IMG/VR virus record: IMGVR_UViG_3300015263_000599
Coordinates: 30,453-94,452 of that record
Origin: a virus
Length of the DNA stretch: 64,000 nucleotides
Strand: one strand, 5' to 3'
In this document: positions 1 through 64,000 of the stretch, in pieces
How positions within the stretch are numbered: the first letter of the stretch is position 1
Layout: each line of letters begins with the position of its first letter
Translations under genes and position numbers: made by a program
The notes under the pieces: model-generated
Databases searched by the model: none
What the model saw: the letters and a program-made list of their open reading frames with translations, nothing else
Told to the model about the DNA's origin: nothing

Positions 1-534
1 AGAAACCAATACAGTTGGTTCTTGTTTCTCGACAGCGATGCGTTTCCCATTCGCAAGAACTGGCTGTCAATACTTCAAGCCAAAATGACAGGCTATGATG
101 TGGCAGTGCCCATTCGGTTCGAAAATCTCGAACAACGACTACACGCATCCATTCTGCTTTCTCGGAAAGAAGGCTTAGAGAACCTTAACTTTGGCTCTCG
201 TAAAATTGGCACAGATCTTCTTAGAGGAGTCGAGAACGATGTGACTATTGGAAAGTATCAGGATGAATTCCGTAGTAAGGCTTATGTGCTTATGAGATCA
301 AACCAATACAACGTCAACCCTCTTCTTTGCGGCGTTTACTATGATATGTTCTACCACCATTGTTGCGGATCGGGTCGATCTTACAACATGCGTGGCAGGA
401 ATTATTGGAATCATGTGGCCCCAATGGGCACAGATGTCGGCAAGTTTACTGATGAGTTGATGGAAAACCCCAAGAAGTTCATTGCTAAGTTGGCCGGATG
501 GAATCCCGGAAGTTACCCTGCGGAGGAAAATTGA
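1..534 (+). CDS. Glycosyltransferase-like/hypothetical protein, 5'-truncated at window edge
   Basis: Frame open from base 1; hydrophobic strand plus DxD (WFLFLDSDAFPI) typical of GT-A folds; directly upstream of a sugar aminotransferase. Confidence 0.5.
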   Translation, partial: RNQYSWFLFLDSDAFPIRKNWLSILQAKMTGYDVAVPIRFENLEQRLHASILLSRKEGLENLNFGSRKIGTDLLRGVENDVTIGKYQDEFRSKAYVLMRSNQYNVNPLLCGVYYDMFYHHCCGSGRSYNMRGRNYWNHVAPMGTDVGKFTDELMENPKKFIAKLAGWNPGSYPAEEN

Positions 535-1655
535 ATATCCCAATGTTTAAGGTCTTCATGGCCGACGATGCCCCAGACCTCGTGAGAGATGTCCTTGTGT
601 CTGGGTATGTTGGACAGGGACCAAAAGTCGAAGAGTTTGAAGAGGGTCTGCGAGCATTCACCGGCAACCCTTATGTCTGCACCGTCAATTCCGGCACATC
701 CGCATTGCACTTGGCTCTACATCTGATCAAAGATGATAAAGAGCCTTGGCGTGACGAAGTTCTAACCACCCCTCTTACATGTACAGCCACAAACTTTCCG
801 ATCCTAGCAAATGGATTGAAGCTCAAGTGGGTGGACATCAACACCGAAACATACAATCTTGATCTCGATGATTTAAGACGCAAAATTTCAGAACGAACCC
901 GAGCCATCATGGTCGTCCATTGGGGCGGCTATCCGTTGGATCTCGACGAACTGCGAGACATCCAAGATGATTGTGAGCGGTTGTACGGTTTCCGCCCACC
1001 AATCATAGAAGACTGTGCCCACGCAATGGGGGCCACCTACAAGCGGAAGGTAGTCGGCAACCACGGCAACATCTGCATGTTCAGCTTTCAAGCCATCAAA
1101 CATCTCACAACCGTCGATGGCGGAATGCTTGTGTTGCCCAGCGACGATCTGTACCAGCGATCCAAGCTACTGCGGTGGTTTGGTCTGGACAGAACTCGGA
1201 GTGCTGACTTCCGCTGCGAACAGAACATCAAAGAGTGGGGATACAAGTTCCAGATGAATGACATGACGGCAGCAGTTGGCATTCGCAACCTTGTTCATCT
1301 TCCATGGATCTTACAACAACATCGAACCAACGGTCACTTCTTTGACGAACAACTGAAGTCGATCCCCGGCATCATGGGTGTGCAAGAGCACAAGCCTGAC
1401 AGAGAGTCAGCGTACTGGGTTTACACGATGTTGATCGATGACCGAGATGGGTTCATGCGAAAGATGAAAGAGAAGGGTATCGCTGTCAGTCGAGTTCATG
1501 ATCGCAACGACAAGCACGAGTGTCTTCGTGAGTATCGCACGTTGTTGCCCAACACTGATTACGTCTGTCGAAATATGTGCTGCATCCCGAGTGGTTGGTG
1601 GGTCGGCCAAGAAGAACGGGAATACATCTTGGATTGCATCAAGCAGGGGTGGTGA
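531..1655 (+). CDS. DegT/DnrJ/EryC1/StrS family PLP-dependent sugar aminotransferase
   Basis: Motifs VNSGTSALHLAL, IIEDCAHAMGA, FSFQAIKHLTTVDGG (PLP lysine), GYKFQMND; TTG start after GGAGG. Confidence 0.95.
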   Translation: MNIPMFKVFMADDAPDLVRDVLVSGYVGQGPKVEEFEEGLRAFTGNPYVCTVNSGTSALHLALHLIKDDKEPWRDEVLTTPLTCTATNFPILANGLKLKWVDINTETYNLDLDDLRRKISERTRAIMVVHWGGYPLDLDELRDIQDDCERLYGFRPPIIEDCAHAMGATYKRKVVGNHGNICMFSFQAIKHLTTVDGGMLVLPSDDLYQRSKLLRWFGLDRTRSADFRCEQNIKEWGYKFQMNDMTAAVGIRNLVHLPWILQQHRTNGHFFDEQLKSIPGIMGVQEHKPDRESAYWVYTMLIDDRDGFMRKMKEKGIAVSRVHDRNDKHECLREYRTLLPNTDYVCRNMCCIPSGWWVGQEEREYILDCIKQGW

Positions 1656-2146
1656 TGGTTTCATTCCGAAAATTGGAACGGGCCGACTTACCCCGACTTC
1701 TGAGCCTCAAGCTGGAGAGTTTTGAGACGACACACCATGTCACGATTGCGAACATGGAAGATCAGGAACGCTGGTTCAATTCTCTCGACCATCACGTTCA
1801 CACACCACGCAGTCTTGCGTTGATTGGTTCCTCAGAAGAGGCGTCTGATTTCGGTCTCATCAAAGTCACGGGAATCGACTGGGTAAGCCGCTCGGCTGAT
1901 CTGGCTTGGGATGTGTTCAAGGAGCACCGTGGCAAAGGTCTTGGCAAGCCACTTGTCACGGCTGGCGTCCGGTACTGCTTCGACATCCTCAATCTCAGAA
2001 GACTGACGGCGGAAGTGCTGGAAAACAACCCTGCCTCCACAAAGTGCGCACTTGCGGCTGGTTTTGTGCAAGAAGGCGTAAAAAGGGCTGCTGTCTTCAA
2101 AGGCAATGTCTACCTCAACAGCGTCGTTTACGGAGTTCTGAGGTAA
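1655..2146 (+). CDS. GNAT N-acetyltransferase (RimJ/PseH-like)
   Basis: HRGKGLGK acetyl-CoA motif, NPAS..ALAAGFVQEG; ATG overlaps upstream TGA. Confidence 0.9.
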   Translation: MVSFRKLERADLPRLLSLKLESFETTHHVTIANMEDQERWFNSLDHHVHTPRSLALIGSSEEASDFGLIKVTGIDWVSRSADLAWDVFKEHRGKGLGKPLVTAGVRYCFDILNLRRLTAEVLENNPASTKCALAAGFVQEGVKRAAVFKGNVYLNSVVYGVLR

Positions 2147-2160
2147 GTCAAAAATTTGGC

Positions 2161-2189
2161 TTTACAACCAAATCTCTTTCGGCTATAAC
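2161..2189 (+). promoter_or_regulatory. Sigma70-like promoter upstream of pyrE
   Basis: TTTACA-17 nt-TATAAC. Confidence 0.5.
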
Positions 2190-2220
2190 ATGTGCGACCC
2201 CTTCCTCACGGAGTTGGAAC

Positions 2221-2790
2221 ATGATCGAGACGCCGAAGAAAGACAAGCTGATCGCCGCTGTCAAAGAGTACGCTCTGGAGTTTGCCCCAGAGGGTCAACC
2301 CTTCATTCTGAAGAGCGGGGCTTCGTCGATGTTCTACCTCGACTGCCGCAATCTGCATCTCACCCCGGTTGGTCTGCATCTGGTCGTCTGCACGCTGTGG
2401 CAGATGATGTCATCGTTGAAGTTCGATGCTTTTGGTGGCCCATGTGTGGGGGCCGATCCGATCATCGGTGGACTCACCTTCTTTGCTGGGATGGCTCCCA
2501 GTCCTCAACGCTACACGGGCTTCATGATTCGTCCCGAATCCAAGGACCACGGCAAAGGTGGTCGGATTGTCGGGCCACTGAAGGAAGATGCACGTTGCAT
2601 CATCATTGAAGACGTGGTAACATCCGGTGGCTCATCAATTGGAGCCATTGAAGCAGTCGAAGATTTCGGGGCCAAAGTTGTCCACGTTTTCTCAGTAGTA
2701 GATCGACTGCAAGGAGGAGCGGAGCGTTTTGCAGAGAAGGGAATCCCGTACACACCGCTTCTTACAATCAACGATCTGGGAATTGCCTGA
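2221..2790 (+). CDS. pyrE: Orotate phosphoribosyltransferase
   Basis: FILKSGASSMFYLDCR, KDHG, PRPP-binding IIIEDVVTSGGS, VVDR. Confidence 0.92.
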   Translation: MIETPKKDKLIAAVKEYALEFAPEGQPFILKSGASSMFYLDCRNLHLTPVGLHLVVCTLWQMMSSLKFDAFGGPCVGADPIIGGLTFFAGMAPSPQRYTGFMIRPESKDHGKGGRIVGPLKEDARCIIIEDVVTSGGSSIGAIEAVEDFGAKVVHVFSVVDRLQGGAERFAEKGIPYTPLLTINDLGIA

Positions 2791-2802
2791 ACAGGAGCAA
2801 GG

Positions 2803-3291
2803 ATGCTTAAAAAGATCATATCAGGCGGTCAGACCGGAGCCGACATTGCTGGCTTAGAAGTCGCCAAGAAGTTTGGGTTACAAACTGGCGGCTGGATGCC
2901 CTTCGGCTTCAAGACTCTGGATGGCTGCAAACCAGAGTATGCGGAGATGTATGGCATCGTTCCGCACCACTCCTCAAGCTACGTCCCACGCACCCGGCTG
3001 AACGCCAAGACGGGAGACGGGACGATCCGCCTTGCCTACGACTTCGATTCAAAGGGAGAGGTGTGTACCTTACGAGCGATCAAAGATTTTGGAAAACCAC
3101 ATTTTGATGTCGATTTGAATGATCCGCCGCCCGTCGCTGACGTTATTGCATGGTTGGAAGAGCACAACATCGAGACATTGAATGTGGCAGGGAACTCGGA
3201 ACAAACTGCCGAGGGGACGCACGAGGCTGTCTCAGCGTACCTAACGGAATTACTGTCAGAATTAGGTCTCACGGATGCCAGAGGAAATTGA
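2803..3291 (+). CDS. SLOG-family 'putative molybdenum carrier' (cpYpsA-like) protein
   Basis: KIISGGQTGADIAGL, GGWMP.G, RTRLN..DGT, LNVAGN. Confidence 0.85.
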   Translation: MLKKIISGGQTGADIAGLEVAKKFGLQTGGWMPFGFKTLDGCKPEYAEMYGIVPHHSSSYVPRTRLNAKTGDGTIRLAYDFDSKGEVCTLRAIKDFGKPHFDVDLNDPPPVADVIAWLEEHNIETLNVAGNSEQTAEGTHEAVSAYLTELLSELGLTDARGN

Positions 3292-3439
3292 TGAAACATG
3301 CTCACATTGCGGAAAACGATACAACATCGAATGGACTGGCTACCGCCGAGACGGTCGGCACTTTTGCGGGAAACCTGAGTGCGAAGAGGATATGGAGAAG
3401 AGAGGCTTGAAAGAGCCAAAAAAGAAAGATAGGCGGTGA
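3275..3439 (+). CDS. Small Zn-finger protein (54 aa, not in ORF track)
   Basis: Manual translation MPEEIDETCSHCGKRYNIEWTGYRRDGRHFCGKPECEEDMEKRGLKEPKKKDRR; CxxC...FCxxxxC. Confidence 0.6.
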   Translation: MPEEIDETCSHCGKRYNIEWTGYRRDGRHFCGKPECEEDMEKRGLKEPKKKDRR

Positions 3440-3499
3440 ACTGATTCGCCGCAGTCGTGTCATGGATAAGACACGACTTCATCCACATGGACGTGAACA

Positions 3500-4030
3500 A
3501 TGGACAAAACACTGATCATCATGCGGGGACTCCCGTGGACCGGGAAATCCTATCGAGCAAAAGAACTGGCAGGCGACGACGGACTGATTTTCAGTACCGA
3601 TGACTATTGGTACGAAGTCAATAAACCGGACAAGCCCGACGAATACTCCTTCAACCCCCGGTTTTTGGGAGCCGCACACAAATGGAACATCCTGCGAGCA
3701 CAGCGGGCAATCGACATTGCCACTCCGCTCATTATCATTGACAATACGAATACCACGGCATCGGAGCCTCAGCCCTACGTCCAGTATGCTGACTGGCAGG
3801 AATACAAAATTTGTATTGAGGAGCCGACCAGTGAACGGTGGCAAGAGATTGCACAACTGCTCACCCGGAAACGTGACAACAAGAAGGAACTCAAGCAGTG
3901 GGCCGAAAAGCTCGCTGAAGGAAGCAAGGAAACCCACAAAGTTCCAGCGTGGGCAATCGAACGAATGATGTGGCGGTGGCAATGTGGCCTTACCGTCGAA
4001 CAAATTCTGGAATCCAAACCACCTCAGTAA
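3500..4030 (+). CDS. P-loop polynucleotide-kinase-like protein (AAA_33/N4BP2-like)
   Basis: IIMRGLPWTGKS, STDDY, IIIDNTN, THKVP..AIERM. Confidence 0.85.
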   Translation: MDKTLIIMRGLPWTGKSYRAKELAGDDGLIFSTDDYWYEVNKPDKPDEYSFNPRFLGAAHKWNILRAQRAIDIATPLIIIDNTNTTASEPQPYVQYADWQEYKICIEEPTSERWQEIAQLLTRKRDNKKELKQWAEKLAEGSKETHKVPAWAIERMMWRWQCGLTVEQILESKPPQ

Positions 4031-4047
4031 ACCAAGGGAGGGAAGTC

Positions 4048-5910
4048 ATGAAGCGACTAACATCCGTTGTCGCAATGCTCGTCGCATTGTTCTGCGTGGG
4101 CAATGCCCAAGCACAACAGCAAACCGCCAAGGGCCTCATCGGTGATGTGGCTGTTGGGCCACCGCCGACAACCACAGGGGAAGTCAACGTCCCGATCATT
4201 CTGTGGGGCGGCGAAGCTGCAACTTTCTGGGCCAATGGTGGAGTTTCAACAACCAACGACTCCATCTATGGTCAGTCCGGTCTCAAGATCAAGTTGACGC
4301 CGGGCGACGATTCCATTCAACAGGCGAGGGACTACATCAGCGGCAAGTCGCCAATGTATCGTGGCACCTATCGCATGGCGTGTCTCTTCGCCGAGCAATT
4401 CAACGCCGATGCTCGCACGAAACCCGTGATGATCATGCAACTCAGCTACAGTCTGGGCGATCACATGGTTGCCGTTGAACAGATCAAGACGTTGAACGAT
4501 TTGCTCAAGCCGCTCAATGGGAAGAAGGTGCGTGTCGCTCTGCAACAAGGCGGGCCGCACTTGGGACTCGTTGAAGACTCACTGAAGTCAGTTGGCGGCA
4601 AGTGGTCAGACATCGAAGTTGTCTGGACGAAGAACCTCACAGGGGATGACAGCCCGGCTGCTGCGTTGCGAGAAGGCAAATGCGATGTGGCTTGTGTTGT
4701 CACGCCTGACATGATCGGCCTTTGCTCTGGCATCGACCAGAAAGGTTCTGGTGCTGAAGGTACTGTCAAGGGATCGCATGTCGTTAACTCGACAGCCACG
4801 ATGAGCCGCTCGATTGCCGACGTGTACCTTGTCCGCAAGGACTTCTTTGATGCCAACAAGGAGTGGGTGCAGAAATTCGTCACCGGCTACTTGAAGGCAA
4901 CCGAAGCTGTCGTCACGGCTCGCAAGGATTACAGCGAGAGCAAGAAGGTTCCTCAGTACACAACCGTCATGACTCAGATGCAGACGTTCTTTGGAGCGGA
5001 AGCTCTGCCGACGATTGAAGAAGATGTTCACGGATTGATTCTGGACTGTGCCTTCGCACGCATCCCCGGCAACGAAGTCTTCTTCAACGACTCCAACAAT
5101 CTGACCGGCTTCGCTGCCAAGCAGACTTCTGGTTTGCAACTCGCCGTCGATCTCGGGTACTCGACTCAGAAGTTGGGATTCGAGACTGCTGGGTGGGATT
5201 ACAAGGCAATCTCAGAAGCGGCTGGCGTGAAGTACGTCAAACCCGTCTATGCGACAGGCCGTATTCGAGCCGAGGTTGCGGACTTTGGGAACGACTTGGA
5301 TAGCTCGACGATTTTCTCGTTCGAGATCAACTTCCAGCCTGAACAGACGACGTTCTCGCTGGAGACATACGCTTCCGACTTCAAGCGGTTCTGTGAAGCA
5401 CAGGCCACTTACGGAAACGCAGCCATCATCATCGAAGGCCACTCCGACCCTACGCTGGCACTCCAGCACTTCTATTGGTCGGCTCGGGCGGCAGGTTTGT
5501 TGACTGGCGACAACGGCCAGTACAAATTCAACGGACAACCTCTATCGCTGACGGAAACGTCTGCCATCATCAATGCCATCCAGAACACCAATCTGGCAGG
5601 TCAGAGACGTGTGGATAGTGATGGCAAGACGGTAGAAATTCCTGATCCGAAGACAACCGTTGCGGCGGCTCTGACACTTTCTCAATCACGAGCGACTTCT
5701 GTGAAGAAAGCGATTGAGGAGTTCGCCAAGAACAGTGGCTACCAAATTGACCTGTCGGCAGTGTTGCCGCACGGCGTCGGCATTGCTCAGCCCATCAACG
5801 CTCGTCCTCGAAACATGGCTCAGGCCAAGGAAAACATGCGAGTGGTTTTCCGAGTGGTTCGTGTCAAGGCTGAAGCTCTGTCCGAAGATGACTTCAACTT
5901 CGACAAATAA
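4048..5910 (+). CDS. NitT/TauT-type substrate-binding protein fused to C-terminal OmpA-like domain
   Basis: Signal peptide; SBP motifs (IKTLNDL..K, IADVYLVRKDF); OmpA motifs IEGHSD...LSQSRA..V...GVG...NMRVVF with an internal insert. Confidence 0.8.
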   Translation: MKRLTSVVAMLVALFCVGNAQAQQQTAKGLIGDVAVGPPPTTTGEVNVPIILWGGEAATFWANGGVSTTNDSIYGQSGLKIKLTPGDDSIQQARDYISGKSPMYRGTYRMACLFAEQFNADARTKPVMIMQLSYSLGDHMVAVEQIKTLNDLLKPLNGKKVRVALQQGGPHLGLVEDSLKSVGGKWSDIEVVWTKNLTGDDSPAAALREGKCDVACVVTPDMIGLCSGIDQKGSGAEGTVKGSHVVNSTATMSRSIADVYLVRKDFFDANKEWVQKFVTGYLKATEAVVTARKDYSESKKVPQYTTVMTQMQTFFGAEALPTIEEDVHGLILDCAFARIPGNEVFFNDSNNLTGFAAKQTSGLQLAVDLGYSTQKLGFETAGWDYKAISEAAGVKYVKPVYATGRIRAEVADFGNDLDSSTIFSFEINFQPEQTTFSLETYASDFKRFCEAQATYGNAAIIIEGHSDPTLALQHFYWSARAAGLLTGDNGQYKFNGQPLSLTETSAIINAIQNTNLAGQRRVDSDGKTVEIPDPKTTVAAALTLSQSRATSVKKAIEEFAKNSGYQIDLSAVLPHGVGIAQPINARPRNMAQAKENMRVVFRVVRVKAEALSEDDFNFDK

Positions 5911-5982
5911 TCATTCCTGTCCCCGTGCCGCAGTCACCCGCACGATTAGCTGCGGCACGGAGGACAGTTTCAGGAGACCCAC

Positions 5983-6390
5983 ATGGCAACTTCAACCAAA
6001 CCTATGATCCCCACCAAAGTCAAGCTGATTGGCGGCGGCATTCTGCTGGTCTTGCTGATCGGCTTGGGATATATCAAACTCGGCAACGTCACCTATTCAG
6101 AGGGCGAGCGGTCGGGCGTCATCACCAAGTTTTCCCACAAAGGGATGATGGTCAAAACGTGGGAAGGCGAACTGAACATGGGCGGCTTCGATCAAGGTGG
6201 AGTCGCAAGCGTGTGGCAGTTCAGTGTTGATGACCCTGAAGTTGTCACAAAGCTTCAAGAAGCTCAACGGGCCGGTGGTCGATGGACCCTGCATTACCGC
6301 CAACAGTTCATGGCTCAATCATGGAAGGGACAAACCGACTATTTCGTCATCGGGGTTGAACCCGCTGGCAATAACCCGAACCAACGCTAA
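5983..6390 (+). CDS. Single-TM membrane-anchored conserved hypothetical protein
   Basis: N-terminal TM then YSEGERSG.ITKFSHKG..KTWEGEL, WQFSV. Confidence 0.75.
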   Translation: MATSTKPMIPTKVKLIGGGILLVLLIGLGYIKLGNVTYSEGERSGVITKFSHKGMMVKTWEGELNMGGFDQGGVASVWQFSVDDPEVVTKLQEAQRAGGRWTLHYRQQFMAQSWKGQTDYFVIGVEPAGNNPNQR

Positions 6391-6405
6391 GGAAGGGAGT
6401 TCGAC

Positions 6406-7335
6406 ATGAGAAGTCTGATCCTCGCCGCCTTGGTGGTTTTAACTACCAGCGTGGCTCAAGCTCAGCAAACCGATTCAATCGTCATCGTGCTCGACACCTC
6501 GGGTTCGATGGGCGATTCAATGAGTGGTGGCAAGACTCGAATGCAGGTGGCTCAGGATTCACTGATCACCGTGTTGAAGAATACGCCACCCACTACAAAA
6601 GTTGGAATCCTCACCTTCGAGGGGTGGATTTATGATCTCCAGAAGGTCAACCAGCAACAACTTGAAGCGGCGATCCGAAGCACACGACCGGGCGGCGGAA
6701 CACCGTTGTATGAGTACCTTCGAGCGGGCGCAACCCGGTTGCTTGAAGAGCGACAGTCGCAGAATAACACCGGTTACTACAAGTTGATTGTCGTCACCGA
6801 TGGACAGGCTGGTGATGATAGCCTGAACCGTGAGAGTCGGTTCTCAGATGGATCGACAAAGCCCGGCGTTCTGACAGACATCATCAGCCGCAATCTGATC
6901 GTGGATGTCATTGCACTCGACATGGGCGAAGACCATGACCTGATGAGGCTGAACAACGGTGCCGACATGAAGGGGAACGACCCTGCCAGTCTCACTTCAT
7001 CGATCCGTAAGGCCGTCGCTGAGGTTGGTTTCGGCAACCAGAAAGACACGTCCGAATCTGCCTTCAAGGAATTGGACGGACTGCCTGACGATTTCTGTCT
7101 GGCTGCCATCAAAGGACTGACGACATTCCGCAATCATCCGATTGGAGAGAAGCCGCCAGTTCCGATTGTGCAAGCAGATGGAACAGTGACGATGCAGCCC
7201 GATCCTGCCAACGAAGCTGTTCCACCGCCCGGAGAGGGTGGGGGAATCGGAGGCATCCTTTTGATTGTCCTTGTCGCAGGGGTAGGAATTGTCTTCTTCC
7301 TTGTGATCCTCACCAAAGCAGGCCGGGGGTACTAA
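6406..7335 (+). CDS. Exported von Willebrand factor A domain protein with C-terminal TM anchor
   Basis: Signal peptide; MIDAS IVLDTSGSM, GGTPL, VVTDG; Pro-rich linker plus TM helix. Confidence 0.9.
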   Translation: MRSLILAALVVLTTSVAQAQQTDSIVIVLDTSGSMGDSMSGGKTRMQVAQDSLITVLKNTPPTTKVGILTFEGWIYDLQKVNQQQLEAAIRSTRPGGGTPLYEYLRAGATRLLEERQSQNNTGYYKLIVVTDGQAGDDSLNRESRFSDGSTKPGVLTDIISRNLIVDVIALDMGEDHDLMRLNNGADMKGNDPASLTSSIRKAVAEVGFGNQKDTSESAFKELDGLPDDFCLAAIKGLTTFRNHPIGEKPPVPIVQADGTVTMQPDPANEAVPPPGEGGGIGGILLIVLVAGVGIVFFLVILTKAGRGY

Positions 7336-7338
7336 ACC

Positions 7339-8895
7339 ATGAGCGATGACACGACGATGACGAAAGCACGCATCGTGGCAATGGCGATGATCTGGTTTTT
7401 CATCCTCGGTATCGTCGTGGTGGCGTGGAAGTTCTGGTGGGCTCCTCGACAGCAGGAGATTGCTCAGAACGAACAGGAGCAGCACGAGCAAGAAGTGCTG
7501 GACAGAACCAGTTCACAAAGCCGCTACAAGTACGAACTCAACTGGGCGATGGACGGGTTTTCCGGCTACGCCCCGTTCCGAAGCCAGATGTTTCGTGATG
7601 AGATGGGTCGCTTCGGCGGCAAAGTCAACATCATTGATGACAAGGCCAACTACACCGAACGTCTGGGCAACCTCCAGAGCGGCAAGGTGGACATGGCTGT
7701 CTTTACCATCGACGCCCTTTACAAAGCATCCGCAGAGTTGGGAGACATCCCGGCCACGATTGTCGATTTCATCGATGAGACCAAGGGCGCAGATGCCATG
7801 GTCGGGCCGGGAGGATTATTCCCCAACATTGACTCCCTCAACGATCCTGATTTGAAGATTGTTTGCACTCCCGATTCGCCATCGGAGACGCTGGCACGGG
7901 TGGTGATGGCATACTTCAACCTGACCCACATCTCGGACAAGAACTTCGAGTTCGTTGATGGGGCAGCAGCGGTGTTCGACGCATACAAGAATTCGAAACC
8001 CACAGACAAGAAAGTCTTCGTGTTGTGGGAACCTTACGTCAGCCGCATTGTGTCCAACCCTGACTACCATGTCATTGTGGACTCATCGAAATTCCGTGGC
8101 TACATCGTCGATGTCATTGTGGTCAACAGAGACTTTCTGGTGAAGCACGAAGACATGGTGACGGAAGCCGTTAAGGCATATCGAACAACGATCTTCAACA
8201 ACCGTCGTTCGCCCGACATGGTTGCATTGGTGCAAGCAGATGCTCAACAAATTGGTGAGCCGGTGACTCAGGATCAGGCTGTGAAGTTGGTTGGAAACAT
8301 TTGGTGGAAGAACACACAAGAGAGTTTCGGCCACTTCGGTTTGACCAGCGGCACAGGGCTGCAACACATCGAGGATATCTGCAACAACATTGCTCGTGTG
8401 CTGGTGCGAACTGGTGCCATCCAAAGTGATCCGACAGGTGGGCAACCCAACAAGTTGTACTACGATGGCATCATGCGGAAGTTGTTCGACTCATCATGGC
8501 ATCCCGGATTCGCTCAAGAGACGGTGCGGAAAGAGAAGACTCTTGCCGTGCTGTCGGACGACGAATGGAAAGCCTTGAAGCCAGTCGGAACCTTACAAGT
8601 TCCACGACTGGTGTTTGCCAGAGGAACGGAACGCCTCTCAGATCGCAGCTTTGCGACACTCGACGAACTGGCAAACAAGCTGGAGTCGTGGCCGCAATAC
8701 TACTTGGTTGTGAGAGGCAACGTGTCTTCCGAAGGAGATGTGGATGCCAACCGCCAGTTGGCCCAATCTCGTGCAGATGCTACTATCGAGTATCTGGTTG
8801 GGAAGGGCGTGGCCCGACAGCGAATCCATGCTGAAACCAGTCATCCCAACGGTTCTTCTACAGTGGCCTTCATTCTGGGCGAAGTGCCGTACTAG
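7339..8895 (+). CDS. Membrane-anchored NitT/TauT-type substrate-binding protein with OmpA-like domain
   Basis: N-terminal TM; DETKGADA, LWEPY, IVDVIVV; C-terminal VFARGT...RGN...LAQSRA. Confidence 0.8.
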   Translation: MSDDTTMTKARIVAMAMIWFFILGIVVVAWKFWWAPRQQEIAQNEQEQHEQEVLDRTSSQSRYKYELNWAMDGFSGYAPFRSQMFRDEMGRFGGKVNIIDDKANYTERLGNLQSGKVDMAVFTIDALYKASAELGDIPATIVDFIDETKGADAMVGPGGLFPNIDSLNDPDLKIVCTPDSPSETLARVVMAYFNLTHISDKNFEFVDGAAAVFDAYKNSKPTDKKVFVLWEPYVSRIVSNPDYHVIVDSSKFRGYIVDVIVVNRDFLVKHEDMVTEAVKAYRTTIFNNRRSPDMVALVQADAQQIGEPVTQDQAVKLVGNIWWKNTQESFGHFGLTSGTGLQHIEDICNNIARVLVRTGAIQSDPTGGQPNKLYYDGIMRKLFDSSWHPGFAQETVRKEKTLAVLSDDEWKALKPVGTLQVPRLVFARGTERLSDRSFATLDELANKLESWPQYYLVVRGNVSSEGDVDANRQLAQSRADATIEYLVGKGVARQRIHAETSHPNGSSTVAFILGEVPY

Positions 8896-8912
8896 GAGTT
8901 TGGGGATGTTCA

Positions 8913-9650
8913 ATGAGCAAAGATTTACGCAAGCAGATTCTACTCGACCTGTTTATCACGCCAGCGACGGTGATCCCATTCCTGATCGGAGGGACGCTGT
9001 TGATGCTGTCGGCGATACTGGGCGGGTACTCGGCATTCCTTGGGTTTGTCGGGATTCTCCTGTCTTTTGGAGCTTTGTTGACTAACTGGGTATTCAACCT
9101 CGGAAAGATCAGCCGCAACGCCGTGAAGCGGTTGCACCAACAGGAGAAACAACAACGAGAAGCGGAACTAGATGCCCTCGATGCAAAACTCGTAACGAAT
9201 AAAGATCCACGGGATCAAACGGCTCTGCGAAATCTGCGAGCTTTATACAACTCGTTCTGTGACGATTTGCATGACGGCAAGGTCACTCGCAATGTGCCTC
9301 CAAAGCTGTTGCAGTTGATCGAAGAAATTTTCGGCGAGTGTGTGACCAATCTGAGTCGTGCATGGGACATCTGGAACACCTCTCGCAGCCTTCAAGGCGA
9401 TCTCAAAGAGAAGCTCTTGGAGCAGCGAGAAAACCTGATCGTAGAAGTTGAGAGCAGTGTCCACATCTTGGCAGAAACGATCAACGAAGTTCGGGCGTTG
9501 AAGCTGAAGACTGATGCGGGTGAAATGGAGCGTTTGAGGCAGAAACTTGTGTCTCAATTGCAGGTCGCTAAAGCGACAGAAGAAAGCGTGGCGTCACTCG
9601 ACGCAGAACTCAACTCGAAGAGTTACGACGAGTACGCCGATTACAAATGA
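8913..9650 (+). CDS. Two-TM membrane protein with helical cytoplasmic domain (XpaC-like, tentative)
   Basis: Two hydrophobic helices then long coiled-coil; co-oriented in operon. Confidence 0.6.
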   Translation: MSKDLRKQILLDLFITPATVIPFLIGGTLLMLSAILGGYSAFLGFVGILLSFGALLTNWVFNLGKISRNAVKRLHQQEKQQREAELDALDAKLVTNKDPRDQTALRNLRALYNSFCDDLHDGKVTRNVPPKLLQLIEEIFGECVTNLSRAWDIWNTSRSLQGDLKEKLLEQRENLIVEVESSVHILAETINEVRALKLKTDAGEMERLRQKLVSQLQVAKATEESVASLDAELNSKSYDEYADYK

Positions 9651-9724
9651 GTTGACCTTTACAGGCCAGTCTCGATCCCTACAATGGATCGGATGGCATC
9701 GCACGACAAAAGGAGATTGCGACG

Positions 9725-10516
9725 ATGGGACGATACTTCAAAGCCCTCTGGTACATGTTGACCGGGCGATTCAGTGCAGCAGCCGACGCACTGCAAAGCA
9801 ACAAGTATGTGATGGCGGCGACCTACGACAAGTCGATTGAGAAAGGTGCGGATCGTTTCAATACGGTGAAAGACGCCGTAGCGAAGCTGATGAGCATCGA
9901 GCAAGATCGGGTGGCTACCATCAAGACGCTCTCGGGGGATGTCGAGAGTCTGACGAAGAAGATGAATGGCGCACAAGTCGCCATGCAGAAGCGAATCAAC
10001 GCTCTCAAAGCCGAGGGCAAGACCAAGGAACAAATCGAGGCCGATGCCGAGTTCATCAAGCATCGTGGGGCCTTCATGGATATGAAGTCCACGATTGCTG
10101 AGAAGGATGCCCGGATCGGCGAACTCGAAGAAGACCTGAAGAACCGTCGCCAGCAGATCGCCACCTACAAGGCAGAACTGCAACAGATGCAACGTCAGCA
10201 AGCTTCTCTCAAAGAAGAGAAACACGAAGCTCTGGCCGACGTGGCGATTGCCGAACAGGCAGAAGCCATCAACTCTGTGCTGGCCGGTATCTCAGAAGAC
10301 ACTACAGACAAGGATTTGCAAGCAGCACGAGAAGCTCGTAAGGCAGCCAAAGCCAAAGCGGCAATCACCTCCGAACTGGCAGGTAACGATGCACGGCTGG
10401 CCGAGAACGAGTACCTTCAGTATGCTGCTGAATCTGAAGCTGACAGCGAGCTTGATGATCTGCTCGACTGGGGCGAGAGCGATTCGGAAATGAAGGATGT
10501 GCAAATCCCCGAGTAA
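9725..10516 (+). CDS. PspA/IM30 (ESCRT-III-like) coiled-coil protein
   Basis: N-terminal amphipathic helix MGRYFKALWYMLTGRF, long heptad helices, acidic C-terminus, ~260 aa. Confidence 0.65.
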   Translation: MGRYFKALWYMLTGRFSAAADALQSNKYVMAATYDKSIEKGADRFNTVKDAVAKLMSIEQDRVATIKTLSGDVESLTKKMNGAQVAMQKRINALKAEGKTKEQIEADAEFIKHRGAFMDMKSTIAEKDARIGELEEDLKNRRQQIATYKAELQQMQRQQASLKEEKHEALADVAIAEQAEAINSVLAGISEDTTDKDLQAAREARKAAKAKAAITSELAGNDARLAENEYLQYAAESEADSELDDLLDWGESDSEMKDVQIPE

Positions 10517-10580
10517 CTCAAGCCCAATCGACACGACCGGATGTTCCGGTCGAAACATCACCTACAAGGAGTGAAGGACA

Positions 10581-11705
10581 ATGAAGCGAATTGCAATTTT
10601 TGGAATGTTGCTCGCTGTGACAACCCTCATCGGTTGCGGCGGCAACGACGGTGGCGATGCTGCCCCCGACAACAGCGGAGAACAGGCCAGCGGCCAAACC
10701 GGACAAACCAGCAACGACAGCTATCCAGCGTTTGTCCACACAGCGTCAGAGTATCCCTCGTGGTCAACCTTCATGGTGGCCGCAAAAGCAGGGCTCATCA
10801 ATCCCGAGCAGGGCGGTCAGCACGGCACTCTGGAAACCAAGTACGGCGTCGATGTCGTGCTTCAGGTGAAGGACTACGATCCGTGCATCACCCTCTATGC
10901 CAACGGCACCTGTGATTCAACGTGTATCACCAACATGGATGCCCTGAATCCCGCCATGGGACGCAAGACAACGATCATCATGCCGACCAGCACCTCAGCC
11001 GGTGCCGACAAGGTGATTGCTGTGGGCGCAACATCCATTGACGATCTGAAGGGATTGACCACCTACGGTCTGGCGAAGAGTGTCAGCCAATACTGCTTTG
11101 TGCGAGGTTTGCAGACGCAAGGTCTCAATCCGGCTGATTTCCAGTTCAAGAATCTCGATCCTGCCCCGGCTGCTACTGCTTTGCAGACTGGCAGCGGCGA
11201 CGTGAAGGCGATCTCTGTCTGGAATCCGTTTGCCCTTCAGACTCTCCGCACCAACAAGGACGCCAAGGAAATCTTCTCGTCCACGACGATCCCAGAAGAG
11301 ATCATCGACTGCGTGGTGATCGGCAATGATTCGTTGGAGAAGCCCAAGGGCAAGGAGTATGCTGCCTGCCTTTGCGAAATCTTCTATGAAGTCAACAAGC
11401 GTCTGAACTCTTCGGACAGCAGTGTCTCTGACGCCACACTGACGGCGTTGGGCGAAGACTTCTCGAAGCTACCTCTCGAAGACATGCGAATCGTCGTGCA
11501 GGAAACTCGATTCTACGGAACGCCTGCTGCCGGTATCGCTCTGTTCGAGAATCAGAAGTTCCAGACGCAGACCATGCCCACTGTGATCACGACATGCCAG
11601 CAGATCGGCGTGCTCGAAGAAGGACAGCAGCCTACTGTCGGCTTCAATGACGACAGCAAGCAACTCAACTTCACGACGGAGTTCATGCGTCAGGCATCTC
11701 AGTAA
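10581..11705 (+). CDS. NitT/TauT-type ABC substrate-binding lipoprotein
   Basis: Lipobox LIGC; STSAGAD, SIDDLKG, VWNPF, IPEEIIDCVV. Confidence 0.88.
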   Translation: MKRIAIFGMLLAVTTLIGCGGNDGGDAAPDNSGEQASGQTGQTSNDSYPAFVHTASEYPSWSTFMVAAKAGLINPEQGGQHGTLETKYGVDVVLQVKDYDPCITLYANGTCDSTCITNMDALNPAMGRKTTIIMPTSTSAGADKVIAVGATSIDDLKGLTTYGLAKSVSQYCFVRGLQTQGLNPADFQFKNLDPAPAATALQTGSGDVKAISVWNPFALQTLRTNKDAKEIFSSTTIPEEIIDCVVIGNDSLEKPKGKEYAACLCEIFYEVNKRLNSSDSSVSDATLTALGEDFSKLPLEDMRIVVQETRFYGTPAAGIALFENQKFQTQTMPTVITTCQQIGVLEEGQQPTVGFNDDSKQLNFTTEFMRQASQ

Positions 11706-11887
11706 GGGCCAATAGCTCAGCGGTAGAGCACTCGTTGATTTCGTGGAGTATGCGTGACCGAGCTTGGTAAGGTGCGTGATTCTTCACGGTACGGACTTAA
11801 AAAGCCGTGGGAAGTTCGAATCTTCTCGCCAATGCTGTGCGAAATCGATGAGAAGGGGGTGGGTTCGAGCCTCACCTTGGTCCACCA
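11706..11887 (+). ncRNA. Nested double tRNA-like RNA (outer tRNA shell with G3:U70 and CCA; anticodon arm replaced by a long helix carrying a second tRNA-like domain)
   Basis: Acceptor GGGCCAA/TTGGTCC-A-CCA; D arm GCTC-AGCGGTA-GAGC; T arm GTGGG-TTCGAGC-CTCAC; 14-bp helix 11731-11744/11839-11852; inner D-like arm and T arm GGAAG-TTCGAAT-CTTCT. Confidence 0.8.
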
Positions 11888-11893
11888 AACACC

Positions 11894-11929
11894 AAGCCCG
11901 TCCGTCCCAAGCGACGGGCGGGCTTTTTT
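11894..11929 (+). terminator. Rho-independent terminator
   Basis: AAGCCCGTCCGTC/GACGGGCGGGCTT hairpin plus T tract. Confidence 0.85.
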
Positions 11930-11991
11930 GCTAAACCCCTCTCCAAATTATCCTTACAATGCTGATGACCTCATAACGAAGGAAACCGGAT

Positions 11992-12939
11992 ATGTTGGGC
12001 GGCTTACTCGCAGGGATTGTTCTCATCCTTTTGGGATGGCTGCTCGTTGTGTTCAGCGGTTCTGGACGGATCAAGCAACATCTTACGACTCGCAGCAAAA
12101 TCATTTGGGGAGTCGCAGGTGTCTCTGTGCTGGCTGTGACCTATAGCTGGCTCTCTTTTCGCCAACACGAACGCAACCCCGACGACACCACGATTCCGAC
12201 ATTCAGTCAGTTGGCACATGGGTTCATGCGAACCGTCACGCCATCTTCCGACGACAAAGAGAACGCTTTACGAGTGGCCTTCGGCCAACCCACGCAAGAG
12301 AAAACTTTCTGGCAGAAAGTTCAATCGACTTGGCTCTATCAAGACTCTGTGGCGACTTATGGTCGTCTCATCAAAGGTCTAGTGTGGGGCTGCATGTTGT
12401 CCATTGTTCTCGGCACACTCATGGGATGCTACGAGTGGCTAGGGAGTTTCCTGTTGCCTCCGCTTGCTCTGCTTGCCAAGACGCCGGGGACAGCCATGCT
12501 GGCCGTCTTCTTTGTGATCGTCGGCACTGGCGAGCCAATGTTCATTACGATGATTGGCTTCGGGGTTCTCCCGACGCTGACACAAACGATCTACTTGGCG
12601 GCGAAGGACGATCTTCATAGAGAGCAGATCGATAAGGCATATACGCTCGGTGCGGACAACACTGAACTTGTATGCAATGTCGTGTTTCCTCAGATACTTC
12701 CGAAGGTGATCGACAGCGTGCGATTGCAAATCGGGCCAGCTATGGTATTCTTGATTGCCGCCGAAATGTTGGTCGGCGATGTCGGCATGGGATACCAAAT
12801 CCGAATGCAGCAAAGGCTGCAACAGATGAACATCGTTTACAACTACTTGTTCTTGCTAGGGATCACCGGTCTGCTTATGGATCAAGCCATGATTCGTCTG
12901 CGGCAATGGTTGTGCCCGTGGTTCGACATCAAAAGGTAG
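11992..12939 (+). CDS. ABC transporter permease (SsuC/TauC-like)
   Basis: Multiple TMs; EAA-like loop IDKAYTLGA, VVFPQILP, LIAAEML...GMGY. Confidence 0.92.
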   Translation: MLGGLLAGIVLILLGWLLVVFSGSGRIKQHLTTRSKIIWGVAGVSVLAVTYSWLSFRQHERNPDDTTIPTFSQLAHGFMRTVTPSSDDKENALRVAFGQPTQEKTFWQKVQSTWLYQDSVATYGRLIKGLVWGCMLSIVLGTLMGCYEWLGSFLLPPLALLAKTPGTAMLAVFFVIVGTGEPMFITMIGFGVLPTLTQTIYLAAKDDLHREQIDKAYTLGADNTELVCNVVFPQILPKVIDSVRLQIGPAMVFLIAAEMLVGDVGMGYQIRMQQRLQQMNIVYNYLFLLGITGLLMDQAMIRLRQWLCPWFDIKR

Positions 12940-12942
12940 GTC

Positions 12943-13905
12943 ATGTCGGTGAACAACATAGCGTTAAACATCAAAGGTGTCAGTCAGTGGTTCGGCGATA
13001 ACCGTGTGCTGTACGACATCAATCTGAAAATCGTGCAAGGTCAGTTCGTCGCACTCGTAGGAGAAAGCGGATGCGGAAAGAGCACTTTGCTTCGTGCCAT
13101 TCTCGGGACTCTCCCGCCCAAGGAAGGCACCATCGAAACTGACGGAATTCCCGTCACTGGCCCCAACCACAACGTCGGCGTCGTCTACCAGCATTACGAC
13201 TTGTATGATTGGATGACAGCCGAGAAGAACGTCGCCTTCGGCCCCATGCTGCATCAGACCAGCATTTGGAATCGCACGTTCGGGTTCTTGAAATGGATGA
13301 AGTTGCGAAAGCAACACTTGGCGCAAGCGAGGGACATGCTGACTCGCTTCCGACTTGGCAACGCATATGATCGCTATCCTGCCGAGCTTTCGGGCGGGAT
13401 GCAACAGCGGGTGGCGATTGCCCAAGCCCTCATCATGAAGCCGAAGATTTTGCTTCTTGACGAGCCCTTTGGGGCTTTGGATGAGGCGACCAGAGAGGAA
13501 CTGCAAGGGGTTCTTCTCATGCTCTATGCCGAAAACATGGAAGCTCGCAAGCGTGGTGAGATGCCGCCGTGGACGGTGATGATCATCACACATGAGCTTG
13601 ATGAAGCCTTCTATGTGTCTGATCGAGTGATAGGACTCTCTCGACAGTGGTATGAAGACACCGACACGGGCCGCAAGGAAGGCAAGGCGTGCGGTGCAAC
13701 TAAAGTCTGGGACAAATCCGCTCCCGTTTATCACCCTGACGATGAGCGTGACTTCAGCAGGTTCCACGATGCCAAGCTGGAGTTGCGAAGCAAGGTGATC
13801 AAAGCGGAGGCTCCCATGGAACGATCCGAACATGTCTCATTTTGGTCCGACCTAGAAAACGGAGTCGGATCAGGAGTCGCATTCACAAGGAGTCCTCATG
13901 TCTGA
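12943..13905 (+). CDS. ABC transporter ATP-binding protein (SsuB/TauB-like)
   Basis: Walker A GESGCGKST, LSGGMQQR, LLLDEPFGALD, ITHELDEA. Confidence 0.95.
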   Translation: MSVNNIALNIKGVSQWFGDNRVLYDINLKIVQGQFVALVGESGCGKSTLLRAILGTLPPKEGTIETDGIPVTGPNHNVGVVYQHYDLYDWMTAEKNVAFGPMLHQTSIWNRTFGFLKWMKLRKQHLAQARDMLTRFRLGNAYDRYPAELSGGMQQRVAIAQALIMKPKILLLDEPFGALDEATREELQGVLLMLYAENMEARKRGEMPPWTVMIITHELDEAFYVSDRVIGLSRQWYEDTDTGRKEGKACGATKVWDKSAPVYHPDDERDFSRFHDAKLELRSKVIKAEAPMERSEHVSFWSDLENGVGSGVAFTRSPHV

Positions 13906-14458
13906 TTCAGTCGCCACGCCCGAAAGTTCCCTCAAATCGTTCGCAGAATCGTGTGCGAATCTATTGGTGGAACTCAATGAGCGAGTCGTGTTCGCTGAAA
14001 GCTGCACGGGTGGAATGTTGAGTTCCACACTGGCCGGGGTTCCCGGCATTTCGAGTTACCACTGTGGTTCATTGGTGACTTATCGTCCAAATTCAAAGAG
14101 ACGCTGGTTGGGAGTCAACAAGTCCACCATCAACCAGTACACCACCGAAAGCAATGAAGTGGTGGAAGAGATGGCGTTGGGGGCTCTCAAGATGACTCCC
14201 GAGGCCAGTTGGTCGGTCGCCATCGTCGGACATCTGGGGCCAGATGCGCCCAAAGACAAGGACGGCCATGTGTGGATCGCCATTGGTCGTCGTTCACGGA
14301 AAGGCAACCTCAAGGTGAAGTCGATTTCCGAGCATGTCCTCGCTGGCACAGATCGCATTCTGCGTCAACGGGCTGCCACAGAGACCGCTCTCACCCTGTT
14401 TTCGAGAGCCTTGGTGAACAAGTCGAGCAAAGACAATGGCAAGCGTCGGACGGCTTAA
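13898..14458 (+). CDS. CinA C-terminal domain / NMN deamidase (PncC-like)
   Basis: AESCTGGML, GVPGISSY..GS.VTY, EMALGA, VWIAI. Confidence 0.88.
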   Translation: MSDSVATPESSLKSFAESCANLLVELNERVVFAESCTGGMLSSTLAGVPGISSYHCGSLVTYRPNSKRRWLGVNKSTINQYTTESNEVVEEMALGALKMTPEASWSVAIVGHLGPDAPKDKDGHVWIAIGRRSRKGNLKVKSISEHVLAGTDRILRQRAATETALTLFSRALVNKSSKDNGKRRTA

Positions 14459-14846
14459 AGAGATCGCCGAGCGGCAAATCCGCTCATGGCCTTTGTACGC
14501 CGACCGTCACAAAATTTGTGTTCGTGACATTGGGAACGGTGTCTGGCTGGGGTATCGAACATCCCCGTCCAACATCACCCATGGGACAAGCCATTTCGAT
14601 GTCAACATCATTGGCAATGTCTTCTATGTCCTGTCTATCGCCGTCGCCCCAGAGGGGCGTGGCAAGGGGCACGGAGCGGCCCTCTACAGGGTCTTAGAAG
14701 ACATCGCCTCGGAATGGGGTTGTCGAAGAGTCCAGATGACTCCCTCTGGATGTACATCAACTGGCGAAAGCCGAAAGGATTATCTGCTGCGACGAGGCTA
14801 CAAGCCCTACGGCGACAGCGAAGTGATAAAGGTGCTGCATGACTGA
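14436..14846 (+). CDS. GNAT-fold acetyltransferase
   Basis: IAVAPEGRGKGHGAALY motif A. Confidence 0.75.
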   Translation: MASVGRLKEIAERQIRSWPLYADRHKICVRDIGNGVWLGYRTSPSNITHGTSHFDVNIIGNVFYVLSIAVAPEGRGKGHGAALYRVLEDIASEWGCRRVQMTPSGCTSTGESRKDYLLRRGYKPYGDSEVIKVLHD

Positions 14847-15162
14847 GCAACGCAAACCCTTCACGCCCAAGCAGGCGGAAGACAAGAAGATCGAGGTCAT
14901 TCCCCCTCAAGTCATCGAGGCTTTCGAGGAACTGATCGTCGAGAATCTCAGAGGCGGCACCGCCACCATCAAACAAGATGATGTGGTCAATCGGATTCAC
15001 GAGAAGATGACAGGCGTGAAGACCCAAGAGATGTTCGACAAAGGATGGCTGGATGTCGAAGATCTCTTTCGCAAGGCTGGGTGGGAGGTCGAGTATGACA
15101 AACCCGGTTTCAATGAATCGTACCCGGCCACCTTCACCTTCTCGAAAAAGAGGAAACGATGA
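14839..15162 (+). CDS. Hypothetical phage protein
   Basis: Translationally coupled ORF; WLDVEDLFRKAGWEVEYDKPG. Confidence 0.75.
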   Translation: MTEQRKPFTPKQAEDKKIEVIPPQVIEAFEELIVENLRGGTATIKQDDVVNRIHEKMTGVKTQEMFDKGWLDVEDLFRKAGWEVEYDKPGFNESYPATFTFSKKRKR

Positions 15163-16130
15163 GTAAGGAAATCGCAATCGTCATCGGCTACAATGCTGCC
15201 GGGAAAAGTACACTCGTGCGAGAGTTCGAGCAGGACGGATATCATCGAATCAATCGTGACCTAACGGGCGGGACCATCGAGGCGCAGGTCGAGCTTGCTC
15301 GCAAAGCGTTAACGACCCATGACAGGGTTGTATTGGACAACACCTACCCCACGATTGAGAGTCGTGAGTCAATCGTGGCCCTCGGCCAACAAATGGGAAT
15401 TCCCGTTCGCTGCGTTTGGCTCACGACATCTTTTGAAGACGCCCAACTCAATGCTTGTCTTCGCATGATGGAGCAGAGAGATCAGCTTCTCATGCCAGAG
15501 GATTTCAAGAAAGAGAAGAGTCCCAATCTCTTCCCGCCTGTCGCCCTCTTCACCTACAAGAACAAGTTCGAGAACAAGAAGGGCGAGCAGAAGCATCCCG
15601 GCAAGCAAGACCCCAAGAAAGAACACGGGTTCTTTGTGGTCGAAAAACGCCCGTTCGTTCGCCAGTGGCCTGCGGAGTTCTGCAACAAGGCTTTGTTGCT
15701 CGACTACGACGATACGTTAAGGCGAAGCAAGGGCGATAAGAACTGGCCCGAGAAACCAGAAGATGTGGAGATCCTTCCGAACCGCAAAGAGGTTCTGGAC
15801 GAGTATGTGGCTAATGGATGGAGGTTGCTGGGCGTCAGCAATCAGTCGGCCATTGCCAAGGGTCTTAAACGAGAAGACGCCGTTGCGTGCTTCGAGCGGA
15901 CCAACGAACTTCTGGGGCACGACATCGAATACATGTTCTGTCCTCATCAAGTGCCGCCTGTGAATTGCTACTGTCGCAAACCACATCCGGGGATGGGAGC
16001 ACACTTCATCTGGAAGTATAAGTTGCTGCCGAGTGCTTGTATTATGGTCGGCGACCAAACTTCTGACAAAACATTTGCGTCCCGATGCGGATTCGTGTAT
16101 AAAGAAGCCGAAGAGTTCTTCGCTCTTTAA
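15159..16130 (+). CDS. Bifunctional polynucleotide kinase / HAD-IIIA phosphatase (PNKP-like)
   Basis: N-terminal GYNAAGKST, INRD, VLDNT; C-terminal LLDYDDTL, VSNQS, CRKPHPGM, MVGD...D. Confidence 0.88.
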   Translation: MSKEIAIVIGYNAAGKSTLVREFEQDGYHRINRDLTGGTIEAQVELARKALTTHDRVVLDNTYPTIESRESIVALGQQMGIPVRCVWLTTSFEDAQLNACLRMMEQRDQLLMPEDFKKEKSPNLFPPVALFTYKNKFENKKGEQKHPGKQDPKKEHGFFVVEKRPFVRQWPAEFCNKALLLDYDDTLRRSKGDKNWPEKPEDVEILPNRKEVLDEYVANGWRLLGVSNQSAIAKGLKREDAVACFERTNELLGHDIEYMFCPHQVPPVNCYCRKPHPGMGAHFIWKYKLLPSACIMVGDQTSDKTFASRCGFVYKEAEEFFAL

Positions 16131-16179
16131 CACGGGTCAGTCGTCAGGGATAAGACCTTTGCGCCGTTCAGGGATTCGG

Positions 16180-16203
16180 AAGGCGGGCTGGCCCGCCTTT
16201 TTT
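16180..16203 (+). terminator. Rho-independent terminator
   Basis: AAGGCGGGC/GCCCGCCTT plus T tract. Confidence 0.75.
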
Positions 16204-16216
16204 CATGGAGACTCGC

Positions 16217-16357
16217 ATGATTAAAGGAATCGTTGCACTTCTGGTGTTCATCGCCGTGGTCTGGGGAGCCAGCCACTTCTTGCACCTTTCCTACTTCTGG
16301 AGTCTCGTGATTGCTTTTGGCGGCGTTTTTGCTCTGCGATCTGTAAGGAAACGCTGA
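16217..16357 (+). CDS. Small two-TM membrane protein (46 aa, not in ORF track)
   Basis: GGAG RBS; MIKGIVALLVFIAVVWGASHFLHLSYFWSLVIAFGGVFALRSVRKR; TGA overlaps the ATG of the AAA ATPase. Confidence 0.7.
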   Translation: MIKGIVALLVFIAVVWGASHFLHLSYFWSLVIAFGGVFALRSVRKR

Positions 16358-18084
16358 TGGAATTCGTCGCCGAACTCAAGCGAATCATCAATAGCGGCCT
16401 GTCCCGCTCTATCATTCTCACAGGCAACATCTACGACATCTTCTTTGATGGCGAAGACTATGTGCCCGTGCTTAATCTTTTGGGCACAAAACTCAAAGCC
16501 GAGCCTAAAGAAGATCAGCGTGGCCTCACGCACATTGTATATGAACTCAACAACCCGATTGAGATCAGAGGGGAAGCTGCCCCCGGATCATATACGGGGG
16601 CCGATCTCCATGCGGCTTGGAACGTCATCCACTCGCCAGAGAAGAAGAAGCTGGCAGATCGACTCCTTGAGTCCAACGGCAACTCCACCTATGCTCTGGA
16701 ACTTCTCAGACAACTCTCAGAAGTCAATCGTCGCTCCAGTAAGACGAGGAACAACCTGCTGATCATGGTTGAGTCGGCAGACATGCTCATCCCAGACTGC
16801 GAGATCAGCCGGATGAACATGCAGGATCGCCGCCGTGTCGCCATCGTCTATGACTGGTTCTCCGATCCAAAGTTTCTCAATAACGGCGATACCGCCATCT
16901 TTCTCTCGGAGTCACGATCCAGCTTGCACCACAGAGTCGCACGGCTTCCGCAAGTTGTTTCGGTCGAGATTCCTCTGCCTGACATGGAATCTCGAAAGGC
17001 GTTCCTCAAGTGGTTCGCCAAGAAGAAGAACATCACCGGTCTGAAGTACGACGACATCGCCACAAAGACTTCTGGCCTGTCGCTGCACGCTCTGCGTCAA
17101 TTGGTGCTGACCGGAGAAATCTCAGATGAAGCCATCGCCAAGAAGGTCGAAGAGTACATGATCTCACAACTCGGCGAAGGCGTCGTCGAGTTCAAGCGTC
17201 CTAAGCATAAAATGAAGGATGTGATCGGGAACCACAGAATCAAACAGTTCATGAAGAACGAACTGATCCCCGGCTTCCTCGATGGAGAGATCAGCGGCGC
17301 AGCCGTAGGTGGTCCTATTGGTGGCGGTAAGACATTCATCTGTGAAGCCGTCGCTGCCGAACTGGGCGTACCTGTCATCACCTTGAAGAATATCCGCTCG
17401 AAGTGGTTTGGTGAGACAGACAAGATCTTCGAACGTCTGGAACGATTGCTGGAGTGTTTCCACAAGATCGTCATCTTCGTCGATGAGGCCGACACTCAGT
17501 TTGGTAGCATCGAGGGTGGACATGAGACCGAACGGCGGCTCACTGGTAAGATTCAAGCCATGATGAGCGATGTGCGACTCAAAGGCCAGATTGTCTGGTT
17601 CCTGATGACGGCACGCATCCATCTGTTGAGCCCAGACATTCGGCGACCGGGCCGCATGGATTTGATCATTCCTATTCTGGACCCAGAGGGCGATGATCGT
17701 AGAGAGTTTCTGGCGTGGGTTGGCGAGTCACTACCCAACACATCGCCGAACTTACCTGCGGACACAAAGAAGTTAGCCAGCATCGAACTGTTGGATCGGT
17801 TGATCCCTCAAAACGCATCTGCTGCCATGTTTGCCATGATCCGGGCTCGGATCAAACGCTGTGCCGACTATGAAGAAGTGAAGGCCGCAGTCCACGATAT
17901 GGTGTTGCCAGACATCGCTGAGGCCCGAGAATATCAGACCTTGCAGGCCAAGGTGAACTGCACTCGCAAGTCGCTTCTCTTTGACGAAGAGATGTTGGCG
18001 AAAATGGAAGACACACACTTCGAGGAGACTCGCAAGGGCTGGCGTGAACAAATCCAAAAGTTGGAACGGAAGGGGATAGCATGA
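16357..18084 (+). CDS. AAA+ ATPase (classical clade; degenerate N-terminal AAA plus active C-terminal AAA)
   Basis: Walker A GPIGGGKT, pore loop SKWFGET, Walker B IFVDEAD, SRH RRPGRMD. Confidence 0.88.
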   Translation: MEFVAELKRIINSGLSRSIILTGNIYDIFFDGEDYVPVLNLLGTKLKAEPKEDQRGLTHIVYELNNPIEIRGEAAPGSYTGADLHAAWNVIHSPEKKKLADRLLESNGNSTYALELLRQLSEVNRRSSKTRNNLLIMVESADMLIPDCEISRMNMQDRRRVAIVYDWFSDPKFLNNGDTAIFLSESRSSLHHRVARLPQVVSVEIPLPDMESRKAFLKWFAKKKNITGLKYDDIATKTSGLSLHALRQLVLTGEISDEAIAKKVEEYMISQLGEGVVEFKRPKHKMKDVIGNHRIKQFMKNELIPGFLDGEISGAAVGGPIGGGKTFICEAVAAELGVPVITLKNIRSKWFGETDKIFERLERLLECFHKIVIFVDEADTQFGSIEGGHETERRLTGKIQAMMSDVRLKGQIVWFLMTARIHLLSPDIRRPGRMDLIIPILDPEGDDRREFLAWVGESLPNTSPNLPADTKKLASIELLDRLIPQNASAAMFAMIRARIKRCADYEEVKAAVHDMVLPDIAEAREYQTLQAKVNCTRKSLLFDEEMLAKMEDTHFEETRKGWREQIQKLERKGIA

Positions 18085-18425
18085 GCGACGACGCAAAGGA
18101 CGCCATACCTGCCGGTTACTATCTCGAACAAGACAAACCCGGAAAGGTCTATCGAGCCTTCCGTCAAGGCCCGCCAATGCGGGTTACAGAATGTCAAGAT
18201 TGGGAACAAGGAGATGCCATCGTCGTCGAGTATGAGGACATGGTGAAGTTGATGGAACGTGACATGTTCAATGCAGATGTGGACCCCACCGTGCGAATCT
18301 GCTTGGCTGTCAGTGATGCCCGCTTTCTGGTCGTTGGCTTGATACAAGCTCTCGCTGGTGGCGGTGACGTTGTGGCAAAGAAACTGGAAGAAGCACTGAT
18401 TGAGGTCAGGGAAGATGACATCTGA
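18081..18425 (+). CDS. Hypothetical protein
   Basis: ATGA-coupled to upstream gene. Confidence 0.65.
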   Translation: MSDDAKDAIPAGYYLEQDKPGKVYRAFRQGPPMRVTECQDWEQGDAIVVEYEDMVKLMERDMFNADVDPTVRICLAVSDARFLVVGLIQALAGGGDVVAKKLEEALIEVREDDI

Positions 18426-18675
18426 ATTCACGAAAGCTCAAAAAGTTTGGCAGGGCTTGAAGTATTTGGAAAATCAAGCCGCCATGCTCACAGGACGAGT
18501 GGACATCTGCGCCGAGCATGACACAATCTACTCCATGATCAACTATGATCACCAGAATCCCACTGCGGAGCCAAAGGTTGCCGAGGTTCAACGGGACATG
18601 GTTGAGACCTTCGATTGGATGATTGACGAAGAAAACACATATACAGGCACACTGGCTTTCAAAATCTTCGTCTAG
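18415..18675 (+). CDS. Hypothetical protein
   Basis: Coupled ORF; ICAEHDTIY. Confidence 0.6.
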   Translation: MTSEFTKAQKVWQGLKYLENQAAMLTGRVDICAEHDTIYSMINYDHQNPTAEPKVAEVQRDMVETFDWMIDEENTYTGTLAFKIFV

Positions 18676-19463
18676 GTCCGCCGCTTCTGGTCTCGGAGCC
18701 TTCGAGGAATCCATGTGGACTCCGAATCCCTGTCGATCTTCCACGCATCCGGCATGTGCTGCGGCTTCATCGTCTTGATGAAATGGATGCGCCAGTCTTT
18801 GGCAAACTCGTTGTAGTCGTCCACGCTGTAGGCGACGGTCTTTGATATGTTGAAGTAGTCTGGCCGCTCCTTGATCTTGTGATCTCGAACGGTCTGCAAA
18901 TCTTCAGCAGTGATCTCGTCTTTCCCAACGAACTCACAAACGATTTGTGTGAGTTCTTGCTTGCGATCTTCGGGAATCTTCTCGCTGTATTTCTGCAAGG
19001 CGGCAGCGGCCCCCATGGCTCGACGGATGTTGCGAAGCTCTTCGTCGGCCACACCGCAAACGGGGATGCCGAGATCTTTGGCCCATTGTTTTTTTCTTTC
19101 GAAGGCGATGCGTTCGTATTCGCCGTGGCAGTCCTCGCAGAGCAAGAAGATGTCTCGAACGACATCTACCTTATACTTCACTTCCATGTACTTGATGTAG
19201 CAGTACGGAATGATGTGATGCCGGGTCAAATCTTCTGTGCATCCACAGACAACACAGAGATTCGGTTTGCCGTTCATCAGAAGGGGGTCGTTTGTTCCCT
19301 CTCGCCCTCTGGGTTCGAATCTGAGACGGATCGTTAGCGGGTCGTAATCGACAATATCAGCCAAGTTCCGGCTGACGTACCAATCGACCTTTTTCTTGCC
19401 GCACCTACTGAGATTCTGTCCATCGGGTGCTTGGATGAGACAGTTATCGAATGAAACGCCCAT
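18672..19463 (-). CDS. HNH-type nuclease resembling the C-terminal domain of eukaryotic EXD2
   Basis: FDNCLIQAPDGQ.LSRC..KK.DWY, IRLRFEPRGR, NLCVVCG...HHIIP...LLCEDCH. Confidence 0.8.
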   Translation of the reverse strand: MGVSFDNCLIQAPDGQNLSRCGKKKVDWYVSRNLADIVDYDPLTIRLRFEPRGREGTNDPLLMNGKPNLCVVCGCTEDLTRHHIIPYCYIKYMEVKYKVDVVRDIFLLCEDCHGEYERIAFERKKQWAKDLGIPVCGVADEELRNIRRAMGAAAALQKYSEKIPEDRKQELTQIVCEFVGKDEITAEDLQTVRDHKIKERPDYFNISKTVAYSVDDYNEFAKDWRIHFIKTMKPQHMPDAWKIDRDSESTWIPRRLRDQKRRT

Positions 19464-20908
19464 CAGAAGTCAATCTTTTCTTTGATGGTAACGCTGTGTC
19501 CTTCTTGTTGCAACACTTCGATTCTCCATTCAGAATGTTTTCTGAGGTAGTCATTGATGACGAACAAGAAGTCATAGTATTTGAGGACTTCTTTGTCATC
19601 AGCAGTTCTGAGTCCACGACCCATTTGCTGGATGACGTTGTGTGCGCCTTCGCCGCCAGCGGCATTGATGAGATTGTGAATCTTGACATCGATGCCAGCC
19701 GTGATGATCGGCTTCATGATGATCGCAATGCACGACTCGCCTTTCTTGAGTGCGTTGATGACCGGCTCCCGTTCCTTCAGGGAGTTCTTGCCCTGAATCC
19801 AGTGAGCCTCGGGCAGCAACGACTTGAGATATTCACCCTGCTCGATTCGCTCGACGACGATGAGCGTGCGACCTTCTAGTGAGCGTGCCAGTCGCTTAAC
19901 GATGTCGTGAAAGTGGAAGTTCTGTTCGATCCCCAGTTTGACTGCATCTTGGTAAGGCTCATATGCCAGATTGGGCCGGTCAATGGGATAGATCGTGCAA
20001 TCGCTGTGGGCGAGGTCTCCACGATCCTGAAGTTCCTTCGTGGTCAACAGACCTGATGATGTGACTTGCGTTTTGAAGACGGGGCCAAAGTAACCCTTCA
20101 CGGTGTACTTGTGGCATTCATCGATCTTCTTCTTGTTCCATTTGAAAGGCGTGGCAGAGAAGCCGATTCTCACAGCCGCACTGCTCATCTTCTTATATGC
20201 TCGCATCGGGATGTCCGAGATACAGTCGTGAACTTCGTCCACAACCAAAGCTCGGAACTTCGGCAGCAACTTCTTGATTGAATCGAAGGTTTGTTTGTGT
20301 GCCGTGCAGCACATCACATAGTTGGGTTCTTTGTATCCGCCATACCAACGACCCAGACCTTCTACGCCCCACTCTTTCATTTGCTGCCAGTTCTGATGAA
20401 CCAAGCTGGCGTTCTTAGTGATAAACAGAGTTGGAGTTTTGGGAGGCAAAGATTTGAGTACAGAGATGAGAATGAATGTTTTGCCCGCACCGGTCGGAGC
20501 TTGTACGATTCCCCGGTTATACTTTAAGCACATGTTGACCAGATCAGATTGGAAGTCACGCAGTGTGATCGGATCAAAGTCAGGCGGAAGCCATTCATTA
20601 AGAAACTGTTGATCGATGGAGTCGTATCGCCATTGAACGGCGTTTCTCTCGTCGATGAATGTATATGGCTTCTTTAAGAAACGGAGAGCGGCCCGGACTT
20701 CTGGGAGAAGTCCAGTCATGAATCGACCAGATTTTTTGTCGAAGAACTCCTTCCATCCGTCCCACTTCTTCCGCTTGTATGCAGCGTTGTGCCAATAGTT
20801 CTTTGGCCTGAAGCGAAGCTTGCGATGGAGGATATCGACCAGATCTGTGTCGGTAGTGATAAGTCGGCTGAAAACATTTTCAGCGTGCAAAACCGTCGTG
20901 GTTGTCAT
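19463..20908 (-). CDS. Superfamily 2 DNA helicase (T4 UvsW-like)
   Basis: LRDFQ, APTGAGKT, VVDEVH, GFSATP, QQMGRGLR, YYDF. Confidence 0.92.
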   Translation of the reverse strand: MTTTTVLHAENVFSRLITTDTDLVDILHRKLRFRPKNYWHNAAYKRKKWDGWKEFFDKKSGRFMTGLLPEVRAALRFLKKPYTFIDERNAVQWRYDSIDQQFLNEWLPPDFDPITLRDFQSDLVNMCLKYNRGIVQAPTGAGKTFILISVLKSLPPKTPTLFITKNASLVHQNWQQMKEWGVEGLGRWYGGYKEPNYVMCCTAHKQTFDSIKKLLPKFRALVVDEVHDCISDIPMRAYKKMSSAAVRIGFSATPFKWNKKKIDECHKYTVKGYFGPVFKTQVTSSGLLTTKELQDRGDLAHSDCTIYPIDRPNLAYEPYQDAVKLGIEQNFHFHDIVKRLARSLEGRTLIVVERIEQGEYLKSLLPEAHWIQGKNSLKEREPVINALKKGESCIAIIMKPIITAGIDVKIHNLINAAGGEGAHNVIQQMGRGLRTADDKEVLKYYDFLFVINDYLRKHSEWRIEVLQQEGHSVTIKEKIDF

Positions 20909-20978
20909 CGCCATCCTTCCTTGGATATGTATGACAGTGTACCCGAAAACGGCTTTCTTGGGAAAGAGGAATGCAGCT

Positions 20979-21007
20979 TTGACCGACCGCAAAAACTGCC
21001 GTATAAT
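20979..21007 (+). promoter_or_regulatory. Near-consensus sigma70 promoter for argS-like gene
   Basis: TTGACC-17 nt-TATAAT. Confidence 0.75.
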
Positions 21008-21039
21008 GAGGGAAATTCCTTTTGTGCGGAGATGGCACC

Positions 21040-22326
21040 ATGCTGCGACCCATGCCTGCGAAATACGGTATCGGATTCACCTCACCAGAGCCCGTGGCTC
21101 CCGATCTGGTGGAAGGCTACCGGTATGAGCAGACAGGAAATCACCACAACTACTTCGTCACCCCTCAGCGGTGGGATTGGCCCGAGAGATTCGATTTCGG
21201 GTCCGTCGCTCCGGTCATTGATGGGTTCTCTCCGAACCTCAATAAACAGTTGCACGTTGGGCACTTACGCAACCTTGCCCTCGCCAACTCCCTCTCTCGC
21301 ATCCTGAAGAACGCAAAATTTGTATCGCTGCTTGGATGCAGTCTTGGAGTGCGTTTCGCAGCCCTCGAAGGCTGGAAGTATTGGACGGAATTCTTGGGGT
21401 TCCAGCCGGAAGTCTACTATGACTGTGCTCTGCCCGACGATCTGATCCCAACCAGAGAGCCAACAGTTGCCGAGGTTGAATCAGACCTAATCGATCCCAA
21501 TGAAGGCGACGATCTGACATTGCCGGAATTATGGGATGGCCCCAATGGTCCGGTGATCGTTAAGCGATCCGACAAGCGACCACTCTATGCCTATCACGAT
21601 CTGGCGTTCGCTCAGATCGTTGGTCCCGATCACTACATCACAGGCGAAGAACAAAAGATTCATTTCGCTTCGTTAGGTCTGGGTGACAAACACTTGCCAA
21701 TGGGTTTGGTGTTGGGACTTGACGGCAAGAAGATGAAGTCTCGTGAAGGCGATGTCCTTCTGGCAACCGAGGCTGTGCAGATGGTTAAAGAGCATTTGCG
21801 ACAAACACAGCACGCTGATCAACTGGCGTGGAACATTCTTGCTTGGAACTTTTTACACACGGCCCGAAAGTCGAATCTGAAGTTTGAGGCTGAAAAATGG
21901 ACGCAGCCAGATTCACCGGGAATGTACATCAGCTACACTTACGCTCGGACGTGGAACGCATTGGAAGAAGCGGTCCCCCTTCGCAACCCCATTCCGATTG
22001 GCCCCTTTTATGGATTCGACCCGGATTACTTGAAAATCCTGAAGCGTTCGGGTTCCACTGTTGATACGGAAATCACAGAGATCGATCTCGACCTGTTAGG
22101 TCTTTCTGAGCAATACATCTTCTACTACCAGCAAGCCATCGAACGACTCGATCCGGCACCGGTTGCGAATTACGCTCATGACTTAGCCCGCCTAATCGGC
22201 GTGGCGTATGAGAGGGAGCGAATTCAAGAGGGTCGCCCTGTCTTCCAGCGTGCAATGGCACATGCGATCTGGCGTCTGGAACACTGCTTGCAAGATCTTG
22301 GCATGTTCAAGCTCCAAACAGTCTGA
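21040..22326 (+). CDS. argS: Arginyl-tRNA synthetase-like protein, shortened (428 aa)
   Basis: HIGH motif FSPNLNKQLHVGHLRN, LYAYHDLA, YITGEEQKIHF, KMKSREG, anticodon-domain GMYISYTYAR. Confidence 0.8.
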   Translation: MLRPMPAKYGIGFTSPEPVAPDLVEGYRYEQTGNHHNYFVTPQRWDWPERFDFGSVAPVIDGFSPNLNKQLHVGHLRNLALANSLSRILKNAKFVSLLGCSLGVRFAALEGWKYWTEFLGFQPEVYYDCALPDDLIPTREPTVAEVESDLIDPNEGDDLTLPELWDGPNGPVIVKRSDKRPLYAYHDLAFAQIVGPDHYITGEEQKIHFASLGLGDKHLPMGLVLGLDGKKMKSREGDVLLATEAVQMVKEHLRQTQHADQLAWNILAWNFLHTARKSNLKFEAEKWTQPDSPGMYISYTYARTWNALEEAVPLRNPIPIGPFYGFDPDYLKILKRSGSTVDTEITEIDLDLLGLSEQYIFYYQQAIERLDPAPVANYAHDLARLIGVAYERERIQEGRPVFQRAMAHAIWRLEHCLQDLGMFKLQTV

Positions 22327-22409
22327 CTGATCTTGACTCCGGTGGTACTTCTCCTATAAATTGGGTTGCGTCGTTCACGGACGAAACCCCATAGAAAGGA
22401 GTCGTGACC

Positions 22410-23573
22410 ATGTTTCGATTCGGCAAACCTCTTGCTCTAGTGGTTGCCCTGCTTTTTCTCGGAGCAACGTGCTTCGAACATGGTGCGTATGCACAAAAGC
22501 GAAGCAGCGGTAGCAGCAGGCCCAGTTCGGGCAGCAGTCGGCCTTCTTCATCATCATCGAAGCCCAAGTACGGGTCTCCCAACAGCGGCAGCAAGCCGCC
22601 TTCTTCCAAGCCCCCATCGAGCAAGCCGCCTTCGACCAGCAGCGGTTCCAAGCCCAAGTTCGGTTCGCCAAACAGCGGCCAGTCTTCCAAGCCACCTGCA
22701 AGCAACAGCGGTTCCAAACCGCCTTCGACCAGCAGCGGCAGCAAGCCCAAATTCGGTTCGCCCAACAGTGGTCAGACCCCCTCGACAGGCAGTGGTTCCA
22801 AGCCGCCTTCGACCAGCAATAGTTCCAAACCCAAGTTCGGCTCGCCGAATGCAGGGAACCCTTCTTCTCCCACTACTTCTCGGAATCCCAACACCAGCAG
22901 TCGCCCTCCCACTTCATCCAGCGGAGCCAAGGAGCGGGCTAATCAAGCGGCGACAAGCAAGCGGGTTTATCAGGAAACGCAGCGTGCAACTGCACCTCCG
23001 AAGCCGTCCTACACTACGTCGGATGGGCATACGGTCAATGTGCGGACAAATTCCGCTCATGTGCAAGCGATGCGAAGCAAACCATCCTCGTATTACACGC
23101 CCGCCGCACGACAGACTCGGATCACCAATCACATTCATCATTACCATTACGCCCACGACTATAACTGGTACTACAGCCAGCCGCACTACTATGTCGGCGG
23201 TGGGTACAGTTCGTCATTCTGGTGGATGATGATGGAGTGGTCGGCTGAGCGACGAGCCAGATGGCTATACCATAATCGGTATAGCATCGAAGCGGCTGCA
23301 TACCAACGTGGTTTGCAGGATGCCGCTGTTGCTGCACAGATTCAGCAGCTTGAGGCACAAAACGTGGCCCGTAACACGGACTATGTTGACCCCGAGTTTG
23401 CTGAAAATCCCAGCATGATGTATAGCCAAGAGTACATCGAAGCTGCTTACAACCCCACGGTGCTATCACCGGGGTCAGATGCAGCATTGACAGTCCTTCT
23501 GTGGATAATCATCATTGGGGTGGTCGGGTATGCCATCTTCCTCTTCATGACGAAGGTGAGATTCGGCAGGTAA
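22410..23573 (+). CDS. Exported Ser/Pro/Gly-repeat protein with C-terminal TM
   Basis: Signal peptide; repeated SKPKFGSPNSG/SKPPSTSSG; Tyr/His-rich segment; C-terminal TM. Confidence 0.8.
   Translation: MFRFGKPLALVVALLFLGATCFEHGAYAQKRSSGSSRPSSGSSRPSSSSSKPKYGSPNSGSKPPSSKPPSSKPPSTSSGSKPKFGSPNSGQSSKPPASNSGSKPPSTSSGSKPKFGSPNSGQTPSTGSGSKPPSTSNSSKPKFGSPNAGNPSSPTTSRNPNTSSRPPTSSSGAKERANQAATSKRVYQETQRATAPPKPSYTTSDGHTVNVRTNSAHVQAMRSKPSSYYTPAARQTRITNHIHHYHYAHDYNWYYSQPHYYVGGGYSSSFWWMMMEWSAERRARWLYHNRYSIEAAAYQRGLQDAAVAAQIQQLEAQNVARNTDYVDPEFAENPSMMYSQEYIEAAYNPTVLSPGSDAALTVLLWIIIIGVVGYAIFLFMTKVRFGR
22500..22870 (+). repeat. Coding tandem repeats (SKPK[FY]GSPN and SKPPS units)
   Basis: Four copies of AA[GA]CCCAA[GA]T[TA]CGG.TC.CC.AA interleaved with AAGCCGCCTTC. 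Confidence 0.8.
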
Positions 23574-23622
23574 CATCCTCAGTGTCAGGATGACAGGTTG
23601 TTGTCACACGAAAGGACTAAAC

Positions 23623-24354
23623 ATGACTTCGGCAGATGGCAGAGGGCGAACGCTGTTCGAAATCCTCACCGGTCGAAACAAGAAAGACATGCGGCCTCTG
23701 GAATTCCAGTATCACAATCCACTGGAAGCCAAGGTCGGATGTACGATCAGTTTCGACCACGAACCTGAGATCAGCGGCATCAATTTTGTGATCGAGAAAA
23801 TCTCGGTTTACAAGACGACGATTGACCGCAAAGACTTCTACCACACAGACTATCACCTCAAGGGGATTAGCCTCGACCACAACAAACCGGTCAGAATGAG
23901 GCTGCGTCTGATTCCCGACGAGAACGTCATCGATCAACTCGGTCACAAGGTGCAGTTGATGTACCTGTACGACGAGGTGCCCTATGACGAAGGCTTGCAC
24001 AAAACGGTGCTGGCCGATCCCTCGGGTGAGTTCTGGGTGAACTACGACGATGAAGGCAACGAGCTTCAGGAGCCACGCACCTACTGGCGTGTCGGTTCCA
24101 ACGAGCATTGCCCTTGTCCCGATCCTTACAGTGCTCGTTGCACTATCCTCTCAGACGTGGATGGCGACGGCACGGTCGAAGACGACGAACTGGAACACTA
24201 CAGCACGACGTACTGGGAGTTCAGCCGCATGACTGACGACCAGAACGGACAAGAGTTCGAAGAGTTCCTGACCGTCGAGATGAATGACGACTCTGGCTTC
24301 TTCACGTTCCTGCGTGGATCGGAAGTCAAGCCTTCTCAGATCATGGTGTTCTAA
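23623..24354 (+). CDS. Hypothetical acidic protein (DUF2491/DUF4178-like, tentative)
   Basis: RBS AAGGA; NPLEAKVGCTISFD start, acidic beta-rich C-terminus. Confidence 0.65.
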   Translation: MTSADGRGRTLFEILTGRNKKDMRPLEFQYHNPLEAKVGCTISFDHEPEISGINFVIEKISVYKTTIDRKDFYHTDYHLKGISLDHNKPVRMRLRLIPDENVIDQLGHKVQLMYLYDEVPYDEGLHKTVLADPSGEFWVNYDDEGNELQEPRTYWRVGSNEHCPCPDPYSARCTILSDVDGDGTVEDDELEHYSTTYWEFSRMTDDQNGQEFEEFLTVEMNDDSGFFTFLRGSEVKPSQIMVF

Positions 24355-24377
24355 CAACGGCAGTAGCCGTCCCCAAA

Positions 24378-24413
24378 GGGGGCGCAGGCGACATCACCCT
24401 GCGTCCCCTTTTT
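24378..24413 (+). terminator. Rho-independent terminator
   Basis: GGGGCGCAGG/CCTGCGTCCCC plus T tract. Confidence 0.7.
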
Positions 24414-24447
24414 CATTCAATGGAGGCTTACGTTCAGGGAGGAAGTC

Positions 24448-25482
24448 ATGGACGTACTATATTTGCTGGGCGGATCGTTCGCTGTTGGATTTCTGGCCTT
24501 CTCTGCCGTCACGGCCTTCAAGGCTTCTCGCCGCAAACCCGCCGTCGCTGTTCCCAAGGAAGAACCACTCATACTTGCTGGCGATGTGCCGCCTGAATTT
24601 CAGGCTGCTGCCTCTCGTATGGAAAATGTGGTTGTCCAATCAGAACCGGAACCAACCAAACAAGAAGAGGACAAGCCCAAGTTCGTCGATCCAAAATTTG
24701 GACTGCACGAATATCCTCCTCCTTTCCCCAACGGTTTCTTGCAGCTTGAGCACGGAGTCAACAAGATCAGGTTGTTGCCTCCAGTCAAAGGGCACCCATT
24801 CTTCGTGGCCCGACGCCAGCACTACAATTTGGAAGACAGGAAAAATTCTGTCGTCCAGTGCAACAAAGAGAAGGAGTCAGGCAAGGACTGGAAAGGGAAC
24901 TGCCCCATTTGTGATGCGTGGAAGGCCCTCTGGAAAGAGGCTCAAGCCGCAGAAGAAAAGGGAAACTGGCAACGAGCCAATGAACTCAGCAGTCAAGCTC
25001 GCCAAATCAAGCCGGTCGAGCGGTATTACTACAACGCCATCGCCAGAGACAGAGGAACTGGGCAGCCACAAATTCTGGCTGTTCCGAAGGCGATCCATCA
25101 AGAGATTGTTCGCATCGTCATTGGAGATGAAGAACAAGGCGAAGAAGGGTACGGCGACATTTCTGATGTTCATACTGGCCGAGACATCAAGATTATCAAA
25201 GAGACGCTGGGAAGATCTCAGTGGCCTCGCTACACAGTGATGCCGGTCTACAAAGAATCTGTGATCAGTGAATCTGTGGAAGCCGCCAACGAATTTCTGA
25301 CCACTCTGTGGAATCTGGAAGCGGCAGCCCATTCATGGGAGAAGGATCAATCGATCATCCAGCGTGTCGCCGCAAGAGTCATGGCTCGTAGCAACGTCCA
25401 ACAGCGAGAGAACGACGCCGAGTTGTGCGATGAAGAGTTTCTTGCTGAATTGAACAATCTGTCTGCCAACTACCTTCAGTGA
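24448..25482 (+). CDS. T4 gp32-like ssDNA-binding protein with N-terminal TM helix
   Basis: KIRLLPP, QHY...QC...CPIC, RYYYNAI, DISDVHTGRDIKI.K, acidic tail; first ~25 aa hydrophobic. Confidence 0.8.
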   Translation: MDVLYLLGGSFAVGFLAFSAVTAFKASRRKPAVAVPKEEPLILAGDVPPEFQAAASRMENVVVQSEPEPTKQEEDKPKFVDPKFGLHEYPPPFPNGFLQLEHGVNKIRLLPPVKGHPFFVARRQHYNLEDRKNSVVQCNKEKESGKDWKGNCPICDAWKALWKEAQAAEEKGNWQRANELSSQARQIKPVERYYYNAIARDRGTGQPQILAVPKAIHQEIVRIVIGDEEQGEEGYGDISDVHTGRDIKIIKETLGRSQWPRYTVMPVYKESVISESVEAANEFLTTLWNLEAAAHSWEKDQSIIQRVAARVMARSNVQQRENDAELCDEEFLAELNNLSANYLQ

Positions 25483-25544
25483 AAGCTTTACCCGCCCTCT
25501 AAACTGTCATACAATGGCATAGGAGGGTTGATCGCACGTCGCAC

Positions 25545-25571
25545 AGCCCCCGCAAACACGGGGGCTTTTTT
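25545..25571 (+). terminator. Terminator-like hairpin
   Basis: AGCCCCCG/CGGGGGCT plus T tract. Confidence 0.7.
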
Positions 25572-25586
25572 GTTGGAGAGGTATGA

Positions 25587-26690
25587 ATGCTCACACGAGA
25601 CAAGATCAAAGGTATGCTCATTGGCGGGGCCATCGGGGACGCATGGGGCATGGGCGTAGAGACTTGGACGCCCGAGAAGATCCTAGAAGTGCATCCCAAT
25701 GGTCTTCCTCGTTTTGTTGCGCCCATCGGCCACAAGTGGTTCGATCCAGAAAAACATCCACCGGGAACCACCACCGACGACACACAACTCACAATTGCTA
25801 CCATGCGGGGACTGCTGGATGGAAAGGCCGCTGCGGACCAGTCCCGCAGCTTCGATGATTTCATGGACGCCATCGCCAAAGCCCACTGCGAAGCCATGCA
25901 GGAAACGGATGCTGGGTGGGGCAACACAACCCGTGAGGCCATCAGGCGGCTCCAGAACGGCGTCAGTTGGCGTGTATCTGGCAAGACCAGTGAGCGGCAT
26001 CGAGGCACCGGCAATGGCATCCCCATGAAGATCTCTCCACTCGGAGCGTGGTATGCGACCCCTTATGGGGCTGATCTTTGTGACGCAAAGCAGGGTTTCA
26101 ATCAACGCTGCGTCGAATACTCGGCGATGACCCATTACACACAGATGTCGGCTCAGGCTGGAATCATCCATGCCCACGCCGTCTTCTTCTGTCTGTGGTC
26201 TTCGCCAGAGCGATTCCACCGTGACGACTTCTTCGATCTCGTTTCGGATTGCGTCTGGGAATGGGGCGAAGGCAAAACAGAGGCAGATCGCAACGATCAC
26301 ACCTTCTACGATGTCTCGCACCTCAATGAGACCGAAGACAATCTGAAGGATCAGTTCGTCAAGTTGTGGCAGTTCCGGGACGAAATGACCGACGAGAAGA
26401 TTCACGAACTCTTCGGTCCCGGCTCGTGCTATGTCTATGAGAGCCTGCCGTTCAGTTACGCATGGTTCTTGCGTGACTGGTCGTCAATGCAAATTTTGCA
26501 ACGGGTCGTTGAGGCTGGGGGAGACACCGATACCAACGCCAAAATGGTCGGGGAAATGCTGGGAGCGTTGCACGGCATGTCCTTGTTCGAGCGAGAAGAA
26601 AACAAGTGGGCCATCGAAGATCTCGATGACACCGTTTACACGCTTGTCGATCTCGCCGACGAATTCTGTGACGCTTTCGGGATTGAATGA
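25587..26690 (+). CDS. ADP-ribosylglycohydrolase (DraG/ARH family)
   Basis: GGAIGDAWG, TTDDTQL, GNGIPMK, THY, GGDTDTN. Confidence 0.93.
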   Translation: MLTRDKIKGMLIGGAIGDAWGMGVETWTPEKILEVHPNGLPRFVAPIGHKWFDPEKHPPGTTTDDTQLTIATMRGLLDGKAAADQSRSFDDFMDAIAKAHCEAMQETDAGWGNTTREAIRRLQNGVSWRVSGKTSERHRGTGNGIPMKISPLGAWYATPYGADLCDAKQGFNQRCVEYSAMTHYTQMSAQAGIIHAHAVFFCLWSSPERFHRDDFFDLVSDCVWEWGEGKTEADRNDHTFYDVSHLNETEDNLKDQFVKLWQFRDEMTDEKIHELFGPGSCYVYESLPFSYAWFLRDWSSMQILQRVVEAGGDTDTNAKMVGEMLGALHGMSLFEREENKWAIEDLDDTVYTLVDLADEFCDAFGIE

Positions 26691-26875
26691 TGGAAGTCGG
26701 AGACAAGGTGGTCGATTCGCCGGTCGGATGCGGCCAAATCACAGATTTTACCGAACGAGGGTTTCCGAGAGTGAACCATGTGGCAGTCGCATGGCTCCAA
26801 TTGGAGGATGGTCGAGTGTTCGACCCATGGGGTGCCCGCCAACAAAGCCTAGATCAAAATCCAGAAAATGGTTAG
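26687..26875 (+). CDS. Hypothetical protein
   Basis: ATGA-coupled small ORF. Confidence 0.55.
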   Translation: MMEVGDKVVDSPVGCGQITDFTERGFPRVNHVAVAWLQLEDGRVFDPWGARQQSLDQNPENG

Positions 26876-26884
26876 AATGCACAC

Positions 26885-27172
26885 ATGAATGAACAACAAC
26901 CACAAGGATGTGAGTTGTGCGACCGTGACAAACCTTTGACAGAACACCATCTGATTCCCCGAGCGGTACATTCGAAGAAGAGATTCATCAACCGGTTCGG
27001 CAAGGAAGAAATGAAGAAGCGAAAGCTGATGTGTTGTAAGGAATGTCATGACGGAATACACGACATCATCCCCGACGAGAAGGAGTTGGCCGACAAGTTT
27101 AACACGAAGGAACTCTTGATGGCCGATGAACGAATCCAGAAACACGTTGAATGGGCAAGGAAGCAGAAATGA
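26885..27172 (+). CDS. Small HNH endonuclease
   Basis: CELCDR..LTEHHLIP...CKECHDGIH. Confidence 0.85.
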   Translation: MNEQQPQGCELCDRDKPLTEHHLIPRAVHSKKRFINRFGKEEMKKRKLMCCKECHDGIHDIIPDEKELADKFNTKELLMADERIQKHVEWARKQK

Positions 27173-27462
27173 AGAAGCTGATTTTGATCGCCGCCTGTCT
27201 CGCCGTCGCCGGATGTAAGCAAGAGCCTGCGCCGCCACCGCCGAAACCGTCGATTGAAGTTGAGATGACGGACAACACCGAATGGACTGGAATGACGGTG
27301 TATTTCCGGCATCACACGGTTGGACAGCAGACTGGGCCATACGTCACCCTGAACACACCACAAGACATTCAGGATTACAAGAAACAAGTCGAGTTTCTCT
27401 TGAAGCGACTCGACGAAGCTGAAACGAAGATGAATATCCATGAGCCAGTTCAAGACCCGTGA
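27169..27462 (+). CDS. Lipoprotein
   Basis: MKKLILIAACLAVAGC lipobox. Confidence 0.75.
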   Translation: MKKLILIAACLAVAGCKQEPAPPPPKPSIEVEMTDNTEWTGMTVYFRHHTVGQQTGPYVTLNTPQDIQDYKKQVEFLLKRLDEAETKMNIHEPVQDP

Positions 27463-27856
27463 CTTGAAGGTCGCATTTGGGATGGGGATGATGGTAGCCG
27501 TTTTCCTCAAGGCTTTCTTCTCCATCGCCTTCGGGACGGGTTTTGCGCCGATGCTGGTGGCTCTGAATGGAATAGGATTCATCATCGGATTGTTTCTTGC
27601 GGTGTGGGGAACCAGCGGGTCACGCTATCTCGGGCAAGTTGCCGCCGCATCGCTCATGGCCCCGGTGTCCGCACTGTGGGCTCTTTACGTTTTCCAACAT
27701 TACCCTTTGGGTATTCGGGACAAGGTGGACGGCCTGACGTATGCTTGGGTCCATCTGCAAGTTCATCGGGACTTGTACATTTTTCCGATCCTCATGTTCT
27801 CAGGAGCCTTATTGCTCGCTGCTTGGAAGCCAAAGTCAAATGAAACGGTTCAGTGA
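27440..27856 (+). CDS. Multi-pass membrane protein
   Basis: About four hydrophobic helices. Confidence 0.65.
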   Translation: MSQFKTRDLKVAFGMGMMVAVFLKAFFSIAFGTGFAPMLVALNGIGFIIGLFLAVWGTSGSRYLGQVAAASLMAPVSALWALYVFQHYPLGIRDKVDGLTYAWVHLQVHRDLYIFPILMFSGALLLAAWKPKSNETVQ

Positions 27857-28547
27857 TCAAAAACGAGTTCTGCCAGCGTTCCCCCGAACGCCGCATCTTC
27901 CGTGGAGCCAAAACACAGAAGATGACGATCTCATTGCGGAACAAGCTGAACTTCAACCGTTGTTCGATAATCCGGTCAACGTCGAAGAGAAAATCGATGG
28001 TGCCAGCGTTGGTATGACATTCTGGCAAGGCCACCCCCTCATTCGTAACCGTGACCACATACTTCGTAAGGGGTATGTGAAAGACACACCGGCGAAGAAG
28101 CAATTCGCCCCCATCTGGAACTGGTTCTACGATAACCAGAAAAAGTTTGAGTACATTCTGAGCCATGGGCCGCTTAGTGTGTATGGGGAGTGGATGGTCG
28201 CTCGCCACGGCATCTACTATGACCGGCTTCCAGATTTGTTCATCGCCTACGATGTGTACAACTACGAGGCCGACTACTTCCTCTCGCCAACCATCGCTCG
28301 TCCAATGCTCGAAGAGTGCGGCTTCGCCATCCCTCGCCTGTTTCATCAAGGCGACCCCCTTCCCTCGGAACTTCCCGACTGGATCAACTCACAAGGGCAG
28401 TGGTGCGATAGCGTCGTAGAAGGTCTGTACTTCAAGGTTCACAATGGCGAACGAATCACTCACCGATTCAAACAAGTGAGTGATCAGTTTGTGCGTGGGC
28501 AGTTTTGGGACGGAAAGACGTTGCTCAAGAACGGAGTCGCCAAATGA
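27840..28547 (+). CDS. ATP-dependent RNA ligase family protein
   Basis: FPRTPHLPWS, motif I EEKIDG, YGEW, FIAYDV, EGLYFK, RFKQV. Confidence 0.88.
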   Translation: MKRFSDQKRVLPAFPRTPHLPWSQNTEDDDLIAEQAELQPLFDNPVNVEEKIDGASVGMTFWQGHPLIRNRDHILRKGYVKDTPAKKQFAPIWNWFYDNQKKFEYILSHGPLSVYGEWMVARHGIYYDRLPDLFIAYDVYNYEADYFLSPTIARPMLEECGFAIPRLFHQGDPLPSELPDWINSQGQWCDSVVEGLYFKVHNGERITHRFKQVSDQFVRGQFWDGKTLLKNGVAK

Positions 28548-29122
28548 GCGATACTACCAGAAGAGTCATTCATCCCGATTGCTGCGAAGAGATGCGGAAA
28601 TACCAATCCATCTCTCTTTCGCTTCCTGACTCCTTCTATGGTGGAGATATTGAGACACCGCCCATCTGGCGTGTGGCTGGTTGGCGATCTTTCCGCATCG
28701 ACATGATTAAGGTCGAAAAGGATGGTCAAGTTGATTTCCAATGGCCCCCAGAGAAGGACTGGCCGGTTCCTGATGTCGATGATGAATTGACCCGATGGGC
28801 TTTTGAGGCCAAGTATTGTCCGTACTGTGGCGAACATGTGCCACCCATCGTGCCTCGCACTATTTGCGTCCCAGAACGTATTGCGATCTGTTCTGATGGT
28901 GGGTACTATTGCGACACTTGTTCTGAGAGGCTCATGTGCTGTCAGTGCTATCCGCCGCAATGGCGTTGGATGCCATACAAGTATTACCCGGAGTTCGGTG
29001 ACAACAAATTGTGTCGATGTGGACACCACTACTATCGACACTTCGATCCGTTCGACGATCCTCCCAACAGGGCTGTGGGATGCAAGTATTGCGATTGCCA
29101 CATCTTTGAGGAACAAAAATGA
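28544..29122 (+). CDS. Cys-rich hypothetical protein
   Basis: Multiple CxxC motifs (YCPYCG, CDTC, CKYCDC). Confidence 0.7.
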   Translation: MSDTTRRVIHPDCCEEMRKYQSISLSLPDSFYGGDIETPPIWRVAGWRSFRIDMIKVEKDGQVDFQWPPEKDWPVPDVDDELTRWAFEAKYCPYCGEHVPPIVPRTICVPERIAICSDGGYYCDTCSERLMCCQCYPPQWRWMPYKYYPEFGDNKLCRCGHHYYRHFDPFDDPPNRAVGCKYCDCHIFEEQK

Positions 29123-29745
29123 GCATCAACATGACACAAGCGTTGGTATTCGAAACCGACGACTTGCAATCGTTCGGAAAGTTGTTAGAACCTGTGTCTC
29201 AGATTCTCTTCGAAACGAAGAGCGGGAAGTACAAGCCGAAAGTGATCCTGAAGCCACCGAGCTATTGGGAAGACGGCCAGTACGAGGACTACGACCATCA
29301 TTCTGCTCAGCCCATGATGTTGCCCATCATGGACACAGAGACAGATGTACTTCTGGTCGAGCCATGTGCAACCTTCGGCGGGGCAACGCAACTGAAGGTT
29401 GTGGACAACGCCGCCACTCTCGATGAAGCGGCTCGCAAAGCTTGTGCCAAACGGCAAAAGCCACTGCCCAAAAGGCAGTGGATTTGTACAATTGAAAATT
29501 ACGTCGAACAAAGGGACTTCAAACGAGGTGAGTATGTGTCGCCCAAGAACCATCAGGAACTTGTGGGCGTCGTTCTGGAACTCTGTAGCAACGTAGACAA
29601 GGAGAAATTCCGCCATGATTTTGCCGACATAGAAGATCGCTACTTCGATGGTAGCGTTGGTGTGGGCTATCGGATGCAATGGAGACCCAACGGAGGTTGG
29701 AATGTCCTCGACATTTCGATGGTCCATGCGTATTACGGAAAGTAA
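29119..29745 (+). CDS. Hypothetical phage protein
   Basis: Coupled ORF ending DGSVGVGY...HAYYGK. Confidence 0.7.
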   Translation: MSINMTQALVFETDDLQSFGKLLEPVSQILFETKSGKYKPKVILKPPSYWEDGQYEDYDHHSAQPMMLPIMDTETDVLLVEPCATFGGATQLKVVDNAATLDEAARKACAKRQKPLPKRQWICTIENYVEQRDFKRGEYVSPKNHQELVGVVLELCSNVDKEKFRHDFADIEDRYFDGSVGVGYRMQWRPNGGWNVLDISMVHAYYGK

Positions 29746-29789
29746 TGTCATGCCCTTTCGAGGAAGGGTCTACACGGAGGGGATACTCC

Positions 29790-30302
29790 ATGGGATTGTA
29801 TCTGAGCCACTATGTCGGTCCCGTGCTGTTGGCAAAGCAGCACCCCGAGGAAGAGGACAGCAAATTCAAAGCCTGCTCAAACACTCAATGCGATTTATAT
29901 CGCAAACCAGATCGAGCTAAAGGCAAACACTGTCACGAGTGCGGCAGTGAAATCAAAGAGTACAAAGGCAAACCCCAGCGAATCAAGAAGCCCAAGTGGT
30001 TCGATGTCCAAGAAGAACTGGTCCGCAACAGCCTGAACTCCGAAGCTCTCTGGTGCAACGACTTTGCTGAGACTCCTGAAGGGTTCGATGTTCTGCTCTT
30101 CCCCAACAACTATCTCGGAATCGAACCGCCGAGAGACTTTCAGCCCGAAAACGCATCGCACTGCACGACGCTTCTAAGTAGCGTCGATCCGAAGGGCGAG
30201 ATCGCATGGTTCAAGACAACCTATGCGGCGCACATCAAGACGCTTACGCAACTCTATGATGAAGTTGTGGTCGAGTGGGGAGTGTTCAACTACCAAAGTT
30301 AA
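29790..30302 (+). CDS. Hypothetical Zn-ribbon protein
   Basis: RBS GGAGG; CSNTQC...CHECG. Confidence 0.65.
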   Translation: MGLYLSHYVGPVLLAKQHPEEEDSKFKACSNTQCDLYRKPDRAKGKHCHECGSEIKEYKGKPQRIKKPKWFDVQEELVRNSLNSEALWCNDFAETPEGFDVLLFPNNYLGIEPPRDFQPENASHCTTLLSSVDPKGEIAWFKTTYAAHIKTLTQLYDEVVVEWGVFNYQS

Positions 30303-30381
30303 TGTTGACGACTCATTTCTGAGACGTTAGCATTTATTGGTTGAGTTTTTCATTTCCGACACTTTCTGGAGGGATTCTCGC

Positions 30382-31500
30382 ATGACAACTACGCTGGAAC
30401 CAATTCGTACAACTCTCGCAACACAACTGCCGCCGCCGACTGAAGCAAGTCGGCCCAAGTTCCATGAGGCGTATTGGGCCGTCCTCAACAACAGCCGCCT
30501 CAAACGCATCATCGATGGTTTGGAGCCAGCGACCAACTGGACCAATGCCATCAACGAAGATGTGGCGAATGCTCATCAGTTCATTCGCAACTTCGCCGCC
30601 GACATGTCCCGGATCACCGGGCGTCGAATGGACATCGAAGGCACCCAACGGTTGTTCTCTGTCAAACAGCCAGAACACTCCTGCGGCAGCCTGAAGGAAC
30701 GGCTGGAAAAGGTTCATTCCGAATTCGAGTCTTCGTTCCGATCCGCCGTGCTCGGGATGAAGAAGAACCTGAAATCCATTCGGGAGAAAGAGTGGGGCTT
30801 CATCAAGACGAAGAACCACTTCCTGCCGATCTCCAAGATCGAGATCACCGGCACACCATCGACCGGCGAGACTCTGCTTGAGTCTGGCGGTGCTGTGGCT
30901 GGTTTCACGCACCTCGGCGTCGATCACGTCGTTCGCTCCATCCAGTTCGCCGAACCTTGCTTCAAGCCGGTGGACGACTTCACACGTTCGATTCCCAAGC
31001 ACGCCCAGCGGAAGCTGAAGGTGCTGGAATCGACTCACTACGACTACGAGCCGAAGATCCTCGACGGCGTGCTGGTCTCCGAGAAGGAAGAACAGCGTGC
31101 TACGCCGTTCCAAGACTGGTGTGAGTGGATGCAAGACCCTGCTCTCGCCATCCGTATCGACGGCCCTACTCAGGGATCATACCGGGACGACACGGCTGCG
31201 GCCTTTGACCGCTATGCCATCGACTTCTGGCGTGAGCCCTATCAGGGCGATCTCCAGCGAACTTGGACATGGGCCAAGAACAACCCCATCATGAAGGCGT
31301 TGTTCGTCTGGATGCCGCTGGCCGTCGCCATGTTCTTCGTCGCCTTCGTGCTCGGCAAAATGCCATGGAATGCCGAGGCGTCGTTCCTCCAAGGAACCAT
31401 CGGTGTTCTCGGTGTCCTCGCTATGCTGGGCGTGGTCATCGCCACGGTGATCAAGTGCTGGTCACACACTTATCTTCGCAACTGCCGCTGGCGGCTGTAA
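30382..31500 (+). CDS. Hypothetical protein with two C-terminal TM helices
   Basis: RBS GGAGG; strong codon bias; followed by terminator. Confidence 0.75.
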   Translation: MTTTLEPIRTTLATQLPPPTEASRPKFHEAYWAVLNNSRLKRIIDGLEPATNWTNAINEDVANAHQFIRNFAADMSRITGRRMDIEGTQRLFSVKQPEHSCGSLKERLEKVHSEFESSFRSAVLGMKKNLKSIREKEWGFIKTKNHFLPISKIEITGTPSTGETLLESGGAVAGFTHLGVDHVVRSIQFAEPCFKPVDDFTRSIPKHAQRKLKVLESTHYDYEPKILDGVLVSEKEEQRATPFQDWCEWMQDPALAIRIDGPTQGSYRDDTAAAFDRYAIDFWREPYQGDLQRTWTWAKNNPIMKALFVWMPLAVAMFFVAFVLGKMPWNAEASFLQGTIGVLGVLAMLGVVIATVIKCWSHTYLRNCRWRL

Positions 31501-31528
31501 GGTTGGGGGGTCGGAACTGGGGAAGACG

Positions 31529-31566
31529 AGCCCTCGGTGATGGGGATCACCGGGGGCTTTTTATTT
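31529..31566 (+). terminator. Rho-independent terminator at convergence point
   Basis: AGCCCTCGGTGAT/ATCACCGGGGGCT plus T tract. Confidence 0.8.
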
Positions 31567-33127
31567 ACCCTTCAAACGTGAGAGCAAAGCCTCTTCGGTT
31601 TTTGGCGTCGTTTAGAATCAATGTATGTCCGGTGCCAATTTTGTTCATGTATCCGATGATATCGTTTCCAGCATCGGCGACATAAATCAGGTCGGTTGCC
31701 AGATCCAACGAAATGTCATCTGGGAGAGCCCACACATCGCTATCGACGGCAAAAGCGTTACTTCCATCGGTGTCCATTCTATAGATGTAGAAAGGGATTC
31801 CCACATAGATGTGGCCGTTGGCTAGGTCCAACGTGATGCCTCGCACATTGTTGATCCCAGAATCTTTCACCACGGTTGGTGTGCCGCCAGCCGTACTGAG
31901 CTTCACCACCCTGCCCGTGCTGCTGTTGTTGGATTCCGTCCAATAGACAATGCCGTCAGATCCAACTGCGATTCTTTTGAGTTGGAATACTGTGTTGGCA
32001 AACAAGGCGTCATTTGAACCATCCAGATCACATCGACGGATTTGAGTTCCTGTTCCATAGTAAAGCTTGCCATTCGCCAAATCTAAGGTGATGCCCAAAG
32101 GAGATGTTGTTGTAAGAAGAGTGACTTGTCCAGTGCCAGCAGTCGTGGCCCGGCGAATAGCTCCGGTGTCGTACTCACACCAATACAAGTAACCGTTTGT
32201 TGAATCCAGTGCGATCTCATCAATGTTGTTGACGCCCGAAATCAGGGTTGAGACCGAATACGATTCTGTCATTCTTTCCAAAATCAAATCATCGCTGTTA
32301 GCCATATACATGAGGATGTCGTTGGCGACAGCAACATGAGCCGTTCCTGCGGCCACTACGCCGCCAGAAGTAACTTCGTAGAATGGAGTCACAATAGCTT
32401 CGCCACCCACCACAACACCACCAGATGTCGGTGGTGTTGCTGTATAAGACCGATCTGCCGCCCCAGCCGCCACGACGCCACCAGATGTTGGCATGTTGCT
32501 GATGAACAAGGCCGAACCACCAGCCACAACACCGCCGCCAACAGTGGTTTTTACTGTCACGCTGGCCGAACCACCGACCACGACGCCGCCAGATGGATAC
32601 TCGTTGAAGGGTCGCACTTTGGCTTCGCCGCCGACCACAGCACCACCAGATGGATACGCATATTGGTTGTAAGGTGCGTGCCCGCCAGCTACGACGCCAC
32701 CCTCTCGGCCCTTGTTGATCCACGATTCTTCAGCCGTGCCACCAACCACGACGCCGCCCCGAGGGTAATCGGTCAGATACAGGCCGCAGACTCTTGGAAC
32801 GCTCTGGAAGGCTTTGATCGTCTCCCGGACATTATCCTTGATGGCCCGTTGCTCAATCTTGATGATGATGTCGTATAACGTCACCAGATCGTCGAAGACA
32901 TCTGAGCTATAGGTGGTCAGACGAACGCAGTTCTTGAAGAGATCGAGGTAGATCACCGAGTTGATTTTGGTGATGACGAAATCGTACTCGTACTTATCAG
33001 ACGTGTATTGTGCAGGCTGGAGAGTTTTGCTCCATACCATACAACACTGCTCTGTGTTTTTGATGAGTTCGAGAAAGAGTCTTCTTTTGCGAACATTCTT
33101 GATTTCGACCAGATTGTTTTCAGCCAT
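31565..33127 (-). CDS. Putative virion/fibre protein: conserved N-domain, GGVVVGG repeats, YWTD-type beta-propeller
   Basis: About eight SGGVV[VA]GG.A repeats; IALD...YLYWCE, ITLD...KLYY, VYWTE repeats. Confidence 0.7.
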   Translation of the reverse strand: MAENNLVEIKNVRKRRLFLELIKNTEQCCMVWSKTLQPAQYTSDKYEYDFVITKINSVIYLDLFKNCVRLTTYSSDVFDDLVTLYDIIIKIEQRAIKDNVRETIKAFQSVPRVCGLYLTDYPRGGVVVGGTAEESWINKGREGGVVAGGHAPYNQYAYPSGGAVVGGEAKVRPFNEYPSGGVVVGGSASVTVKTTVGGGVVAGGSALFISNMPTSGGVVAAGAADRSYTATPPTSGGVVVGGEAIVTPFYEVTSGGVVAAGTAHVAVANDILMYMANSDDLILERMTESYSVSTLISGVNNIDEIALDSTNGYLYWCEYDTGAIRRATTAGTGQVTLLTTTSPLGITLDLANGKLYYGTGTQIRRCDLDGSNDALFANTVFQLKRIAVGSDGIVYWTESNNSSTGRVVKLSTAGGTPTVVKDSGINNVRGITLDLANGHIYVGIPFYIYRMDTDGSNAFAVDSDVWALPDDISLDLATDLIYVADAGNDIIGYMNKIGTGHTLILNDAKNRRGFALTFEG

Positions 33128-33166
33128 GCTCACCTCGGTTGGACATGGTATTTACGGTTTGCATGG

Positions 33167-34297
33167 TCATCTTACAGAGAATCCCAATTCTTCCAGTGCT
33201 GTGAGAATCTCTTCCAGATAATAGGATGGAGTGGCTCCGTCCGGGGTGTCGTACTTATAGGCAAACTCATCTCTGTCAGAAAGCCCGTTGGGAGGAGCAT
33301 AAAATCCCGTTCCGTTTTCCACAGCTTGAATAAGCTGCTTAAATCCAGCATATGGCTCCACTTGGAAAATCACCGCTCGATAGAAATATGTAGGAAACGT
33401 GTCCAGCCTCGCTCTCAATGCCGTCATATCTGTAATGAATCTTGAATTTGGCATTGGTGGAAACGTGAGATCTGCTGAATAGTAGCTCGATTCATCTTGA
33501 AACAGCAAAACCACGACATTACCAGCATCTTCCGGGAACTCATTCGATGGCAGAAGTTTATGATGAATCGCTTGAAATGTTGCTTCGTTGGACCAAGTGT
33601 CAACGATGATCACATGGTCGTCGTAAGCTGTTGAGTCGTTGTTGTAGAATCCTATTAAGGCATCTTTGAGGATCGTGTCTCGCATTGTCCTCAAAGGAGC
33701 CAACGTGCTGTTCATCGAACCGCTGGCATCGAAGTAAATGTAGATGTATGTGTTCTCGCCGATCACCAAGTTTTCTGCCGATCCACCAACAACCACGCCG
33801 CCAGAGCCAAATTCTTTGTATCGTTCTGGGACAAATGCTGCTCCACCAACAACCACGCCACCCGAGAATTCTTCTGCGTATCGTTCTGGGACGTGAACGA
33901 TTGGATCGCCAGCGACAACCACGCCACCAGAACCAACTTCGTCGTAGTAGATGGGGCAGTGGCACGGTCCCAAAATTTGTATTAGCCGCTCTTCTTCTTC
34001 AGGCAATCGAGTGAATTGCTTTTCGAGAATCAAGAAGATCGATTCGTACAGTGTGGTAACGTCTTCGTAGACCAACGAACTGTAGGACGCAGACAGTTTA
34101 CAGTTTTTGTAGACATCGAGCGTGATGCCGGTCCCTGTCTTGGTGATGATGAAACTGAATTGGTCTTTCTCAGCACTGTACTGGCCGGGCGCAATCTCGC
34201 TCCAGACCATACAACACGATTCAGTGTTCTTGATCAGTTCGAGGAAGATCTCCCTCTTGCGAATTGCTTTGATTTCCGTCAGGTTGTTGTCGGCCAT
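33167..34297 (-). CDS. Paralogue of neighbour: same N-domain, GGVVVGG repeats, vWA-like C-domain
   Basis: MADNNLTEIK..RKR..FLELIKNTE.CCMVWS; IYFDASGSM, FQDES. Confidence 0.7.
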   Translation of the reverse strand: MADNNLTEIKAIRKREIFLELIKNTESCCMVWSEIAPGQYSAEKDQFSFIITKTGTGITLDVYKNCKLSASYSSLVYEDVTTLYESIFLILEKQFTRLPEEEERLIQILGPCHCPIYYDEVGSGGVVVAGDPIVHVPERYAEEFSGGVVVGGAAFVPERYKEFGSGGVVVGGSAENLVIGENTYIYIYFDASGSMNSTLAPLRTMRDTILKDALIGFYNNDSTAYDDHVIIVDTWSNEATFQAIHHKLLPSNEFPEDAGNVVVLLFQDESSYYSADLTFPPMPNSRFITDMTALRARLDTFPTYFYRAVIFQVEPYAGFKQLIQAVENGTGFYAPPNGLSDRDEFAYKYDTPDGATPSYYLEEILTALEELGFSVR

Positions 34298-34427
34298 CTG
34301 GTCCTGCGTTCCTGTATGGGCAGTGGCGGCAACCGCTGAAGCAGCAGTGGCCTCGTCTTATTAGAAATTGGGCGGTAAGTACGATCCTCCCATTCTCTAT
34401 GTAGCAGTCTCCGGGTCTAAGATTCAT
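34221..34427 (-). CDS. Small Cys-rich protein (DUF5522-like)
   Basis: YIENGRIVLTAQFLIRRGHCCFSGCRHCPY; RBS AGGAG. Confidence 0.75.
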   Translation of the reverse strand: MNLRPGDCYIENGRIVLTAQFLIRRGHCCFSGCRHCPYRNAGPDGRQQPDGNQSNSQEGDLPRTDQEH

Positions 34428-34498
34428 GATGGGCGAAAAGCTCCTTGCTGATAATTGAGTTGGCAGCTATACTTAAGATTGATAAGGAGAAGTCTCAT

Positions 34499-34849
34499 AT
34501 GGCACCATGGGTATTGAATGAATACATCCACTTAGATGAAGCAGAATTGACGGAAATTGGCTGGTGGGCAGAATATGAGCCTTTTGATTATCCGGTTCGC
34601 CCTTTCACGTTAAGAGGGCATATATACATAGATGGCGAACCAATTTGTTCGATCAGATGCGGCACCAGCGGCGAACATTTGTTGTTGGTCGGCTCTGACG
34701 ACATTCAGCACGCCGGATTCAAAAACAACGCAGTTTGCCTTTTATGGAAATCCGATCCCGGAGAACACTTTCTTTGTATATCTTATGAAGTGATGGGAGC
34801 GGAGATCGAGATAACTCCACAATGGAGTTGGATGCAGGAGGGATTTTGA
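34499..34849 (+). CDS. Hypothetical protein ending WMQEGF
   Basis: RBS AAGGAG. Confidence 0.65.
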   Translation: MAPWVLNEYIHLDEAELTEIGWWAEYEPFDYPVRPFTLRGHIYIDGEPICSIRCGTSGEHLLLVGSDDIQHAGFKNNAVCLLWKSDPGEHFLCISYEVMGAEIEITPQWSWMQEGF

Positions 34850-35367
34850 TCTCAACAAATGACACAACAATCTTGGCGATGCTGAGTAGGTTCCCGGATA
34901 TCAGCCCAGAGGAAGCCGATGAGCATATTTCCAAGATTGAATTTGAGGAGAACGTCGCTGTCTGTCACGCAGTGATCGGTCGCATCTCTCCAGATGAACT
35001 TTCTGGAGATGCACGACAGACATATAACGAGTTCCATCGTTGGAGCATGGATAGAACAAGAAGATTCAGAAACGAACAACTGACGGCGAGACAACAGGGG
35101 AAAAGAACCCGAGAGTCGATCCGGCTAACACAACTGCATCAGCGTGGACTTGTCTCAGATGAGTTCATGTTGCTTTACGGGATTCAAGGAGAATTGCCAG
35201 AAAGGAATCTGTACTACCGGCTCTCCGACGAGGAGAAGCAGGCGATTTTTGCAGAACGCATGGAAAACCGATTTGGCCCGAACTGGAGAAGAAGGTTTCG
35301 CAACCTTCCAGCATTCTTAAAAGAAATTGACAACGCCAAGATCAATTGGCTTGAAGAAGGATTCTAA
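34846..35367 (+). CDS. Hypothetical protein ending WLEEGF
   Basis: AGGAGG then TTG overlapping upstream stop; start uncertain. Confidence 0.65.
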   Translation: MISTNDTTILAMLSRFPDISPEEADEHISKIEFEENVAVCHAVIGRISPDELSGDARQTYNEFHRWSMDRTRRFRNEQLTARQQGKRTRESIRLTQLHQRGLVSDEFMLLYGIQGELPERNLYYRLSDEEKQAIFAERMENRFGPNWRRRFRNLPAFLKEIDNAKINWLEEGF

Positions 35368-35390
35368 CAATTTCAACTCTTGGAGGTCTC

Positions 35391-35561
35391 ATGGATAAGC
35401 ATCGAGAAACCCAAATGGCTCTGAAGATCAGAAGTATCACCGGAAAGAAGCTCCGAACATGTTACTTTTGTGTGAGGTATCACAACGGTAACTATTCGAG
35501 AGCCCTCTCCATGTGTGCAGGTGAAACTGCGGAGGGTGATAGGCTGCGACAAGCAACGTAA
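35391..35561 (+). CDS. Small hypothetical protein (56 aa, not in ORF track)
   Basis: GGAGG RBS; MDKHRETQMALKIRSITGKKLRTCYFC... Confidence 0.45.
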   Translation: MDKHRETQMALKIRSITGKKLRTCYFCVRYHNGNYSRALSMCAGETAEGDRLRQAT

Positions 35562-35700
35562 ATTCAACCCTCTCAAAATCCTCAGTTGGATTCGACAAAG
35601 CAGACTGCTGACACTTCTTCATCGAAATGATGTTGAATAAGCGGCCAAAAACATCTACACTACTACCAGTCCCCAAGTCACTTCTCACGGAGAACCGATC

Positions 35701-36492
35701 ATGGAACTGGTAGTAGCTCTTGATATGCCAACACCAGAAGACAACCTCAATCTGGTCGATGAATTCTCTGGCTCCGGGGTGGACGTTCACTTCAAGATCG
35801 GTCTCAATACCTTCACGGCGGCTGGGCCGGATATCGTCAAGAAAATCAAAGATGCTGGCTTCAAGGTCGTTTTAGACCTCAAACTTTACGACATTCCAAA
35901 CACCATGGCAGGTGCCGCCACTCGCATCTGTGAATTGGGCGTCGATCTCTTCACCATTCATGCCTCTGCTGGTGAGCAGGGCATGAAAGCTGTCATGACA
36001 GCAATCACCGACTTCAAACGTGAGCACAAAACCGATGTAGCTCCAAAGGTGCTTGCCGTCACCATTCTCACATCGTTCACACACGACCACTGCATGAGTG
36101 TCTATGGCATTGGCCGATCTGACGGCACTGCACGACTGGTGGGCGAAGCCACAAAAGGTCTGGTGGATGGTGTTGTCTGTGCTGCTCCTGACCTTCCAAG
36201 CATCGATGTGTGGCAAACACAAATTTTGGAACGAAGTGCGCCACGCCCCAAACTCATCAAGTTCGTGCCGGGAATCGAACTGAAACCTCGTGCCGATGAT
36301 CAGAGCCGAAAGGGAACGCTCAGAGATGTCGTACTCGGCGGTGCCGATTACATCGTCGTAGGTCGCCCAATTTACCAGTTCGATGAACCAGTGAAGATGG
36401 CTGCTCTGATCAAGGAGAAAGTAGCGGCCATCGAAAAGGCGTGGGAAACTATCCAACGTCTCAAAGACTGGGAAGATCCACCACCAGCATAG
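35701..36492 (+). CDS. pyrF: Orotidine-5'-phosphate decarboxylase
   Basis: VVALD, FKIG, LDLKLYDIPNT, TIHA, VTILTS, VPGI, GADYIVVGRPI. Confidence 0.95.
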   Translation: MELVVALDMPTPEDNLNLVDEFSGSGVDVHFKIGLNTFTAAGPDIVKKIKDAGFKVVLDLKLYDIPNTMAGAATRICELGVDLFTIHASAGEQGMKAVMTAITDFKREHKTDVAPKVLAVTILTSFTHDHCMSVYGIGRSDGTARLVGEATKGLVDGVVCAAPDLPSIDVWQTQILERSAPRPKLIKFVPGIELKPRADDQSRKGTLRDVVLGGADYIVVGRPIYQFDEPVKMAALIKEKVAAIEKAWETIQRLKDWEDPPPA

Positions 36493-36534
36493 ACTCCTCG
36501 AAAAAACTGCCATACAATGTCAACGGAGGACAAA

Positions 36535-37536
36535 ATGGCTACTGACGACCATTACAAAACGCTTGAAGTGGATCGGCGTGCTTCCGACGCCGTGATCAGT
36601 GCAGCTTACAAAGCACTCGTCAAACAGGCCCATGACGCCAAGGACGAGGAGCGTTGGAAGAGACTGAACGCAGCCTATGAAGTCCTGTCGGACACAGCCA
36701 AACGCAAAAAGCATGACCGCACTGCCGCTGATTCCATCAAGCGAGGCAAGGTCATCGGTGACTACCGCATTCTCGAACAGATTGCGGAAGGCGGTTTCGG
36801 CACGACATACAAAGCCGAACACCGTCTGACCGGCAAACTTGTGTGCATCAAGCACGCCTCTCACGTCTCGGCCCATGACGAGCAAATCTTGCTCGATGAG
36901 GCACGCAGTTGTTGGGACTTGCGGCACTGGGGCATCCCGGCGATGCGAGACATTCTCAGAATGCCCGACGACAGCATGGCTCTCGTGATGAGTTATGTCC
37001 CCGGCCCAACACTCGCAGAAGTGTTGGAGAAGAAGGAATACAACAACGGCCTCGATGCCGAACACGTCGCATGGATCGTTGACCGAACGCTCAACATCCT
37101 GAAGTACCTTCACTTCAACGGCGTCGTGCATGGCGATATGAAGCCTCAGAACATGATCATCCAGCCGGAAGACCACACTGTCGTTCTGGTGGATTACGGC
37201 TTGTCGAAAGTGAAGCCTACTCGGAAAGATGGTGCATTGGGATACACTCCCTTTTTCGCCTCTCCCGAACAGGAGTCAGGACGAGTGCCGTTGCCTGAAT
37301 CCGACTTCTTCGGGTTGGGCAAGACGATGATTTTCGCACTGGGCGGCGATGTCGAATTCATCAAGGTGCCCGAGCATACCCCGGATGCCATGTGTGAATT
37401 CATCAAGCACCTGATCAAACAAGATCCGCTGGCAAGGCCAAACTGGCAGGACGTTGATCTGTGCGAAGAGTTCCGAAAGATTCGGAAAGCGTGTTTTGGC
37501 CGAACATTCAGCAACATGAAACCTTTGAAGATTTGA
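36535..37536 (+). CDS. J-domain-like / Hanks-type Ser/Thr kinase fusion
   Basis: DHYKTLEV...AAYKAL...LNAAYEVLSD..KRK.HD; IAEGGFG, CIK, VHGDMKPQN, DYG, SPE. Confidence 0.9.
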   Translation: MATDDHYKTLEVDRRASDAVISAAYKALVKQAHDAKDEERWKRLNAAYEVLSDTAKRKKHDRTAADSIKRGKVIGDYRILEQIAEGGFGTTYKAEHRLTGKLVCIKHASHVSAHDEQILLDEARSCWDLRHWGIPAMRDILRMPDDSMALVMSYVPGPTLAEVLEKKEYNNGLDAEHVAWIVDRTLNILKYLHFNGVVHGDMKPQNMIIQPEDHTVVLVDYGLSKVKPTRKDGALGYTPFFASPEQESGRVPLPESDFFGLGKTMIFALGGDVEFIKVPEHTPDAMCEFIKHLIKQDPLARPNWQDVDLCEEFRKIRKACFGRTFSNMKPLKI

Positions 37537-37543
37537 GAGAGCC

Positions 37544-38875
37544 ATGGGCGACAAGAAACGGATCGAGATCATCGGCGGCGGAACGGTCTCTTGGATCGGA
37601 AGCCATCTGGCACTGACAGCCCCAGCATACGGCGGAACGGCTCGTGCCCTTCACCGACTCGCTTTCAACTTGGCTCCCACAATGGAGCCGGTGATCCGAC
37701 TCACGAAGATGGCCGGTGGCATGACCATCATTGGCACCACGCCCGCTGCCGAGCAACTCGAAACCAACGAAGACATTTCTGCTCTGGTTGACCTGTTGGT
37801 TGCCGATGACAGAACAAAGATTGTCTTTTTCACGGCAGCGATGGTGGATTTCAACGGCGAGATCGATTGCCCAATCTTCACGCCCGGCAAATATGGTACT
37901 CGGCTTTCCTCGAAGGAAGAGCCATACATCCTGAAACTCACTCCTGCTGAGAAGATCATCAGGAAGGTCCGCAAGACACGGAAAGACATCTTCCTTGTGG
38001 GATTCAAGCAGACCTGCGGAAAGACCGAAGACGAACAGTACATCGAAGGTCTGGAACTCTGCAAGAAGGCGTCATGCAACCTCGTTCTGGCAAACGACAC
38101 CAAGACCCGCCTGAACATGGTCATCACGCCGGAAGAGGCCCGCTATCACGTCACCACCAACCGGCAGGAAGCGTTGCATGGTTTGATGGAGATGGCGTTG
38201 ATGCGATCCCATCTGACGTTCACCCGTTCAACGGTCGTGGACGGCCAGCCTATCGAATGGACCTCGCCAGAAGTCCCAGAATCGCTGAGGACGGTCGTGG
38301 ATTGGTGCGTGCAGCAAGGAGCCTACAAACCGTTCAACGGCGTCACAGTGGGCCACTTCGCCTGCAAGCTGGACGAACAGACGTTCTTGACCAGCATCCG
38401 CCGCTCGAACTTCAACAACATCTATGAAACTGGTCTGGTCAAGGTGAAGACTGATGGGCCGGATTCAGTGATGGCCTACGGTGCCAAGCCATCCGTGGGC
38501 GGACAGTCGCAACGCATTGTGTTCCACGAGCACACTGATTACGACTGCATCGTACACTTCCACTGCCCGATCAAACCGGGAAGCGAAGTGCCAATTGCAT
38601 CTCAACGAGAGTTTGAGTGTGGGTCGCATGAGTGCGGACAAAACACCTCGACGCATCTCAAGCGATTCGGTAATCTGAGTGCAGTGTTCCTCGAAGAGCA
38701 TGGGCCAAACATTGTGTTTCACCGCACAATCGACCCACAAGAAGTCATCGACTTCATCGAGGCCAATTTCGAACTGTCAAGGAAGACTGGTGGCTTCGTG
38801 AGCATCCAGTCACGTCTCGACACCAACAACACGTTGCAAGACGCAACCAAGCTTCTAGGAGAGTCCCATGAGTGA
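37544..38875 (+). CDS. CoaB/DFP-like domain fused to class II aldolase/adducin-like domain
   Basis: GGGT, TAAMVDF, LTPAEKII, FLVGFK, LVLAND; then GHFA, FLTS, KPS, CIVHFH. Confidence 0.7.
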   Translation: MGDKKRIEIIGGGTVSWIGSHLALTAPAYGGTARALHRLAFNLAPTMEPVIRLTKMAGGMTIIGTTPAAEQLETNEDISALVDLLVADDRTKIVFFTAAMVDFNGEIDCPIFTPGKYGTRLSSKEEPYILKLTPAEKIIRKVRKTRKDIFLVGFKQTCGKTEDEQYIEGLELCKKASCNLVLANDTKTRLNMVITPEEARYHVTTNRQEALHGLMEMALMRSHLTFTRSTVVDGQPIEWTSPEVPESLRTVVDWCVQQGAYKPFNGVTVGHFACKLDEQTFLTSIRRSNFNNIYETGLVKVKTDGPDSVMAYGAKPSVGGQSQRIVFHEHTDYDCIVHFHCPIKPGSEVPIASQREFECGSHECGQNTSTHLKRFGNLSAVFLEEHGPNIVFHRTIDPQEVIDFIEANFELSRKTGGFVSIQSRLDTNNTLQDATKLLGESHE

Positions 38876-39884
38876 AGCAGGCGATTATGTACCAGCAGCA
38901 CATTGGGGAGGCCATGACTTCGTTTCCGCTCGTCGTTCTTACGCCGATCACGTCGATGTGAGCCGACAGGAAGCCATCGCCAAAGGGGTCGATCCCAAAG
39001 ACCTCGTTCCCGACAAGATCACCACAGACGCCGAATCACCTTTGGTGATCGCCGTCGATGTCACCGGGAGCATGGGCGAATGGCCCGCCACGATGTTCTC
39101 GAAGCTCCCGTACCTCGAATTCGAGGGCCAAGAGTATCTCGGGGACGACATGCAGATCTCGTTCTGCGCCATCGGCGACTCAGGCTTCGACCGGCACCCG
39201 TTGCAGGTCCGTCCGTTCGTCAAGGGCGGCGATCTCAAGGAATCCCTTGAAGCCCTGATCCACGATAAGGGCGGCGGCGGCAATGCCGAAGAGAGCTACG
39301 ATCTCGCCGCTCTCTACTACTCCCGAAACTGCGAGATGACCGGAGCGATCCGCAAGCCGATCTTCATCTTCATCGGTGACGAAGGCATCTACCATCCCGA
39401 CTTCAGCCCGAACGCCGAAGGTTGGGCTCGCACGAAGGTTGATGGTCGGTCTAGCGTGGACAGTGCCTTCAACCAGTTGAGGCAGAAGTTCAACGTCTAC
39501 TGCATCCGCAAACCGTATGGTGGCAGCGAGAAGAAGATCCACGCCCAGTGGGTCGAGTATCTCGGAGCCGATCATGTGGTGATGCTGCAAGACCCGAATC
39601 GAGTCGTCGATGTGATCTTCGGTTTGCTCGCCAACGAGACGGGCCGCATCGAATACTTCGAGGACGAGCTTCGTGAACGACAGGGCAAGGATCGTGACGG
39701 CGACGAGAAGATCGACAAGGTTCTCAAGTCGCTGATGACGGTCCACCGAATCGGCAAGGACAAAGACAAGTCCTTGAAGAAGATCGCTGGACCAAAGGGC
39801 GGCGGCAAGAGCAAGTCGGTTGCTGTCGATGATGGTCCCGGCCCGAAGGGAGGAAAGGCCAAGAGCAAGTCGCTTTTGGACTGA
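38868..39884 (+). CDS. Cytoplasmic vWA-domain protein
   Basis: IAVDVTGSM, AIGD, GGGN.EESY, FIGDE. Confidence 0.85.
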   Translation: MSEAGDYVPAAHWGGHDFVSARRSYADHVDVSRQEAIAKGVDPKDLVPDKITTDAESPLVIAVDVTGSMGEWPATMFSKLPYLEFEGQEYLGDDMQISFCAIGDSGFDRHPLQVRPFVKGGDLKESLEALIHDKGGGGNAEESYDLAALYYSRNCEMTGAIRKPIFIFIGDEGIYHPDFSPNAEGWARTKVDGRSSVDSAFNQLRQKFNVYCIRKPYGGSEKKIHAQWVEYLGADHVVMLQDPNRVVDVIFGLLANETGRIEYFEDELRERQGKDRDGDEKIDKVLKSLMTVHRIGKDKDKSLKKIAGPKGGGKSKSVAVDDGPGPKGGKAKSKSLLD

Positions 39885-39888
39885 CGCA

Positions 39889-40413
39889 ATGAACCTAGAC
39901 AACCTTCATCTGACACAGGACGGATTCCGACACAATCGCCTGAACATGCTGTCGATGATCCGGTTTGTGTCAGATGGGGGACGGTTTGATCACGAATCGC
40001 TCGCACGACACAATCCCGAACACACCAGTCTGATTGCAATCACGGAGTTCCCGGACGGCCAATGGTACATTCGAGACGGCCTGCATCGCACCATCTCGAT
40101 CTATCTGGGTCGTTCAGAACGGGTGCTTTATGAGGATGAATATCAGATTGAGCATATGGGTTATGAGATGTATCTCGAACCCGCAGTTCAACATGGTTGG
40201 TACACGCCCTTTGATCCTCGAACTGAAGTCCGACTGGCGGACTTCTTTGAGTTCAAAAACAAGGTGCTGGGATTGATCGATGGCGGCGACGATGTGGAAG
40301 CGTTCATTCGCTCTAACAAACACATGTACGCCACTCCTCGTTCTCACAAGCACACAATTGCCAAACTGGCAGAGGAGTTGAGTCATGAGCTTGCTCGATG
40401 TCTTGCTGGGTAG
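39889..40413 (+). CDS. Hypothetical protein (ParB/Srx-like motif)
   Basis: LHLTQ...WYIRDGLHR. Confidence 0.55.
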   Translation: MNLDNLHLTQDGFRHNRLNMLSMIRFVSDGGRFDHESLARHNPEHTSLIAITEFPDGQWYIRDGLHRTISIYLGRSERVLYEDEYQIEHMGYEMYLEPAVQHGWYTPFDPRTEVRLADFFEFKNKVLGLIDGGDDVEAFIRSNKHMYATPRSHKHTIAKLAEELSHELARCLAG

Positions 40414-41383
40414 AAAGCCCGTCCAACCTTTGTTGGCTCGACCGAACTTTCATGTGACGCTCTGGCCTGCCTTCCCGCATTTTCCTCGCTTCTCGCAGGA
40501 CGACCGGCTGGATGGCATCCGGCTCAACAGTGCCATGATGGATGCCGCCGAGATCGACGACGACTTCAACACGAAAGTCGAAGCCGCCACCGTTCCACTC
40601 TGGTTCGACATCAAGGGGATGCAGCTTCGCATCCGGGAAGTGTTGACCGATCACAAGACGGACAAGCATTTGGAGATCATTCTCAACCGGCCCATCATTC
40701 TCGATAGGAAAGTCTCACACTTTCAGCCGTGCATTATCGAGTTCAAAGCGGGAGAGGACGCCGCCAAGTGTATTGCCATGGAAGACGGCGGTAAGCGTCT
40801 GGTCTTTGAGTCATGGCCGAAGTTTGAAGTCCGTGCCGGGGAAAGCATTCACGTTCGAGAACCCCACACCACTGACGGCCCAGTATTCTTGCCTTACGAA
40901 ATCGAGAAAATCGAAAAGATCGTAGCCCTCGGATTCAACAACTTCTACCTGTCCTATGTCTGGGACCAGCGGCACGTCGATGAATTTCGAGAGTACATCG
41001 GCAAAGACGCCCAACTTCGTCTGAAGATCGAGAACCCCCGAGGGCTCAATTGGGTTTCCTCTGGCTGGCGTCCGCAGGCCAACACCAACCTCGTCGCCGC
41101 CAGAGGCGATCTGTATGTCGAGATTGATTATCCGCACCAGATCATGCAGGCGTGCAAGTTGATCATTGGGGCCGATCCGGGAGCCACAGTTGGCTCACGA
41201 ATGCTGCTGTCGCTCGTCACGCAGAACTATCCTCGTTGTGCTGATTTGAGTGATCTGTCGTGGTTGTATGACATCGGTTACAGGAATTTCCTGTTGTGTG
41301 ACGAACTGTGCCTCAAGGAAAACCTGATGGCAACTTGCGTCAACATCTTCGACGCTTTCCGAAACGACTACTGTTTGTCGTAG
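40385..41383 (+). CDS. Pyruvate-kinase-like barrel protein (no C-domain)
   Basis: GIRLNS, DIKGMQLR, KIEN, AARGDLYVEI, LLCDE. Confidence 0.75.
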   Translation: MSLLDVLLGRKPVQPLLARPNFHVTLWPAFPHFPRFSQDDRLDGIRLNSAMMDAAEIDDDFNTKVEAATVPLWFDIKGMQLRIREVLTDHKTDKHLEIILNRPIILDRKVSHFQPCIIEFKAGEDAAKCIAMEDGGKRLVFESWPKFEVRAGESIHVREPHTTDGPVFLPYEIEKIEKIVALGFNNFYLSYVWDQRHVDEFREYIGKDAQLRLKIENPRGLNWVSSGWRPQANTNLVAARGDLYVEIDYPHQIMQACKLIIGADPGATVGSRMLLSLVTQNYPRCADLSDLSWLYDIGYRNFLLCDELCLKENLMATCVNIFDAFRNDYCLS

Positions 41384-41444
41384 GAAAGTAACCTTGGGTT
41401 AAGAAGGCTATCTATGGTAGAATCTTAGATAGCAGGAGCAACCC

Positions 41445-41732
41445 ATGGTGCGTATTCTCGGCAATATCTTTCGATCCACCCTGTACCTTGCGATGGGCGG
41501 ATTGATGGGATACTACAACTACCAAGCTGGCGGACTGATCAGCGTCCTCACCGCCATCTTTTTCTTTGCATTGGGCGTTTTGATGGTGACGACGTGGCGA
41601 AAGAAGCCAAACGTGCAATTCGAGCAGCTTTCCGTTCAGCCGTCTTCGGACGAGCCGGATACCGCTGTGAGTGCTGCGGAAGGCTCGGATATGACCGTCA
41701 AGGGACCGGAGACCCTCAACGAGTCCCTTTAG
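41445..41732 (+). CDS. Small two-TM membrane protein
   Basis: AGGAG RBS; two hydrophobic helices; 3' half overlaps HNH ORF in another frame. Confidence 0.55.
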   Translation: MVRILGNIFRSTLYLAMGGLMGYYNYQAGGLISVLTAIFFFALGVLMVTTWRKKPNVQFEQLSVQPSSDEPDTAVSAAEGSDMTVKGPETLNESL

Positions 41733-41920
41733 ACGCACACCACATCACCAATCGCAAGGAGATGCCCAACGGCGGCTACGTCAAAGAGAACGGCATCTCT
41801 GTCTGTGACGATTGCCATTTGTTGGCCGAAGACGCTGCTCCCGGCTTTGAGCCCGAAGTGCTTTACGAGAAGATCGGCTCAAGTCACGAAGCTGCACTGA
41901 AAGCCAGCACTGATTTGTAG
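41594..41920 (+). CDS. HNH endonuclease
   Basis: FRSAVF.RAGYRCECCG...LDAHHI...NGISVCDDCH. Confidence 0.8.
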   Translation: MAKEAKRAIRAAFRSAVFGRAGYRCECCGRLGYDRQGTGDPQRVPLDAHHITNRKEMPNGGYVKENGISVCDDCHLLAEDAAPGFEPEVLYEKIGSSHEAALKASTDL

Positions 41921-44900
41921 GTCCACTCAGGGCTACCATCAGGCACCGGCACGCCTTTCATGTTTAGCTCACGGGCCACCTTCTTTGGGCTTGATTTCGT
42001 CAACAAGACCTTCAATTTCTCTGACAGTGGTGGCTCTATCGAATAGTGCTTGTGTTCTGTGTATAGCCCATGCAGGTACTCCAACCAACGATGGGCAGTT
42101 GTGATTCCGTTGAATCGATACAACACATGTCCTTTGATCTCAAGCAGTTCTTCCGGGGTCATTTCCAATGCCGCTTTGATTTTATGAGACATCACGTCGC
42201 CACCATCATGAGGGTCAATAACCTGTCCGAACGGGAACCCGAACATCTGGTACATGTCTTTGAACACTCCAACATTTGTACTGACAACCGGAACTCCCGC
42301 CGCCCAAGCTTCAATTAACACAAGACAGAACCCTTCTTTCTCTGACGGCATCAACAACACATCAATGCCCTTCATGGTGTCGCCGATCTTGTGTTGAACA
42401 TCGATATACTTCAGCCGTCTTTCCTGATCTTCACGGCTGAGGAATTTGTCCATGTCTTCTTTGTAATGTTCTTCTTCGCAAGACCATGGACCCGAATGCG
42501 TCACGCCGACATACACACCTTTGTACTCCTCTGGCAGAGCAGAGATGACTTTCCCTAGTGCCAAAGGGTTCTTCTCTTTACACCATCGTCCCACAAACCC
42601 AATCACGATGTCATCTTTCGATAACCCCCACGCCTGCTTCTGCTCTTCTTTTGATTTGTCAGAGAATGTGTGGTCGGGCAGAAATCCATTGGGAATAATG
42701 TTGACCGACTTGCGAATGATCTCCGGGTAGGCATTCATGGCTTCACAACTGACAGCGGCAAAGCGGGTCGCTAACGGAGCGTTTTTCTCCAGAATATCTG
42801 CATGAAATGTGTCTTCTGGGTGGCACTTTGATATCACCACAATCGGCTTGTCGATTTTGGGGAACCAGTTAGCAAAATCTTCAATGCCCCAAACCACAAT
42901 GACATCAGAGTTCAAAAACACCTTGTTCATTTCTGGCTTGTTTTTGTAAGTGAACAGATTTGGGTGTTCCATATCGATCTCTTCTTCGAGATGAAATTTC
43001 CCGTATGGCAAAAGTTCTTCAAGAATCTTTGGATTGGTTTTTAACTCTCCCGCTGGCTTCACCAGACTCCACTCAATCAAACATCTTTGGGAGCACTTCA
43101 TCAAGGTTGAAAGCCAAACCTCTGTGCCACCGAAGTCAAGATTCGGAAGCAGCACACATGCCTTCAACTTCTTGTGAGGCTGAAACTGCTTGTAGAGATC
43201 TTCGATTGCCTGCTCCCAAGCTCTGGCACTTTTTTCAATCGTGAATTCATCCCTGATGATCTTTCCAATCTTTTCAACATTGGGCTTGTTTGCTTCGCCC
43301 ATTGCCTCTCTGATGTAATTAGAAAGATCTCTTGGTGTGACGCCAAGATTGGTGGAGATGCCAATGTTCCCGTACTTGTTTTCAAGTTCCATGACTGCGC
43401 CGCATCTGGAGAAAACAGCCGGAACATCCATCATCCATGCTTCGGCCAGAGAGTTTGAAAACCCTTCGTACTCTGACACAAGGACAAAACAATCCAGACC
43501 CGACAAAGCATCTCCGACGTGATGCGACCATTCGTCTACAACGTAACGTCCGGGAAGATATTGTTCCAACATAGATTGAACCTCTTCAAACACAACTCTC
43601 ACGGGTTGGCCGACGAAAGCTAGTTTGTATTCTTCTGGAAGAAGCGACACTGCTTTGATGACTGTGCCGAGGTTCTTGTTCATATCGACTCGACCGGTGT
43701 ATCCGATTACTTTGTCTTCAGGTCCGAATCCCCATTTTTCTCGCTGCTTCTCTCGACCCAATTGTGTTTGCAGTCTTTCGATAGCGTGGCCGCTATAGAT
43801 GGTTCTCGCTCGGCCATTCCAGAACAATGTGCCAGAATGGTCAGAGTTTCCTACTTGCATGTTCGACCGAATCTTCTTGTACTCATTCAAGACCCATCTT
43901 CCAAAAGCATTGGATAAGGCGATTGAAGGATGTGGCAGAACTTCGACCATAGGATGGCATAAGTGCCATTTCACAACCACATCTGCGTCCTGACAAGCTC
44001 TTAGAACAGCTTCTTCGAACGTGTCACAAACATGAATTCCGTCGAGGTCAATGGCTTCGTCCTCATGTTTCTTATTGACGTAAACTGGCGGAAATTTTTC
44101 TTTGTAGAGAGGAGAGATCTCAAACTGAAAAGCCGACTCCACAGCCAGTCCTACCCATTGCACCTTTTGGGGATCAAGTCGTGTCAACATCTCATTGAAT
44201 TCAACTTCGGCCCCGCCTCGCTTGAAATTATTGACGATCATGGCACATTTGATGGGAGTCTCCACCTCTGTTTCAGGCACAATTTCTGGAAACATAAAGT
44301 AGTCGTGTCTTCGAACAGCGGCGATTCGCTTGGGGAAGATAACTTCTTTCCCTTGGAGCCATTCTTCGATTGTGCCTTCATGCTCCAACAAGCTATCGAA
44401 CCATTCAGAATGAATTCCTAGTCCAGAAAATTTCCTGACCCCCGACGATTTAACCGTGTTGGTGGTGTGCCAGTGACCTCGCTGAGCTTCCGCACCGAGA
44501 GCCATCAATCGCCAGTCTCGAACATCTCTGAAGAGATATCGTGCTAGATTGCGTGCGTGAAATTTGAAAACATCTTGATCGGTTAAGATCAAAATCCTTT
44601 CGGCGTTACAAATTTTGGAATCACGCACAGCGTCTTTGATATCCCCCTCGAATGGCGTCACGAGATGCACAATGTCGGCATCCTGAAGCTGGCTGATCAT
44701 CTCGTCATGCCTACGCACGTCCGATTGAAGCCAATAGATTTTGTCGAAAACGTGAAAGGGATTGATGTCAATGTCGGCTTCCCTGATCTGATCTGGGCTG
44801 AGCTTGTGAGATGTTGTGACTCTGTTGTGATCCCTACTGATGGGCCGCACGATTTCTTCATGTCCCATTTGAAATCGTGTATTGTATTTTGGCTCGATCC

Positions 44901-46041
44901 CAGCATCGTGCATGATGCGACCCATCATTTGGTCGCTCCATCGGCACTTGATGTGTTCGCCATCCTGCGGATAATCAACCACGGCTTGCACAGCACGGGG
45001 GCTCAAAAAGATACCGGCTCCTCCTTGAACATAGAACGGTTCTCCGTGCATATCCACAGGCCCGCCTCCGTAATAATCATGTTCTGCAAAGTCGCAATCG
45101 AGCATTCTGCTGACCATGATGTAAGTGTCGTCGTCGCAACAAAACAATCGATCAAACTCAAAATGCTGAGCCACATACTTGATGGAGAGGTATTGTTTGA
45201 TTGGGCAATCCAGATAGGTGTCTCCGCAGTCAATGTACAAGATATCGCCAACCACCTCTGTCGGGGCTCCCGGTCTGCCAACAACGAAGTAATACTGGTG
45301 ATCCAAGTCTTTCAACCATGTTTGTCGCAAAGCCCTTCGTGCCTCATCGTTTTTCTGGCAACTTGTAATCAAGAATAGAAGTTTCATCGATTTGCCTTTT
45401 AGCTGTTTGTATCTTTCATAGTATTGGGAAGACAACAGAAGCTTGTTTGTCTCTTCAGAGATGTTTCCCAGATTCAAATTCTCTTGATAGGAGAGGTGTG
45501 TGACAGCGTTGATTCTTCGCTTCAAAGGACGCTGTACGTCGAAGTATCGTTGAAGGATGGGAAACATCTCTTCTTCGTGGTGAAGAATGATGTCGATTTC
45601 CTTCCACCATTCAGGGACAGCCCAATGCTCGCAATCAATGTTCAGAGATGTTTGGCTGGTAACTTGCTGCTTGATGAACTCATCCAGTGACGGGTTTTCA
45701 ATATCTTCAGATTTTTTGAGTTGGAACCCATAGAGAGAGCAGAGTTGCTCTCTGGGATCACGAACAATCGAGAATGTGAGCCAGCCGTTTTGTTTGAATT
45801 TTTTGAGAAGATTGTGATTCCAGTTCACGATGTGGTTGTGAAAAACAACAGGCGTATGATGCTCGGCCATACAGATTTCTTCCGCTTCTTCTTGCGTCCA
45901 ATCTCTGTTGAGAAGGTATGGCGCACGCCATGAATCGATAAGTTCATATCCATCGCACTTCAACTGCGAGACCGTGTAGACCCCGCTGGTACGCATATGA
46001 TGGATGAAGGCAAGTTTTAAGTGTCTGTTTCTGGATTGCAT
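41884..46041 (-). CDS. Multi-domain glycosyltransferase (sulfotransferase-like, GT31/Fringe-like, linker domain, two GT4/GT-B modules)
   Basis: FIHHMRTSG...IVRDP; RQTWL...CDDDTY...GGAG..LS...SD; two copies of GG.E...IG[YF].GR...K...S..EGF...EAW. Confidence 0.88.
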   Translation of the reverse strand: MQSRNRHLKLAFIHHMRTSGVYTVSQLKCDGYELIDSWRAPYLLNRDWTQEEAEEICMAEHHTPVVFHNHIVNWNHNLLKKFKQNGWLTFSIVRDPREQLCSLYGFQLKKSEDIENPSLDEFIKQQVTSQTSLNIDCEHWAVPEWWKEIDIILHHEEEMFPILQRYFDVQRPLKRRINAVTHLSYQENLNLGNISEETNKLLLSSQYYERYKQLKGKSMKLLFLITSCQKNDEARRALRQTWLKDLDHQYYFVVGRPGAPTEVVGDILYIDCGDTYLDCPIKQYLSIKYVAQHFEFDRLFCCDDDTYIMVSRMLDCDFAEHDYYGGGPVDMHGEPFYVQGGAGIFLSPRAVQAVVDYPQDGEHIKCRWSDQMMGRIMHDAGIEPKYNTRFQMGHEEIVRPISRDHNRVTTSHKLSPDQIREADIDINPFHVFDKIYWLQSDVRRHDEMISQLQDADIVHLVTPFEGDIKDAVRDSKICNAERILILTDQDVFKFHARNLARYLFRDVRDWRLMALGAEAQRGHWHTTNTVKSSGVRKFSGLGIHSEWFDSLLEHEGTIEEWLQGKEVIFPKRIAAVRRHDYFMFPEIVPETEVETPIKCAMIVNNFKRGGAEVEFNEMLTRLDPQKVQWVGLAVESAFQFEISPLYKEKFPPVYVNKKHEDEAIDLDGIHVCDTFEEAVLRACQDADVVVKWHLCHPMVEVLPHPSIALSNAFGRWVLNEYKKIRSNMQVGNSDHSGTLFWNGRARTIYSGHAIERLQTQLGREKQREKWGFGPEDKVIGYTGRVDMNKNLGTVIKAVSLLPEEYKLAFVGQPVRVVFEEVQSMLEQYLPGRYVVDEWSHHVGDALSGLDCFVLVSEYEGFSNSLAEAWMMDVPAVFSRCGAVMELENKYGNIGISTNLGVTPRDLSNYIREAMGEANKPNVEKIGKIIRDEFTIEKSARAWEQAIEDLYKQFQPHKKLKACVLLPNLDFGGTEVWLSTLMKCSQRCLIEWSLVKPAGELKTNPKILEELLPYGKFHLEEEIDMEHPNLFTYKNKPEMNKVFLNSDVIVVWGIEDFANWFPKIDKPIVVISKCHPEDTFHADILEKNAPLATRFAAVSCEAMNAYPEIIRKSVNIIPNGFLPDHTFSDKSKEEQKQAWGLSKDDIVIGFVGRWCKEKNPLALGKVISALPEEYKGVYVGVTHSGPWSCEEEHYKEDMDKFLSREDQERRLKYIDVQHKIGDTMKGIDVLLMPSEKEGFCLVLIEAWAAGVPVVSTNVGVFKDMYQMFGFPFGQVIDPHDGGDVMSHKIKAALEMTPEELLEIKGHVLYRFNGITTAHRWLEYLHGLYTEHKHYSIEPPLSEKLKVLLTKSSPKKVARELNMKGVPVPDGSPEWTYKSVLAFSAAS

Positions 46042-46490
46042 AATGGCTGAAAGTATTGAATCCCGGCAGGGGAGTTCTCCTCATACAGCTTTAACAGAGC
46101 GGACTTTTTCGCAAATTCCTCATACCGTTCCTGTTCTGGCGATTTCGGTCGGCACTTTGCGGCTTCATCATAGTAGAGTTTGTCTTGAGGGTGGCAGACA
46201 TAGATGTCATCGCCTCTGTCTTTGGGCGTGTTGTTTTCATACAAAAGACAGACTTGGCTTTCGTCAACGCCCACAATGGCGGCAAACATCTCAATCAACC
46301 ATGCCACATTCTTCGGGCTGTAGTCCGCATTTGACGGAACTGGAGCGTTCTCGACCTCTGGAAGCGGGAACTCGTAGCGAGAACCGAATCCATGTGAGAA
46401 TTCTCGGTTGCGTGGGGCATCTTCGCAGACCCCATCGCAGTGAAACCAGTTTTCGTGGCCCGGCACATGTTCTGATCCTGATTGTGGCAT
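46017..46490 (-). CDS. Hypothetical protein
   Basis: GGAGGAG RBS before MPQSG. Confidence 0.65.
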   Translation of the reverse strand: MPQSGSEHVPGHENWFHCDGVCEDAPRNREFSHGFGSRYEFPLPEVENAPVPSNADYSPKNVAWLIEMFAAIVGVDESQVCLLYENNTPKDRGDDIYVCHPQDKLYYDEAAKCRPKSPEQERYEEFAKKSALLKLYEENSPAGIQYFQPLCNPETDT

Positions 46491-46518
46491 AATAATCTCC
46501 TCCAACGGTATATAGGTT

Positions 46519-46959
46519 ATGCGATTCAAGGAATGGTTACAGAACGAAGCCGGTCATTTCATGCTGGCAAACCCAGCCAACATCTGGGTTCTCTATCACG
46601 GTCGTCCCGCCATGCTTCAAGGTGTGACGATGGTAGACCCCCGCTTTGAGTTCATGAATGTGCCAAATCCAACATTCGATTTGGATGATCCAAGAGCGAG
46701 AATGGCGCAGGGGAGAAAGTTCTTGGGCCAATTCACTTTCTCATTGCCGGTTGTCGATCCAGAAGGAAAGCGAATCATTCGCTGGATCGTGGTGCCCCGA
46801 GAGAACGGCACAATGCTTGGCGGCGGACAGAAAGCCCATATCGCCGCCAGCCCAGAGGGCGTCAAGGCTCCTCTGGACTGGGCAGATCACGCCGACATCA
46901 TGGATGACAGTGGTGCCATCCCTGCCACTTATGGCGGCAATGTCGCCGATGCAGGATAA
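46519..46959 (+). CDS. Hypothetical protein with MRFKEWLQNE N-terminus (possible virion-internal protein)
   Basis: N-terminus resembles T4 capsid-targeting sequence; TATATA just upstream. Confidence 0.65.
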   Translation: MRFKEWLQNEAGHFMLANPANIWVLYHGRPAMLQGVTMVDPRFEFMNVPNPTFDLDDPRARMAQGRKFLGQFTFSLPVVDPEGKRIIRWIVVPRENGTMLGGGQKAHIAASPEGVKAPLDWADHADIMDDSGAIPATYGGNVADAG

Positions 46960-46961
46960 AA

Positions 46962-47218
46962 GGACTGGTCCCCTGTAGCCGGGATTCTGTCGAGCGTCGT
47001 CATTTATCTCAGTCTTTCGACTGGCGGTTTCCCGCTGCCACAACCCGGCCTCAAAGCACTGCTCACCTGCTCAGCCTGCTCGTGTTGCATCCTCGGTGGT
47101 GAAAGCGACTCCAGCGAAATTTTACTCCCGCCTTCCCAGTCTCCCACCTTAAGCAGAGATGTCCCGAACTTCCTCAAAGGGCCTGTGACGCCCCCTGCGA
47201 CGACGTAGGGACCAGTCC
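46962..47218 (-). ncRNA. rnpB: Minimal RNase P RNA (catalytic domain intact, specificity domain strongly reduced)
   Basis: P1 GGACTGGTCCC/GGGACCAGTCC; GAGGAAGTTCGGGAC; AGATAAATGACGAC; ACAGAATCCCGGCTAC; P4 pairing with bulged U. Confidence 0.88.
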
Positions 47219-47270
47219 AATTTTTGTATTGCACTTTATTAGACGGCAAAAATCAATCCACGGTTCAACC

Positions 47271-47299
47271 TTTACTGAGAATTTTTTGTGCCATAAAAT
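47271..47299 (+). promoter_or_regulatory. Sigma70-like promoter
   Basis: TTTACT-17 nt-TAAAAT. Confidence 0.55.
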
Positions 47300-47337
47300 G
47301 AGGATACGCAATGGCCCCGTCTCAAGGGAGAATCCCA

Positions 47338-50300
47338 ATGGAACCCGGTTACTACCGCCTCATCAAGCCGTACAAAGAAGATGACGACGCTGATGATGCG
47401 TGGGTGGTCGGGCAGCTTGTGTACTTCGTCGGTTGGCATGGTGATCAAGTCCATGTCGTCTATGGAGATTCCGGCTGGTATCTCAGCGAAGAAGAGTTCG
47501 TCGATCATTTCGAATTCGCTCCCGAGGGCCTGCAAGAGCGTCAGCAGAGGATGGCTGATCTCATGTCTGGGCTACACAACCTTGGGGGTCGGACGGACCA
47601 CCTGTTGACGGAACAGCAGTCCCTTCCGGCCCTCACATTTCAAGACCCGGACGAAATCGAAGCCGAATTTGAGGTAGTCTCCACTGAGGAAACCGAAGAG
47701 GCTCCTGAGCAAGAGCAGTTCAACGCTCTCAGCACCACAATGTCTGACCAAATCGCACATGCGGCGGGCGGCATCAAGAAGGTGAAAACTCGGTTGGCGA
47801 CGGTTCGCAAGCAGATTGCTCGACGCAACAAAGAACTCCAGCTTCTCATCAGAGAGCAGGAATTGATTCTGCGTGAAAAGGTCAACGCTCTCACCGAACA
47901 GATGGAGATGGCCGGTGAAGCCATCTACATTCTCAACGCCTATCTCGGCAAGGACGAAGAACTCGTTCGCATCAAGAACGGAAAGCGTGCCGACGCCGAC
48001 GAAAAGCTCGTCATTCGCCAGTTGATTCTGTACATGGATGAAGAGGCTGCGGCGGCTGAGCAGTGGGCGGAACGAGGCGGCATCGACTTCCAGAAGATCG
48101 AAGAGTTCGACAAGTGGGTGGTCAAACCACAGAACCTCGATCAAGTCTGCCCAGAGAAGAAGGGTATCGTGGCAATCAAACCACGACGCAACGACAAATT
48201 CTATTCCGACAATCCGTTCGAAAATGCCGAACTCAACCGGGCCAACAAGTGTCTGTACTTGTTGGTACGGAACGGCGATCTCGTTTACCGCATCTACACT
48301 AGCCTGTGGTTGCAGGATGTGCTCTTCCCTCGCAAAGACGAGTTCGAGGGGTACTTCTACGAACGAGACTACGATTGGGACACACACGAGCGAGTGCGGA
48401 AGCCGATGCGGCCCGGTAGTGCGAAGTACATGGAAGCCATGAAAGCGTCGGACAAGCACCGTCGCCGCTTCTACGCCGCATTACTGCTGATCCAAGGCAT
48501 TCTGGATCGCACTAAGGTTTTGCAGCCGTTGCCGGTCGAAGGTCGGCTCAATATCGTAGACATCCACGAGTCGGTGAAGTATTGCACCTTCCTGCAAGAC
48601 GCCGAGAACCTGTTGGGCGATGGACGGCCCAAGTTCCGAGACTGGCTGGATCAGGTGAATTCCACCATCGGCGTCGGCTCCCGAATCATCGGGAACTTCG
48701 GCGGATACAGCAACGACGAATACACTGCCAGTTGGACACGGGAAGAACGTCGGAAACATCCTCGTTCAGCGAGAAGCCCACGAGACGACTCCATTTACGT
48801 TTTGGAGACGAAGGACGGCGGATACTTCAAATTCTACTACTCCCGTGAAGGCGAGACTGTTTATCACGGTTGGGACGATTGGGGTGGCCGTCCAGCGAGA
48901 AACCGAGCGAGCTTCAAGATCGAGTCGAGTGACCGATTCATTTTGAACTTCGACGCCGCCACCATCGGCGATCTGGAATACTACATCAACTCACGATTGC
49001 ACCGGCATCAGTATGAGACCATGCTGCCGTTGATGAATGTTGCCGTGAAGATGAAGCGACGTGAGGCCAAAGAAGAAGAGCCTTTCCGTTATTTGCTCGT
49101 CGGCAGTATCATGGGTGCTCACGGCGTGAGTCAAACTGTCGCTGAAGATCGCATTGACCTGCTCATCAGTTGGTACAAGTTCAAAAACAAGTACCACCGT
49201 GCTTTGACGACGGACGACTCCAAGGCGTTGCGAATGATCGTCAAGGAGTTCGGACGCCGCTGGAAGCTGGAAAAGCAGCAGGTCGAGATGAAGGAAGATC
49301 TCGATGAGGCCGTCGAAGTTTTGTTGGACGACGAGCCAAACACGCTTGCCATCTTCCATCGTCGAGACAATCAGTACGTCGTGCTCAAGTGGCACAACGA
49401 ACAGAACATCTTTGTGCGGGAAGAGCACTGGGAAGATATCGACAATGATCTCAAGTGCGTGAAGGTCGTCGAGTGGAAGACACTTGACGCTCGGCACAAG
49501 AGTTGGACGATTCTGTGGAACCATCCTCGCTGGGACGAATGGGATGCTCAAGCCAGTGAGAATGAGCACATGTCCGACCCTGAGCGTGAGCAGGCCATGG
49601 CGTATGGCATCAAGGCTTTGGGGAACAAAACCCAGCTACGGAAGAAGGTGTTCGGTTGGTACGACAAACCTTCTCGCAAGGAAGAATGGCTCGCACCGCT
49701 GGCTGCTGTTTTTCTGGATAGCGGGAAAGCGTGTGTCTACTTCTTAGAAGTTCATGCGAAGTTCCCCAAGGAAGGCAGCCTGACAGAGAAAGCCAAGTCT
49801 CCCGTTATGGGGAGATTGATCGTTGGCTTTAAGAAATCAAGCAAGGGGATTGAATTTTCAGTCGAAAACGTCAACACTGTGTCTTGTGGCTATGAGGGCA
49901 AAAAGGCACCATGGAACTTCGAGTACAGCGAATCTTTGGACTCAGGCCGCAGTCTCGCCGTCTGCAAGAAGCTTTGGCAGGAGAACATTGATGCTGCCAT
50001 CGCAGAAGTCCGAGAAGTCAAGGCGTTCAACGATGCCATTCGTGAGAAGCTGAAGCCTGTTGACCGCATTGAAAGACAGTGCCACAAGGTTATCGAGGCC
50101 AAGTGGTGGGAGGACGAATACCGGCGATTCCACGAAGAGTACGATGATCCCGATGACGAACTGTGGGAAGACCACAAGGAGGAAATCAGAGAGCCCGGTT
50201 ATCACAACATTCACCCTCATTGGGTTGAGGGGGTTTTGGTCGCCTTGCTCGAAAATGGAATTGAGATCGACGGCATCACCATCGAAGAGGCCGTGAAGAC

Positions 50301-50433
50301 GGCGAAGAAGTTCAAGGTGAAGCTCGAAGATCGTCACCAAGAGAGCTACGAGGCATTGAAAGATGTTGTGTGCGATGCGTCTTTCGGGGTCAAAGAAGAG
50401 GAAGAAGATGATTGCGATTATGACGACGACTGA
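47338..50433 (+). CDS. Large (~1030 aa) hypothetical phage protein with N-terminal coiled-coil
   Basis: Long uninterrupted ORF, GGAG RBS; no recognisable catalytic motif. Confidence 0.85.
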   Translation: MEPGYYRLIKPYKEDDDADDAWVVGQLVYFVGWHGDQVHVVYGDSGWYLSEEEFVDHFEFAPEGLQERQQRMADLMSGLHNLGGRTDHLLTEQQSLPALTFQDPDEIEAEFEVVSTEETEEAPEQEQFNALSTTMSDQIAHAAGGIKKVKTRLATVRKQIARRNKELQLLIREQELILREKVNALTEQMEMAGEAIYILNAYLGKDEELVRIKNGKRADADEKLVIRQLILYMDEEAAAAEQWAERGGIDFQKIEEFDKWVVKPQNLDQVCPEKKGIVAIKPRRNDKFYSDNPFENAELNRANKCLYLLVRNGDLVYRIYTSLWLQDVLFPRKDEFEGYFYERDYDWDTHERVRKPMRPGSAKYMEAMKASDKHRRRFYAALLLIQGILDRTKVLQPLPVEGRLNIVDIHESVKYCTFLQDAENLLGDGRPKFRDWLDQVNSTIGVGSRIIGNFGGYSNDEYTASWTREERRKHPRSARSPRDDSIYVLETKDGGYFKFYYSREGETVYHGWDDWGGRPARNRASFKIESSDRFILNFDAATIGDLEYYINSRLHRHQYETMLPLMNVAVKMKRREAKEEEPFRYLLVGSIMGAHGVSQTVAEDRIDLLISWYKFKNKYHRALTTDDSKALRMIVKEFGRRWKLEKQQVEMKEDLDEAVEVLLDDEPNTLAIFHRRDNQYVVLKWHNEQNIFVREEHWEDIDNDLKCVKVVEWKTLDARHKSWTILWNHPRWDEWDAQASENEHMSDPEREQAMAYGIKALGNKTQLRKKVFGWYDKPSRKEEWLAPLAAVFLDSGKACVYFLEVHAKFPKEGSLTEKAKSPVMGRLIVGFKKSSKGIEFSVENVNTVSCGYEGKKAPWNFEYSESLDSGRSLAVCKKLWQENIDAAIAEVREVKAFNDAIREKLKPVDRIERQCHKVIEAKWWEDEYRRFHEEYDDPDDELWEDHKEEIREPGYHNIHPHWVEGVLVALLENGIEIDGITIEEAVKTAKKFKVKLEDRHQESYEALKDVVCDASFGVKEEEEDDCDYDDD

Positions 50434-50446
50434 CAAGGAAGTGTCT

Positions 50447-51307
50447 ATGCCTTCTCCCAGAGTGAAGAAGGTCTTGGATGCCACATCCAAGATCTTTGAT
50501 CACCCTACGTTTTATACAGCCAAGGGTCGTCAGGAAATCTTGCTCGATATGCCGGGGCAGGAACTCTATCACAAACGATCCTCCAAGTTGGCGACCGAAA
50601 GGTCCAACAATGGCTTTGAGCCCGAATTGCTGCCATGCTATGAGCAACCGCTTCTGACTGCCGAGCAGGAATACCATCTGTTTCGTCAGTACAATTTTTG
50701 GAAGCATCGGGCTCGCCAAGCGGCCAAGAGGTCGCACGCCACCTACGCAGAACACTGTCTGAAACAAGCCTATGGCGTCAGATCGGTTCTGGCTTGTGCC
50801 AACATGCGTCTGGCTCGCAATCTCTGGAAGAAGATCCATTCATCCCACAAGAGCGAAGTGCTCTCAGAAGGCTACATGAGCGTCCTACAGGCCCTTGAAG
50901 GGTTTGATTACCGGAAGGGCGTCAAGTTCTCGACCTACGCTACCTATGTCCTCCGCAGCCAAATGATGCGTGAGGCTCAAAGTTGGTTCCGAAAGACTCC
51001 TGCCCCGTTGCTAGGGGAGGAGCAAATTGTTGGAGGAGACGCTGGTGTTCTGAGAGAGAACCAGCAGGAGAGAAATGTCGATATCGTTGAAGATCTCCTT
51101 CGACGCACCGAAGATGAAAGAGAGCGGACGATTCTGATCTTGCGATTTGGATTGCAAGGAGAGCCCGCTCACACTCTCGAAGAAGTTGGCAAGAAGCTGA
51201 AGATCACAAAGGAACGTGTTCGCCAACTTCAGGACCGAACAATTGGCCGTCTCCGGGCGGCGGTTGATGAAGAAGGTTTGGAGTTCATTTTCGATGAAGT
51301 GGCATAA
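50447..51307 (+). CDS. RNA polymerase sigma-70 family factor
   Basis: LLTAEQE, ANMRLA, FDYRKGVKFSTYATY, LRFGL...TLEEVGKKLKITKERVRQLQ. Confidence 0.93.
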   Translation: MPSPRVKKVLDATSKIFDHPTFYTAKGRQEILLDMPGQELYHKRSSKLATERSNNGFEPELLPCYEQPLLTAEQEYHLFRQYNFWKHRARQAAKRSHATYAEHCLKQAYGVRSVLACANMRLARNLWKKIHSSHKSEVLSEGYMSVLQALEGFDYRKGVKFSTYATYVLRSQMMREAQSWFRKTPAPLLGEEQIVGGDAGVLRENQQERNVDIVEDLLRRTEDERERTILILRFGLQGEPAHTLEEVGKKLKITKERVRQLQDRTIGRLRAAVDEEGLEFIFDEVA

Positions 51308-51318
51308 AGGAGTCCGCC

Positions 51319-51636
51319 ATGCAATTCAGAACCAACCATCTCACGCTCGAACAGAAGCGTGATCTGTGTCAACGTGCGCACGACAAGTGCTTCAACTGGT
51401 GGGCCGACATTCTGGATTGCTCCCAGAGTTTCTGCCGTCAGAAAATCGATCTCACGTTCGAGGAGATCATGGCGAAGTTGGATAACCAAGCCTTCTTCAC
51501 TGTGATCCATCGCAACAACGGCTCCGAGGACCACTTGGAGATCGGGTTCCGCACGTCGGGCGACCCGGACTACTTCTTGTGGATGCAGTTGTTGCCAGAG
51601 CACATCCCTGAATTCACAGAGGGCCTTACGACTTGA
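51319..51636 (+). CDS. Hypothetical protein
   Basis: AAGGAG RBS. Confidence 0.7.
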   Translation: MQFRTNHLTLEQKRDLCQRAHDKCFNWWADILDCSQSFCRQKIDLTFEEIMAKLDNQAFFTVIHRNNGSEDHLEIGFRTSGDPDYFLWMQLLPEHIPEFTEGLTT

Positions 51637-52270
51637 GCAGGTAGACGATGACTTGGGTTGACTCAGAGAGTTGATCCAAGGCGATCTGGCTCGTCAGTGT
51701 GAGGCAGAACGCAAGGATGTCTGTGGGGTTGTAGTAGTACAGCCCCTCTTGCTGCGATTGCTCGGGCACCAGCGAAGATGAGGTGAGCGTAAAAGCGGCA
51801 CCTTTCTTGGCGAGAGCGAACATCTTGCGGATGTTCTTGCGGATATACCGCATCTGCAATCGTTCGGCAGATTCCTTGTCGATCCCCATCGCAATGTCGA
51901 GGTTGAATGGCCCAACAGCAAGCACCCAGTCGTGGGCCGTGTTGTAGGACTTCAGATCGGCCAACATGACGTTGGCATCGTTCCGTCGCTTGGCTGCCTC
52001 GATCATCTTCTCGCTGATGTCGATACCAGTGTAGAGCACGTCTTGGCCGGTGTAAGACTTCAGCCAAGGATAGAGGTCAGCGTGGCCGCATCCCACATCG
52101 AGGATACTGCCTTTGGAGAGGTCTCCTAGAGCCGTCATCGCCATGAACAGCCGTCGCTGATTCTGGATGGAATTCCACGCCGCAGCGGCCCAGCCTTCGT
52201 CAGAAACTTCGCAGGACGCATCAAATACTGTGGCGACATATTCGCTCTCAGAAAATTCGTGTTGCTCCAT
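51626..52270 (-). CDS. Class I SAM-dependent methyltransferase
   Basis: SILDVGCG, YTGIDIS..MI..A. Confidence 0.9.
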   Translation of the reverse strand: MEQHEFSESEYVATVFDASCEVSDEGWAAAAWNSIQNQRRLFMAMTALGDLSKGSILDVGCGHADLYPWLKSYTGQDVLYTGIDISEKMIEAAKRRNDANVMLADLKSYNTAHDWVLAVGPFNLDIAMGIDKESAERLQMRYIRKNIRKMFALAKKGAAFTLTSSSLVPEQSQQEGLYYYNPTDILAFCLTLTSQIALDQLSESTQVIVYLLKS

Positions 52271-52922
52271 CAACTGGCCTCACTTTCATTTCCACGAACC
52301 GATCCTTCGGGTGCGGTTTCAAGACATCTTCTTTGGTGAAGTCGGAAGACACTTCGAGCACCAAGTATTCTGTTTGGTCGAGCAACAGGGTGTCGCCGGG
52401 TTTGACAGCCTCGCTCAAATGGCTCATCTTGATGAACAGCTTGTCTCCAATCAAACCGAACTCTGAAACCCGAGAGAGCTTGCGGCTTTCCGGGAAGCGA
52501 TCATCGAGAAGCTCGTAGAGACGATGCTCCCAATGTTCGTTAGGCTCGACCGACAGGTAAGCCATTCCAAGGATGCGGCCACCTCCGTCGCAGTGCTGGC
52601 TGTCACCGACCATCACGGCCTTTTGTGGATCGATCTCCATGAAGTCTACAGCCTTCTGGAAGATCCTCACGTCGGGCTTGTGGTAGCCGTACAAGGCACT
52701 GGAGATGATGCACTCGAAGTAGCGGGCACACTTGATGTGCTCAAGGCTGCGTCGAATGTAGTGAGCGTCTTGATACCGTGATGTGTTCGAGATGATCCCG
52801 AGACGGTACGACTTCTCATAGAGACGCTGAAGCATCTGGGCAACCCAACCATTGGGATCGCCGGTGCCAGCATTATTGGAGAGCGTGTCTCCCCAGTCAA
52901 AAAGAACGGTGCTGTATTTCAA
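52248..52922 (-). CDS. HAD-superfamily hydrolase
   Basis: LFDWGDTL, IISN, KPDVRIF, MVGDS..CD. Confidence 0.9.
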   Translation of the reverse strand: MKYSTVLFDWGDTLSNNAGTGDPNGWVAQMLQRLYEKSYRLGIISNTSRYQDAHYIRRSLEHIKCARYFECIISSALYGYHKPDVRIFQKAVDFMEIDPQKAVMVGDSQHCDGGGRILGMAYLSVEPNEHWEHRLYELLDDRFPESRKLSRVSEFGLIGDKLFIKMSHLSEAVKPGDTLLLDQTEYLVLEVSSDFTKEDVLKPHPKDRFVEMKVRPVDGATRIF

Positions 52923-53197
52923 TCGTCGAACTCCAGTAGGTAATCACCCTCTTCAAGTAATCCCTTGCTGCACAGATCGCACATGAGGGCTTCGAGATCT
53001 TCGAGTTTTCCCATGTGATCTCGGTTCAAGTCTTGCCATGCTTCGATTGTTTCTTGGAGATCGTCTTCTGGTCCAATGCCGAAGACTTCCATGTATCTTT
53101 GGCCTTCCATGAAGTAGGGCACTTCGAACTTCTTGCCGTAGTTGGCTTGAATGAGGCGGTCAAGATCGCAAGCGTTGTATTTGATGTACTCTGACAT
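52919..53197 (-). CDS. Hypothetical protein
   Basis: AAGGA RBS; coupled to HAD gene. Confidence 0.65.
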   Translation of the reverse strand: MSEYIKYNACDLDRLIQANYGKKFEVPYFMEGQRYMEVFGIGPEDDLQETIEAWQDLNRDHMGKLEDLEALMCDLCSKGLLEEGDYLLEFDD

Positions 53198-53376
53198 GTG
53201 GCATCCTTTCACACATATAAGAGAGTTGGCGGCGCAAAAGGAGGGCCTCCTTTGAAATTATCTCTGGAGGCCCAAAGCGGCAGTAGTTCACCTTATTGAC
53301 CTATGCCAAGTTTTGACTCTCTTCTGCCGCTATCTTTGCTCTTCGTGAGGCTAAAGCTCGTTGAAGGTCTTTTACC

Positions 53377-54147
53377 TTATGCGAGAGTCACTCCATCGAC
53401 ACGAGGTGTACTATATCTACACGCCAACTCGTAAAAATGGTTAGCATATTCTACCCTGTTGGGACGGAATGTGGGAAGTCCTTTTGTATAAGAACCACGC
53501 ATCACATGGATCGCCACCGGCGTATTTTCATGCCAGAAAGTAGTTGGCGGCATCCCCGACCAGTTCACCGGCCCCAAATCTTTCCCGACGTAAGCCCCTA
53601 CCCTGAACGAAGTAAAGGGTTTTCCGCTCAACGCCACTCGCATCCTCCAGCCAACATCTTTCCCGTTTGTCTCTGTAGACCCTGCCATTTCAAAACTGAG
53701 TTCTTTAATTTCTGAGAGGCGAAAAGCACAGCCCCAACAAGCAGGGAAAGTTGGATCGCAGTCATAGCCATCCACGGAGACGCCTCCCGGATACTCGGCA
53801 CCCACAGCCACATCATTCTCCAAGAATGATTCGAGCCAAGCCAGATGGCCTTTGTGAAGCCAGAAGAAATCAGGATCTTGAGTGAGAAGAAATTCGCTGT
53901 TGGCGTTGTGAAGTACACGATCCAGTGAAGGGCCGTGTCCGTTTTGTGAGCGAGGCCATATCTCAAGGTTCTTATATCTGGTGTAAAACCTTCGTTTCAA
54001 CTCGTTCGAATTGTCGATGACGACAATTCGAAATTGATCAACCGGGTTGGACTCATAAAGAAAACGCAATTGGCATTGAAGGAAATCTTCCGACTCCCAG
54101 TTGACCATGGCGATTGTCCAGCGTTTTTTCTCGGAATAGAACAGCAC
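53377..54147 (-). CDS. GT-A (GT2-like) glycosyltransferase
   Basis: IAMVNWES, VVIDNS, GHGPSLD, LTQDPDFF. Confidence 0.7.
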   Translation of the reverse strand: MLFYSEKKRWTIAMVNWESEDFLQCQLRFLYESNPVDQFRIVVIDNSNELKRRFYTRYKNLEIWPRSQNGHGPSLDRVLHNANSEFLLTQDPDFFWLHKGHLAWLESFLENDVAVGAEYPGGVSVDGYDCDPTFPACWGCAFRLSEIKELSFEMAGSTETNGKDVGWRMRVALSGKPFTSFRVGAYVGKDLGPVNWSGMPPTTFWHENTPVAIHVMRGSYTKGLPTFRPNRVEYANHFYELACRYSTPRVDGVTLA

Positions 54148-54908
54148 TATCTAGTTAGCACTTCTACGCCTCGATCTGTGATCAGTACGGTGTGCTCGAA
54201 CTGAGCAGACAGCTTTCCGTCTTTCGTGCGTGCTGTCCACTTGTCTGCGGCATCGACATAGGCTTCAGCCACTCCCTTGTTGATCATTGGCTCGATGGTG
54301 AAGATCATGCCGGGCTCCATTTTCCTTTGTTCAAGTGCCCGTGACATATTGAAGGAGTGATCGATCTGGGGTTCTTCGTGGAACTCGACGCCCACACCGT
54401 GACCACAGAACTGATGAACCACGGAGCAGCCTCGACTCTTGGCATATTCTGTGATGGCTTTTCCGATCACAAAGAACGGTTGCCCTGATCGGCACTGAGA
54501 GATACCAATGTCCAAACAATCTTGAGTGATGGCAATCAACTCGCTGGCTTCATCTGAAACTGGCTGCACCTTATACATCTTGCTGGTATCGCCATAGTAT
54601 CCGTTAAGAATTGTCGTGACATCGATGTTGATGATGTCCCCTTCTTTGAGGATGTCCTTCTCGCTCGGAATTCCATGACACACCACCTCATTGAGCGAGG
54701 TGCAGATTGACTTTGGGAATCCCATGTAGTTTAGAGGGGCTGGGGTGGCACCATGATCACGGATGTAGGTTTCTGCCAAGCCGTTCAGATGTTCGGTTGA
54801 CACTCCTGCCTGAACGTGATCTTCAAGAAATCTTAGAGTATCTGCGGCCAACCAACAGCTTTTTCTAATGCCTTCGATTTGCTCCTCGTTCTTTATGATG
54901 ATTCCCAT
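54147..54908 (-). CDS. map: Methionine aminopeptidase type I
   Basis: FPKSICTSLNEVVCHGIP, GDIINIDV, GDTS, FCGHGVG, FTIEPMIN, SAQFEHT. Confidence 0.97.
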   Translation of the reverse strand: MGIIIKNEEQIEGIRKSCWLAADTLRFLEDHVQAGVSTEHLNGLAETYIRDHGATPAPLNYMGFPKSICTSLNEVVCHGIPSEKDILKEGDIINIDVTTILNGYYGDTSKMYKVQPVSDEASELIAITQDCLDIGISQCRSGQPFFVIGKAITEYAKSRGCSVVHQFCGHGVGVEFHEEPQIDHSFNMSRALEQRKMEPGMIFTIEPMINKGVAEAYVDAADKWTARTKDGKLSAQFEHTVLITDRGVEVLTR

Positions 54909-54975
54909 CGTCCATTTTCCAATCTAATAAGTGAGTGACTCTCATAAATAGAGTGTACCAAAAGGAGGAACAACT

Positions 54976-55275
54976 ATGAAAGGCATTCTTTTTGCTTTCG
55001 TTGCGGCGTTGGTGTTTTGTTTCGCTGGAGTCGCAGAAGCAGGACATCCTGCTCCGTGCCCTAACGGGAAGTGTCATGTGACACCTCATCATCACCATGG
55101 CGTGCAGCTTCATGTGCATCGGGGCTATGTGCATTTGCACTGGCAGCACCATCACTGGGGCCATCACCATTGGGGTCATTGGGGTCATCATCACCATTGG
55201 GGACACCACCATTGGGGACACCACGGACATCACCATGGGCACCATCATGGACACCATGGTCATCACCATCGCTAA
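54976..55275 (+). CDS. Secreted His-rich protein
   Basis: AAGGAGG RBS; signal peptide ending AEA; GHHHW/GHHG repeats. Confidence 0.75.
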   Translation: MKGILFAFVAALVFCFAGVAEAGHPAPCPNGKCHVTPHHHHGVQLHVHRGYVHLHWQHHHWGHHHWGHWGHHHHWGHHHWGHHGHHHGHHHGHHGHHHR

Positions 55276-55285
55276 GGGCGCAAAG

Positions 55286-55317
55286 AAAAAGCCCGGTCAT
55301 TTTTGACCGGGCTTTTT
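55286..55317. terminator. Bidirectional terminator
   Basis: AAAAAGCCCGGTCA/TGACCGGGCTTTTT between convergent genes. Confidence 0.85.
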
Positions 55318-55330
55318 CGCCTTTGGCTTC

Positions 55331-56824
55331 TTACTCTTTCGGAGCAGGAGGCTTGCCGACATCTGACGGACGCCGCTGGCCCGGCAGAAGCTCACCACTG
55401 TCTGTGGGCGGCTTGGCTTCAGCAGGAGCCGTTGCCGGTGCAGCCGGGATCTCTCCGGGCCGTCTGGTGGCTCCGAACACTGTTCTTCGCAATTCATCCA
55501 CATCGGCTCTCAAGCTCGCCAAGTTTGTGCCGGGAACATTGATTGGCACGTTGGGGTTGGGAGACCATGGTGGCGGTGCATTCTCGGCCCCGTACTGTCG
55601 CTCAGGCAACAATGTCCAGTCGCCGCAGTCAGCGAGAGCATCTTTATTCTCGTTCAAGAAGGCAACGACCTCGTGATGACTCACGGCGTACATTCGCTTG
55701 GATTGGTACAAGCAGTTGCCTTGCTGAGTGTAGTAGACGGCATCTCGTTGAGATGTGACACCGCAGCAAGCGTCTCCAAGGAAGACACCGCCGCCGCTGG
55801 CCCCGTTCCAGATCGTTCCATCTGTGAGCGAAACCTGCCACATGTATTTGTTGTTGGCATTCCGGTACTGGGAGCCGTATGAGATATTGTTGAGGTTCGG
55901 CCCTTGTCCATTCGAGTAGCCGACACAGGTGAACTCAGATGATTCTGGCATCTCATTGGGAACATAAGAGTGCCCCAAGATTGTCTCTGCGTCCACCTTT
56001 GCCAGAGCAAGGTCTCGTTTCGTGTCGAAAGCAATCAGGGTCGCTTTCGTGAAAGAGCCGTCCGGGTAGTAGACCCAGAACTCTCCTCCGATGTTCCCTT
56101 TGAAGTTGTGTGCCGCAGTGAGAACCGCCGCATATTTTTCTCCACGAGAGATCACCGTTCCTGAACCTTGAGTTCCTCCGTTGTAAACAAGCACAGACGC
56201 CAGAACATGGGCCGGTGTAGCTTGCATGGTGCCGCTGGTTGGCACTCGGGGGACGAACTGTGGTTCGTTGTTGTTGCGTGTTGCCAGCATGATCGTAGTT
56301 GTGATGGTCATTGTGACCATCAGTACGGCTGCAATGCCTGCGGCAACGAGGCAGGCGTTCTTCCACCACTTTCGCATTTCAACCTCCTGTTTGTGTCTTT
56401 TACGCCAGTGTTTTATCTCCCGAGCCTTCTTCTCAATCTCCTCTGATTTCGATTTGGCTTCGGCCAGAAGTTCACCGGCTCGCTTGTGGTATTTGATGGC
56501 GGCAGCTTTCCACTTCTCTTTTCTCTGGTAGACGTACTCAATGGTGCCTTGAGGATCTTCGTAACGAACTTCTTCAAGGTTCATTGGTTGAGAGCGGAGC
56601 TTTATGGTACGGGTGGGATCGTATTGACCCTTCAGTACCACATCTTCTTGCTGCTCATCTTCAAGAACAGATGACGAGGCGGTTTGCCAAGACAACGAGT
56701 TGAAATACTCATCCGTCTTCTTAGACTTCCTCGGTTCATCAGGAACCGATTCATCACGGACGGTGTGAAAGCCAGAAGCTTCCACAGTGCGTCGTTCATC
56801 GTGGTTTTCGCTCATCGACGACAT
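55331..56824 (-). CDS. Membrane-anchored trypsin-like serine protease
   Basis: Coiled-coil plus TM, then GSGTVI, VLTAAH, DLAL, GASGGG catalytic triad motifs. Confidence 0.88.
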   Translation of the reverse strand: MSSMSENHDERRTVEASGFHTVRDESVPDEPRKSKKTDEYFNSLSWQTASSSVLEDEQQEDVVLKGQYDPTRTIKLRSQPMNLEEVRYEDPQGTIEYVYQRKEKWKAAAIKYHKRAGELLAEAKSKSEEIEKKAREIKHWRKRHKQEVEMRKWWKNACLVAAGIAAVLMVTMTITTTIMLATRNNNEPQFVPRVPTSGTMQATPAHVLASVLVYNGGTQGSGTVISRGEKYAAVLTAAHNFKGNIGGEFWVYYPDGSFTKATLIAFDTKRDLALAKVDAETILGHSYVPNEMPESSEFTCVGYSNGQGPNLNNISYGSQYRNANNKYMWQVSLTDGTIWNGASGGGVFLGDACCGVTSQRDAVYYTQQGNCLYQSKRMYAVSHHEVVAFLNENKDALADCGDWTLLPERQYGAENAPPPWSPNPNVPINVPGTNLASLRADVDELRRTVFGATRRPGEIPAAPATAPAEAKPPTDSGELLPGQRRPSDVGKPPAPKE

Positions 56825-56916
56825 CCGTATCTTGAGGCGTAGTTACAGTATTTTCAGACTCAGACATTGTATCTGAATCTGTTAATACTGCAACCTCTTT
56901 ATGCCTCAAAGATGGC

Positions 56917-57303
56917 TCATCGAGATACCTCAGACCTATGATCCCCCGGTTGCTGTAGATCGGGAGCGAAGGTCTGGGGAGCGTCGTCATCGGGCCAGTA
57001 GCATTGGGTGGTGTGACGGACTGGTTCATTTTCCACTCGAAAAATGGGTTCTCTGACCAACTTGACCTGCTGGTTTCGTTCCGCACAATACTTACAGTTT
57101 CCCTTGTGTGCGAAACTGCTGAGGTTGAATCGGCTGTAAACGTATTCACAACCGTCAAATTCAACCACCTTAAGATTCCCTTCTTGAAAGGCTCTGGGCA
57201 CTTCCGGGGCAGTTGCTTGTCTTGGCTGGCTGTCTCCACAACCGATGCCGATCAACACAATGGCAAGAGGGAGAGCGGCCAATGCCCAAAAGCAGATCTT
57301 CAT
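56917..57303 (-). CDS. Lipoprotein
   Basis: Lipobox GIGC; VVEFDGCEY...AHKGNCKYC. Confidence 0.75.
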   Translation of the reverse strand: MKICFWALAALPLAIVLIGIGCGDSQPRQATAPEVPRAFQEGNLKVVEFDGCEYVYSRFNLSSFAHKGNCKYCAERNQQVKLVREPIFRVENEPVRHTTQCYWPDDDAPQTFAPDLQQPGDHRSEVSR

Positions 57304-57314
57304 CCGTAATATCC

Positions 57315-57416
57315 TTATTCGGGATGATCAGATGCAACGGCAAGCACAAATGCCACGACGATAGCCGCCGTTGCCAACAGATGTGCTCCCACTACAATTT
57401 TTGTGATGCGGTTCAT
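57315..57416 (-). CDS. Tiny single-TM protein (33 aa)
   Basis: ATGA-coupled; MNRITKIVVGAHLLATAAIVVAFVLAVASDHPE. Confidence 0.45.
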   Translation of the reverse strand: MNRITKIVVGAHLLATAAIVVAFVLAVASDHPE

Positions 57417-58021
57417 AGAAGTTCCTTCCAGTGCTGTTTCTCTTCCCGATCATAGGCGGCTTGGAGAGCAGCAGTGACTTCTTCGAGATTGTCAGTGTAG
57501 CGGATGACGTTCTCGTGAGTAAAGTGCGAATTGTATGAGTGTGCTGGCATGATAGCGAGACCACGAGGTCGGTGCTTCAGCCACTTCTCCAGATAGTCTG
57601 GGAAGTCATCAACCAAGACACGGCCATATGTGCCGCCCTTGTGTTTGCCCACGATGTCGATGGGCATTTCGTCGCCGAAGTGATCGTGGATACACTGGAC
57701 TTTCTCCATCCATGCTATCGGTTTTGATCTCGGTCCTTTGGTCAGGACTTTGCAACAGAAACCGATGGTCTTGACGACTTCATAGATCTGCCAGCCGGGT
57801 TCCCAGCGAGGCAGGTTTCTCCACCATCCCGGAGATGTACGAATCAGGTCTGCTAAGTTCTTGGCCCATTCGCCAGTGTCTTCGAACTTATGCAGATCGT
57901 CGCAGTTTCCGATGTAGTCGTGCCATTCTTCCGGCGTGACCTTGAGCAGACTTTCTTTCAACGATCCGTTGTGATCGAAGAGGGTGCCGTCCATGTCGAA
58001 AAGTGCAACTCGTCCTTCCAT
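57413..58021 (-). CDS. 5'(3')-deoxyribonucleotidase (NT5C-like HAD)
   Basis: LFDMDGTL, WWRNLP, AWMEK, LVDD, HSYN. Confidence 0.85.
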   Translation of the reverse strand: MEGRVALFDMDGTLFDHNGSLKESLLKVTPEEWHDYIGNCDDLHKFEDTGEWAKNLADLIRTSPGWWRNLPRWEPGWQIYEVVKTIGFCCKVLTKGPRSKPIAWMEKVQCIHDHFGDEMPIDIVGKHKGGTYGRVLVDDFPDYLEKWLKHRPRGLAIMPAHSYNSHFTHENVIRYTDNLEEVTAALQAAYDREEKQHWKELL

Positions 58022-58025
58022 TTCC

Positions 58026-58328
58026 CTAGCTCCTTGGGATTACGCCAAGCTGAACACCAATGGTGTTGATGGCTTCGTCGAGTGATTGACCGGTCGCCTC
58101 CATTGAGGTTTCTCCCCGAAAGGCGATCACCTTGTAGTACAAGATTTTCCGTTCGTTGATGTCTGGATTACTCTTTCTAACAGGAAGTTCTTTAATTTGC
58201 CAGCCCAGTCCTGTCAGGCGGGCCTTGATCGAATTTGTGTCCACGTTCCTCCTTATCCGGTTGTGCGGATGCACATCCGAAGGTTCTGGTTTGTGTCTTG
58301 AGAATAGTTGCTTCAGCCATTTCAGCAT
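58026..58328 (-). CDS. Hypothetical protein
   Basis: ORF preceded by TAAATA motif. Confidence 0.6.
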   Translation of the reverse strand: MLKWLKQLFSRHKPEPSDVHPHNRIRRNVDTNSIKARLTGLGWQIKELPVRKSNPDINERKILYYKVIAFRGETSMEATGQSLDEAINTIGVQLGVIPRS

Positions 58329-58422
58329 TAAAAGAGTCCGCCTTCCCCATTATTTAGAGTAATGGCGGCTAATACATCTACATACAAACAGAAGCAAGTT
58401 CTAACACAAACGGAGGTTTCAA

Positions 58423-58587
58423 ATGGATTTGATTCGTGTCATTTGCGCCATCTTCTTGCCGCCACTTGGTGTGGCTCTGCAAGTCGGACTGGGCCTGCAT
58501 TTCTGGCTCAACATCGTCCTCACACTGTTCGGGTACTTCCCCGGTGTGATTCATGCCTTGTATGTCATTCTCAGAGAGAACGACTAA
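58423..58587 (+). CDS. YqaE/Pmp3 family proteolipid (54 aa, not in ORF track)
   Basis: GGAGG RBS; MDLIRVICAIFLPPLGVALQVGLGLHFWLNIVLTLFGYFPGVIHALYVILREND. Confidence 0.92.
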   Translation: MDLIRVICAIFLPPLGVALQVGLGLHFWLNIVLTLFGYFPGVIHALYVILREND

Positions 58588-59111
58588 AGCATCCGAGGCT
58601 CATGGTAATAAGGACGACACAGGTTCATGATTCCCTGCGGCGATTTCGTACAAGGGTTCCCATGAACCTGCATCGTTCCTGCCAGCATAGTGCGAGCCGT
58701 CAACTCACCACAATGAATGTGGTTCTTTCTCGGCTCGCCGGTCAAGTAACTGCTGATACTGTACTTGGTCCCCAACATCTTCTCTGAGTATTCTCTCATC
58801 GCCTTTGTGTCTATTGGCACCTTCGGGCGTCTGATCCAGACCTTCATCAGCTTCTCTGATTCTTCATTCTCTTTCTGGATCTCTTTCATGTAATCGTCCA
58901 GCTTGATTTTACGCACTCGGGGCTTGATTGCTTCGTAGACCCAAGGCTCACCGTCGATGTTGAAGATCACAGCCACATGTGAGTATGGGCTGTCGGTGAA
59001 GTCTCGCACGAGCTTGTTTCCCCCTTCAACGAAGAGAAGGGTTCCGTCTGGAATGTCTGTTTCTTGGTGTCCGGGGGCACAGAGGCCCAGCATAATCATC
59101 AGGTAAATCAT
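58584..59111 (-). CDS. Permuted papain-like (YiiX/YaeF, NlpC/P60) amidase
   Basis: SPYSHVAV, VYEA, GTKY, HCGEL. Confidence 0.8.
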   Translation of the reverse strand: MIYLMIMLGLCAPGHQETDIPDGTLLFVEGGNKLVRDFTDSPYSHVAVIFNIDGEPWVYEAIKPRVRKIKLDDYMKEIQKENEESEKLMKVWIRRPKVPIDTKAMREYSEKMLGTKYSISSYLTGEPRKNHIHCGELTARTMLAGTMQVHGNPCTKSPQGIMNLCRPYYHEPRML

Positions 59112-59144
59112 ACAAGTATCTATCTAAATAACGTGGAGATAGAT

Positions 59145-59399
59145 ATGAGATTCAAAACGTGGCTAGAAAAAAGTGAAGATGGTGTGTCGCAATCGCACCC
59201 AGATCCCGGTAGCTTTGGAAAACCCAAAAAGCCGCCGAAGACCTCTTCAGACACAAAGATCAAAGTTTCGAAACATGACGAGAAAAGCGACAAGGATGGC
59301 GTGCCCTCGACATCTGCACCATGGAAGAACTACACACAAAAATGTGATCATGGGTTCAAAGATGATGGCAAATGTCGGCCTGCTGGCAAAGAAGCTTGA
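59145..59399 (+). CDS. Small basic protein with MRFKTWLEKSE N-terminus
   Basis: TAAATA and GGAG upstream. Confidence 0.6.
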   Translation: MRFKTWLEKSEDGVSQSHPDPGSFGKPKKPPKTSSDTKIKVSKHDEKSDKDGVPSTSAPWKNYTQKCDHGFKDDGKCRPAGKEA

Positions 59400-59407
59400 A
59401 ACCACCC

Positions 59408-59435
59408 TTGCCAGCTTCCACGCACTCTCTATAAT
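59408..59435 (+). promoter_or_regulatory. Sigma70-like promoter
   Basis: TTGCCA-16 nt-TATAAT. Confidence 0.55.
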
Positions 59436-59477
59436 GAGCCCTGTATCTGTGTGACCTTTCACGAAGGAGTTCTGGTC

Positions 59478-59804
59478 ATGAAGAAGTTTCTTGCTGTTGT
59501 GGCCCTTGTTGGTGCCACGCTTGTCCTTTCCTCGCAGTCTGCTGAGGCTGGTGGATGCAGGGTCGTCCGGTGCAATCCGGGGCCTGTTCGTTGTGCCGCA
59601 CGAAATGTCGTGTGGCGTGTCACGCATCCTTTTCAGTCTTCAGCCTGTCGGCCTTGCAAGGTCGTCCGCACCTGTCAGCCTGTTGTGTCGTCGTGCTGCG
59701 GTACAACGACAACATCGACAGCCGTGCGAACCTATCCGGCTCCGACAACCGCTGCCCCCTCTGCGCCGCCTGTGCTTCCGAAAGCACCCGTCGAGTCGCC
59801 GTAA
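59478..59804 (+). CDS. Secreted Cys/Pro-rich protein (planctomycete-style)
   Basis: AAGGAG RBS; signal peptide ending AEA; GPVR...C-rich, Pro/Ala tail. Confidence 0.7.
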   Translation: MKKFLAVVALVGATLVLSSQSAEAGGCRVVRCNPGPVRCAARNVVWRVTHPFQSSACRPCKVVRTCQPVVSSCCGTTTTSTAVRTYPAPTTAAPSAPPVLPKAPVESP

Positions 59805-59828
59805 CGAGGCGGACAAGCCAATTCAAGC

Positions 59829-59866
59829 AAAAACCCCGACAAGAGATGGCTCTTGTCGGGGTTTTT
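59829..59866. terminator. Bidirectional terminator
   Basis: AAAAACCCCGACAAGAG/CTCTTGTCGGGGTTTTT. Confidence 0.88.
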
Positions 59867-59900
59867 GTGTTACAAAATTTGGAAAGCCGGTTAGGGCTGC

Positions 59901-60215
59901 TCAGTTTCCTGCCTGACCCGGTTCCCGGCCCGGAACATCATCGACCTTGCGGCCAGACGACTGTTCCTTGATTCGTTTGAGTCCTCGCTCGATGGACTCT
60001 GAGAAATCGCTCTCTCGAATGACTCGTTTGAGCCTGATCTCGACTTCTACGATACCGCACTCTTTCGTGCAAGGCTTGTTCTTTTCGAGATCTTTGATGG
60101 ACGGGAACACCTTGTTTCCACCCAAAGCGGCCCCAACTTCATAGTCGAAGTCCACTTTGTCCATGTAGACTGTGATCACGCCATCTTCGTCTGAATTGCT
60201 TGTGACATAAGGCAT
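59901..60215 (-). CDS. Hypothetical phage protein
   Basis: YMDKVDFDYEVG...VFPSIKDL...CGIVEV. Confidence 0.7.
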   Translation of the reverse strand: MPYVTSNSDEDGVITVYMDKVDFDYEVGAALGGNKVFPSIKDLEKNKPCTKECGIVEVEIRLKRVIRESDFSESIERGLKRIKEQSSGRKVDDVPGREPGQAGN

Positions 60216-60266
60216 CTCGATACGGCTTGGATCTGGTTGCCGTTACCAGCTTAGCGACCACGACGG

Positions 60267-60494
60267 TCATTGTTGCAATCGTTTTTTTAGATCTTCGATG
60301 ATCTCTGGCATTTCCTGATCGGAGAAATCCGCAGGCCCATATGCTTCCTGCCGATAAGTCTTGTCACGGATAGGGTCCAGATCAGTAGCTATCAGCATTC
60401 GTCGAGTCCCAACCTGAGCCAATTCAATCTGAACTTCTTCTGTTTTTTCGAGGATCTCGATTTCAAATTGTTTGAACTTGGTGGAGTCGATCAT
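60267..60494 (-). CDS. Hypothetical protein
   Basis: AGGAAG upstream; fits gene tiling. Confidence 0.55.
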   Translation of the reverse strand: MIDSTKFKQFEIEILEKTEEVQIELAQVGTRRMLIATDLDPIRDKTYRQEAYGPADFSDQEMPEIIEDLKKRLQQ

Positions 60495-60596
60495 TTGCTT
60501 CCTAACGACCACGACGGGTCAATAGTTTCCACATGAAGTGCCAGACACGCCACAGCCAAAAACCAATTGGATTGTTTCCTTTACCCATACTGGTAT

Positions 60597-61427
60597 CTAT
60601 GCGGCTGCTGACTCGTCCATTTTATACTTCTTGCGAAGTTTTGCAATCTCTTTCCCGTTGGCCGATTCCTTCGCCACGCAGTACCAGTATTTGTCATTGG
60701 TGCTGAGGCCGTACTTGGTCTTCAGTTCCCGAGTCAACGACCATGTGTTCGAAGTCCAGTTATCGCTCATGCCGAATGCTTCACGGAGTGGGTTCTCCCA
60801 GTCCTGATACTTGTAGCGATAGTTGATCTGGCCGGTGCGGTAGTTGCGGACGTAGCGGGTTCGCTCGATCTTTCGCAACTCTTTCATCTGGACTCGATAC
60901 CAGAGTCCTTCGTGTTCGTGATACAGCACGCCATCCATCTCGAAGACCTTCTGGGCCTCGTCCTCACGGTGCCACTTACGGTGTGGCTGGATGTAATGGA
61001 GGATGCCGGTCTCAGGATGGACATAGAAGCAATCGAACCAACGTCCGATCTTGTGGCCGTGTTCATTGACCACCTCGCCGTCCTGAATGAAACAGTTCTG
61101 TTCGACGGCGAATTCCATCCAAGAGCGAACCTCATAGCCTTCATAGGTGCGAGGATCGTATTCCGAGCAGATGGCTTGCCAGACTTCATCCCACGACTTG
61201 CCAACATGCTTGCGGAGCAGGCGGCGGATCATGGCGTGGTCAACCCACGCATAGCGGCCATCATCGAACTTGTTGGCGACCTGATGGACCTTGCGAGTTC
61301 CCATCTTCACATCGATGGGCATTCCGTCTTCGTCACAACCTGCTTGCAGGAATTTCTTCGAGTTGCGGGGGTAATGTCCCTTCTTCCCCGAGCGGCTTTT
61401 CAGCATCTTTTTCTTGCGTCTTCTCAT
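60597..61427 (-). CDS. Hypothetical basic protein
   Basis: GGAG RBS; RRLLRKHVGKSWDEVW, FYVHPETGIL. Confidence 0.75.
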   Translation of the reverse strand: MRRRKKKMLKSRSGKKGHYPRNSKKFLQAGCDEDGMPIDVKMGTRKVHQVANKFDDGRYAWVDHAMIRRLLRKHVGKSWDEVWQAICSEYDPRTYEGYEVRSWMEFAVEQNCFIQDGEVVNEHGHKIGRWFDCFYVHPETGILHYIQPHRKWHREDEAQKVFEMDGVLYHEHEGLWYRVQMKELRKIERTRYVRNYRTGQINYRYKYQDWENPLREAFGMSDNWTSNTWSLTRELKTKYGLSTNDKYWYCVAKESANGKEIAKLRKKYKMDESAAA

Positions 61428-61933
61428 GTTTTCTCCAACACGCACAAACGGTCCCGTTCAGAAATTTGCAAAGAGAATCGGTCGGCGATGGTCTTTGCTA
61501 ATCTCATCTCAGGCTCTCGATTTGTGTCATCGATGACAAAGATTGTGTGAGGGTGTGCAAGTGTGTCAAGGTGACTCAGAATCCCTTCTCGGCCAATGTG
61601 TCCCGGAGGACCATCAATGAAGATTAAGTCCTTGGGGCCATCAGGCTCCCAGTTGTACCACAAGGGCCTGCCATACAAACTGCGATGAAACAGTTGGACA
61701 TTGGGAAGATCTCTGGTCAGCACCCGCTTGTAGGAATCTTCATGATTCTCTAAGGCAATGTGTTGACAAGGCAGTGTGCCGAACAACCACGTTGAGAGGC
61801 CGCTCCCTGTTTCAAGGGTTCGGAATCCCGGACGCACGAGTTCGGCAAGGCAGTTCCAGCATTGTTGGGTGATTACCCAACCGTTGGTCCCGCTGATCTG
61901 GACCCACTGTGCCAAAGTCTCTTGATAACTCAC
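61424..61933 (-). CDS. Class I SAM-dependent methyltransferase (glycan-associated type)
   Basis: LETGSGLST, ALEN, LIFIDGPPG, VIDD..R. Confidence 0.85.
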   Translation of the reverse strand: MSYQETLAQWVQISGTNGWVITQQCWNCLAELVRPGFRTLETGSGLSTWLFGTLPCQHIALENHEDSYKRVLTRDLPNVQLFHRSLYGRPLWYNWEPDGPKDLIFIDGPPGHIGREGILSHLDTLAHPHTIFVIDDTNREPEMRLAKTIADRFSLQISERDRLCVLEKT

Positions 61934-61936
61934 ACT

Positions 61937-62428
61937 CTAGTTATCGTTGCCGCTGGCATTCTGCTTGAGTGCAGCGTCAACAAATGCTTGTATGTCATCA
62001 CGCCAGAGGCCGTGTCGCCGCACGACGCAGGAGAATTCCTCAAGATCGTGGGGTCTCAAGGACAGTTTGACGACATCTTCGCTTCCATCTGTCTCTTCGT
62101 CCTGCTGAGCCTCGGCCCACGCATGACAAAGCTCGTGATCGACCAGTGCGACCTTAGACTTAGGAGGCAAAACCTCCCACACAGGTTCGCTGATTGTGAT
62201 CACAAAAAATGGATCGGAGCCATCTTGTCCGTTCGCCAGAAAGGCGTTGAGATTGGAGATCTTGCGACAAGTTCCCCAAACTTCACGGCCTTTGGCCTTG
62301 GGCGTCTTGTCGATGAAGACGTACTCGATTCGCACGTCGAAGTCGATGAGGTGTTGGTGGTATTTGGGAATCAGATCTTCAGCGATCTGTTTCACTTCCG
62401 GGGCTGGGGTGTAAATTGCTGTCGCCAT
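61937..62428 (-). CDS. Putative phage metallopeptidase
   Basis: ALVDHELCH (HExxH), PHDLEEF..VVRRHG. Confidence 0.85.
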   Translation of the reverse strand: MATAIYTPAPEVKQIAEDLIPKYHQHLIDFDVRIEYVFIDKTPKAKGREVWGTCRKISNLNAFLANGQDGSDPFFVITISEPVWEVLPPKSKVALVDHELCHAWAEAQQDEETDGSEDVVKLSLRPHDLEEFSCVVRRHGLWRDDIQAFVDAALKQNASGNDN

Positions 62429-62648
62429 CCTTGGGTCTCCCTCGTGAACAAACTTCCGTGTAATGTTCTTCCAGATCGGCCAGCGTTGCCCTCAGTTGTG
62501 CAAACTGGAAAGGATCATCGCTGTTCGCCATGATGTTCAAAGCACGAAGCGTATCTCCCTGCACGACCAGTCCCGGAAAGCTCCTGCCGGGCACGAGCAC
62601 GACGACTCGGTTGGTTGTGTTGTCAAGGATTTCGGCTTTCATGGTCAT
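62379..62648 (-). CDS. Hypothetical protein
   Basis: VVLVPGRSFPGLVVQGDTL. Confidence 0.6.
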   Translation of the reverse strand: MTMKAEILDNTTNRVVVLVPGRSFPGLVVQGDTLRALNIMANSDDPFQFAQLRATLADLEEHYTEVCSRGRPKDGDSNLHPSPGSETDR

Positions 62649-62666
62649 GGCATCACAAGAAAAAGC

Positions 62667-62894
62667 GGAGGGGCCTCTGGAAATCCCGTATTTCGAAGGC
62701 AGAGTCGCCCGGCGAAGGAATCCCAAAGAAAGATAAAATGAGGCTTACGTCGTTCTTCGTGAGACTTGCAACTAGATGAAGCTTGAGTCGTGAGTACACG
62801 GCATATGTCAGTTCGTTAACAATGCGATTGTTGGTACTGGTTCAACCCAATAAGTTGCATCTTCTTCCGAGATCCGACTTCCTTCAGCCCCTCC
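62667..62894 (-). ncRNA. Candidate structured ncRNA downstream of coiled-coil gene
   Basis: Nested long-range helices GGAGGGGC/GCCCCTCC, GGAAGTC/GATTTCC, a 16/17-bp helix, GCAACT/AGTTGC; followed by T tract. Confidence 0.7.
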
Positions 62895-62900
62895 TGATTC

Positions 62901-63362
62901 TTATGGAAGCTGCGGGTCCGCAACTTCCACATTGTTCGTGGCGTTGTGAGCGTCGATCTTCGTCTGAAGCTCGTCCACTCGCTTCTGCAAAGTGTCGGTC
63001 ATCGTGTCCACTTCCGGCTTCGTGATCTCAGCCGTATAGGTGGTCGTGGTTTCTTCACGATACCGGCCCTTGATCTGACCCTTTGTGGTCGGGATGCGTT
63101 GCAGGAAAGCCAGTTCCGCCTTGGCTTCAGCCAACTCGAAGACGAGTTGCTGGATCGGCTGGGTGGCCTTCTGGAGAGCCAGCTTGAACTGGACCAAGTG
63201 TTTGACCCACGCTTCACGCTGCTTGAGGCAGAGGCGGACATCGGCGTCCCGCTCTTCTCCCTCGATCTTGCTGTTGTTGCTCTGGATGTCCGATTCGAGC
63301 TTTCGAATCTTCTCGACGATCCGCTTCTTGTACCGCAAGGCACGGGAAAGTGTCATCTGCAT
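62901..63362 (-). CDS. Coiled-coil protein (DIP1984/DUF6847-like)
   Basis: MTLSRALRYKKRI...LQKRVDELQTKIDAHNAT..VEV; AAGGAGG RBS. Confidence 0.8.
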   Translation of the reverse strand: MQMTLSRALRYKKRIVEKIRKLESDIQSNNSKIEGEERDADVRLCLKQREAWVKHLVQFKLALQKATQPIQQLVFELAEAKAELAFLQRIPTTKGQIKGRYREETTTTYTAEITKPEVDTMTDTLQKRVDELQTKIDAHNATNNVEVADPQLP

Positions 63363-63414
63363 ATTGGTTCCTCCTTGTGTGAGCCGAGTAGTTTACCAAT
63401 CTGGCGATTTGAAG

Positions 63415-63603
63415 TCAAGTCCAAGTAAGATGAGATGCTAACCACGCACAAAGAACACCAGCAGCCAACCAACAGAGCAAGGAATAGATGATTGCCCAGA
63501 AATAGTCGGCTTGGATGGTTCTCGATTTGTAGAGACCTAGCTTCGTGAGAATTGCAAGTATTACAATCCCCGGAATACACAAGATGACATAGAAGAAGTC
63601 CAT
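63415..63603 (-). CDS. Small two-TM membrane protein
   Basis: MDFFYVILCIPGIVILAIL... Confidence 0.55.
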   Translation of the reverse strand: MDFFYVILCIPGIVILAILTKLGLYKSRTIQADYFWAIIYSLLCWLAAGVLCAWLASHLTWT

Positions 63604-63605
63604 CC

Positions 63606-63911
63606 TTAGCGAACCGTAAACTTCGGTCCTCCCGGCCCCTTCAGGTCTGGCCCGAGTTCGCTCATCAGCTTCATTCGCTGCATAGCTTCTCGTTCCATTT
63701 CTTTCTGTGCGAAAGTTCGAGCGATCAACCACTTGCGGTAGTCATCGTTGAGCTTCATGACCTCAGAAGGAGGCCAGTTGTAGTGATACATGAGGAAGAA
63801 CATCTCTTCGTCCGCCTCGGTAGGCTGGAACTTCAGTTCTTCTTCTTGATTTTCGGCTGCGTTTTCTGCGTTCTCGTTTTGAACGTCTTCGGGTAGCAAA
63901 ATTTCTGACAT
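63606..63911 (-). CDS. Hypothetical protein, possibly tail/baseplate assembly chaperone-like
   Basis: GGAGG RBS; EEMFFLMYHYNWPPSEVMKL...RKWLI resembles small tail-chaperone motifs. Confidence 0.55.
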   Translation of the reverse strand: MSEILLPEDVQNENAENAAENQEEELKFQPTEADEEMFFLMYHYNWPPSEVMKLNDDYRKWLIARTFAQKEMEREAMQRMKLMSELGPDLKGPGGPKFTVR

Positions 63912-63959
63912 GAGAATACCTCCGCACTATAACAGTACGGAGGCGGCGATTTTCTAAGG

Positions 63960-64000
63960 TAGCCTCGGCGGGAGTCGAACCCGCAACGTCACTGAGGACC
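63960..64000 (-). tRNA. 3' half of a tRNA or tRNA-like RNA, truncated at window edge; isotype not determinable
   Basis: Minus strand ...GCGGG-TTCGACT-CCCGC-CGAGGCT-A: canonical T arm and acceptor 3' strand. Confidence 0.65.

Follow-up and report, generated by a model that had tools for sequence, protein, structure and literature searches.

Genomic context of the RNA gene

The DNA analyzed here (hereafter the window) is a stretch of 64,000 nt that corresponds to bases 30453-94452 of a 94.4-kb IMG/VR record. The gene under study encodes a double tRNA-like RNA and is located between the gene for a NitT/TauT-type substrate-binding protein and an intrinsic terminator common to both genes, whereas the permease and ATPase genes of the ABC transporter lie downstream of the RNA and the terminator (Table 1). 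As proposed in the first-pass annotation of this DNA, the RNA starts at the base that follows the upstream stop codon (TAA of the 374-aa binding protein) and is followed by a strong terminator, whose 13-pair stem (11894-11925) is succeeded by a T run. Since no promoter-like site was found between the start of the binding-protein gene and the RNA, the latter is probably co-transcribed with the binding-protein mRNA.

We compared 20 related SBP-permease operons, with protein identities of 47-65%, that were taken from metagenomes and from viral contigs. Only a terminator hairpin was present at the corresponding site in these operons, where it directly followed the stop codon and often had a similar GCCCGTC stem. 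Thus, the RNA gene represents an insertion into an existing intergenic site. The NitT/TauT-type transporter operon itself (10581-13905, related loci L013-L035) appears to be a conserved feature of a megaphage lineage and not a recent pickup from a host. Relatives of the binding protein and of a helicase were found on contigs of matching sizes, up to 693 kb. In addition, related IMG/VR records of 35-114 kb were rated as 7-23% complete, and one 459-kb relative (G005) as 91% complete. On the basis of these sizes and ratings, it is most likely that the record covers just part of the genome of a very large phage and that the CheckV estimate of 67% completeness, which looks too high, does not apply.

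Table 1 Features of the double tRNA-like RNA locus and RNA-related genes in the same record (positions in the window)
Feature	Position	Strand	Remarks
NitT/TauT-type substrate-binding protein gene, 374 aa	10581-11705	+	Stop codon TAA adjoins the RNA start
Double tRNA-like RNA gene, 182 nt	11706-11887	+	Sequence, pair check, MFE, ARAGORN ends
Outer acceptor stem, 5' strand GGGCCAA	11706-11712	+	Pairs with 11877-11883; gives G3:U70
Outer D arm GCTC-AGCGGTA-GAGC	11715-11729	+	A14, G18 and G19 present; U8 just 5' at 11713
Rod, 5' strand	11731-11751	+	15 bp (11731-45), G of G-G mismatch (11746), 5 bp (11747-51)
Inner class-II-like tRNA domain	11752-11831	+	3-bp GCG/CGC stem
Inner D-like arm	11757-11773	+	3-bp D stem, GG-containing D loop
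Inner hairpin CGTGA-TTCT-TCACG	11775-11788	+	Anticodon loop UUCU, 4 nt
Inner hairpin ACGG-ACTTAAAAAG-CCGT	11791-11808	+	Pairs checked by script
Inner T arm GGAAG-TTCGAAT-CTTCT	11810-11826	+	Loop TTCGAAT
Inner CA bulge	11830-11831	+	
Rod, 3' strand	11832-11852	+	5 bp, mismatch G, 15 bp
Outer T arm, 6 bp	11858-11876	+	Loop TTCGAGC; G153:C171 plus GTGGG/CTCAC
Outer acceptor stem, 3' strand TTGGTCC, with discriminator and CCA	11877-11887	+	Discriminator A at 11884, encoded CCA at 11885-87
Intrinsic terminator common to the RNA and the upstream gene	11894-11931	+	13 pairs, 9 G-C, then T run
Polynucleotide kinase + HAD phosphatase (Pnkp-like)	15159-16130	+	
Short divergent ArgRS-like protein, 434 aa	21022-22326	+	TIGR00456, 69 bits vs cut-off of 262
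RNA ligase (PF09414)	27741-28547	+	
Miniature bacterial-type RNase P RNA (RF00010)	46960-47216	-	52 bits, E = 3e-15, gathering score 100

Several other genes related to RNA metabolism were identified in the same record. The RNase P-like RNA covers the full span of the class A model, in which about 110 nt of the specificity domain are replaced by about 30 nt, and no RNase P-like RNA was found in the relatives G005, G003, G013 and G006. Within the tested set, both this RNA and the double tRNA-like RNA are private to the record, and a functional link or a common origin of the two may be suggested. The PF09414 ligase and the Pnkp-like protein form a potential pair for RNA healing and sealing; neither Rnl1 nor RtcB was found in the record. 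The similarity of the 434-aa protein to ArgRS is weak but specific: PDB ArgRS chains match it around the HIGH motif, and the N-terminal tRNA-binding domain appears to be missing. No complete canonical tRNA gene is present in the record. At its very end (63958-64000, - strand), the contig stops within the 3' part of another tRNA-like gene, GCGGG-TTCGACT-CCCGC followed by CGAGGCT-A-CC, which gave a weak Rfam hit to the tmRNA 3' end (13.8 bits). At least one further gene of the tRNA type, truncated by the contig end, therefore belongs to the record. A 46-nt match to SRP RNA (RF00017 positions 175-220, 35 bits, E = 2e-5) was also observed at 59885-59930 (- strand), possibly a hairpin resembling 4.5S/SRP domain IV.

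Structure of the RNA

The RNA folds as a double cloverleaf that has both elbows and no usable anticodon loop, and its gene has been inserted upstream of the ancestral terminator, directly after a stop codon. When the dot-bracket model of this fold was checked by script, all of the 57 modelled pairs were found to be standard (49 Watson-Crick and 8 G-U pairs, no A-C). The minimum free energy (MFE) of the + strand was -72.2 kcal/mol (z = -3.4), and none of 200 shuffled sequences folded as well; the value for the reverse complement was -49.1 kcal/mol. Drift of a DNA palindrome should give G-U and A-C equally, and therefore the bias of 8 to 0 in the helices (binomial P = 0.004) points to structure at the RNA level. 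The gene occurs as a single copy in the 94-kb record. When introns were allowed, ARAGORN also reported exactly one gene in the record, and the ends of this gene were those of the RNA (11706/11887).

All helices that had been claimed for the outer shell, that is, the acceptor stem, the D arm and the T arm, were found, and the T stem is extended to 6 bp by G153:C171 (numbered from the first base of the RNA). The acceptor stem (7 bp) and the T stem thus add up to a 13-bp stack, and the variable loop is 5 nt long. The claim of alanine identity is also supported by the sequence, in which G3:U70, A73 and G2:C71 make up the identity set of the outer shell. It should be noted that charging by AlaRS needs only G3:U70 and A73. 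The elbow bases (U8, A14, G18G19, T54-T55-C56 and A58) are present in both halves, and the description of the RNA as a rod with two tRNA elbows, neither half of which decodes, agrees well with these intact bases and with the lack of a usable anticodon loop. The G15:G48 combination is a non-canonical Levitt pair, which counts against our main reading of the RNA (see below). The only match among GenBank phages in blastn searches was to cyanophage tRNA-Val genes, with 94% identity over bases 1-31.

The anticodon arm of the outer shell is replaced by a rod of about 23-24 bp, in which successive helices of 15, 5 and 3 bp are separated by a G-G mismatch and a CA bulge, respectively, and which contains five G-U pairs and no A-C. 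Two details of the rod differ from the first-pass annotation. The long helix, described there as 14 bp (11731-44/11839-52), is in fact 15 bp (11731-45/11838-52), with G-U as its final two pairs, and the supposed 2x2 loop beyond this helix is a 1x1 G-G mismatch followed by 5 bp. Its first 5 pairs occupy the register that an anticodon stem has in an ordinary tRNA. When 7-nt loops were built on this stem from every combination of 5' and 3' flanks, a loop with U33 and R37 was absent from all eight splice registers, and removal of the inner domain leaves the outer shell with a blunt 20-bp helix that lacks a loop. It is this feature, an outer anticodon loop that cannot be restored, that makes the RNA unusual.

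The Rfam tRNA model can be aligned over the full length of the inner domain, which then corresponds to a class-II tRNA with a long variable arm; the sequences closest to this domain are generic tRNA-Ser/Leu. The previously noted helices of the inner domain (the GCG/CGC stem, the D-like arm, two hairpins and the T arm) are all present, whereas the CCA at the end of this domain is not a free tail: C124 pairs with G47, and CA forms a 2-nt bulge in a continuous helix. The Rfam tRNA model gave 21.9 bits for 11748-11834, which is below the gathering score of 29 because the anticodon loop is only UUCU.

Search for homologs

No homolog was detected by exact-word and gapped pattern scans of IMG/VR or by a pattern scan of 185,579 prokaryote genomes, in which the matches were ordinary tRNAs and unrelated nested tRNAs. 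Analysis of the related operons and of 231 new loci by nhmmer did not reveal a homolog either. We also used a covariance model (R1), with which the window RNA itself scores 230 bits. No homolog was found with R1 in about 330 pattern-selected loci, and nothing was reported in 21 related virus records, a result that excludes close homologs only, as the same search missed ordinary tRNAs in G005. In a full cmsearch with R1 on 780 kb (G005 as a whole, together with G003, G013 and part of G006), the only hit was one ordinary tRNA at 18 bits. The contigs of the closest protein relatives (70-87% identity, including 70% for the binding protein P0002 and 85% for the helicase P0122) were outside the searched set. 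As no homolog, and hence no set of covarying pairs, was found in the searched set, there is no sign of long-term conservation, and judged from these sequence searches the RNA is one gene and not yet a 'family'.

Other unusual tRNA genes were noted in the relatives and in a further viral contig. The 459-kb relative G005 contains a tRNA-Gln(UUG) with a 216-nt anticodon-loop insert resembling a group I intron (C1:333860-334148, L212), as well as three tRNAs that exceed the usual length, one of which, a tRNA-Thr of 88 nt, carries a 16-nt hairpin downstream of its anticodon loop. A tRNA with the anticodon CUA (amber suppressor type) in G006 (C1:30857-30931, L234) hints at stop-codon reassignment somewhere in the lineage. 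In a 175-kb viral contig (L092:10690-10867, + strand), a complete tRNA-Ser(GCU) lies within a larger non-tRNA stem that has an 8-bp closing helix.

Comparison with known RNA classes

In our analysis, no Rfam family reached its threshold for the RNA. No RF00005 match was obtained at the gathering score, and the outer shell was not reported at all; ARAGORN at default settings found no tRNA genes in the 94-kb record. Both halves possess the acceptor, D and T arms and the elbow bases of a tRNA, and in neither of them does a 5-bp anticodon stem close a loop of 7 nt that has U33 and purine 37. The call made by ARAGORN in intron mode, 'tRNA-Glu(ctc) i(33,85)', was rejected, as its intron cuts the inner T loop and 3 nt are placed between the D and anticodon stems.

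Known types of tRNA intron were also considered. Group I introns have a catalytic core (P3-P9) and are usually 200 nt or more; the insert here is 112 nt and gave no Rfam intron match. In archaeal and eukaryal tRNA introns, a bulge-helix-bulge is formed at the splice sites, classically at 37/38, whereas helix 26-40/133-147 of the window RNA is without bulges, and no irregularity is seen apart from a single G-G mismatch and a single CA bulge.

Nested tRNAs are already in print: a preprint describes tRNA-like elements nested in phage tRNA genes, the 'enigmatic introns' of Lak megaphages (Devoto et al., 10.1101/356790). Further independent examples were obtained when we scanned for two T loops 30-55 nt apart. 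In view of that preprint and of our own hits (L005, L003 and L337), the earlier statement that no described family with this architecture was known is too strong. Removal of the inner element of L005/L011, from the first base through G-CCA, gives the canonical loop CUUUGAC. L003/L009 have a CUCAU-type loop beside an inner tRNA-like fold, and L337 (7081-7240, + strand) has a complete tRNA-Lys(CUU) at about 37/38 of a Thr(UGU)-like shell. The latter is located on a contig of a prokaryote genome, and thus nested tRNAs are not confined to phage records. All of these loci are non-homologs of the window RNA (34-47 bits with R1, as compared with 230 bits).

Like the nested phage tRNAs, the window RNA combines two tRNA-like folds, the anticodon arm of one housing the other, and comes from a very large uncultured phage with an RNA ligase gene. 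However, in L005/L011, L003/L009 and L337 either the outer loop can be restored or the inner tRNA is a working one, and neither applies to the window RNA. The insert of L005 ends with a discriminator and CCA; in contrast, the inner element of the window RNA has neither a CCA end nor a usable anticodon loop. Among the features expected of a tRNA-shaped intron, a phage RNA ligase is present, and a restorable loop and a discriminator-CCA end are not. The window RNA is thus a divergent form of the nested-tRNA theme of large phages and not a new class.

Partial similarities to other non-decoding or atypical RNAs could also be observed. Like the window RNA, the species 1 and 2 RNAs of phage T4 (rnaC and rnaD) are phage-encoded and do not decode, and the computed fold of rnaC has a tRNA-type T arm, paired ends and long hairpins that replace the D and anticodon arms. 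However, the T4 RNAs are part of a tRNA cluster, contain one T arm and lack a second cloverleaf as well as G3:U70. Homology with them was rejected on the basis of the absence of sequence or model similarity (6 bits with R1). In tmRNA, an alanine-type domain (G3:U70, A73, CCA and T arm) is carried on a long helix leading to a second domain, and a tRNA-like domain with G3:U70 and CCA is indeed found in the window RNA. The latter differs from tmRNA in having a full outer D arm and a tRNA-like distal domain and in lacking a tag frame and pseudoknots. Identity with tmRNA was rejected, as ARAGORN found no tmRNA genes and no Rfam tmRNA match was detected in 11600-12000 at E values up to 10.

A tRNA-like module with D and T arms and an elbow also terminates the long stem of the non-decoding RNA YrlA, for which published work has suggested tRNA mimicry. 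The ends of YrlA form a Ro-binding stem, whereas those of the window RNA form an acceptor stem with CCA. This difference, together with the lack of an Rfam match and of a TROVE (Rsr) gene in the 94-kb record (itself a fragment), led us to reject a Y RNA. Finally, the 13-bp acceptor/T stack is shared with tRNA-Sec, in which it excludes EF-Tu; the split is 7+6 in the window RNA rather than 8+5 or 9+4, and both the UCA anticodon and a long outer variable arm are absent.

Possible origin and function

The reading that we prefer, with about even confidence, is that the + strand of the locus carries a genuine RNA gene, which arose when the anticodon arm of a tRNA-Ala/Val-type gene came to contain a class-II tRNA-derived element, and that its product is kept as a non-decoding structured RNA. 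Judging from its sequence, the RNA was most likely inserted recently, is matured by tRNA enzymes and may be charged with alanine. Transcription would place it at the 3' end of the binding-protein mRNA, from which it would be released by a cut at G1, made by RNase P (the host's or the miniature one of the phage), and the 3' end would be trimmed to CCA. A stable tRNA-like RNA that could be charged by AlaRS would then accumulate. With its acceptor/T stack of 13 bp and its long rod, this RNA would bind EF-Tu poorly and stay out of the ribosomal A site. With regard to its job, our guess is that the RNA would occupy tRNA-binding proteins, either as a decoy for host tRNA-directed defense nucleases or sensors or as a dedicated substrate of a phage tRNA enzyme. 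A decoy for anticodon nucleases would fit a phage that has a healing-and-sealing enzyme pair. A bolder version, which we consider distinctly unlikely, is a purpose-built, non-decoding and alanine-chargeable mimic with elbows about 90-100 Å apart, the maturation of which would rely on the miniature RNase P RNA that the phage itself encodes, and which would act as a defense decoy or as a private aminoacyl donor or substrate.

The main rival explanation is a decaying relic, that is, a phage tRNA with a former tRNA-shaped intron that has lost both anticodon loops and whose transcription is inconsequential. The gene is a singleton absent from all relatives searched, both of its anticodon loops are destroyed, and the record, which holds no other complete tRNA and only a partial 3' end, gives no sign of a working tRNA set, all of which speaks for decay. 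However, decay should break helices and generate A-C as often as G-U, whereas all 57 pairs hold here and the ratio is 8 to 0; the elbow nucleotides, G3:U70, A73 and CCA are also all intact. Such a relic is thus considered unlikely, although more likely than the other rivals. It would be quite improbable, in our opinion, that the locus is a cis-acting element of the 3' UTR, in which a tRNA-like RNase P site or a bulky 3' structure would determine how stable the binding-protein mRNA is and uncouple this mRNA from the permease and ATPase genes, with the freed RNA as a by-product. The exact position of the RNA between stop codon and terminator, where the related operons have a hairpin, speaks for such an element, but the ancestral terminator hairpin has been retained and serves this purpose by itself, and a cleavage site would need far less than a double cloverleaf of 182 nt that has CCA and alanine identity.

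Two further explanations assume that the RNA is processed into something smaller, and both appear to be poorly compatible with its structure. If trimming enzymes excised the inner element and the phage RNA ligase rejoined the halves, a working tRNA might be produced. Such a class exists according to the above preprint (Devoto et al., 10.1101/356790), L005/L011 give the canonical CUUUGAC once the inner element is removed, an RNA ligase and a Pnkp-like protein are encoded in the record, and ARAGORN in intron mode does call a tRNA-Glu. Nevertheless, none of the eight registers on the true anticodon stem offers U33 with R37, excision of the inner domain leaves the blunt helix without a loop, the inner element is devoid of a discriminator-CCA end, and the ARAGORN solution suffers from the misplaced cut and spacing mentioned above, which make splicing very doubtful. 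We regard as equally far-fetched a precursor from which an active inner domain is freed by RNase III acting in the 23-bp rod or by RNase P acting at the inner acceptor. Although the helix is long enough for RNase III and an acceptor-like stem of 7 bp (with the CA bulge) is stacked on the T arm of the inner domain, this domain has no CCA end or usable anticodon loop, and the internal-loop pattern typical of known RNase III sites is absent from the rod.

Returning to the reading of a retained, non-decoding structured RNA, it may be suggested that the window RNA and the miniature RNase P RNA, which occur together in a record devoid of complete tRNA genes, form an enzyme-substrate pair. Provided that the window RNA is indeed produced and aminoacylated, it would represent a phage tRNA mimic that keeps the features needed for maturation and alanylation and from which the decoding features have been deleted, and it would offer a natural experiment on which tRNA-binding proteins a phage wants occupied. 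In that case, it would also suggest that not every nested tRNA gene of a large phage contains an intron that has yet to be spliced, and that some of these genes may have become stand-alone structured RNAs.

Follow-up and report, generated by a model that had tools for sequence, protein, structure and literature searches.

RNase P RNA, which trims new tRNAs, is among the few universal ribozymes and is treated as a cellular gene. Bacterial type A RNAs such as the E. coli M1 RNA encoded by rnpB are approximately 330–400 nt long and combine a C-domain (P1–P5 with a U-bulged P4, P6, P15–P17 with the GGU of L15, J18/2 and J2/4) with an S-domain of helices P8–P14 that reads the T-loop. In type A RNAs the L15 GGU pairs with the 3′-CCA of the tRNA, the J5/15 adenosines and the core formed by J18/2 and J2/4 are residues with known roles, and P2/P3, P15, J18/2 and J2/4 are the surfaces binding RnpA. 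Archaeal type T RNAs are natural enzymes that do without most of the S-domain, and the reduced RNAs of Mycoplasma fermentans and of CPR bacteria still keep P8–P11. Type T, found in Thermoproteaceae such as Pyrobaculum, was described as a diminutive natural RNase P RNA that escapes the standard models (PMC3579882). Similarly, P12, P13, P14 and/or P18 were lost in Mycoplasma fermentans and in CPR bacteria, placing their RNAs below the model thresholds (PMC8172020). For C-domain-only RNAs it was shown that efficient cleavage likely needs a P6-like pairing while P18 contributes nothing (PMC5839562). The sole virus-encoded precedent found in the literature is the RNase P-like RNA of camelpox and related orthopoxviruses, i.e., of a eukaryotic virus, which has some likeness in secondary structure and does not cleave pre-tRNA (PMC3001073). 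Full-text searches of the literature, reviews on jumbo phages included, yielded no description of an RNase P RNA encoded by a phage.

The locus described here lies on a viral contig of IMG/VR with 94,452 bp, of which a stretch of 64,000 nucleotides, referred to as the window, was analyzed. It is a 257-nt RNA gene on the minus strand of the window at positions 46962–47218, with letters and coordinates agreeing with those of a first-pass annotation of the same DNA. With the bacterial type A RNA it has the C-domain plan in common, while it differs in its length, in the single hairpin that remains past P7 in place of the P8–P14 S-domain, in its P4 sequence (GUUCGGGA/UCCCGGCU), in an extra GNRA hairpin preceding P18 and in being encoded by a phage. 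Type T RNAs combine an archaeal C-domain with archaeal proteins and are essential cellular genes, whereas the phage RNA matches the bacterial class A model; the S-domain reductions of the two are independent. The RNAs of Mycoplasma fermentans and CPR bacteria are the sole RNase P RNA of the cell, whereas the phage RNA is accessory and has lost the whole P8–P14 block. The engineered E. coli CP RPR constructs are laboratory truncations, whereas the phage RNA occurs in nature and has retained a conserved P7 stub whose internal loop is invariant. Finally, unlike the orthopoxvirus RNA, the phage RNA gives a significant covariance match and has the full core.

The features of the locus are given below, with RNA position p corresponding to window coordinate 47219-p. 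L224 is the closest relative of the window RNA.

47219..47310, minus strand: upstream spacer, common to the divergent 1040-aa ORF, with a weak -10-like TACAAA 5–10 nt before P1
46962..47218, minus strand: whole miniature RNase P RNA gene, matched end to end by RF00010; ends set by P1, which is rewritten with compensation in L224
47207..47218, minus strand: P1 5′ strand, RNA 1–12, predicted to form 12 bp with 46962–46973; four double changes compared to L224
47199..47205, minus strand: P2 5′ strand CGUCGUC, RNA 14–20, pairing with GACGACG at 46995–47001 (RNA 218–224)
47176..47196, minus strand: P3 hairpin of 7 bp, RNA 23–43; one base fewer on each strand in L224, a symmetric shortening
47161..47175, minus strand: CR-I GAGGAAGUUCGGGAC, RNA 44–58, containing the P4 5′ strand (47170–47162) with the bulged U52 at 47167
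47158..47161, minus strand: P5 5′ strand CAUC, RNA 58–61, pairing with GAUG at 47088–47091 (RNA 128–131)
47152..47156, minus strand: P6 pseudoknot strand CUGCU, RNA 63–67, pairing with AGCAG at 47059–47063 (RNA 156–160) in the P17 loop
47095..47148, minus strand: S-domain remnant, a 54-nt hairpin with P7 GGUGG/CCACC, an internal loop and the nested helices GACU/AGUC and GCGGGA/UUUCGC
47039..47087, minus strand: J5/15-P15-P16-P17 module, with J5/15 CAA, P15 CAC/GUG (RNA 135–137 with 178–180), P16 GGCU/GGCC (143–146 with 169–172), P17 AGCA/UGCU (148–151 with 161–164) and the L15 3′ side GGGUU (47046–47042)
47010..47035, minus strand: two GAAA-capped hairpins, GCGG-GAAA-CCGC (47035–47024, RNA 184–195) and CAGUC-GAAA-GACUG (47023–47010, RNA 196–209)
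47002..47009, minus strand: J18/2 (CR-IV) AGAUAAAU, with A210, G211, A216 and U217 invariant
46977..46994, minus strand: J2/4 CUCGACAGAA and CR-V with the P4 3′ strand UCCCGGCU (46984–46977), assigned by RF00010 and covariation
46962..46973, minus strand: P1 3′ strand, RNA 246–257, followed by UUUUAU

By its sequence, the window RNA is homologous to bacterial type A RNase P RNA; its C-domain is complete and its S-domain reduced. In an Rfam E-value scan of 46700–47500, the model RF00010 (RNaseP_bact_a) matched 46960–47216 on the minus strand with 52.0 bits and an E-value of 5.4e-15 (1.5e-16 for the same match when searched over the whole 94-kb record). The alignment spans model positions 1–367 of 367, with the S-domain blocks largely deleted, and is the best and the only significant Rfam match for the window RNA. 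In the competition within clan CL00002 RNaseP_bact_a is kept and not RNaseP-T. As the gathering score of RF00010 is 100 bits, a default Rfam scan of the window at the gathering threshold lists nothing; the window RNA, at 52.0 bits, stays under the score for class A membership because the P8–P14 blocks are missing. The RNA is predicted to fold at -107.5 kcal/mol, corresponding to z = -3.3; none of 200 dinucleotide shuffles folds as well. Weak Rfam matches near the RNA (mir-263, NiCo, HCV_ARF_SL) are far under their thresholds and were taken as chance. The first-pass annotation had proposed an RNase P RNA and had named the failure of the core to align significantly to a covariance model as a finding that would speak against it; the alignment to RF00010 is significant (E 5.4e-15). 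It had also proposed that the universal catalytic-core regions are present next to a strongly cut-down S-domain, and the RF00010 alignment and covariation bear out both, the S-domain being cut down to a single P7-closed hairpin.

To collect relatives, two exact core motifs were scanned in IMG/VR, and pairs of hits were kept if they lay 140–380 nt apart on one strand. Both core motifs together were found at 33 IMG/VR loci representing 30 distinct sequences. Moreover, a subgroup signature consisting of CR-I, P5 and then the P6 strand was searched in metagenome contigs, and the motif pair of the window RNA is also common to 28 metagenome sequences of its own subgroup. Of two further patterns, CTGCTNAAGGNGGGAGA gave 69 stretches, from which the two-motif screen retained one new member (L149) besides L104, and GGAAGTTCGGGACAN{3,5}TGCT gave six stretches, three of them chance. 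From the motif scans and the metagenome signature an alignment of 33 distinct relatives of 191–300 nt, termed A2, was compiled; the helices of the relatives were assigned by pattern scans and hand-mapped structures. Members of the working family lie on viral contigs and have a type A core that consists of the C-domain only, with a P4 of the type GAGGAA(R)(K)UCGGGAC / AUCCCG(S)(Y)U; the window RNA fits this definition.

The proposed pairings are supported by covariation. In A2, 89.2% of the pair cells are paired, compared to 75.5% in shuffled alignments and 33.9–47.8% with slid partners; there are 212 double-change cells compared to 71 (shuffled) and 15–58 (slid partners), and the covariation score is 0.415 compared to 0.162 and at most 0.152, respectively. 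The closest relative L224, a 1.2-kb metagenome contig, has 92% identity in the core (18 differences in 233 positions, RNA positions 13–245), and all of its differences within helices keep the pairing: a U-A pair of P5 is replaced by C-G, an A-U pair of P17 by C-G, and P3 has lost one base pair symmetrically. P1 is largely rewritten in L224 with four of the twelve pairs compensated. The nucleotide similarity to the relatives stops at the borders of the RNA. On comparative grounds, this pattern is that of a structured RNA under purifying selection and not of a relic. A bacterial rnpB that was once captured and is now decaying, without present function, would fit a score below the Rfam threshold, the deletion of half of the molecule and the existence of full-size versions with the same P4 type on other viral contigs, which can be arranged into a series of reductions. 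We regard such a relic as very improbable, given the compensatory changes throughout the RNA, the conservation that is confined to it while the flanks diverge, and the recurrence of the same reduced architecture across many samples, with at least 33 distinct sequences.

Helix by helix, the pairing scheme of the first-pass annotation largely stands: P1 with 12 bp, P2 CGUCGUC/GACGACG, P3 with 7 bp, P5 CAUC/GAUG, the two GAAA hairpins and the motifs GAGGAAGUUCGGGAC (47175–47161), AGAUAAAUG and ACAGAAUCCCGGCUAC (46990–46975) are as first written. A terminal helix of 8–19 bp and of differing sequence, equivalent to P1, is present in all 33 relatives. The five inner pairs of P2 are 87% paired in A2 with double changes at all five. 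For P4, the helix with its bulged U is retained from the earlier reading while the register is revised: A49 pairs with U242, G50 with C241 and U51 with G240, U52 (47167) is bulged, and C53–A57 pair with G239–U235. The wobble U51-G240 is a G-C pair in most relatives. Because the relatives were collected by exact motifs, the sample is biased to sequences keeping CR-I and P6, and it is in this sample of 33 sequences that P4 is 100% paired, with pair 50-241 being G-C in 21 and A-U in 12 sequences and pair 51-240 being G-C in 22 and U-G in 11, so that two P4 pairs covary. Several P4 base pairs depart from the bacterial consensus; these departures are compensated. In J2/4 and CR-V, the residues C230, A231, A234, U235, C237, C238 and G239 are invariant among the 33 sequences.

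P5 is 100% paired in the 33 sequences and three of its four pairs covary. The P6 pseudoknot CUGCU/AGCAG was absent from the earlier helix list. It is formed between J5/7 and the P17 loop, the hallmark distinguishing type A from type B, and is 100% paired in the sample, with C63-G160 being C-G in 19 and U-A in 14 sequences; in L283, the member on the 735-kb phage LR756501.1, P6 reads CAGCU/AGCUG. P15, P16 and P17 are 96%, 95% and 92% paired in A2, respectively, all with double changes. P15 had initially been drawn as CAAC/GUUG, a pairing that finds no support: the partner of the invariant A133 would be a position occupied by U or A, and the invariant L15 GGU would be tied up in the helix; covariation backs CAC/GUG (47084–47082 with 47041–47039) instead. 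G174, G175 and U176 of L15 and A133 and A134 of J5/15 are invariant in 33 of 33 sequences. The second GAAA hairpin occupies the place of P18 in type A RNAs, with the extra GNRA hairpin preceding it; equivalent hairpins with other stems and mostly GNRA loops are found in L224, L252, L217, L237, L014, L254 and L283 and are absent in most other relatives. The likely P6 dependence and the P18 dispensability reported for CP RPR (PMC5839562) are mirrored in the phage family, which always keeps P6 and sometimes P18.

In place of the S-domain, the module of P8–P14 with J11/12 and J12/13 that reads the tRNA elbow, only P7 and an irregular hairpin of 44 nt are left. The first-pass annotation had likewise drawn a single irregular hairpin of approximately 51 nt, closed by GGUGGGAG/CUUUCACC; the single hairpin is upheld while that closure is paired in 67% and has no double change. 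Covariation places the closure at GGUGG/CCACC with a span of 47148–47095: this P7 (47148–47144 with 47099–47095, RNA 71–75 with 120–124) is 98.8% paired and four of its five pairs covary. Beyond P7, an asymmetric internal loop with GA on the 5′ side and G-N5-A on the 3′ side is common to the family, and G75, A77, G78, A119 and C120 of the stub are invariant in the 33 sequences. The hairpin past this loop is very variable in length, and the stub ranges from 29 to 103 nt in the relatives. From sequence and alignment, every C-domain element of a type A RNA is present in the window RNA and P8–P14 are absent.

The record carrying the RNA is classed as viral in IMG/VR and contains phage-type genes, in line with the viral setting assumed at first reading. 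CheckV estimates it to be 67% complete. A helicase and other proteins match PHROG and further phage families, and the best relative of its UvsW-like helicase, with 46% identity, is encoded by an uncultured phage of 595 kb, which is why the completeness estimate is perhaps too high and the phage might be much larger. It might be argued that the contig is cellular DNA misclassified as viral, for example of a small-genome CPR-like bacterium, and that the RNA is the reduced RNase P RNA of that cell. CPR RNase P RNAs are indeed diverged, lack P12–P14 and P18 and are found only at lowered thresholds (PMC8172020), and searches of the record fragment with Terminase_6N and Gp23 gave no terminase and no major-capsid match, although the Gp23 control gave no match anywhere either. 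This is a most improbable explanation, because 94 kb without a single tRNA gene, the viral class, the PHROG matches and a helicase closest to that of a 595-kb phage all speak against it, as do relatives on viral contigs that are complete, one of them 357 kb long with terminal repeats, the relative on LR756501.1, and the subgroup signature, which has no true occurrence among 185,579 species genomes.

For the latter search, one genome for each of 185,579 prokaryote species was used; it returned 11 matches, all of them chance and none RNase P-like. The family was seen here solely on viral or metagenome contigs. On other viral contigs, of 83–332 kb, full-size type A RNAs with the same P4 type are found amid tRNA genes; scoring 158–189 bits, they are above the Rfam threshold. 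The RNAs carried by phages therefore grade from full size down to 190 nt. An unannotated member was found in the published 735-kb phage genome LR756501.1, where it has compensated P4 and P6, follows an ORF and precedes a terminator; no tRNA lies near it. Rfam misses this member (L283) and another one (L023) even at loose E-values, and absence from Rfam is therefore uninformative for the miniature family. Among cultured and deposited phages, the 257-nt sequence as query matched only uncultured 735-kb phage records, while a 2-kb query and a member of another subtype gave no match. No RF00010-like RNA is present in the 595-kb phage that encodes the closest helicase.

The RNA occupies the spacer that separates a plus-strand ORF, whose end is at 46959, from the divergent 1040-aa ORF, which starts at 47311 and for which IMG/VR gave no relative. 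A scan of the minus strand at the window RNA for the sigma-70 consensus found no promoter. Several relatives have a TATAAT-like hexamer 5–10 nt before P1, in L099 as part of a perfect TTGACA-17-TATAAT, and in some a U-tract or terminator follows P1; these signals in the relatives suggest that the miniature RNase P RNA might be a self-standing transcription unit. The minus-strand ORFs 47004–47249 and 46741–47043, which overlap the RNA, were rejected as genes as they have negative codon-usage scores; their tblastn "homologues" are the conserved RNA itself. A further, conserved minus-strand ORF downstream of the RNA, 46017–46490, was considered as protein partner. In L237 and L217 a homologue follows the RNA immediately, and the candidate was discarded on account of a homologue on the IMG/VR contig L270 that has no RNase P-like RNA upstream. 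Neither Pfam nor PHROG has a family for the encoded protein, and no fold in the PDB matches its AlphaFold model (pLDDT 78). The proximity of this ORF to the RNA is lineage synteny and not a linked pair.

Taken together, the most likely reading is an active RNase P ribozyme that is blind to the tRNA elbow and uses the RnpA of the host, which is based on the invariant functional residues, the pattern of a kept P6 and an optional P18, and the precedent of type T. The RNA would form a transcription unit of its own on the minus strand and would fold into the C-domain architecture. Through the retained surface of P2/P3, P15, J18/2 and J2/4 it would bind host RnpA and, during infection, would cut 5′ leaders from CCA-bearing acceptor-stem substrates. 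Pre-tRNAs of the host or the phage would serve as substrates, possibly along with the tRNA-like RNA that the phage itself encodes, and the substrates would be measured via the acceptor stem and the CCA and not via the elbow of T-loop and D-loop. Cleavage of pre-tRNA by the window RNA appears plausible in view of the published activity of C-domain-only constructs (PMC5839562). Taken as a whole and with its inferred steps included, this explanation, in which a large uncultured phage carries a real miniature RNase P RNA gene under selection, is probable.

A search of the 94-kb record with PF00825 (RnpA) gave no match, which, together with the retention of P2/P3, P15, J18/2 and J2/4 with their generally known role in binding RnpA, would also suit a decoy or regulator that sequesters host RnpA or competes with the host RNase P RNA, thereby reprogramming or shutting down tRNA maturation. 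With the camelpox RNase P-like RNA there is a viral precedent without detectable activity (PMC3001073). For a decoy, however, the bulged U, P6, the GGU and the bases of J2/4 and J18/2 would be unnecessary, and all of them are either invariant or fully compensated across the 33 sequences; moreover, many family members lie within phage tRNA arrays, where processing is needed, making a decoy role quite unlikely.

The preferred reading of an active ribozyme raises the question of its substrates. Many family members are located inside arrays of 5–37 tRNA genes, whereas the window RNA lies neither in nor beside a phage tRNA array: ARAGORN and Infernal found no tRNA gene on the 94-kb record. Similarly, no tRNA was found in the DNA fetched for L224, L252, L217, L237, L244, L014 and L283, these being short loci of 1–12 kb; the full record of L014 has 12 tRNAs elsewhere. 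L224, L252, L217, L237, L244 and L014 have protein genes in common with the window, which indicates that the nearest relatives and the window belong to a related phage clade. With no tRNA gene on the record, the only obvious candidate for a phage substrate is one tRNA-like RNA of 182 nt at 11706–11887. It has an acceptor stem, a D arm, a T arm and an ACCA that is encoded. On its inner part the Rfam tRNA model reaches 21.9 bits, which is under the threshold, and no counterpart was found in the loci of the relatives. Its acceptor stem, T arm and ACCA and the invariant CCA-binding GGU of the ribozyme are compatible with its being a substrate, as had been suggested at first reading along with a perhaps relaxed specificity of the ribozyme, and on these sequence features it is a possible candidate.

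It is conceivable that the RNA is a ribozyme specialised for non-canonical substrates, i.e., for phage tRNA-like RNAs such as 11706–11887 or for phage or host mRNAs cleaved at tRNA-like structures. The lack of tRNA genes on the 94-kb record and in the fetched DNA of the nearest relatives points in this direction, as do the single tRNA-like RNA with its acceptor stem, T arm and ACCA in combination with the invariant GGU, and the loss of the S-domain, which removes an elbow recognition that such substrates may not offer. We nevertheless consider this specialisation unlikely, since the loci of the relatives are short (1–12 kb), the record is incomplete and the full record of L014 has 12 tRNAs; moreover, members of the same subgroup lie within arrays of 25–37 tRNAs, suggesting ordinary pre-tRNA as the ancestral substrate, and the tRNA-like RNA has no homologue in the relatives' loci. 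Another proposal, which we judge somewhat unlikely, assumes that the large-phage clade keeps a self-standing ribozyme uncoupled from tRNA arrays, whose main job would lie elsewhere than in processing the usual phage tRNAs. Such a ribozyme might act in the maturation of tRNA-like RNAs ending in CCA (e.g., 11706–11887), or replace or bypass the host RNase P when this is limiting or targeted during infection, and the GA // G-N5-A loop of the stub might be a substrate- or protein-docking module in the S-domain's stead.

As a summary, the Rfam thresholds miss miniature RNase P RNAs, with the member on LR756501.1 obtaining no Rfam match at all, and the window RNA adds a clade located away from tRNA genes, which poses the question of what the ribozyme cuts. 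If the reading as an active ribozyme is true, these RNAs would provide small and diverse scaffolds for studying substrate recognition without the reader of the tRNA elbow. The experiment of defining a minimal catalytic core would have been run many times in nature, with P6 kept, P18 optional and the S-domain dispensable, in agreement with the biochemistry. Phages would moreover carry their own ribozyme for tRNA maturation, which would constitute a new class of viral translation-related gene.

The hairpin that remains at the position of the S-domain in the miniature RNase P RNA (the P7 stub) carries a conserved asymmetric internal loop immediately past P7, with GA in the 5' strand and G-N5-A in the 3' strand, and five of its bases are invariant. 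This loop is common to 33 of the 33 members of the window's subgroup in alignment A2, irrespective of the length of the stub:

47095-47148, minus strand: P7-proximal internal loop (column block 151-255 of alignment A2)

One member of the subgroup is encoded in LR756501.1, the published, unannotated 735-kb genome of an uncultured phage, and is also present in LR756503.1:

L283:1426-1650, plus strand: subgroup member, corresponding to LR756501.1 at about 181.3-181.5 kb

Its P4 (GCG/CGC) and P6 (CAGCU/AGCUG) are compensated, two hairpins are placed ahead of J18/2 and the RNA has a strong terminator. Rfam returned nothing at this RNA, even at E 0.01.

Besides the miniature forms, full-size type A RNase P RNAs with the phage-type P4 motif are found on viral contigs of 83-332 kb:

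L074:1102-1400: full-size type A RNA
L031:7348-7705: full-size type A RNA
L048:3476-3854: full-size type A RNA
L087:13508-13836: full-size type A RNA
L016:8540-8900: full-size type A RNA

These RNAs score 158-189 bits, exceeding the Rfam threshold, are surrounded by tRNA genes and together with the miniature forms constitute a size series. Moreover, the S-domain position can be occupied by other sequence:

L023:341-682, minus strand: larger family member, insert of ~170 nt
L143:5483-5827, plus strand: larger family member, insert of ~170 nt
L235, about 1860-1980, minus strand: subgroup member with a complete tRNA-Lys(UUU) gene inside the P7 stub

The insert in L023 and L143 starts with GGGGCAU.. 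and ends with ..GGUUCGAAUCCC..UCCACCA, which suggests an acceptor and T-arm domain of tRNA/tmRNA type nested within the ribozyme. ARAGORN made no call at the insert of L023 or of L143, and an Rfam scan, covering L023 alone, gave no hit there. In L235, the tRNA-Lys(UUU) gene lies about 25 nt past CR-I and is followed by >400 nt of unrelated sequence ahead of any 3' half; this ribozyme gene appears to be split or invaded.

Two ORFs lie on the 3' side of the RNA gene of the window:

46017-46490, minus strand: small conserved protein family with 28 homologues
46519-46959, plus strand: ORF of 146 aa whose codon usage is good, oriented convergently to the RNA gene

The former shows the motifs EFPLPEV.NAPVPS, YENNTP and SPA.I.YFQ, and has no Pfam or PHROG match and no fold match in the PDB; in L237 and L217, but not in L270, its homologues lie directly 3' of the RNase P-like RNA. 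The 146-aa ORF could be assigned to no family; its stop codon is 2 nt from the 3' end of the RNase P RNA, and L252 encodes a weak homologue that is likewise convergent with the RNA gene.

Elsewhere in the window are:

19463-20992, minus strand: UvsW-like helicase
11706-11887, plus strand: tRNA-like RNA (D and T arms; acceptor stem, GGGCCAA/UUGGUCC; ACCA encoded)

The helicase is closest to that of the 595-kb uncultured phage LR756511.1 (46% identity, compared with <30% to all cultured phages), and therefore the CheckV completeness of 67% for the 94-kb record may be an overestimate. In the tRNA-like RNA, a long helix replaces the anticodon arm and encloses a second tRNA-like fold. ARAGORN made no call at this RNA, and the Rfam tRNA model scored a sub-threshold 21.9 bits on 11748-11834 (threshold 29 bits). 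This tRNA-like RNA may be a substrate of the miniature RNase P.

What the first reader, a model, noticed from the sequence alone, without database searches (positions are those of the whole stretch)
62667..63362. Coiled-coil gene followed immediately by a 228-nt highly paired RNA: candidate protein-ncRNA module
Seen on the minus strand, starting 6 nt after the stop codon: GGAGGGGC(62894-87) pairs with GCCCCTCC(62674-67). Nested inside are GGAAGTC/GATTTCC, a 16-of-17-bp helix (62875-59 with 62734-18) and GCAACT/AGTTGC, plus inner hairpins TATTGG/CCAGTA, AACAAT/ATTGTT and CGTG/CACG. A T tract follows the closing stem. No credible ORF covers it in a genome that is otherwise wall-to-wall coding. 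The upstream 153-aa helical protein resembles the uncharacterised DIP1984/DUF6847-like family (recognised by eye). Inference: a co-transcribed RNA-protein pair, either a ribonucleoprotein, a type III toxin-antitoxin-like unit or a regulatory 3' element.
Basis: partly seen in the sequence, partly recalled or inferred. Interest (0 to 1): 0.72.

Follow-up and report, generated by a model that had tools for sequence, protein, structure and literature searches.

The report
Heptad-repeat RNA behind DIP1984-like phage gene
Right behind a small helical-protein gene of unknown function, this uncultured large phage carries a real, conserved RNA of about 228 bases, closed by a long stem and showing a row of UCA units about seven bases apart; gene and RNA occur together in nearly all related phage loci I could fetch, match no catalogued RNA family, and probably form an undescribed protein-RNA particle.

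Summary
On the minus strand, 6 nt after the stop codon of a 153-aa gene (62901-63362), lies a 228-nt gene-free element (62894-62667). Its two ends pair into a long rod. It folds better than shuffled sequence on the sense strand only (z -3.2, against -1.1).

Nine other distinct loci have a related gene. Eight show the same build: a G-rich 5' strand a few bases after the stop, a matching 3' strand 160-230 nt later, an inner helix, and a central unpaired tract. In most, that tract has short units repeating every 7 nt (here UCA-A-G-W-Y). Each element's two arms pair far better with each other than with another element's arms (-30.0 against -17.7 kcal/mol; 0 of 20,000 permutations).

The protein is a distant, sub-threshold relative of the DIP1984/DUF6847 family, whose function is unknown. 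Its best structural match is PDB 3KDQ, and it is predicted to form a dimer. Rfam and the searchable literature have nothing on the RNA.

Best reading (about 0.55): a dedicated ribonucleoprotein in which protein dimers bind the heptad row. Main rival: a HutP-like, protein-controlled terminator.

I found no expression data. This scan has already noted the same gene-plus-RNA pairing on other DNA (at least 43 genomes).

The parts
63390..63418 (-). Sigma-70-like promoter candidate (TTGACT, 17-nt spacer, TAAACT, with TG) 28 nt upstream of the protein gene's start codon
   Evidence: It is one match where 1.3 are expected by chance, so it is weak alone. By eye, TTGnnn-17-TAnnnT hexamers sit at the same place in L002, L008, L009 and L010.
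62901..63362 (-). 153-aa DIP1984-like helical protein gene, with a strong AAGGAGG ribosome-binding site
   Evidence: NF038048 matches 29 of 32 homologues at E<0.01 over the full length but below its cut-off. PF20935 matches 12 of 32. AlphaFold2 model pLDDT 91. Top Foldseek hit 3KDQ, E 9.6e-4, TM 0.57. Family of 1,620 clusters.
62667..62894 (-). Whole RNA element (228 nt), from the 5' strand to the 3' strand of the closing stem
62886..62894 (-). P1 5' strand (GGAGGGGCU); pairs with 62675-62667
   Evidence: An equivalent stem with different sequence is present in L008, L009, L010, L013, L014, L004, L015 and L055.
62876..62882 (-). P1b 5' strand (GGAAGUC); pairs with 62685-62679
62858..62875 (-). 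P2 5' strand (10 + 7 bp with one bulge); pairs with 62735-62718
   Evidence: Covarying helices 2 and 3.
62835..62852 (-). Small 5'-domain hairpin (UAUUGG/CCAGUA); this region varies between relatives
62801..62825 (-). Internal hairpin containing the conserved CGCAUUG block (GCA/UGC pairs conserved)
   Evidence: helix 4
62737..62797 (-). Heptad tract: about 8 units of consensus UCA-A-G-W-Y. UCA starts at 62793, 62786, 62779, 62762 and 62741, giving gaps of 7, 7, 17 and 21 nt.
62718..62735 (-). P2 3' strand. It overlaps the conserved block CUCAUUUUAUCUU that ends the heptad tract.
62692..62716 (-). P3, a small branch hairpin on the 3' side (CCGG-type hairpin in L008, L009 and L010)
   Evidence: (helix 5)
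62667..62685 (-). 3' strands of P1b and P1 (GAUUUCC ... GGCCCCUCC)
62657..62664 (-). U-rich run directly after P1; possible 3' end of the RNA
   Evidence: U-rich runs also follow P1 in L009, L013, L014, L015 and L055.
62379..62648 (-). Downstream neighbour: DUF6959 protein (89 aa). Not a conserved partner; absent in L002, L009 and L010.
61937..62428 (-). Phage metallopeptidase (PF18894), a frequent downstream neighbour in this clade

Best explanation
The gene at 62901-63362 and the 228-nt element at 62894-62667 form one module, transcribed together from a promoter just upstream of the gene.

The RNA folds into a long rod (P1, P1b, P2) made from its first ~37 and last ~70 nucleotides. The rod closes a large loop. 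That loop holds small variable hairpins and a single-stranded row of about eight units, each 7 nt long (UCA-A-G-W-Y).

The DIP1984-like protein is a three-helix bundle with a small sheet and is predicted to be an antiparallel dimer. Its N-terminal helix carries a conserved basic motif (RALRYKKR). I propose that several copies bind the evenly spaced UCA units, so that protein and RNA form a stable ribonucleoprotein, with the rod protecting the RNA ends.

Shown: the RNA structure, its conservation, its strand, the periodicity, and its linkage to the gene.
Inferred: co-transcription, protein-RNA binding, and stoichiometry.
Unknown: what the particle does. The nearby tRNA genes, here and in L004/L006, hint at tRNA or RNA metabolism during infection.
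For: - Sense-strand fold: z = -3.2 here, against -1.1 on the antisense strand. z is -3.2 or lower in 7 of 10 family elements.
- Conserved placement: 8 of the 9 other distinct loci with a homologous gene (protein identity down to ~28%) have a 157-218-nt gene-free element. It starts 5-15 nt after the stop codon, except ~115 nt in L055, and is closed by a 5'/3' stem.
- Swap test: each element's own arms pair at a mean of -30.0 kcal/mol, against -17.7 (sd 5.2) for arms from different elements. The own pairing is the best in both row and column for 7 of 9, and 0 of 20,000 permutations match it.
- Strand: sense-strand arm pairing beats antisense in 8 of 8, with 1-7 G-U pairs in each.
- Covariation on six sequences: 82% of cells are paired, against 51-55% when partners are slid. 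Nine pairs change on both sides. 0 of 500 shuffles reach the observed value.
- Periodicity: lag 7 is the best self-match lag in 7 of 10 elements. In the window, 24 of 49 positions match, reached by 4 of 1,000 shuffles. UCA gaps are 7,9,7,8,7,7 in L014 and 7,8,7,7,14 in L010.
- The unit changes with the protein clade: UUAAAAG in L055 and UGUAG in L015. That is what co-evolving recognition would produce.
- Canonical terminators follow the element in L010 and L013, and a new promoter-like site follows in L013, so the module is a closed transcription unit there.
- In L002 the gene carries a frameshift and the 3' half of the RNA is replaced. This is a single case of joint decay.
- Predicted homodimer: ipSAE 0.72, best of 3 controls 0.00. 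That mark was reached by 20 of 30 proteins solved as pairs of one chain and 1 of 23 solved as single chains. The runs agree in at least 98% of contacts and the partner's pLDDT is at least 90. The pass may come from memory of the solved relative 3KDQ.
Against: - There is no expression or binding data.
- The comparative set is small: 10 distinct loci, 6 of them alignable.
- In the window itself the periodicity is weak. Only three of five UCA units are in strict register, and the triplet test alone is not significant (314 of 500 shuffles).
- L004 and L006 show no 7-nt period, and the closing stem of L006 is poor.
- L010 folds no better than shuffled sequence (z = -0.5).
- The comparative structure costs 14 kcal/mol more than this sequence's minimum-energy fold.
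- The protein has no recognised RNA-binding domain.
Confidence: 0.55

Rival explanations
1. HutP/TRAP-like attenuation. The protein binds the periodic triplets in the nascent RNA and alters formation of the rod (P2/P1 plus the U run), so that it controls read-through into the downstream genes. On this reading the RNA is a cis-acting leader or terminator, not a free particle.
For: - The gene order matches hutP: regulator gene, then an RNA with triplets at 7-nt spacing, then further genes on the same strand. The hut layout is from established knowledge of the Bacillus subtilis hut operon.
- A U-rich run follows P1 in the window, L009, L013, L014, L015 and L055.
- The last heptad units overlap the 3' strand of P2, so bound protein could compete with the rod.
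Against: - No downstream gene is conserved. What follows is DUF6959, a metallopeptidase, a 90-aa ORF, or 229-aa and 359-aa ORFs.
- In L008 the first long downstream frame, a 61-aa stop-to-stop frame, lies on the opposite strand; the next sizeable same-strand frame starts about 600 nt away.
- In L010 and L013 a strong canonical terminator lies outside P1, where the repeats cannot affect it.
- A long-range stem enclosing about 200 nt is a poor intrinsic terminator.
- The scan found no terminator on this strand in the window.
Confidence: 0.2
2. A stable 3' UTR or terminator structure that protects the gene's mRNA. No specific protein binds it, and the repeats are incidental.
For: The element starts 5-15 nt after the stop codon in most loci and ends in a U-rich run.
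Against: - An mRNA-stabilising hairpin needs neither about 200 nt of conserved architecture nor a conserved unpaired tract.
- The same 7-nt period with different unit sequences appears in distant clades (L055, L015).
- The sequence blocks AGUCGGAAG, GAUGCAA and CUCAUUUUAUCUU are conserved across loci whose proteins are only ~60% identical.
Confidence: 0.1
3. A DNA-level element: an iteron or operator array (origin, partition site or operator) bound by a DNA-binding protein.
For: It has short degenerate direct repeats beside a small basic protein gene, followed by an A+T-rich block. This was my first impression of the repeats.
Against: - A 7-bp spacing puts successive sites on different faces of B-DNA, unlike iterons phased at about 10.5-11 bp or multiples of that.
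- The long-range arm complementarity covaries and is stronger on the sense strand, through G-U pairs, in 8 of 8 elements.
- The fold z-score is strand-asymmetric in the window, L009 and L015.
Confidence: 0.05
4. A type III toxin-antitoxin-like pair, in which the RNA neutralises a toxic protein.
For: A protein gene lies beside a repeat-containing RNA in a phage.
Against: - The units are 7 nt, not about 34-40 nt.
- The RNA follows the gene, and no terminator lies between them.
- No ToxN, AbiQ or other endoribonuclease family was found. The only PADLOC match is a chance-level coiled-coil hit at E 0.009.
- The fold is DIP1984-like.
Confidence: 0.03

Closest known systems
HutP with the hut leader RNA (Bacillus subtilis); also TRAP with the trp leader
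   Same: An oligomeric protein reads a row of triplets at fixed spacing in single-stranded RNA. In HutP the NAG triplets are 7 nt apart, and the hutP gene sits directly upstream of its RNA site, as here.
   Different: HutP and TRAP have unrelated folds; no such hit appears. Their RNA is a short leader that overlaps a terminator. Here a 160-230-nt rod-closed RNA displays the tract in a loop, the triplet is UCA, and the downstream genes are not conserved.
VIPR systems: Vipr protein plus vrRNA (bioRxiv 10.64898/2026.04.26.720920 and 10.64898/2026.04.26.720927)
   Same: Both are phage-encoded. A protein gene lies next to a small RNA made of short tandem units with a fixed triplet and variable bases. 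Vipr protomers line up along the repeats.
   Different: VIPR has a 5-nt period (GGY/NN), 9-16 units, RNAs of about 100 nt with a 3' tail, and a RAMP-fold protein. Here the period is 7 nt (UCA plus 4), there are about 8 units, a long closing rod, and a helical DIP1984-like protein. The non-UCA positions are only moderately variable, so guide behaviour is not indicated.
DIP1984 family / DUF6847 (NCBIfam NF038048, Pfam PF20935; PDB 3KDQ from Corynebacterium diphtheriae), often annotated 'septicolysin'
   Same: The size is the same (~150 aa). The profile alignment covers the full length. 3KDQ is the top structural match. The nearest ESM Atlas clusters partly carry PF20935.
   Different: Scores are far below both curated cut-offs, and identity to 3KDQ is about 14%. 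This is a mainly viral sister branch. The family itself has no known function, and the papers I found only repeat the 'septicolysin' label.
Ro60 (Rsr) with bacterial Y RNAs
   Same: Both pair a protein gene with an adjacent dedicated structured non-coding RNA, and both are found in phages and near tRNA or RNA-repair genes. Other notes of this scan suggested this analogy.
   Different: The held 94 kb contains no TROVE-domain protein and no RtcB. Y RNAs have no periodic tract, and no Rfam Y RNA model matches.
Type III toxin-antitoxin systems (ToxIN, CptIN, TenpIN)
   Same: A protein gene lies next to a repeat RNA that it is expected to bind.
   Different: See the rival explanation: the unit length, the gene order and the protein fold all differ.

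Membership tests
DIP1984 family (NF038048) / DUF6847 (PF20935) | Profile score at or above the curated cut-off | tested here: not met
   NF038048 scores 24.9 bits against 70. PF20935 scores 17.2 bits against 27. The best among 71 wider relatives is E 1.1e-12, still sub-threshold.
DIP1984 family (NF038048) / DUF6847 (PF20935) | Full-length collinear match to the ~149-residue profile, in a protein of ~150 aa | tested here: met
   Residues 5-142 align to profile positions 2-146 of 149. 29 of 32 homologues match at E<0.01.
DIP1984 family (NF038048) / DUF6847 (PF20935) | Fold of the solved member, 3KDQ | tested here: met
   The AlphaFold2 model (pLDDT 91.2) has 3kdq_A as its top PDB hit: E 9.6e-4, probability 1.00, TM 0.57, 159 aligned columns. 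The next hit has E 0.087.
Heptad-repeat RNA that follows DIP1984-like genes (uncatalogued class noted elsewhere in this scan) | The element begins just after the stop codon of a DIP1984-like gene, on the same strand | tested here: met
   The gap is 6 nt here and 5-15 nt in L008, L009, L010, L013, L014, L004 and L015.
Heptad-repeat RNA that follows DIP1984-like genes (uncatalogued class noted elsewhere in this scan) | Closing stem formed by the two ends, with covariation | tested here: met
   Swap test, 0 of 20,000 permutations. Helix 1 has 4 pairs changed on both sides.
Heptad-repeat RNA that follows DIP1984-like genes (uncatalogued class noted elsewhere in this scan) | Central tract of short units with a 7-nt period | tested here: met
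   Lag 7 is the best lag in 7 of 10 elements. In the window 24 of 49 positions match, reached by 4 of 1,000 shuffles at lag 7 and by 50 of 1,000 at any lag. The signal is weaker here than in L014 or L055.
Heptad-repeat RNA that follows DIP1984-like genes (uncatalogued class noted elsewhere in this scan) | Sequence or model similarity to the other noted examples | tested here: not met
   Look-up by sequence found no look-alike among earlier windows, for either the RNA or the protein. Membership therefore rests on architecture only.
HutP / TRAP RNA-binding attenuation proteins | HutP or TRAP protein fold | tested here: not met
   No such Pfam or PDB hit.
HutP / TRAP RNA-binding attenuation proteins | Triplet repeats that overlap a terminator or antiterminator controlling downstream genes | tested here: inconclusive
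   The last units overlap the 3' strand of P2, and a U run follows P1. But downstream genes are not conserved, and independent terminators follow the element in L010 and L013.
VIPR (Vipr + vrRNA) | GGY/NN units with a 5-nt period, and a RAMP-fold Vipr protein | tested here: not met
   The units are UCA plus 4 nt with a 7-nt period. The protein is helical and DIP1984-like.
Type III toxin-antitoxin | Tandem ~34-40-nt RNA repeats upstream of an endoribonuclease toxin gene, separated from it by a terminator | tested here: not met
   The units are 7 nt and lie downstream of the gene. No toxin family matches in Pfam, PHROGs or PADLOC.
Any Rfam family | Covariance-model match | tested here: not met
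   No hit at gathering score in the whole window. With permissive filters on 62600-62950 the only hit is a chance-level Na+ riboswitch match (E 0.74), on the other strand and outside the element.

The most novel reading that the evidence does not exclude
The heptad row is a non-contiguous guide, not merely a binding platform. DIP1984-like dimers would clamp each fixed UCA and expose the four bases between, and these together would read a gapped target in DNA or RNA. That would be a second, unrelated invention of the VIPR logic, with a helical protein and a 7-nt code. It could be widespread, because the protein family has 1,620 clusters.
Probability: 0.08. Interest if true: 0.95.

Novelty: categorically new. 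Interest (0 to 1): 0.78.

Why it matters
A large, mostly viral protein family of unknown function would gain a partner and a testable activity. The family has 1,620 clusters at 50% identity that match this profile, and it is related to the bacterial DIP1984/'septicolysin' proteins.

The RNA would be a new class of structured non-coding RNA. Its design is unusual: a rod that presents an evenly spaced row of short units. This recalls HutP/TRAP targets and the recently described VIPR guide RNAs, but it uses an unrelated protein fold.

Because the module sits beside tRNA genes in several large phages, it may reveal a new way in which phages manipulate RNA metabolism or compete with other elements. 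It would also correct the misleading 'septicolysin' (cytolysin) annotation carried by relatives on clinical plasmids.

Tried and rejected
This limits the covariation statistics.
- The DNA pattern CAAGNNTCA...TCATTTTATCTT scanned over IMG/VR gave 38 hits. All were chance matches in A+T-rich coding DNA.
- Protein-profile scans found nothing in genome contigs. A broader alignment was too diverse to scan with. A narrower one found only the already known contig.
- Phage T5, named in other notes of this scan as a carrier, has no sequence match to NF038048 or to my profile. I could not confirm that claim by sequence.
- PLSDB plasmids gave no match to this protein, and accession FM210331 is not held. 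I therefore could not examine bona fide bacterial DIP1984 loci.
- Rfam gave nothing. PADLOC gave nothing meaningful.
- There is no RtcB or Ro60 in the held 94 kb.
- The PHROGs 'tail fiber' hit (E 4e-4, residues 90-150) is coiled-coil noise.
- RNAalifold on a plain MAFFT alignment recovered only the closing stem. A better alignment and constrained folds were needed.
- Iteron or origin reading: rejected on spacing and strand asymmetry.
- Small-ORF reading: rejected because relatives share no reading frame.
Full report
**Where it lies.** The window is the last 64 kb of a 94,452-base IMG/VR viral contig, estimated 67% complete. The region of the finding belongs to a run of minus-strand genes. In order these are:
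- the 3' part of a tRNA gene, cut by the contig end;
- a 101-aa acidic ORF and a 63-aa membrane ORF;
- the 153-aa gene (62901-63362);
- a gap of about 250 nt;
- a DUF6959 gene, a phage metallopeptidase (PF18894) and a methyltransferase-like gene.

**Observation.** The 241-nt stretch folds at -78.6 kcal/mol on the minus strand, with z = -3.21 and none of 200 dinucleotide shuffles as good. The plus strand gives z = -1.13. Rfam has no match at gathering score in the whole window and none with permissive filters. Only short unconserved ORFs touch the element.

**Protein.**
- Pfam DUF6847 and NCBIfam DIP1984_fam both align over the full length but far below their cut-offs. 29 of 32 close homologues hit DIP1984_fam at E<0.01, as do 41 of 71 wider relatives at E<0.001.
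- An AlphaFold2 model from a 32-sequence alignment is confident (pLDDT 91.2). It shows three long helices and a small four-stranded sheet.
- The only significant PDB neighbour is 3KDQ, a Corynebacterium diphtheriae protein of unknown function (E 9.6e-4, TM 0.57). Weak prefoldin-like hits follow.
- A profile search of 1.84 billion representatives finds 1,620 clusters at E<=0.001. The 150 listed are nearly all 140-170 aa.
- The nearest ESM Atlas clusters are mostly viral.
- A two-copy prediction gave ipSAE 0.72, with 0.00 for the best of 3 controls. That mark was reached by 20 of 30 proteins solved as pairs of one chain and by 1 of 23 solved as single chains. The runs agree in at least 98% of contacts and the partner's pLDDT is at least 90. 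A relative (3KDQ) is solved, so the pass may reflect likeness.
- The predicted interface uses the central helix and two loops. The conserved basic N-terminal helix (R7, R10, K13, R14) stays free.
- No paper in the library says what the family does. 'Septicolysin' is an inherited label.

**Related loci.** The tools found nine other distinct loci with a homologous gene:
- L002 (the same contig as L003 and L011)
- L008 (identical to L007)
- L009, L010, L013, L014
- L004 (identical to L005)
- L006, L015
- L055, from a 595-kb uncultured phage

In eight of these nine the gene is followed by 157-218 nt without a conserved ORF. L002 is the exception and is treated below.

A G-rich strand lies 5-15 nt after the stop codon (about 115 nt in L055, after a tiny lysine-rich ORF). 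It pairs with a C/U-rich strand at the far end. The paired sequences differ from locus to locus:

| Locus | 5' strand | 3' strand |
|---|---|---|
| window | GGAGGGGC | GCCCCTCC |
| L008 | GGGAG + CTAGGAGC | GCTCCTAG + CTCCC |
| L009 | GGGAGAG | CTCTCCC |
| L013 | GAGAGGG | CCCTCTC |
| L004 | GGAGAGACGA | TCGTCTCTCC |
| L055 | CACAGCTAG | CTAGCTGTG |

(L055)

**Tests of the structure.**
- Swap test. I paired the first 36 nt of each element with the last 50 nt of every element. An element's own arms give a mean of -30.0 kcal/mol; arms from different elements give -17.7 (sd 5.2). The own pairing ranks first in both row and column for 7 of 9 elements. None of 20,000 permutations reaches the observed total.
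- Strand. The same arms pair less well on the opposite strand in 8 of 8 cases, because 1-7 G-U pairs are used. This points to RNA made from the gene's strand, not to a DNA cruciform.
- Pair counts on the six alignable sequences, using a structure of five helices. 82.3% of cells are paired, against 51-55% when the partners are slid. Nine pairs change on both sides, against 1-6 when slid. 0 of 500 shuffles reach the observed value on four of five measures.
- Sense-strand z-scores are -3.2 or lower in 7 of 10 elements. L010, L004 and L006 are weaker.

**Common architecture.** With the repeat tract held unpaired, five of the six close elements fold the same way; L010 departs from this in its own fold (window coordinates):
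- a near-continuous rod: P1, P1b and P2;
- a small branch hairpin on the 3' side (P3);
- a large loop with variable hairpins and conserved blocks (AGUCGGAAG, GAUGCAA, CGCAUUG);
- the repeat tract, ending in CUCAUUUUAUCUU, which runs into the 3' strand of P2.

In the window this structure is 14 kcal/mol less stable than the minimum-energy fold. The minimum-energy fold pairs part of the tract, but the relatives do not share those pairs.

**The repeats.** I first read the CAAGNYTCA motifs as iterons. After earlier notes of this scan mentioned a 7-nt period, I tested for one.
- Gaps between UCA triplets:

| Locus | Gaps (nt) |
|---|---|
| L014 | 7, 9, 7, 8, 7, 7 |
| L010 | 7, 8, 7, 7, 14 |
| L008 | 7, 9, 7, 15, 7 |
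| L009 | 7, 7, 9, 7, 21 |
| window | 7, 7, 17, 21 |

- Lag 7 is the best self-match lag in 7 of 10 elements. In the window 24 of 49 positions match, reached by 4 of 1,000 shuffles at lag 7 and by 50 of 1,000 at any lag.
- The unit consensus is UCA-A-G-W-Y.
- L055 keeps the 7-nt period with a different unit (UUAAAAG). L015 keeps it weakly with UGUAG (35 of 1,000 shuffles reach its lag-7 count). L004 and L006 show no clear period.
- A 7-nt spacing suits single-stranded RNA read by a protein, as with HutP. It does not suit DNA iterons.

**Transcription unit.**
- A promoter-like site lies 28 nt upstream of the gene. Similar hexamers sit at the same place in four relatives, judged by eye.
- In L010 and L013 a 12-bp canonical terminator lies 11-12 nt after the element. 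In L013 a near-consensus promoter follows it.
- In L008 the first long frame downstream, a 61-aa stop-to-stop frame, is on the opposite strand.
- In L004 and L006 a tRNA gene ends about 30 nt before the protein gene.
- These points favour a self-contained gene-plus-RNA unit over a leader for the downstream genes.
- L002 is a decayed copy. A 7-nt tandem duplication (1234-1247) breaks the gene, and the 3' half of the RNA is replaced by unrelated sequence.

**Interpretation.** The RNA and its link to the gene are well supported. The proposed mechanism is inference: several protein dimers bound to the UCA row, held in a loop by a protective rod. It rests on three things:
- strict adjacency of gene and RNA;
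- a periodic unit that changes with the protein clade;
- the analogy to HutP, TRAP and VIPR.

The function is unknown. There is no RtcB or Ro60 in the held 94 kb. The neighbouring genes encode peptidases, methyltransferases and a HAD hydrolase.

The main rival is a HutP-like conditional terminator. The DNA-iteron, passive 3' UTR and type III toxin-antitoxin readings are less likely, for the reasons given under each rival.

**Relation to earlier notes of this scan.** The same kind of pair, a DIP1984-like gene followed by a heptad-repeat RNA, has been noted in at least 43 other genomes.
- No noted sequence resembles this one.
- I could not confirm by sequence the claim that phage T5 carries the pair.
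- I could not test the claims about circular RNA or rtc operons.
- I found no published description. The closest published system is VIPR. A 2026 survey of periodic intergenic arrays reports one 7-nt cluster, but with a different build and no partner protein.

Noticed in passing
window 63958-64000 (-): The 3' part of a tRNA gene is cut off by the contig end: T arm GCGGG-TTCGACT-CCCGC, acceptor 3' strand, discriminator A, then CC. ARAGORN cannot call it because it is truncated.
   Followed up: partly
L002:1234-1247 and L002:1560-1717: In the closest IMG/VR relative, a 7-nt tandem duplication (ACTGGGC twice) breaks the protein gene, and the 3' half of the RNA (heptads, P2 and P1 3' strands) is replaced by unrelated sequence. 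That sequence ends in a GC-rich hairpin like one that lies next to a TnpB-like fragment at L002:3-368.
   Followed up: partly
L055:2990-3076: In the 595-kb phage LR756511, a 28-codon lysine-rich ORF (MAKGKTPKKEPKK...) sits between the DIP1984-like gene and its RNA. The RNA's heptad unit there is UUAAAAG.
   Followed up: no
L004:300-330, L006:2470-2500: In two AT-rich phage records, one of them a complete 289-kb jumbo genome, a tRNA gene ends about 30 nt before the DIP1984-like gene, and what looks like another tRNA gene follows the next gene. The module therefore appears to sit inside a tRNA cluster.
   Followed up: no
L008:3175-3230 and L014:500-560: A second conserved non-coding block (TTTGAnCCATGGGGyTGCGGmAGCCT...) follows the RNA in these two loci only. 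In L008, a Pmp3-like small membrane ORF on the opposite strand lies further on (3477-3662).
   Followed up: no
window 60597-61445 (-): This 282-aa basic protein has no family match. It is a conserved neighbour of the module: it lies upstream of the module in L007/L008 and downstream in L010.
   Followed up: no
window 63606-63911 (-): A small acidic ORF (MSEILLPE...) directly upstream is conserved in L002, L009 and L008. It matches no family in Pfam or PHROGs.
   Followed up: no
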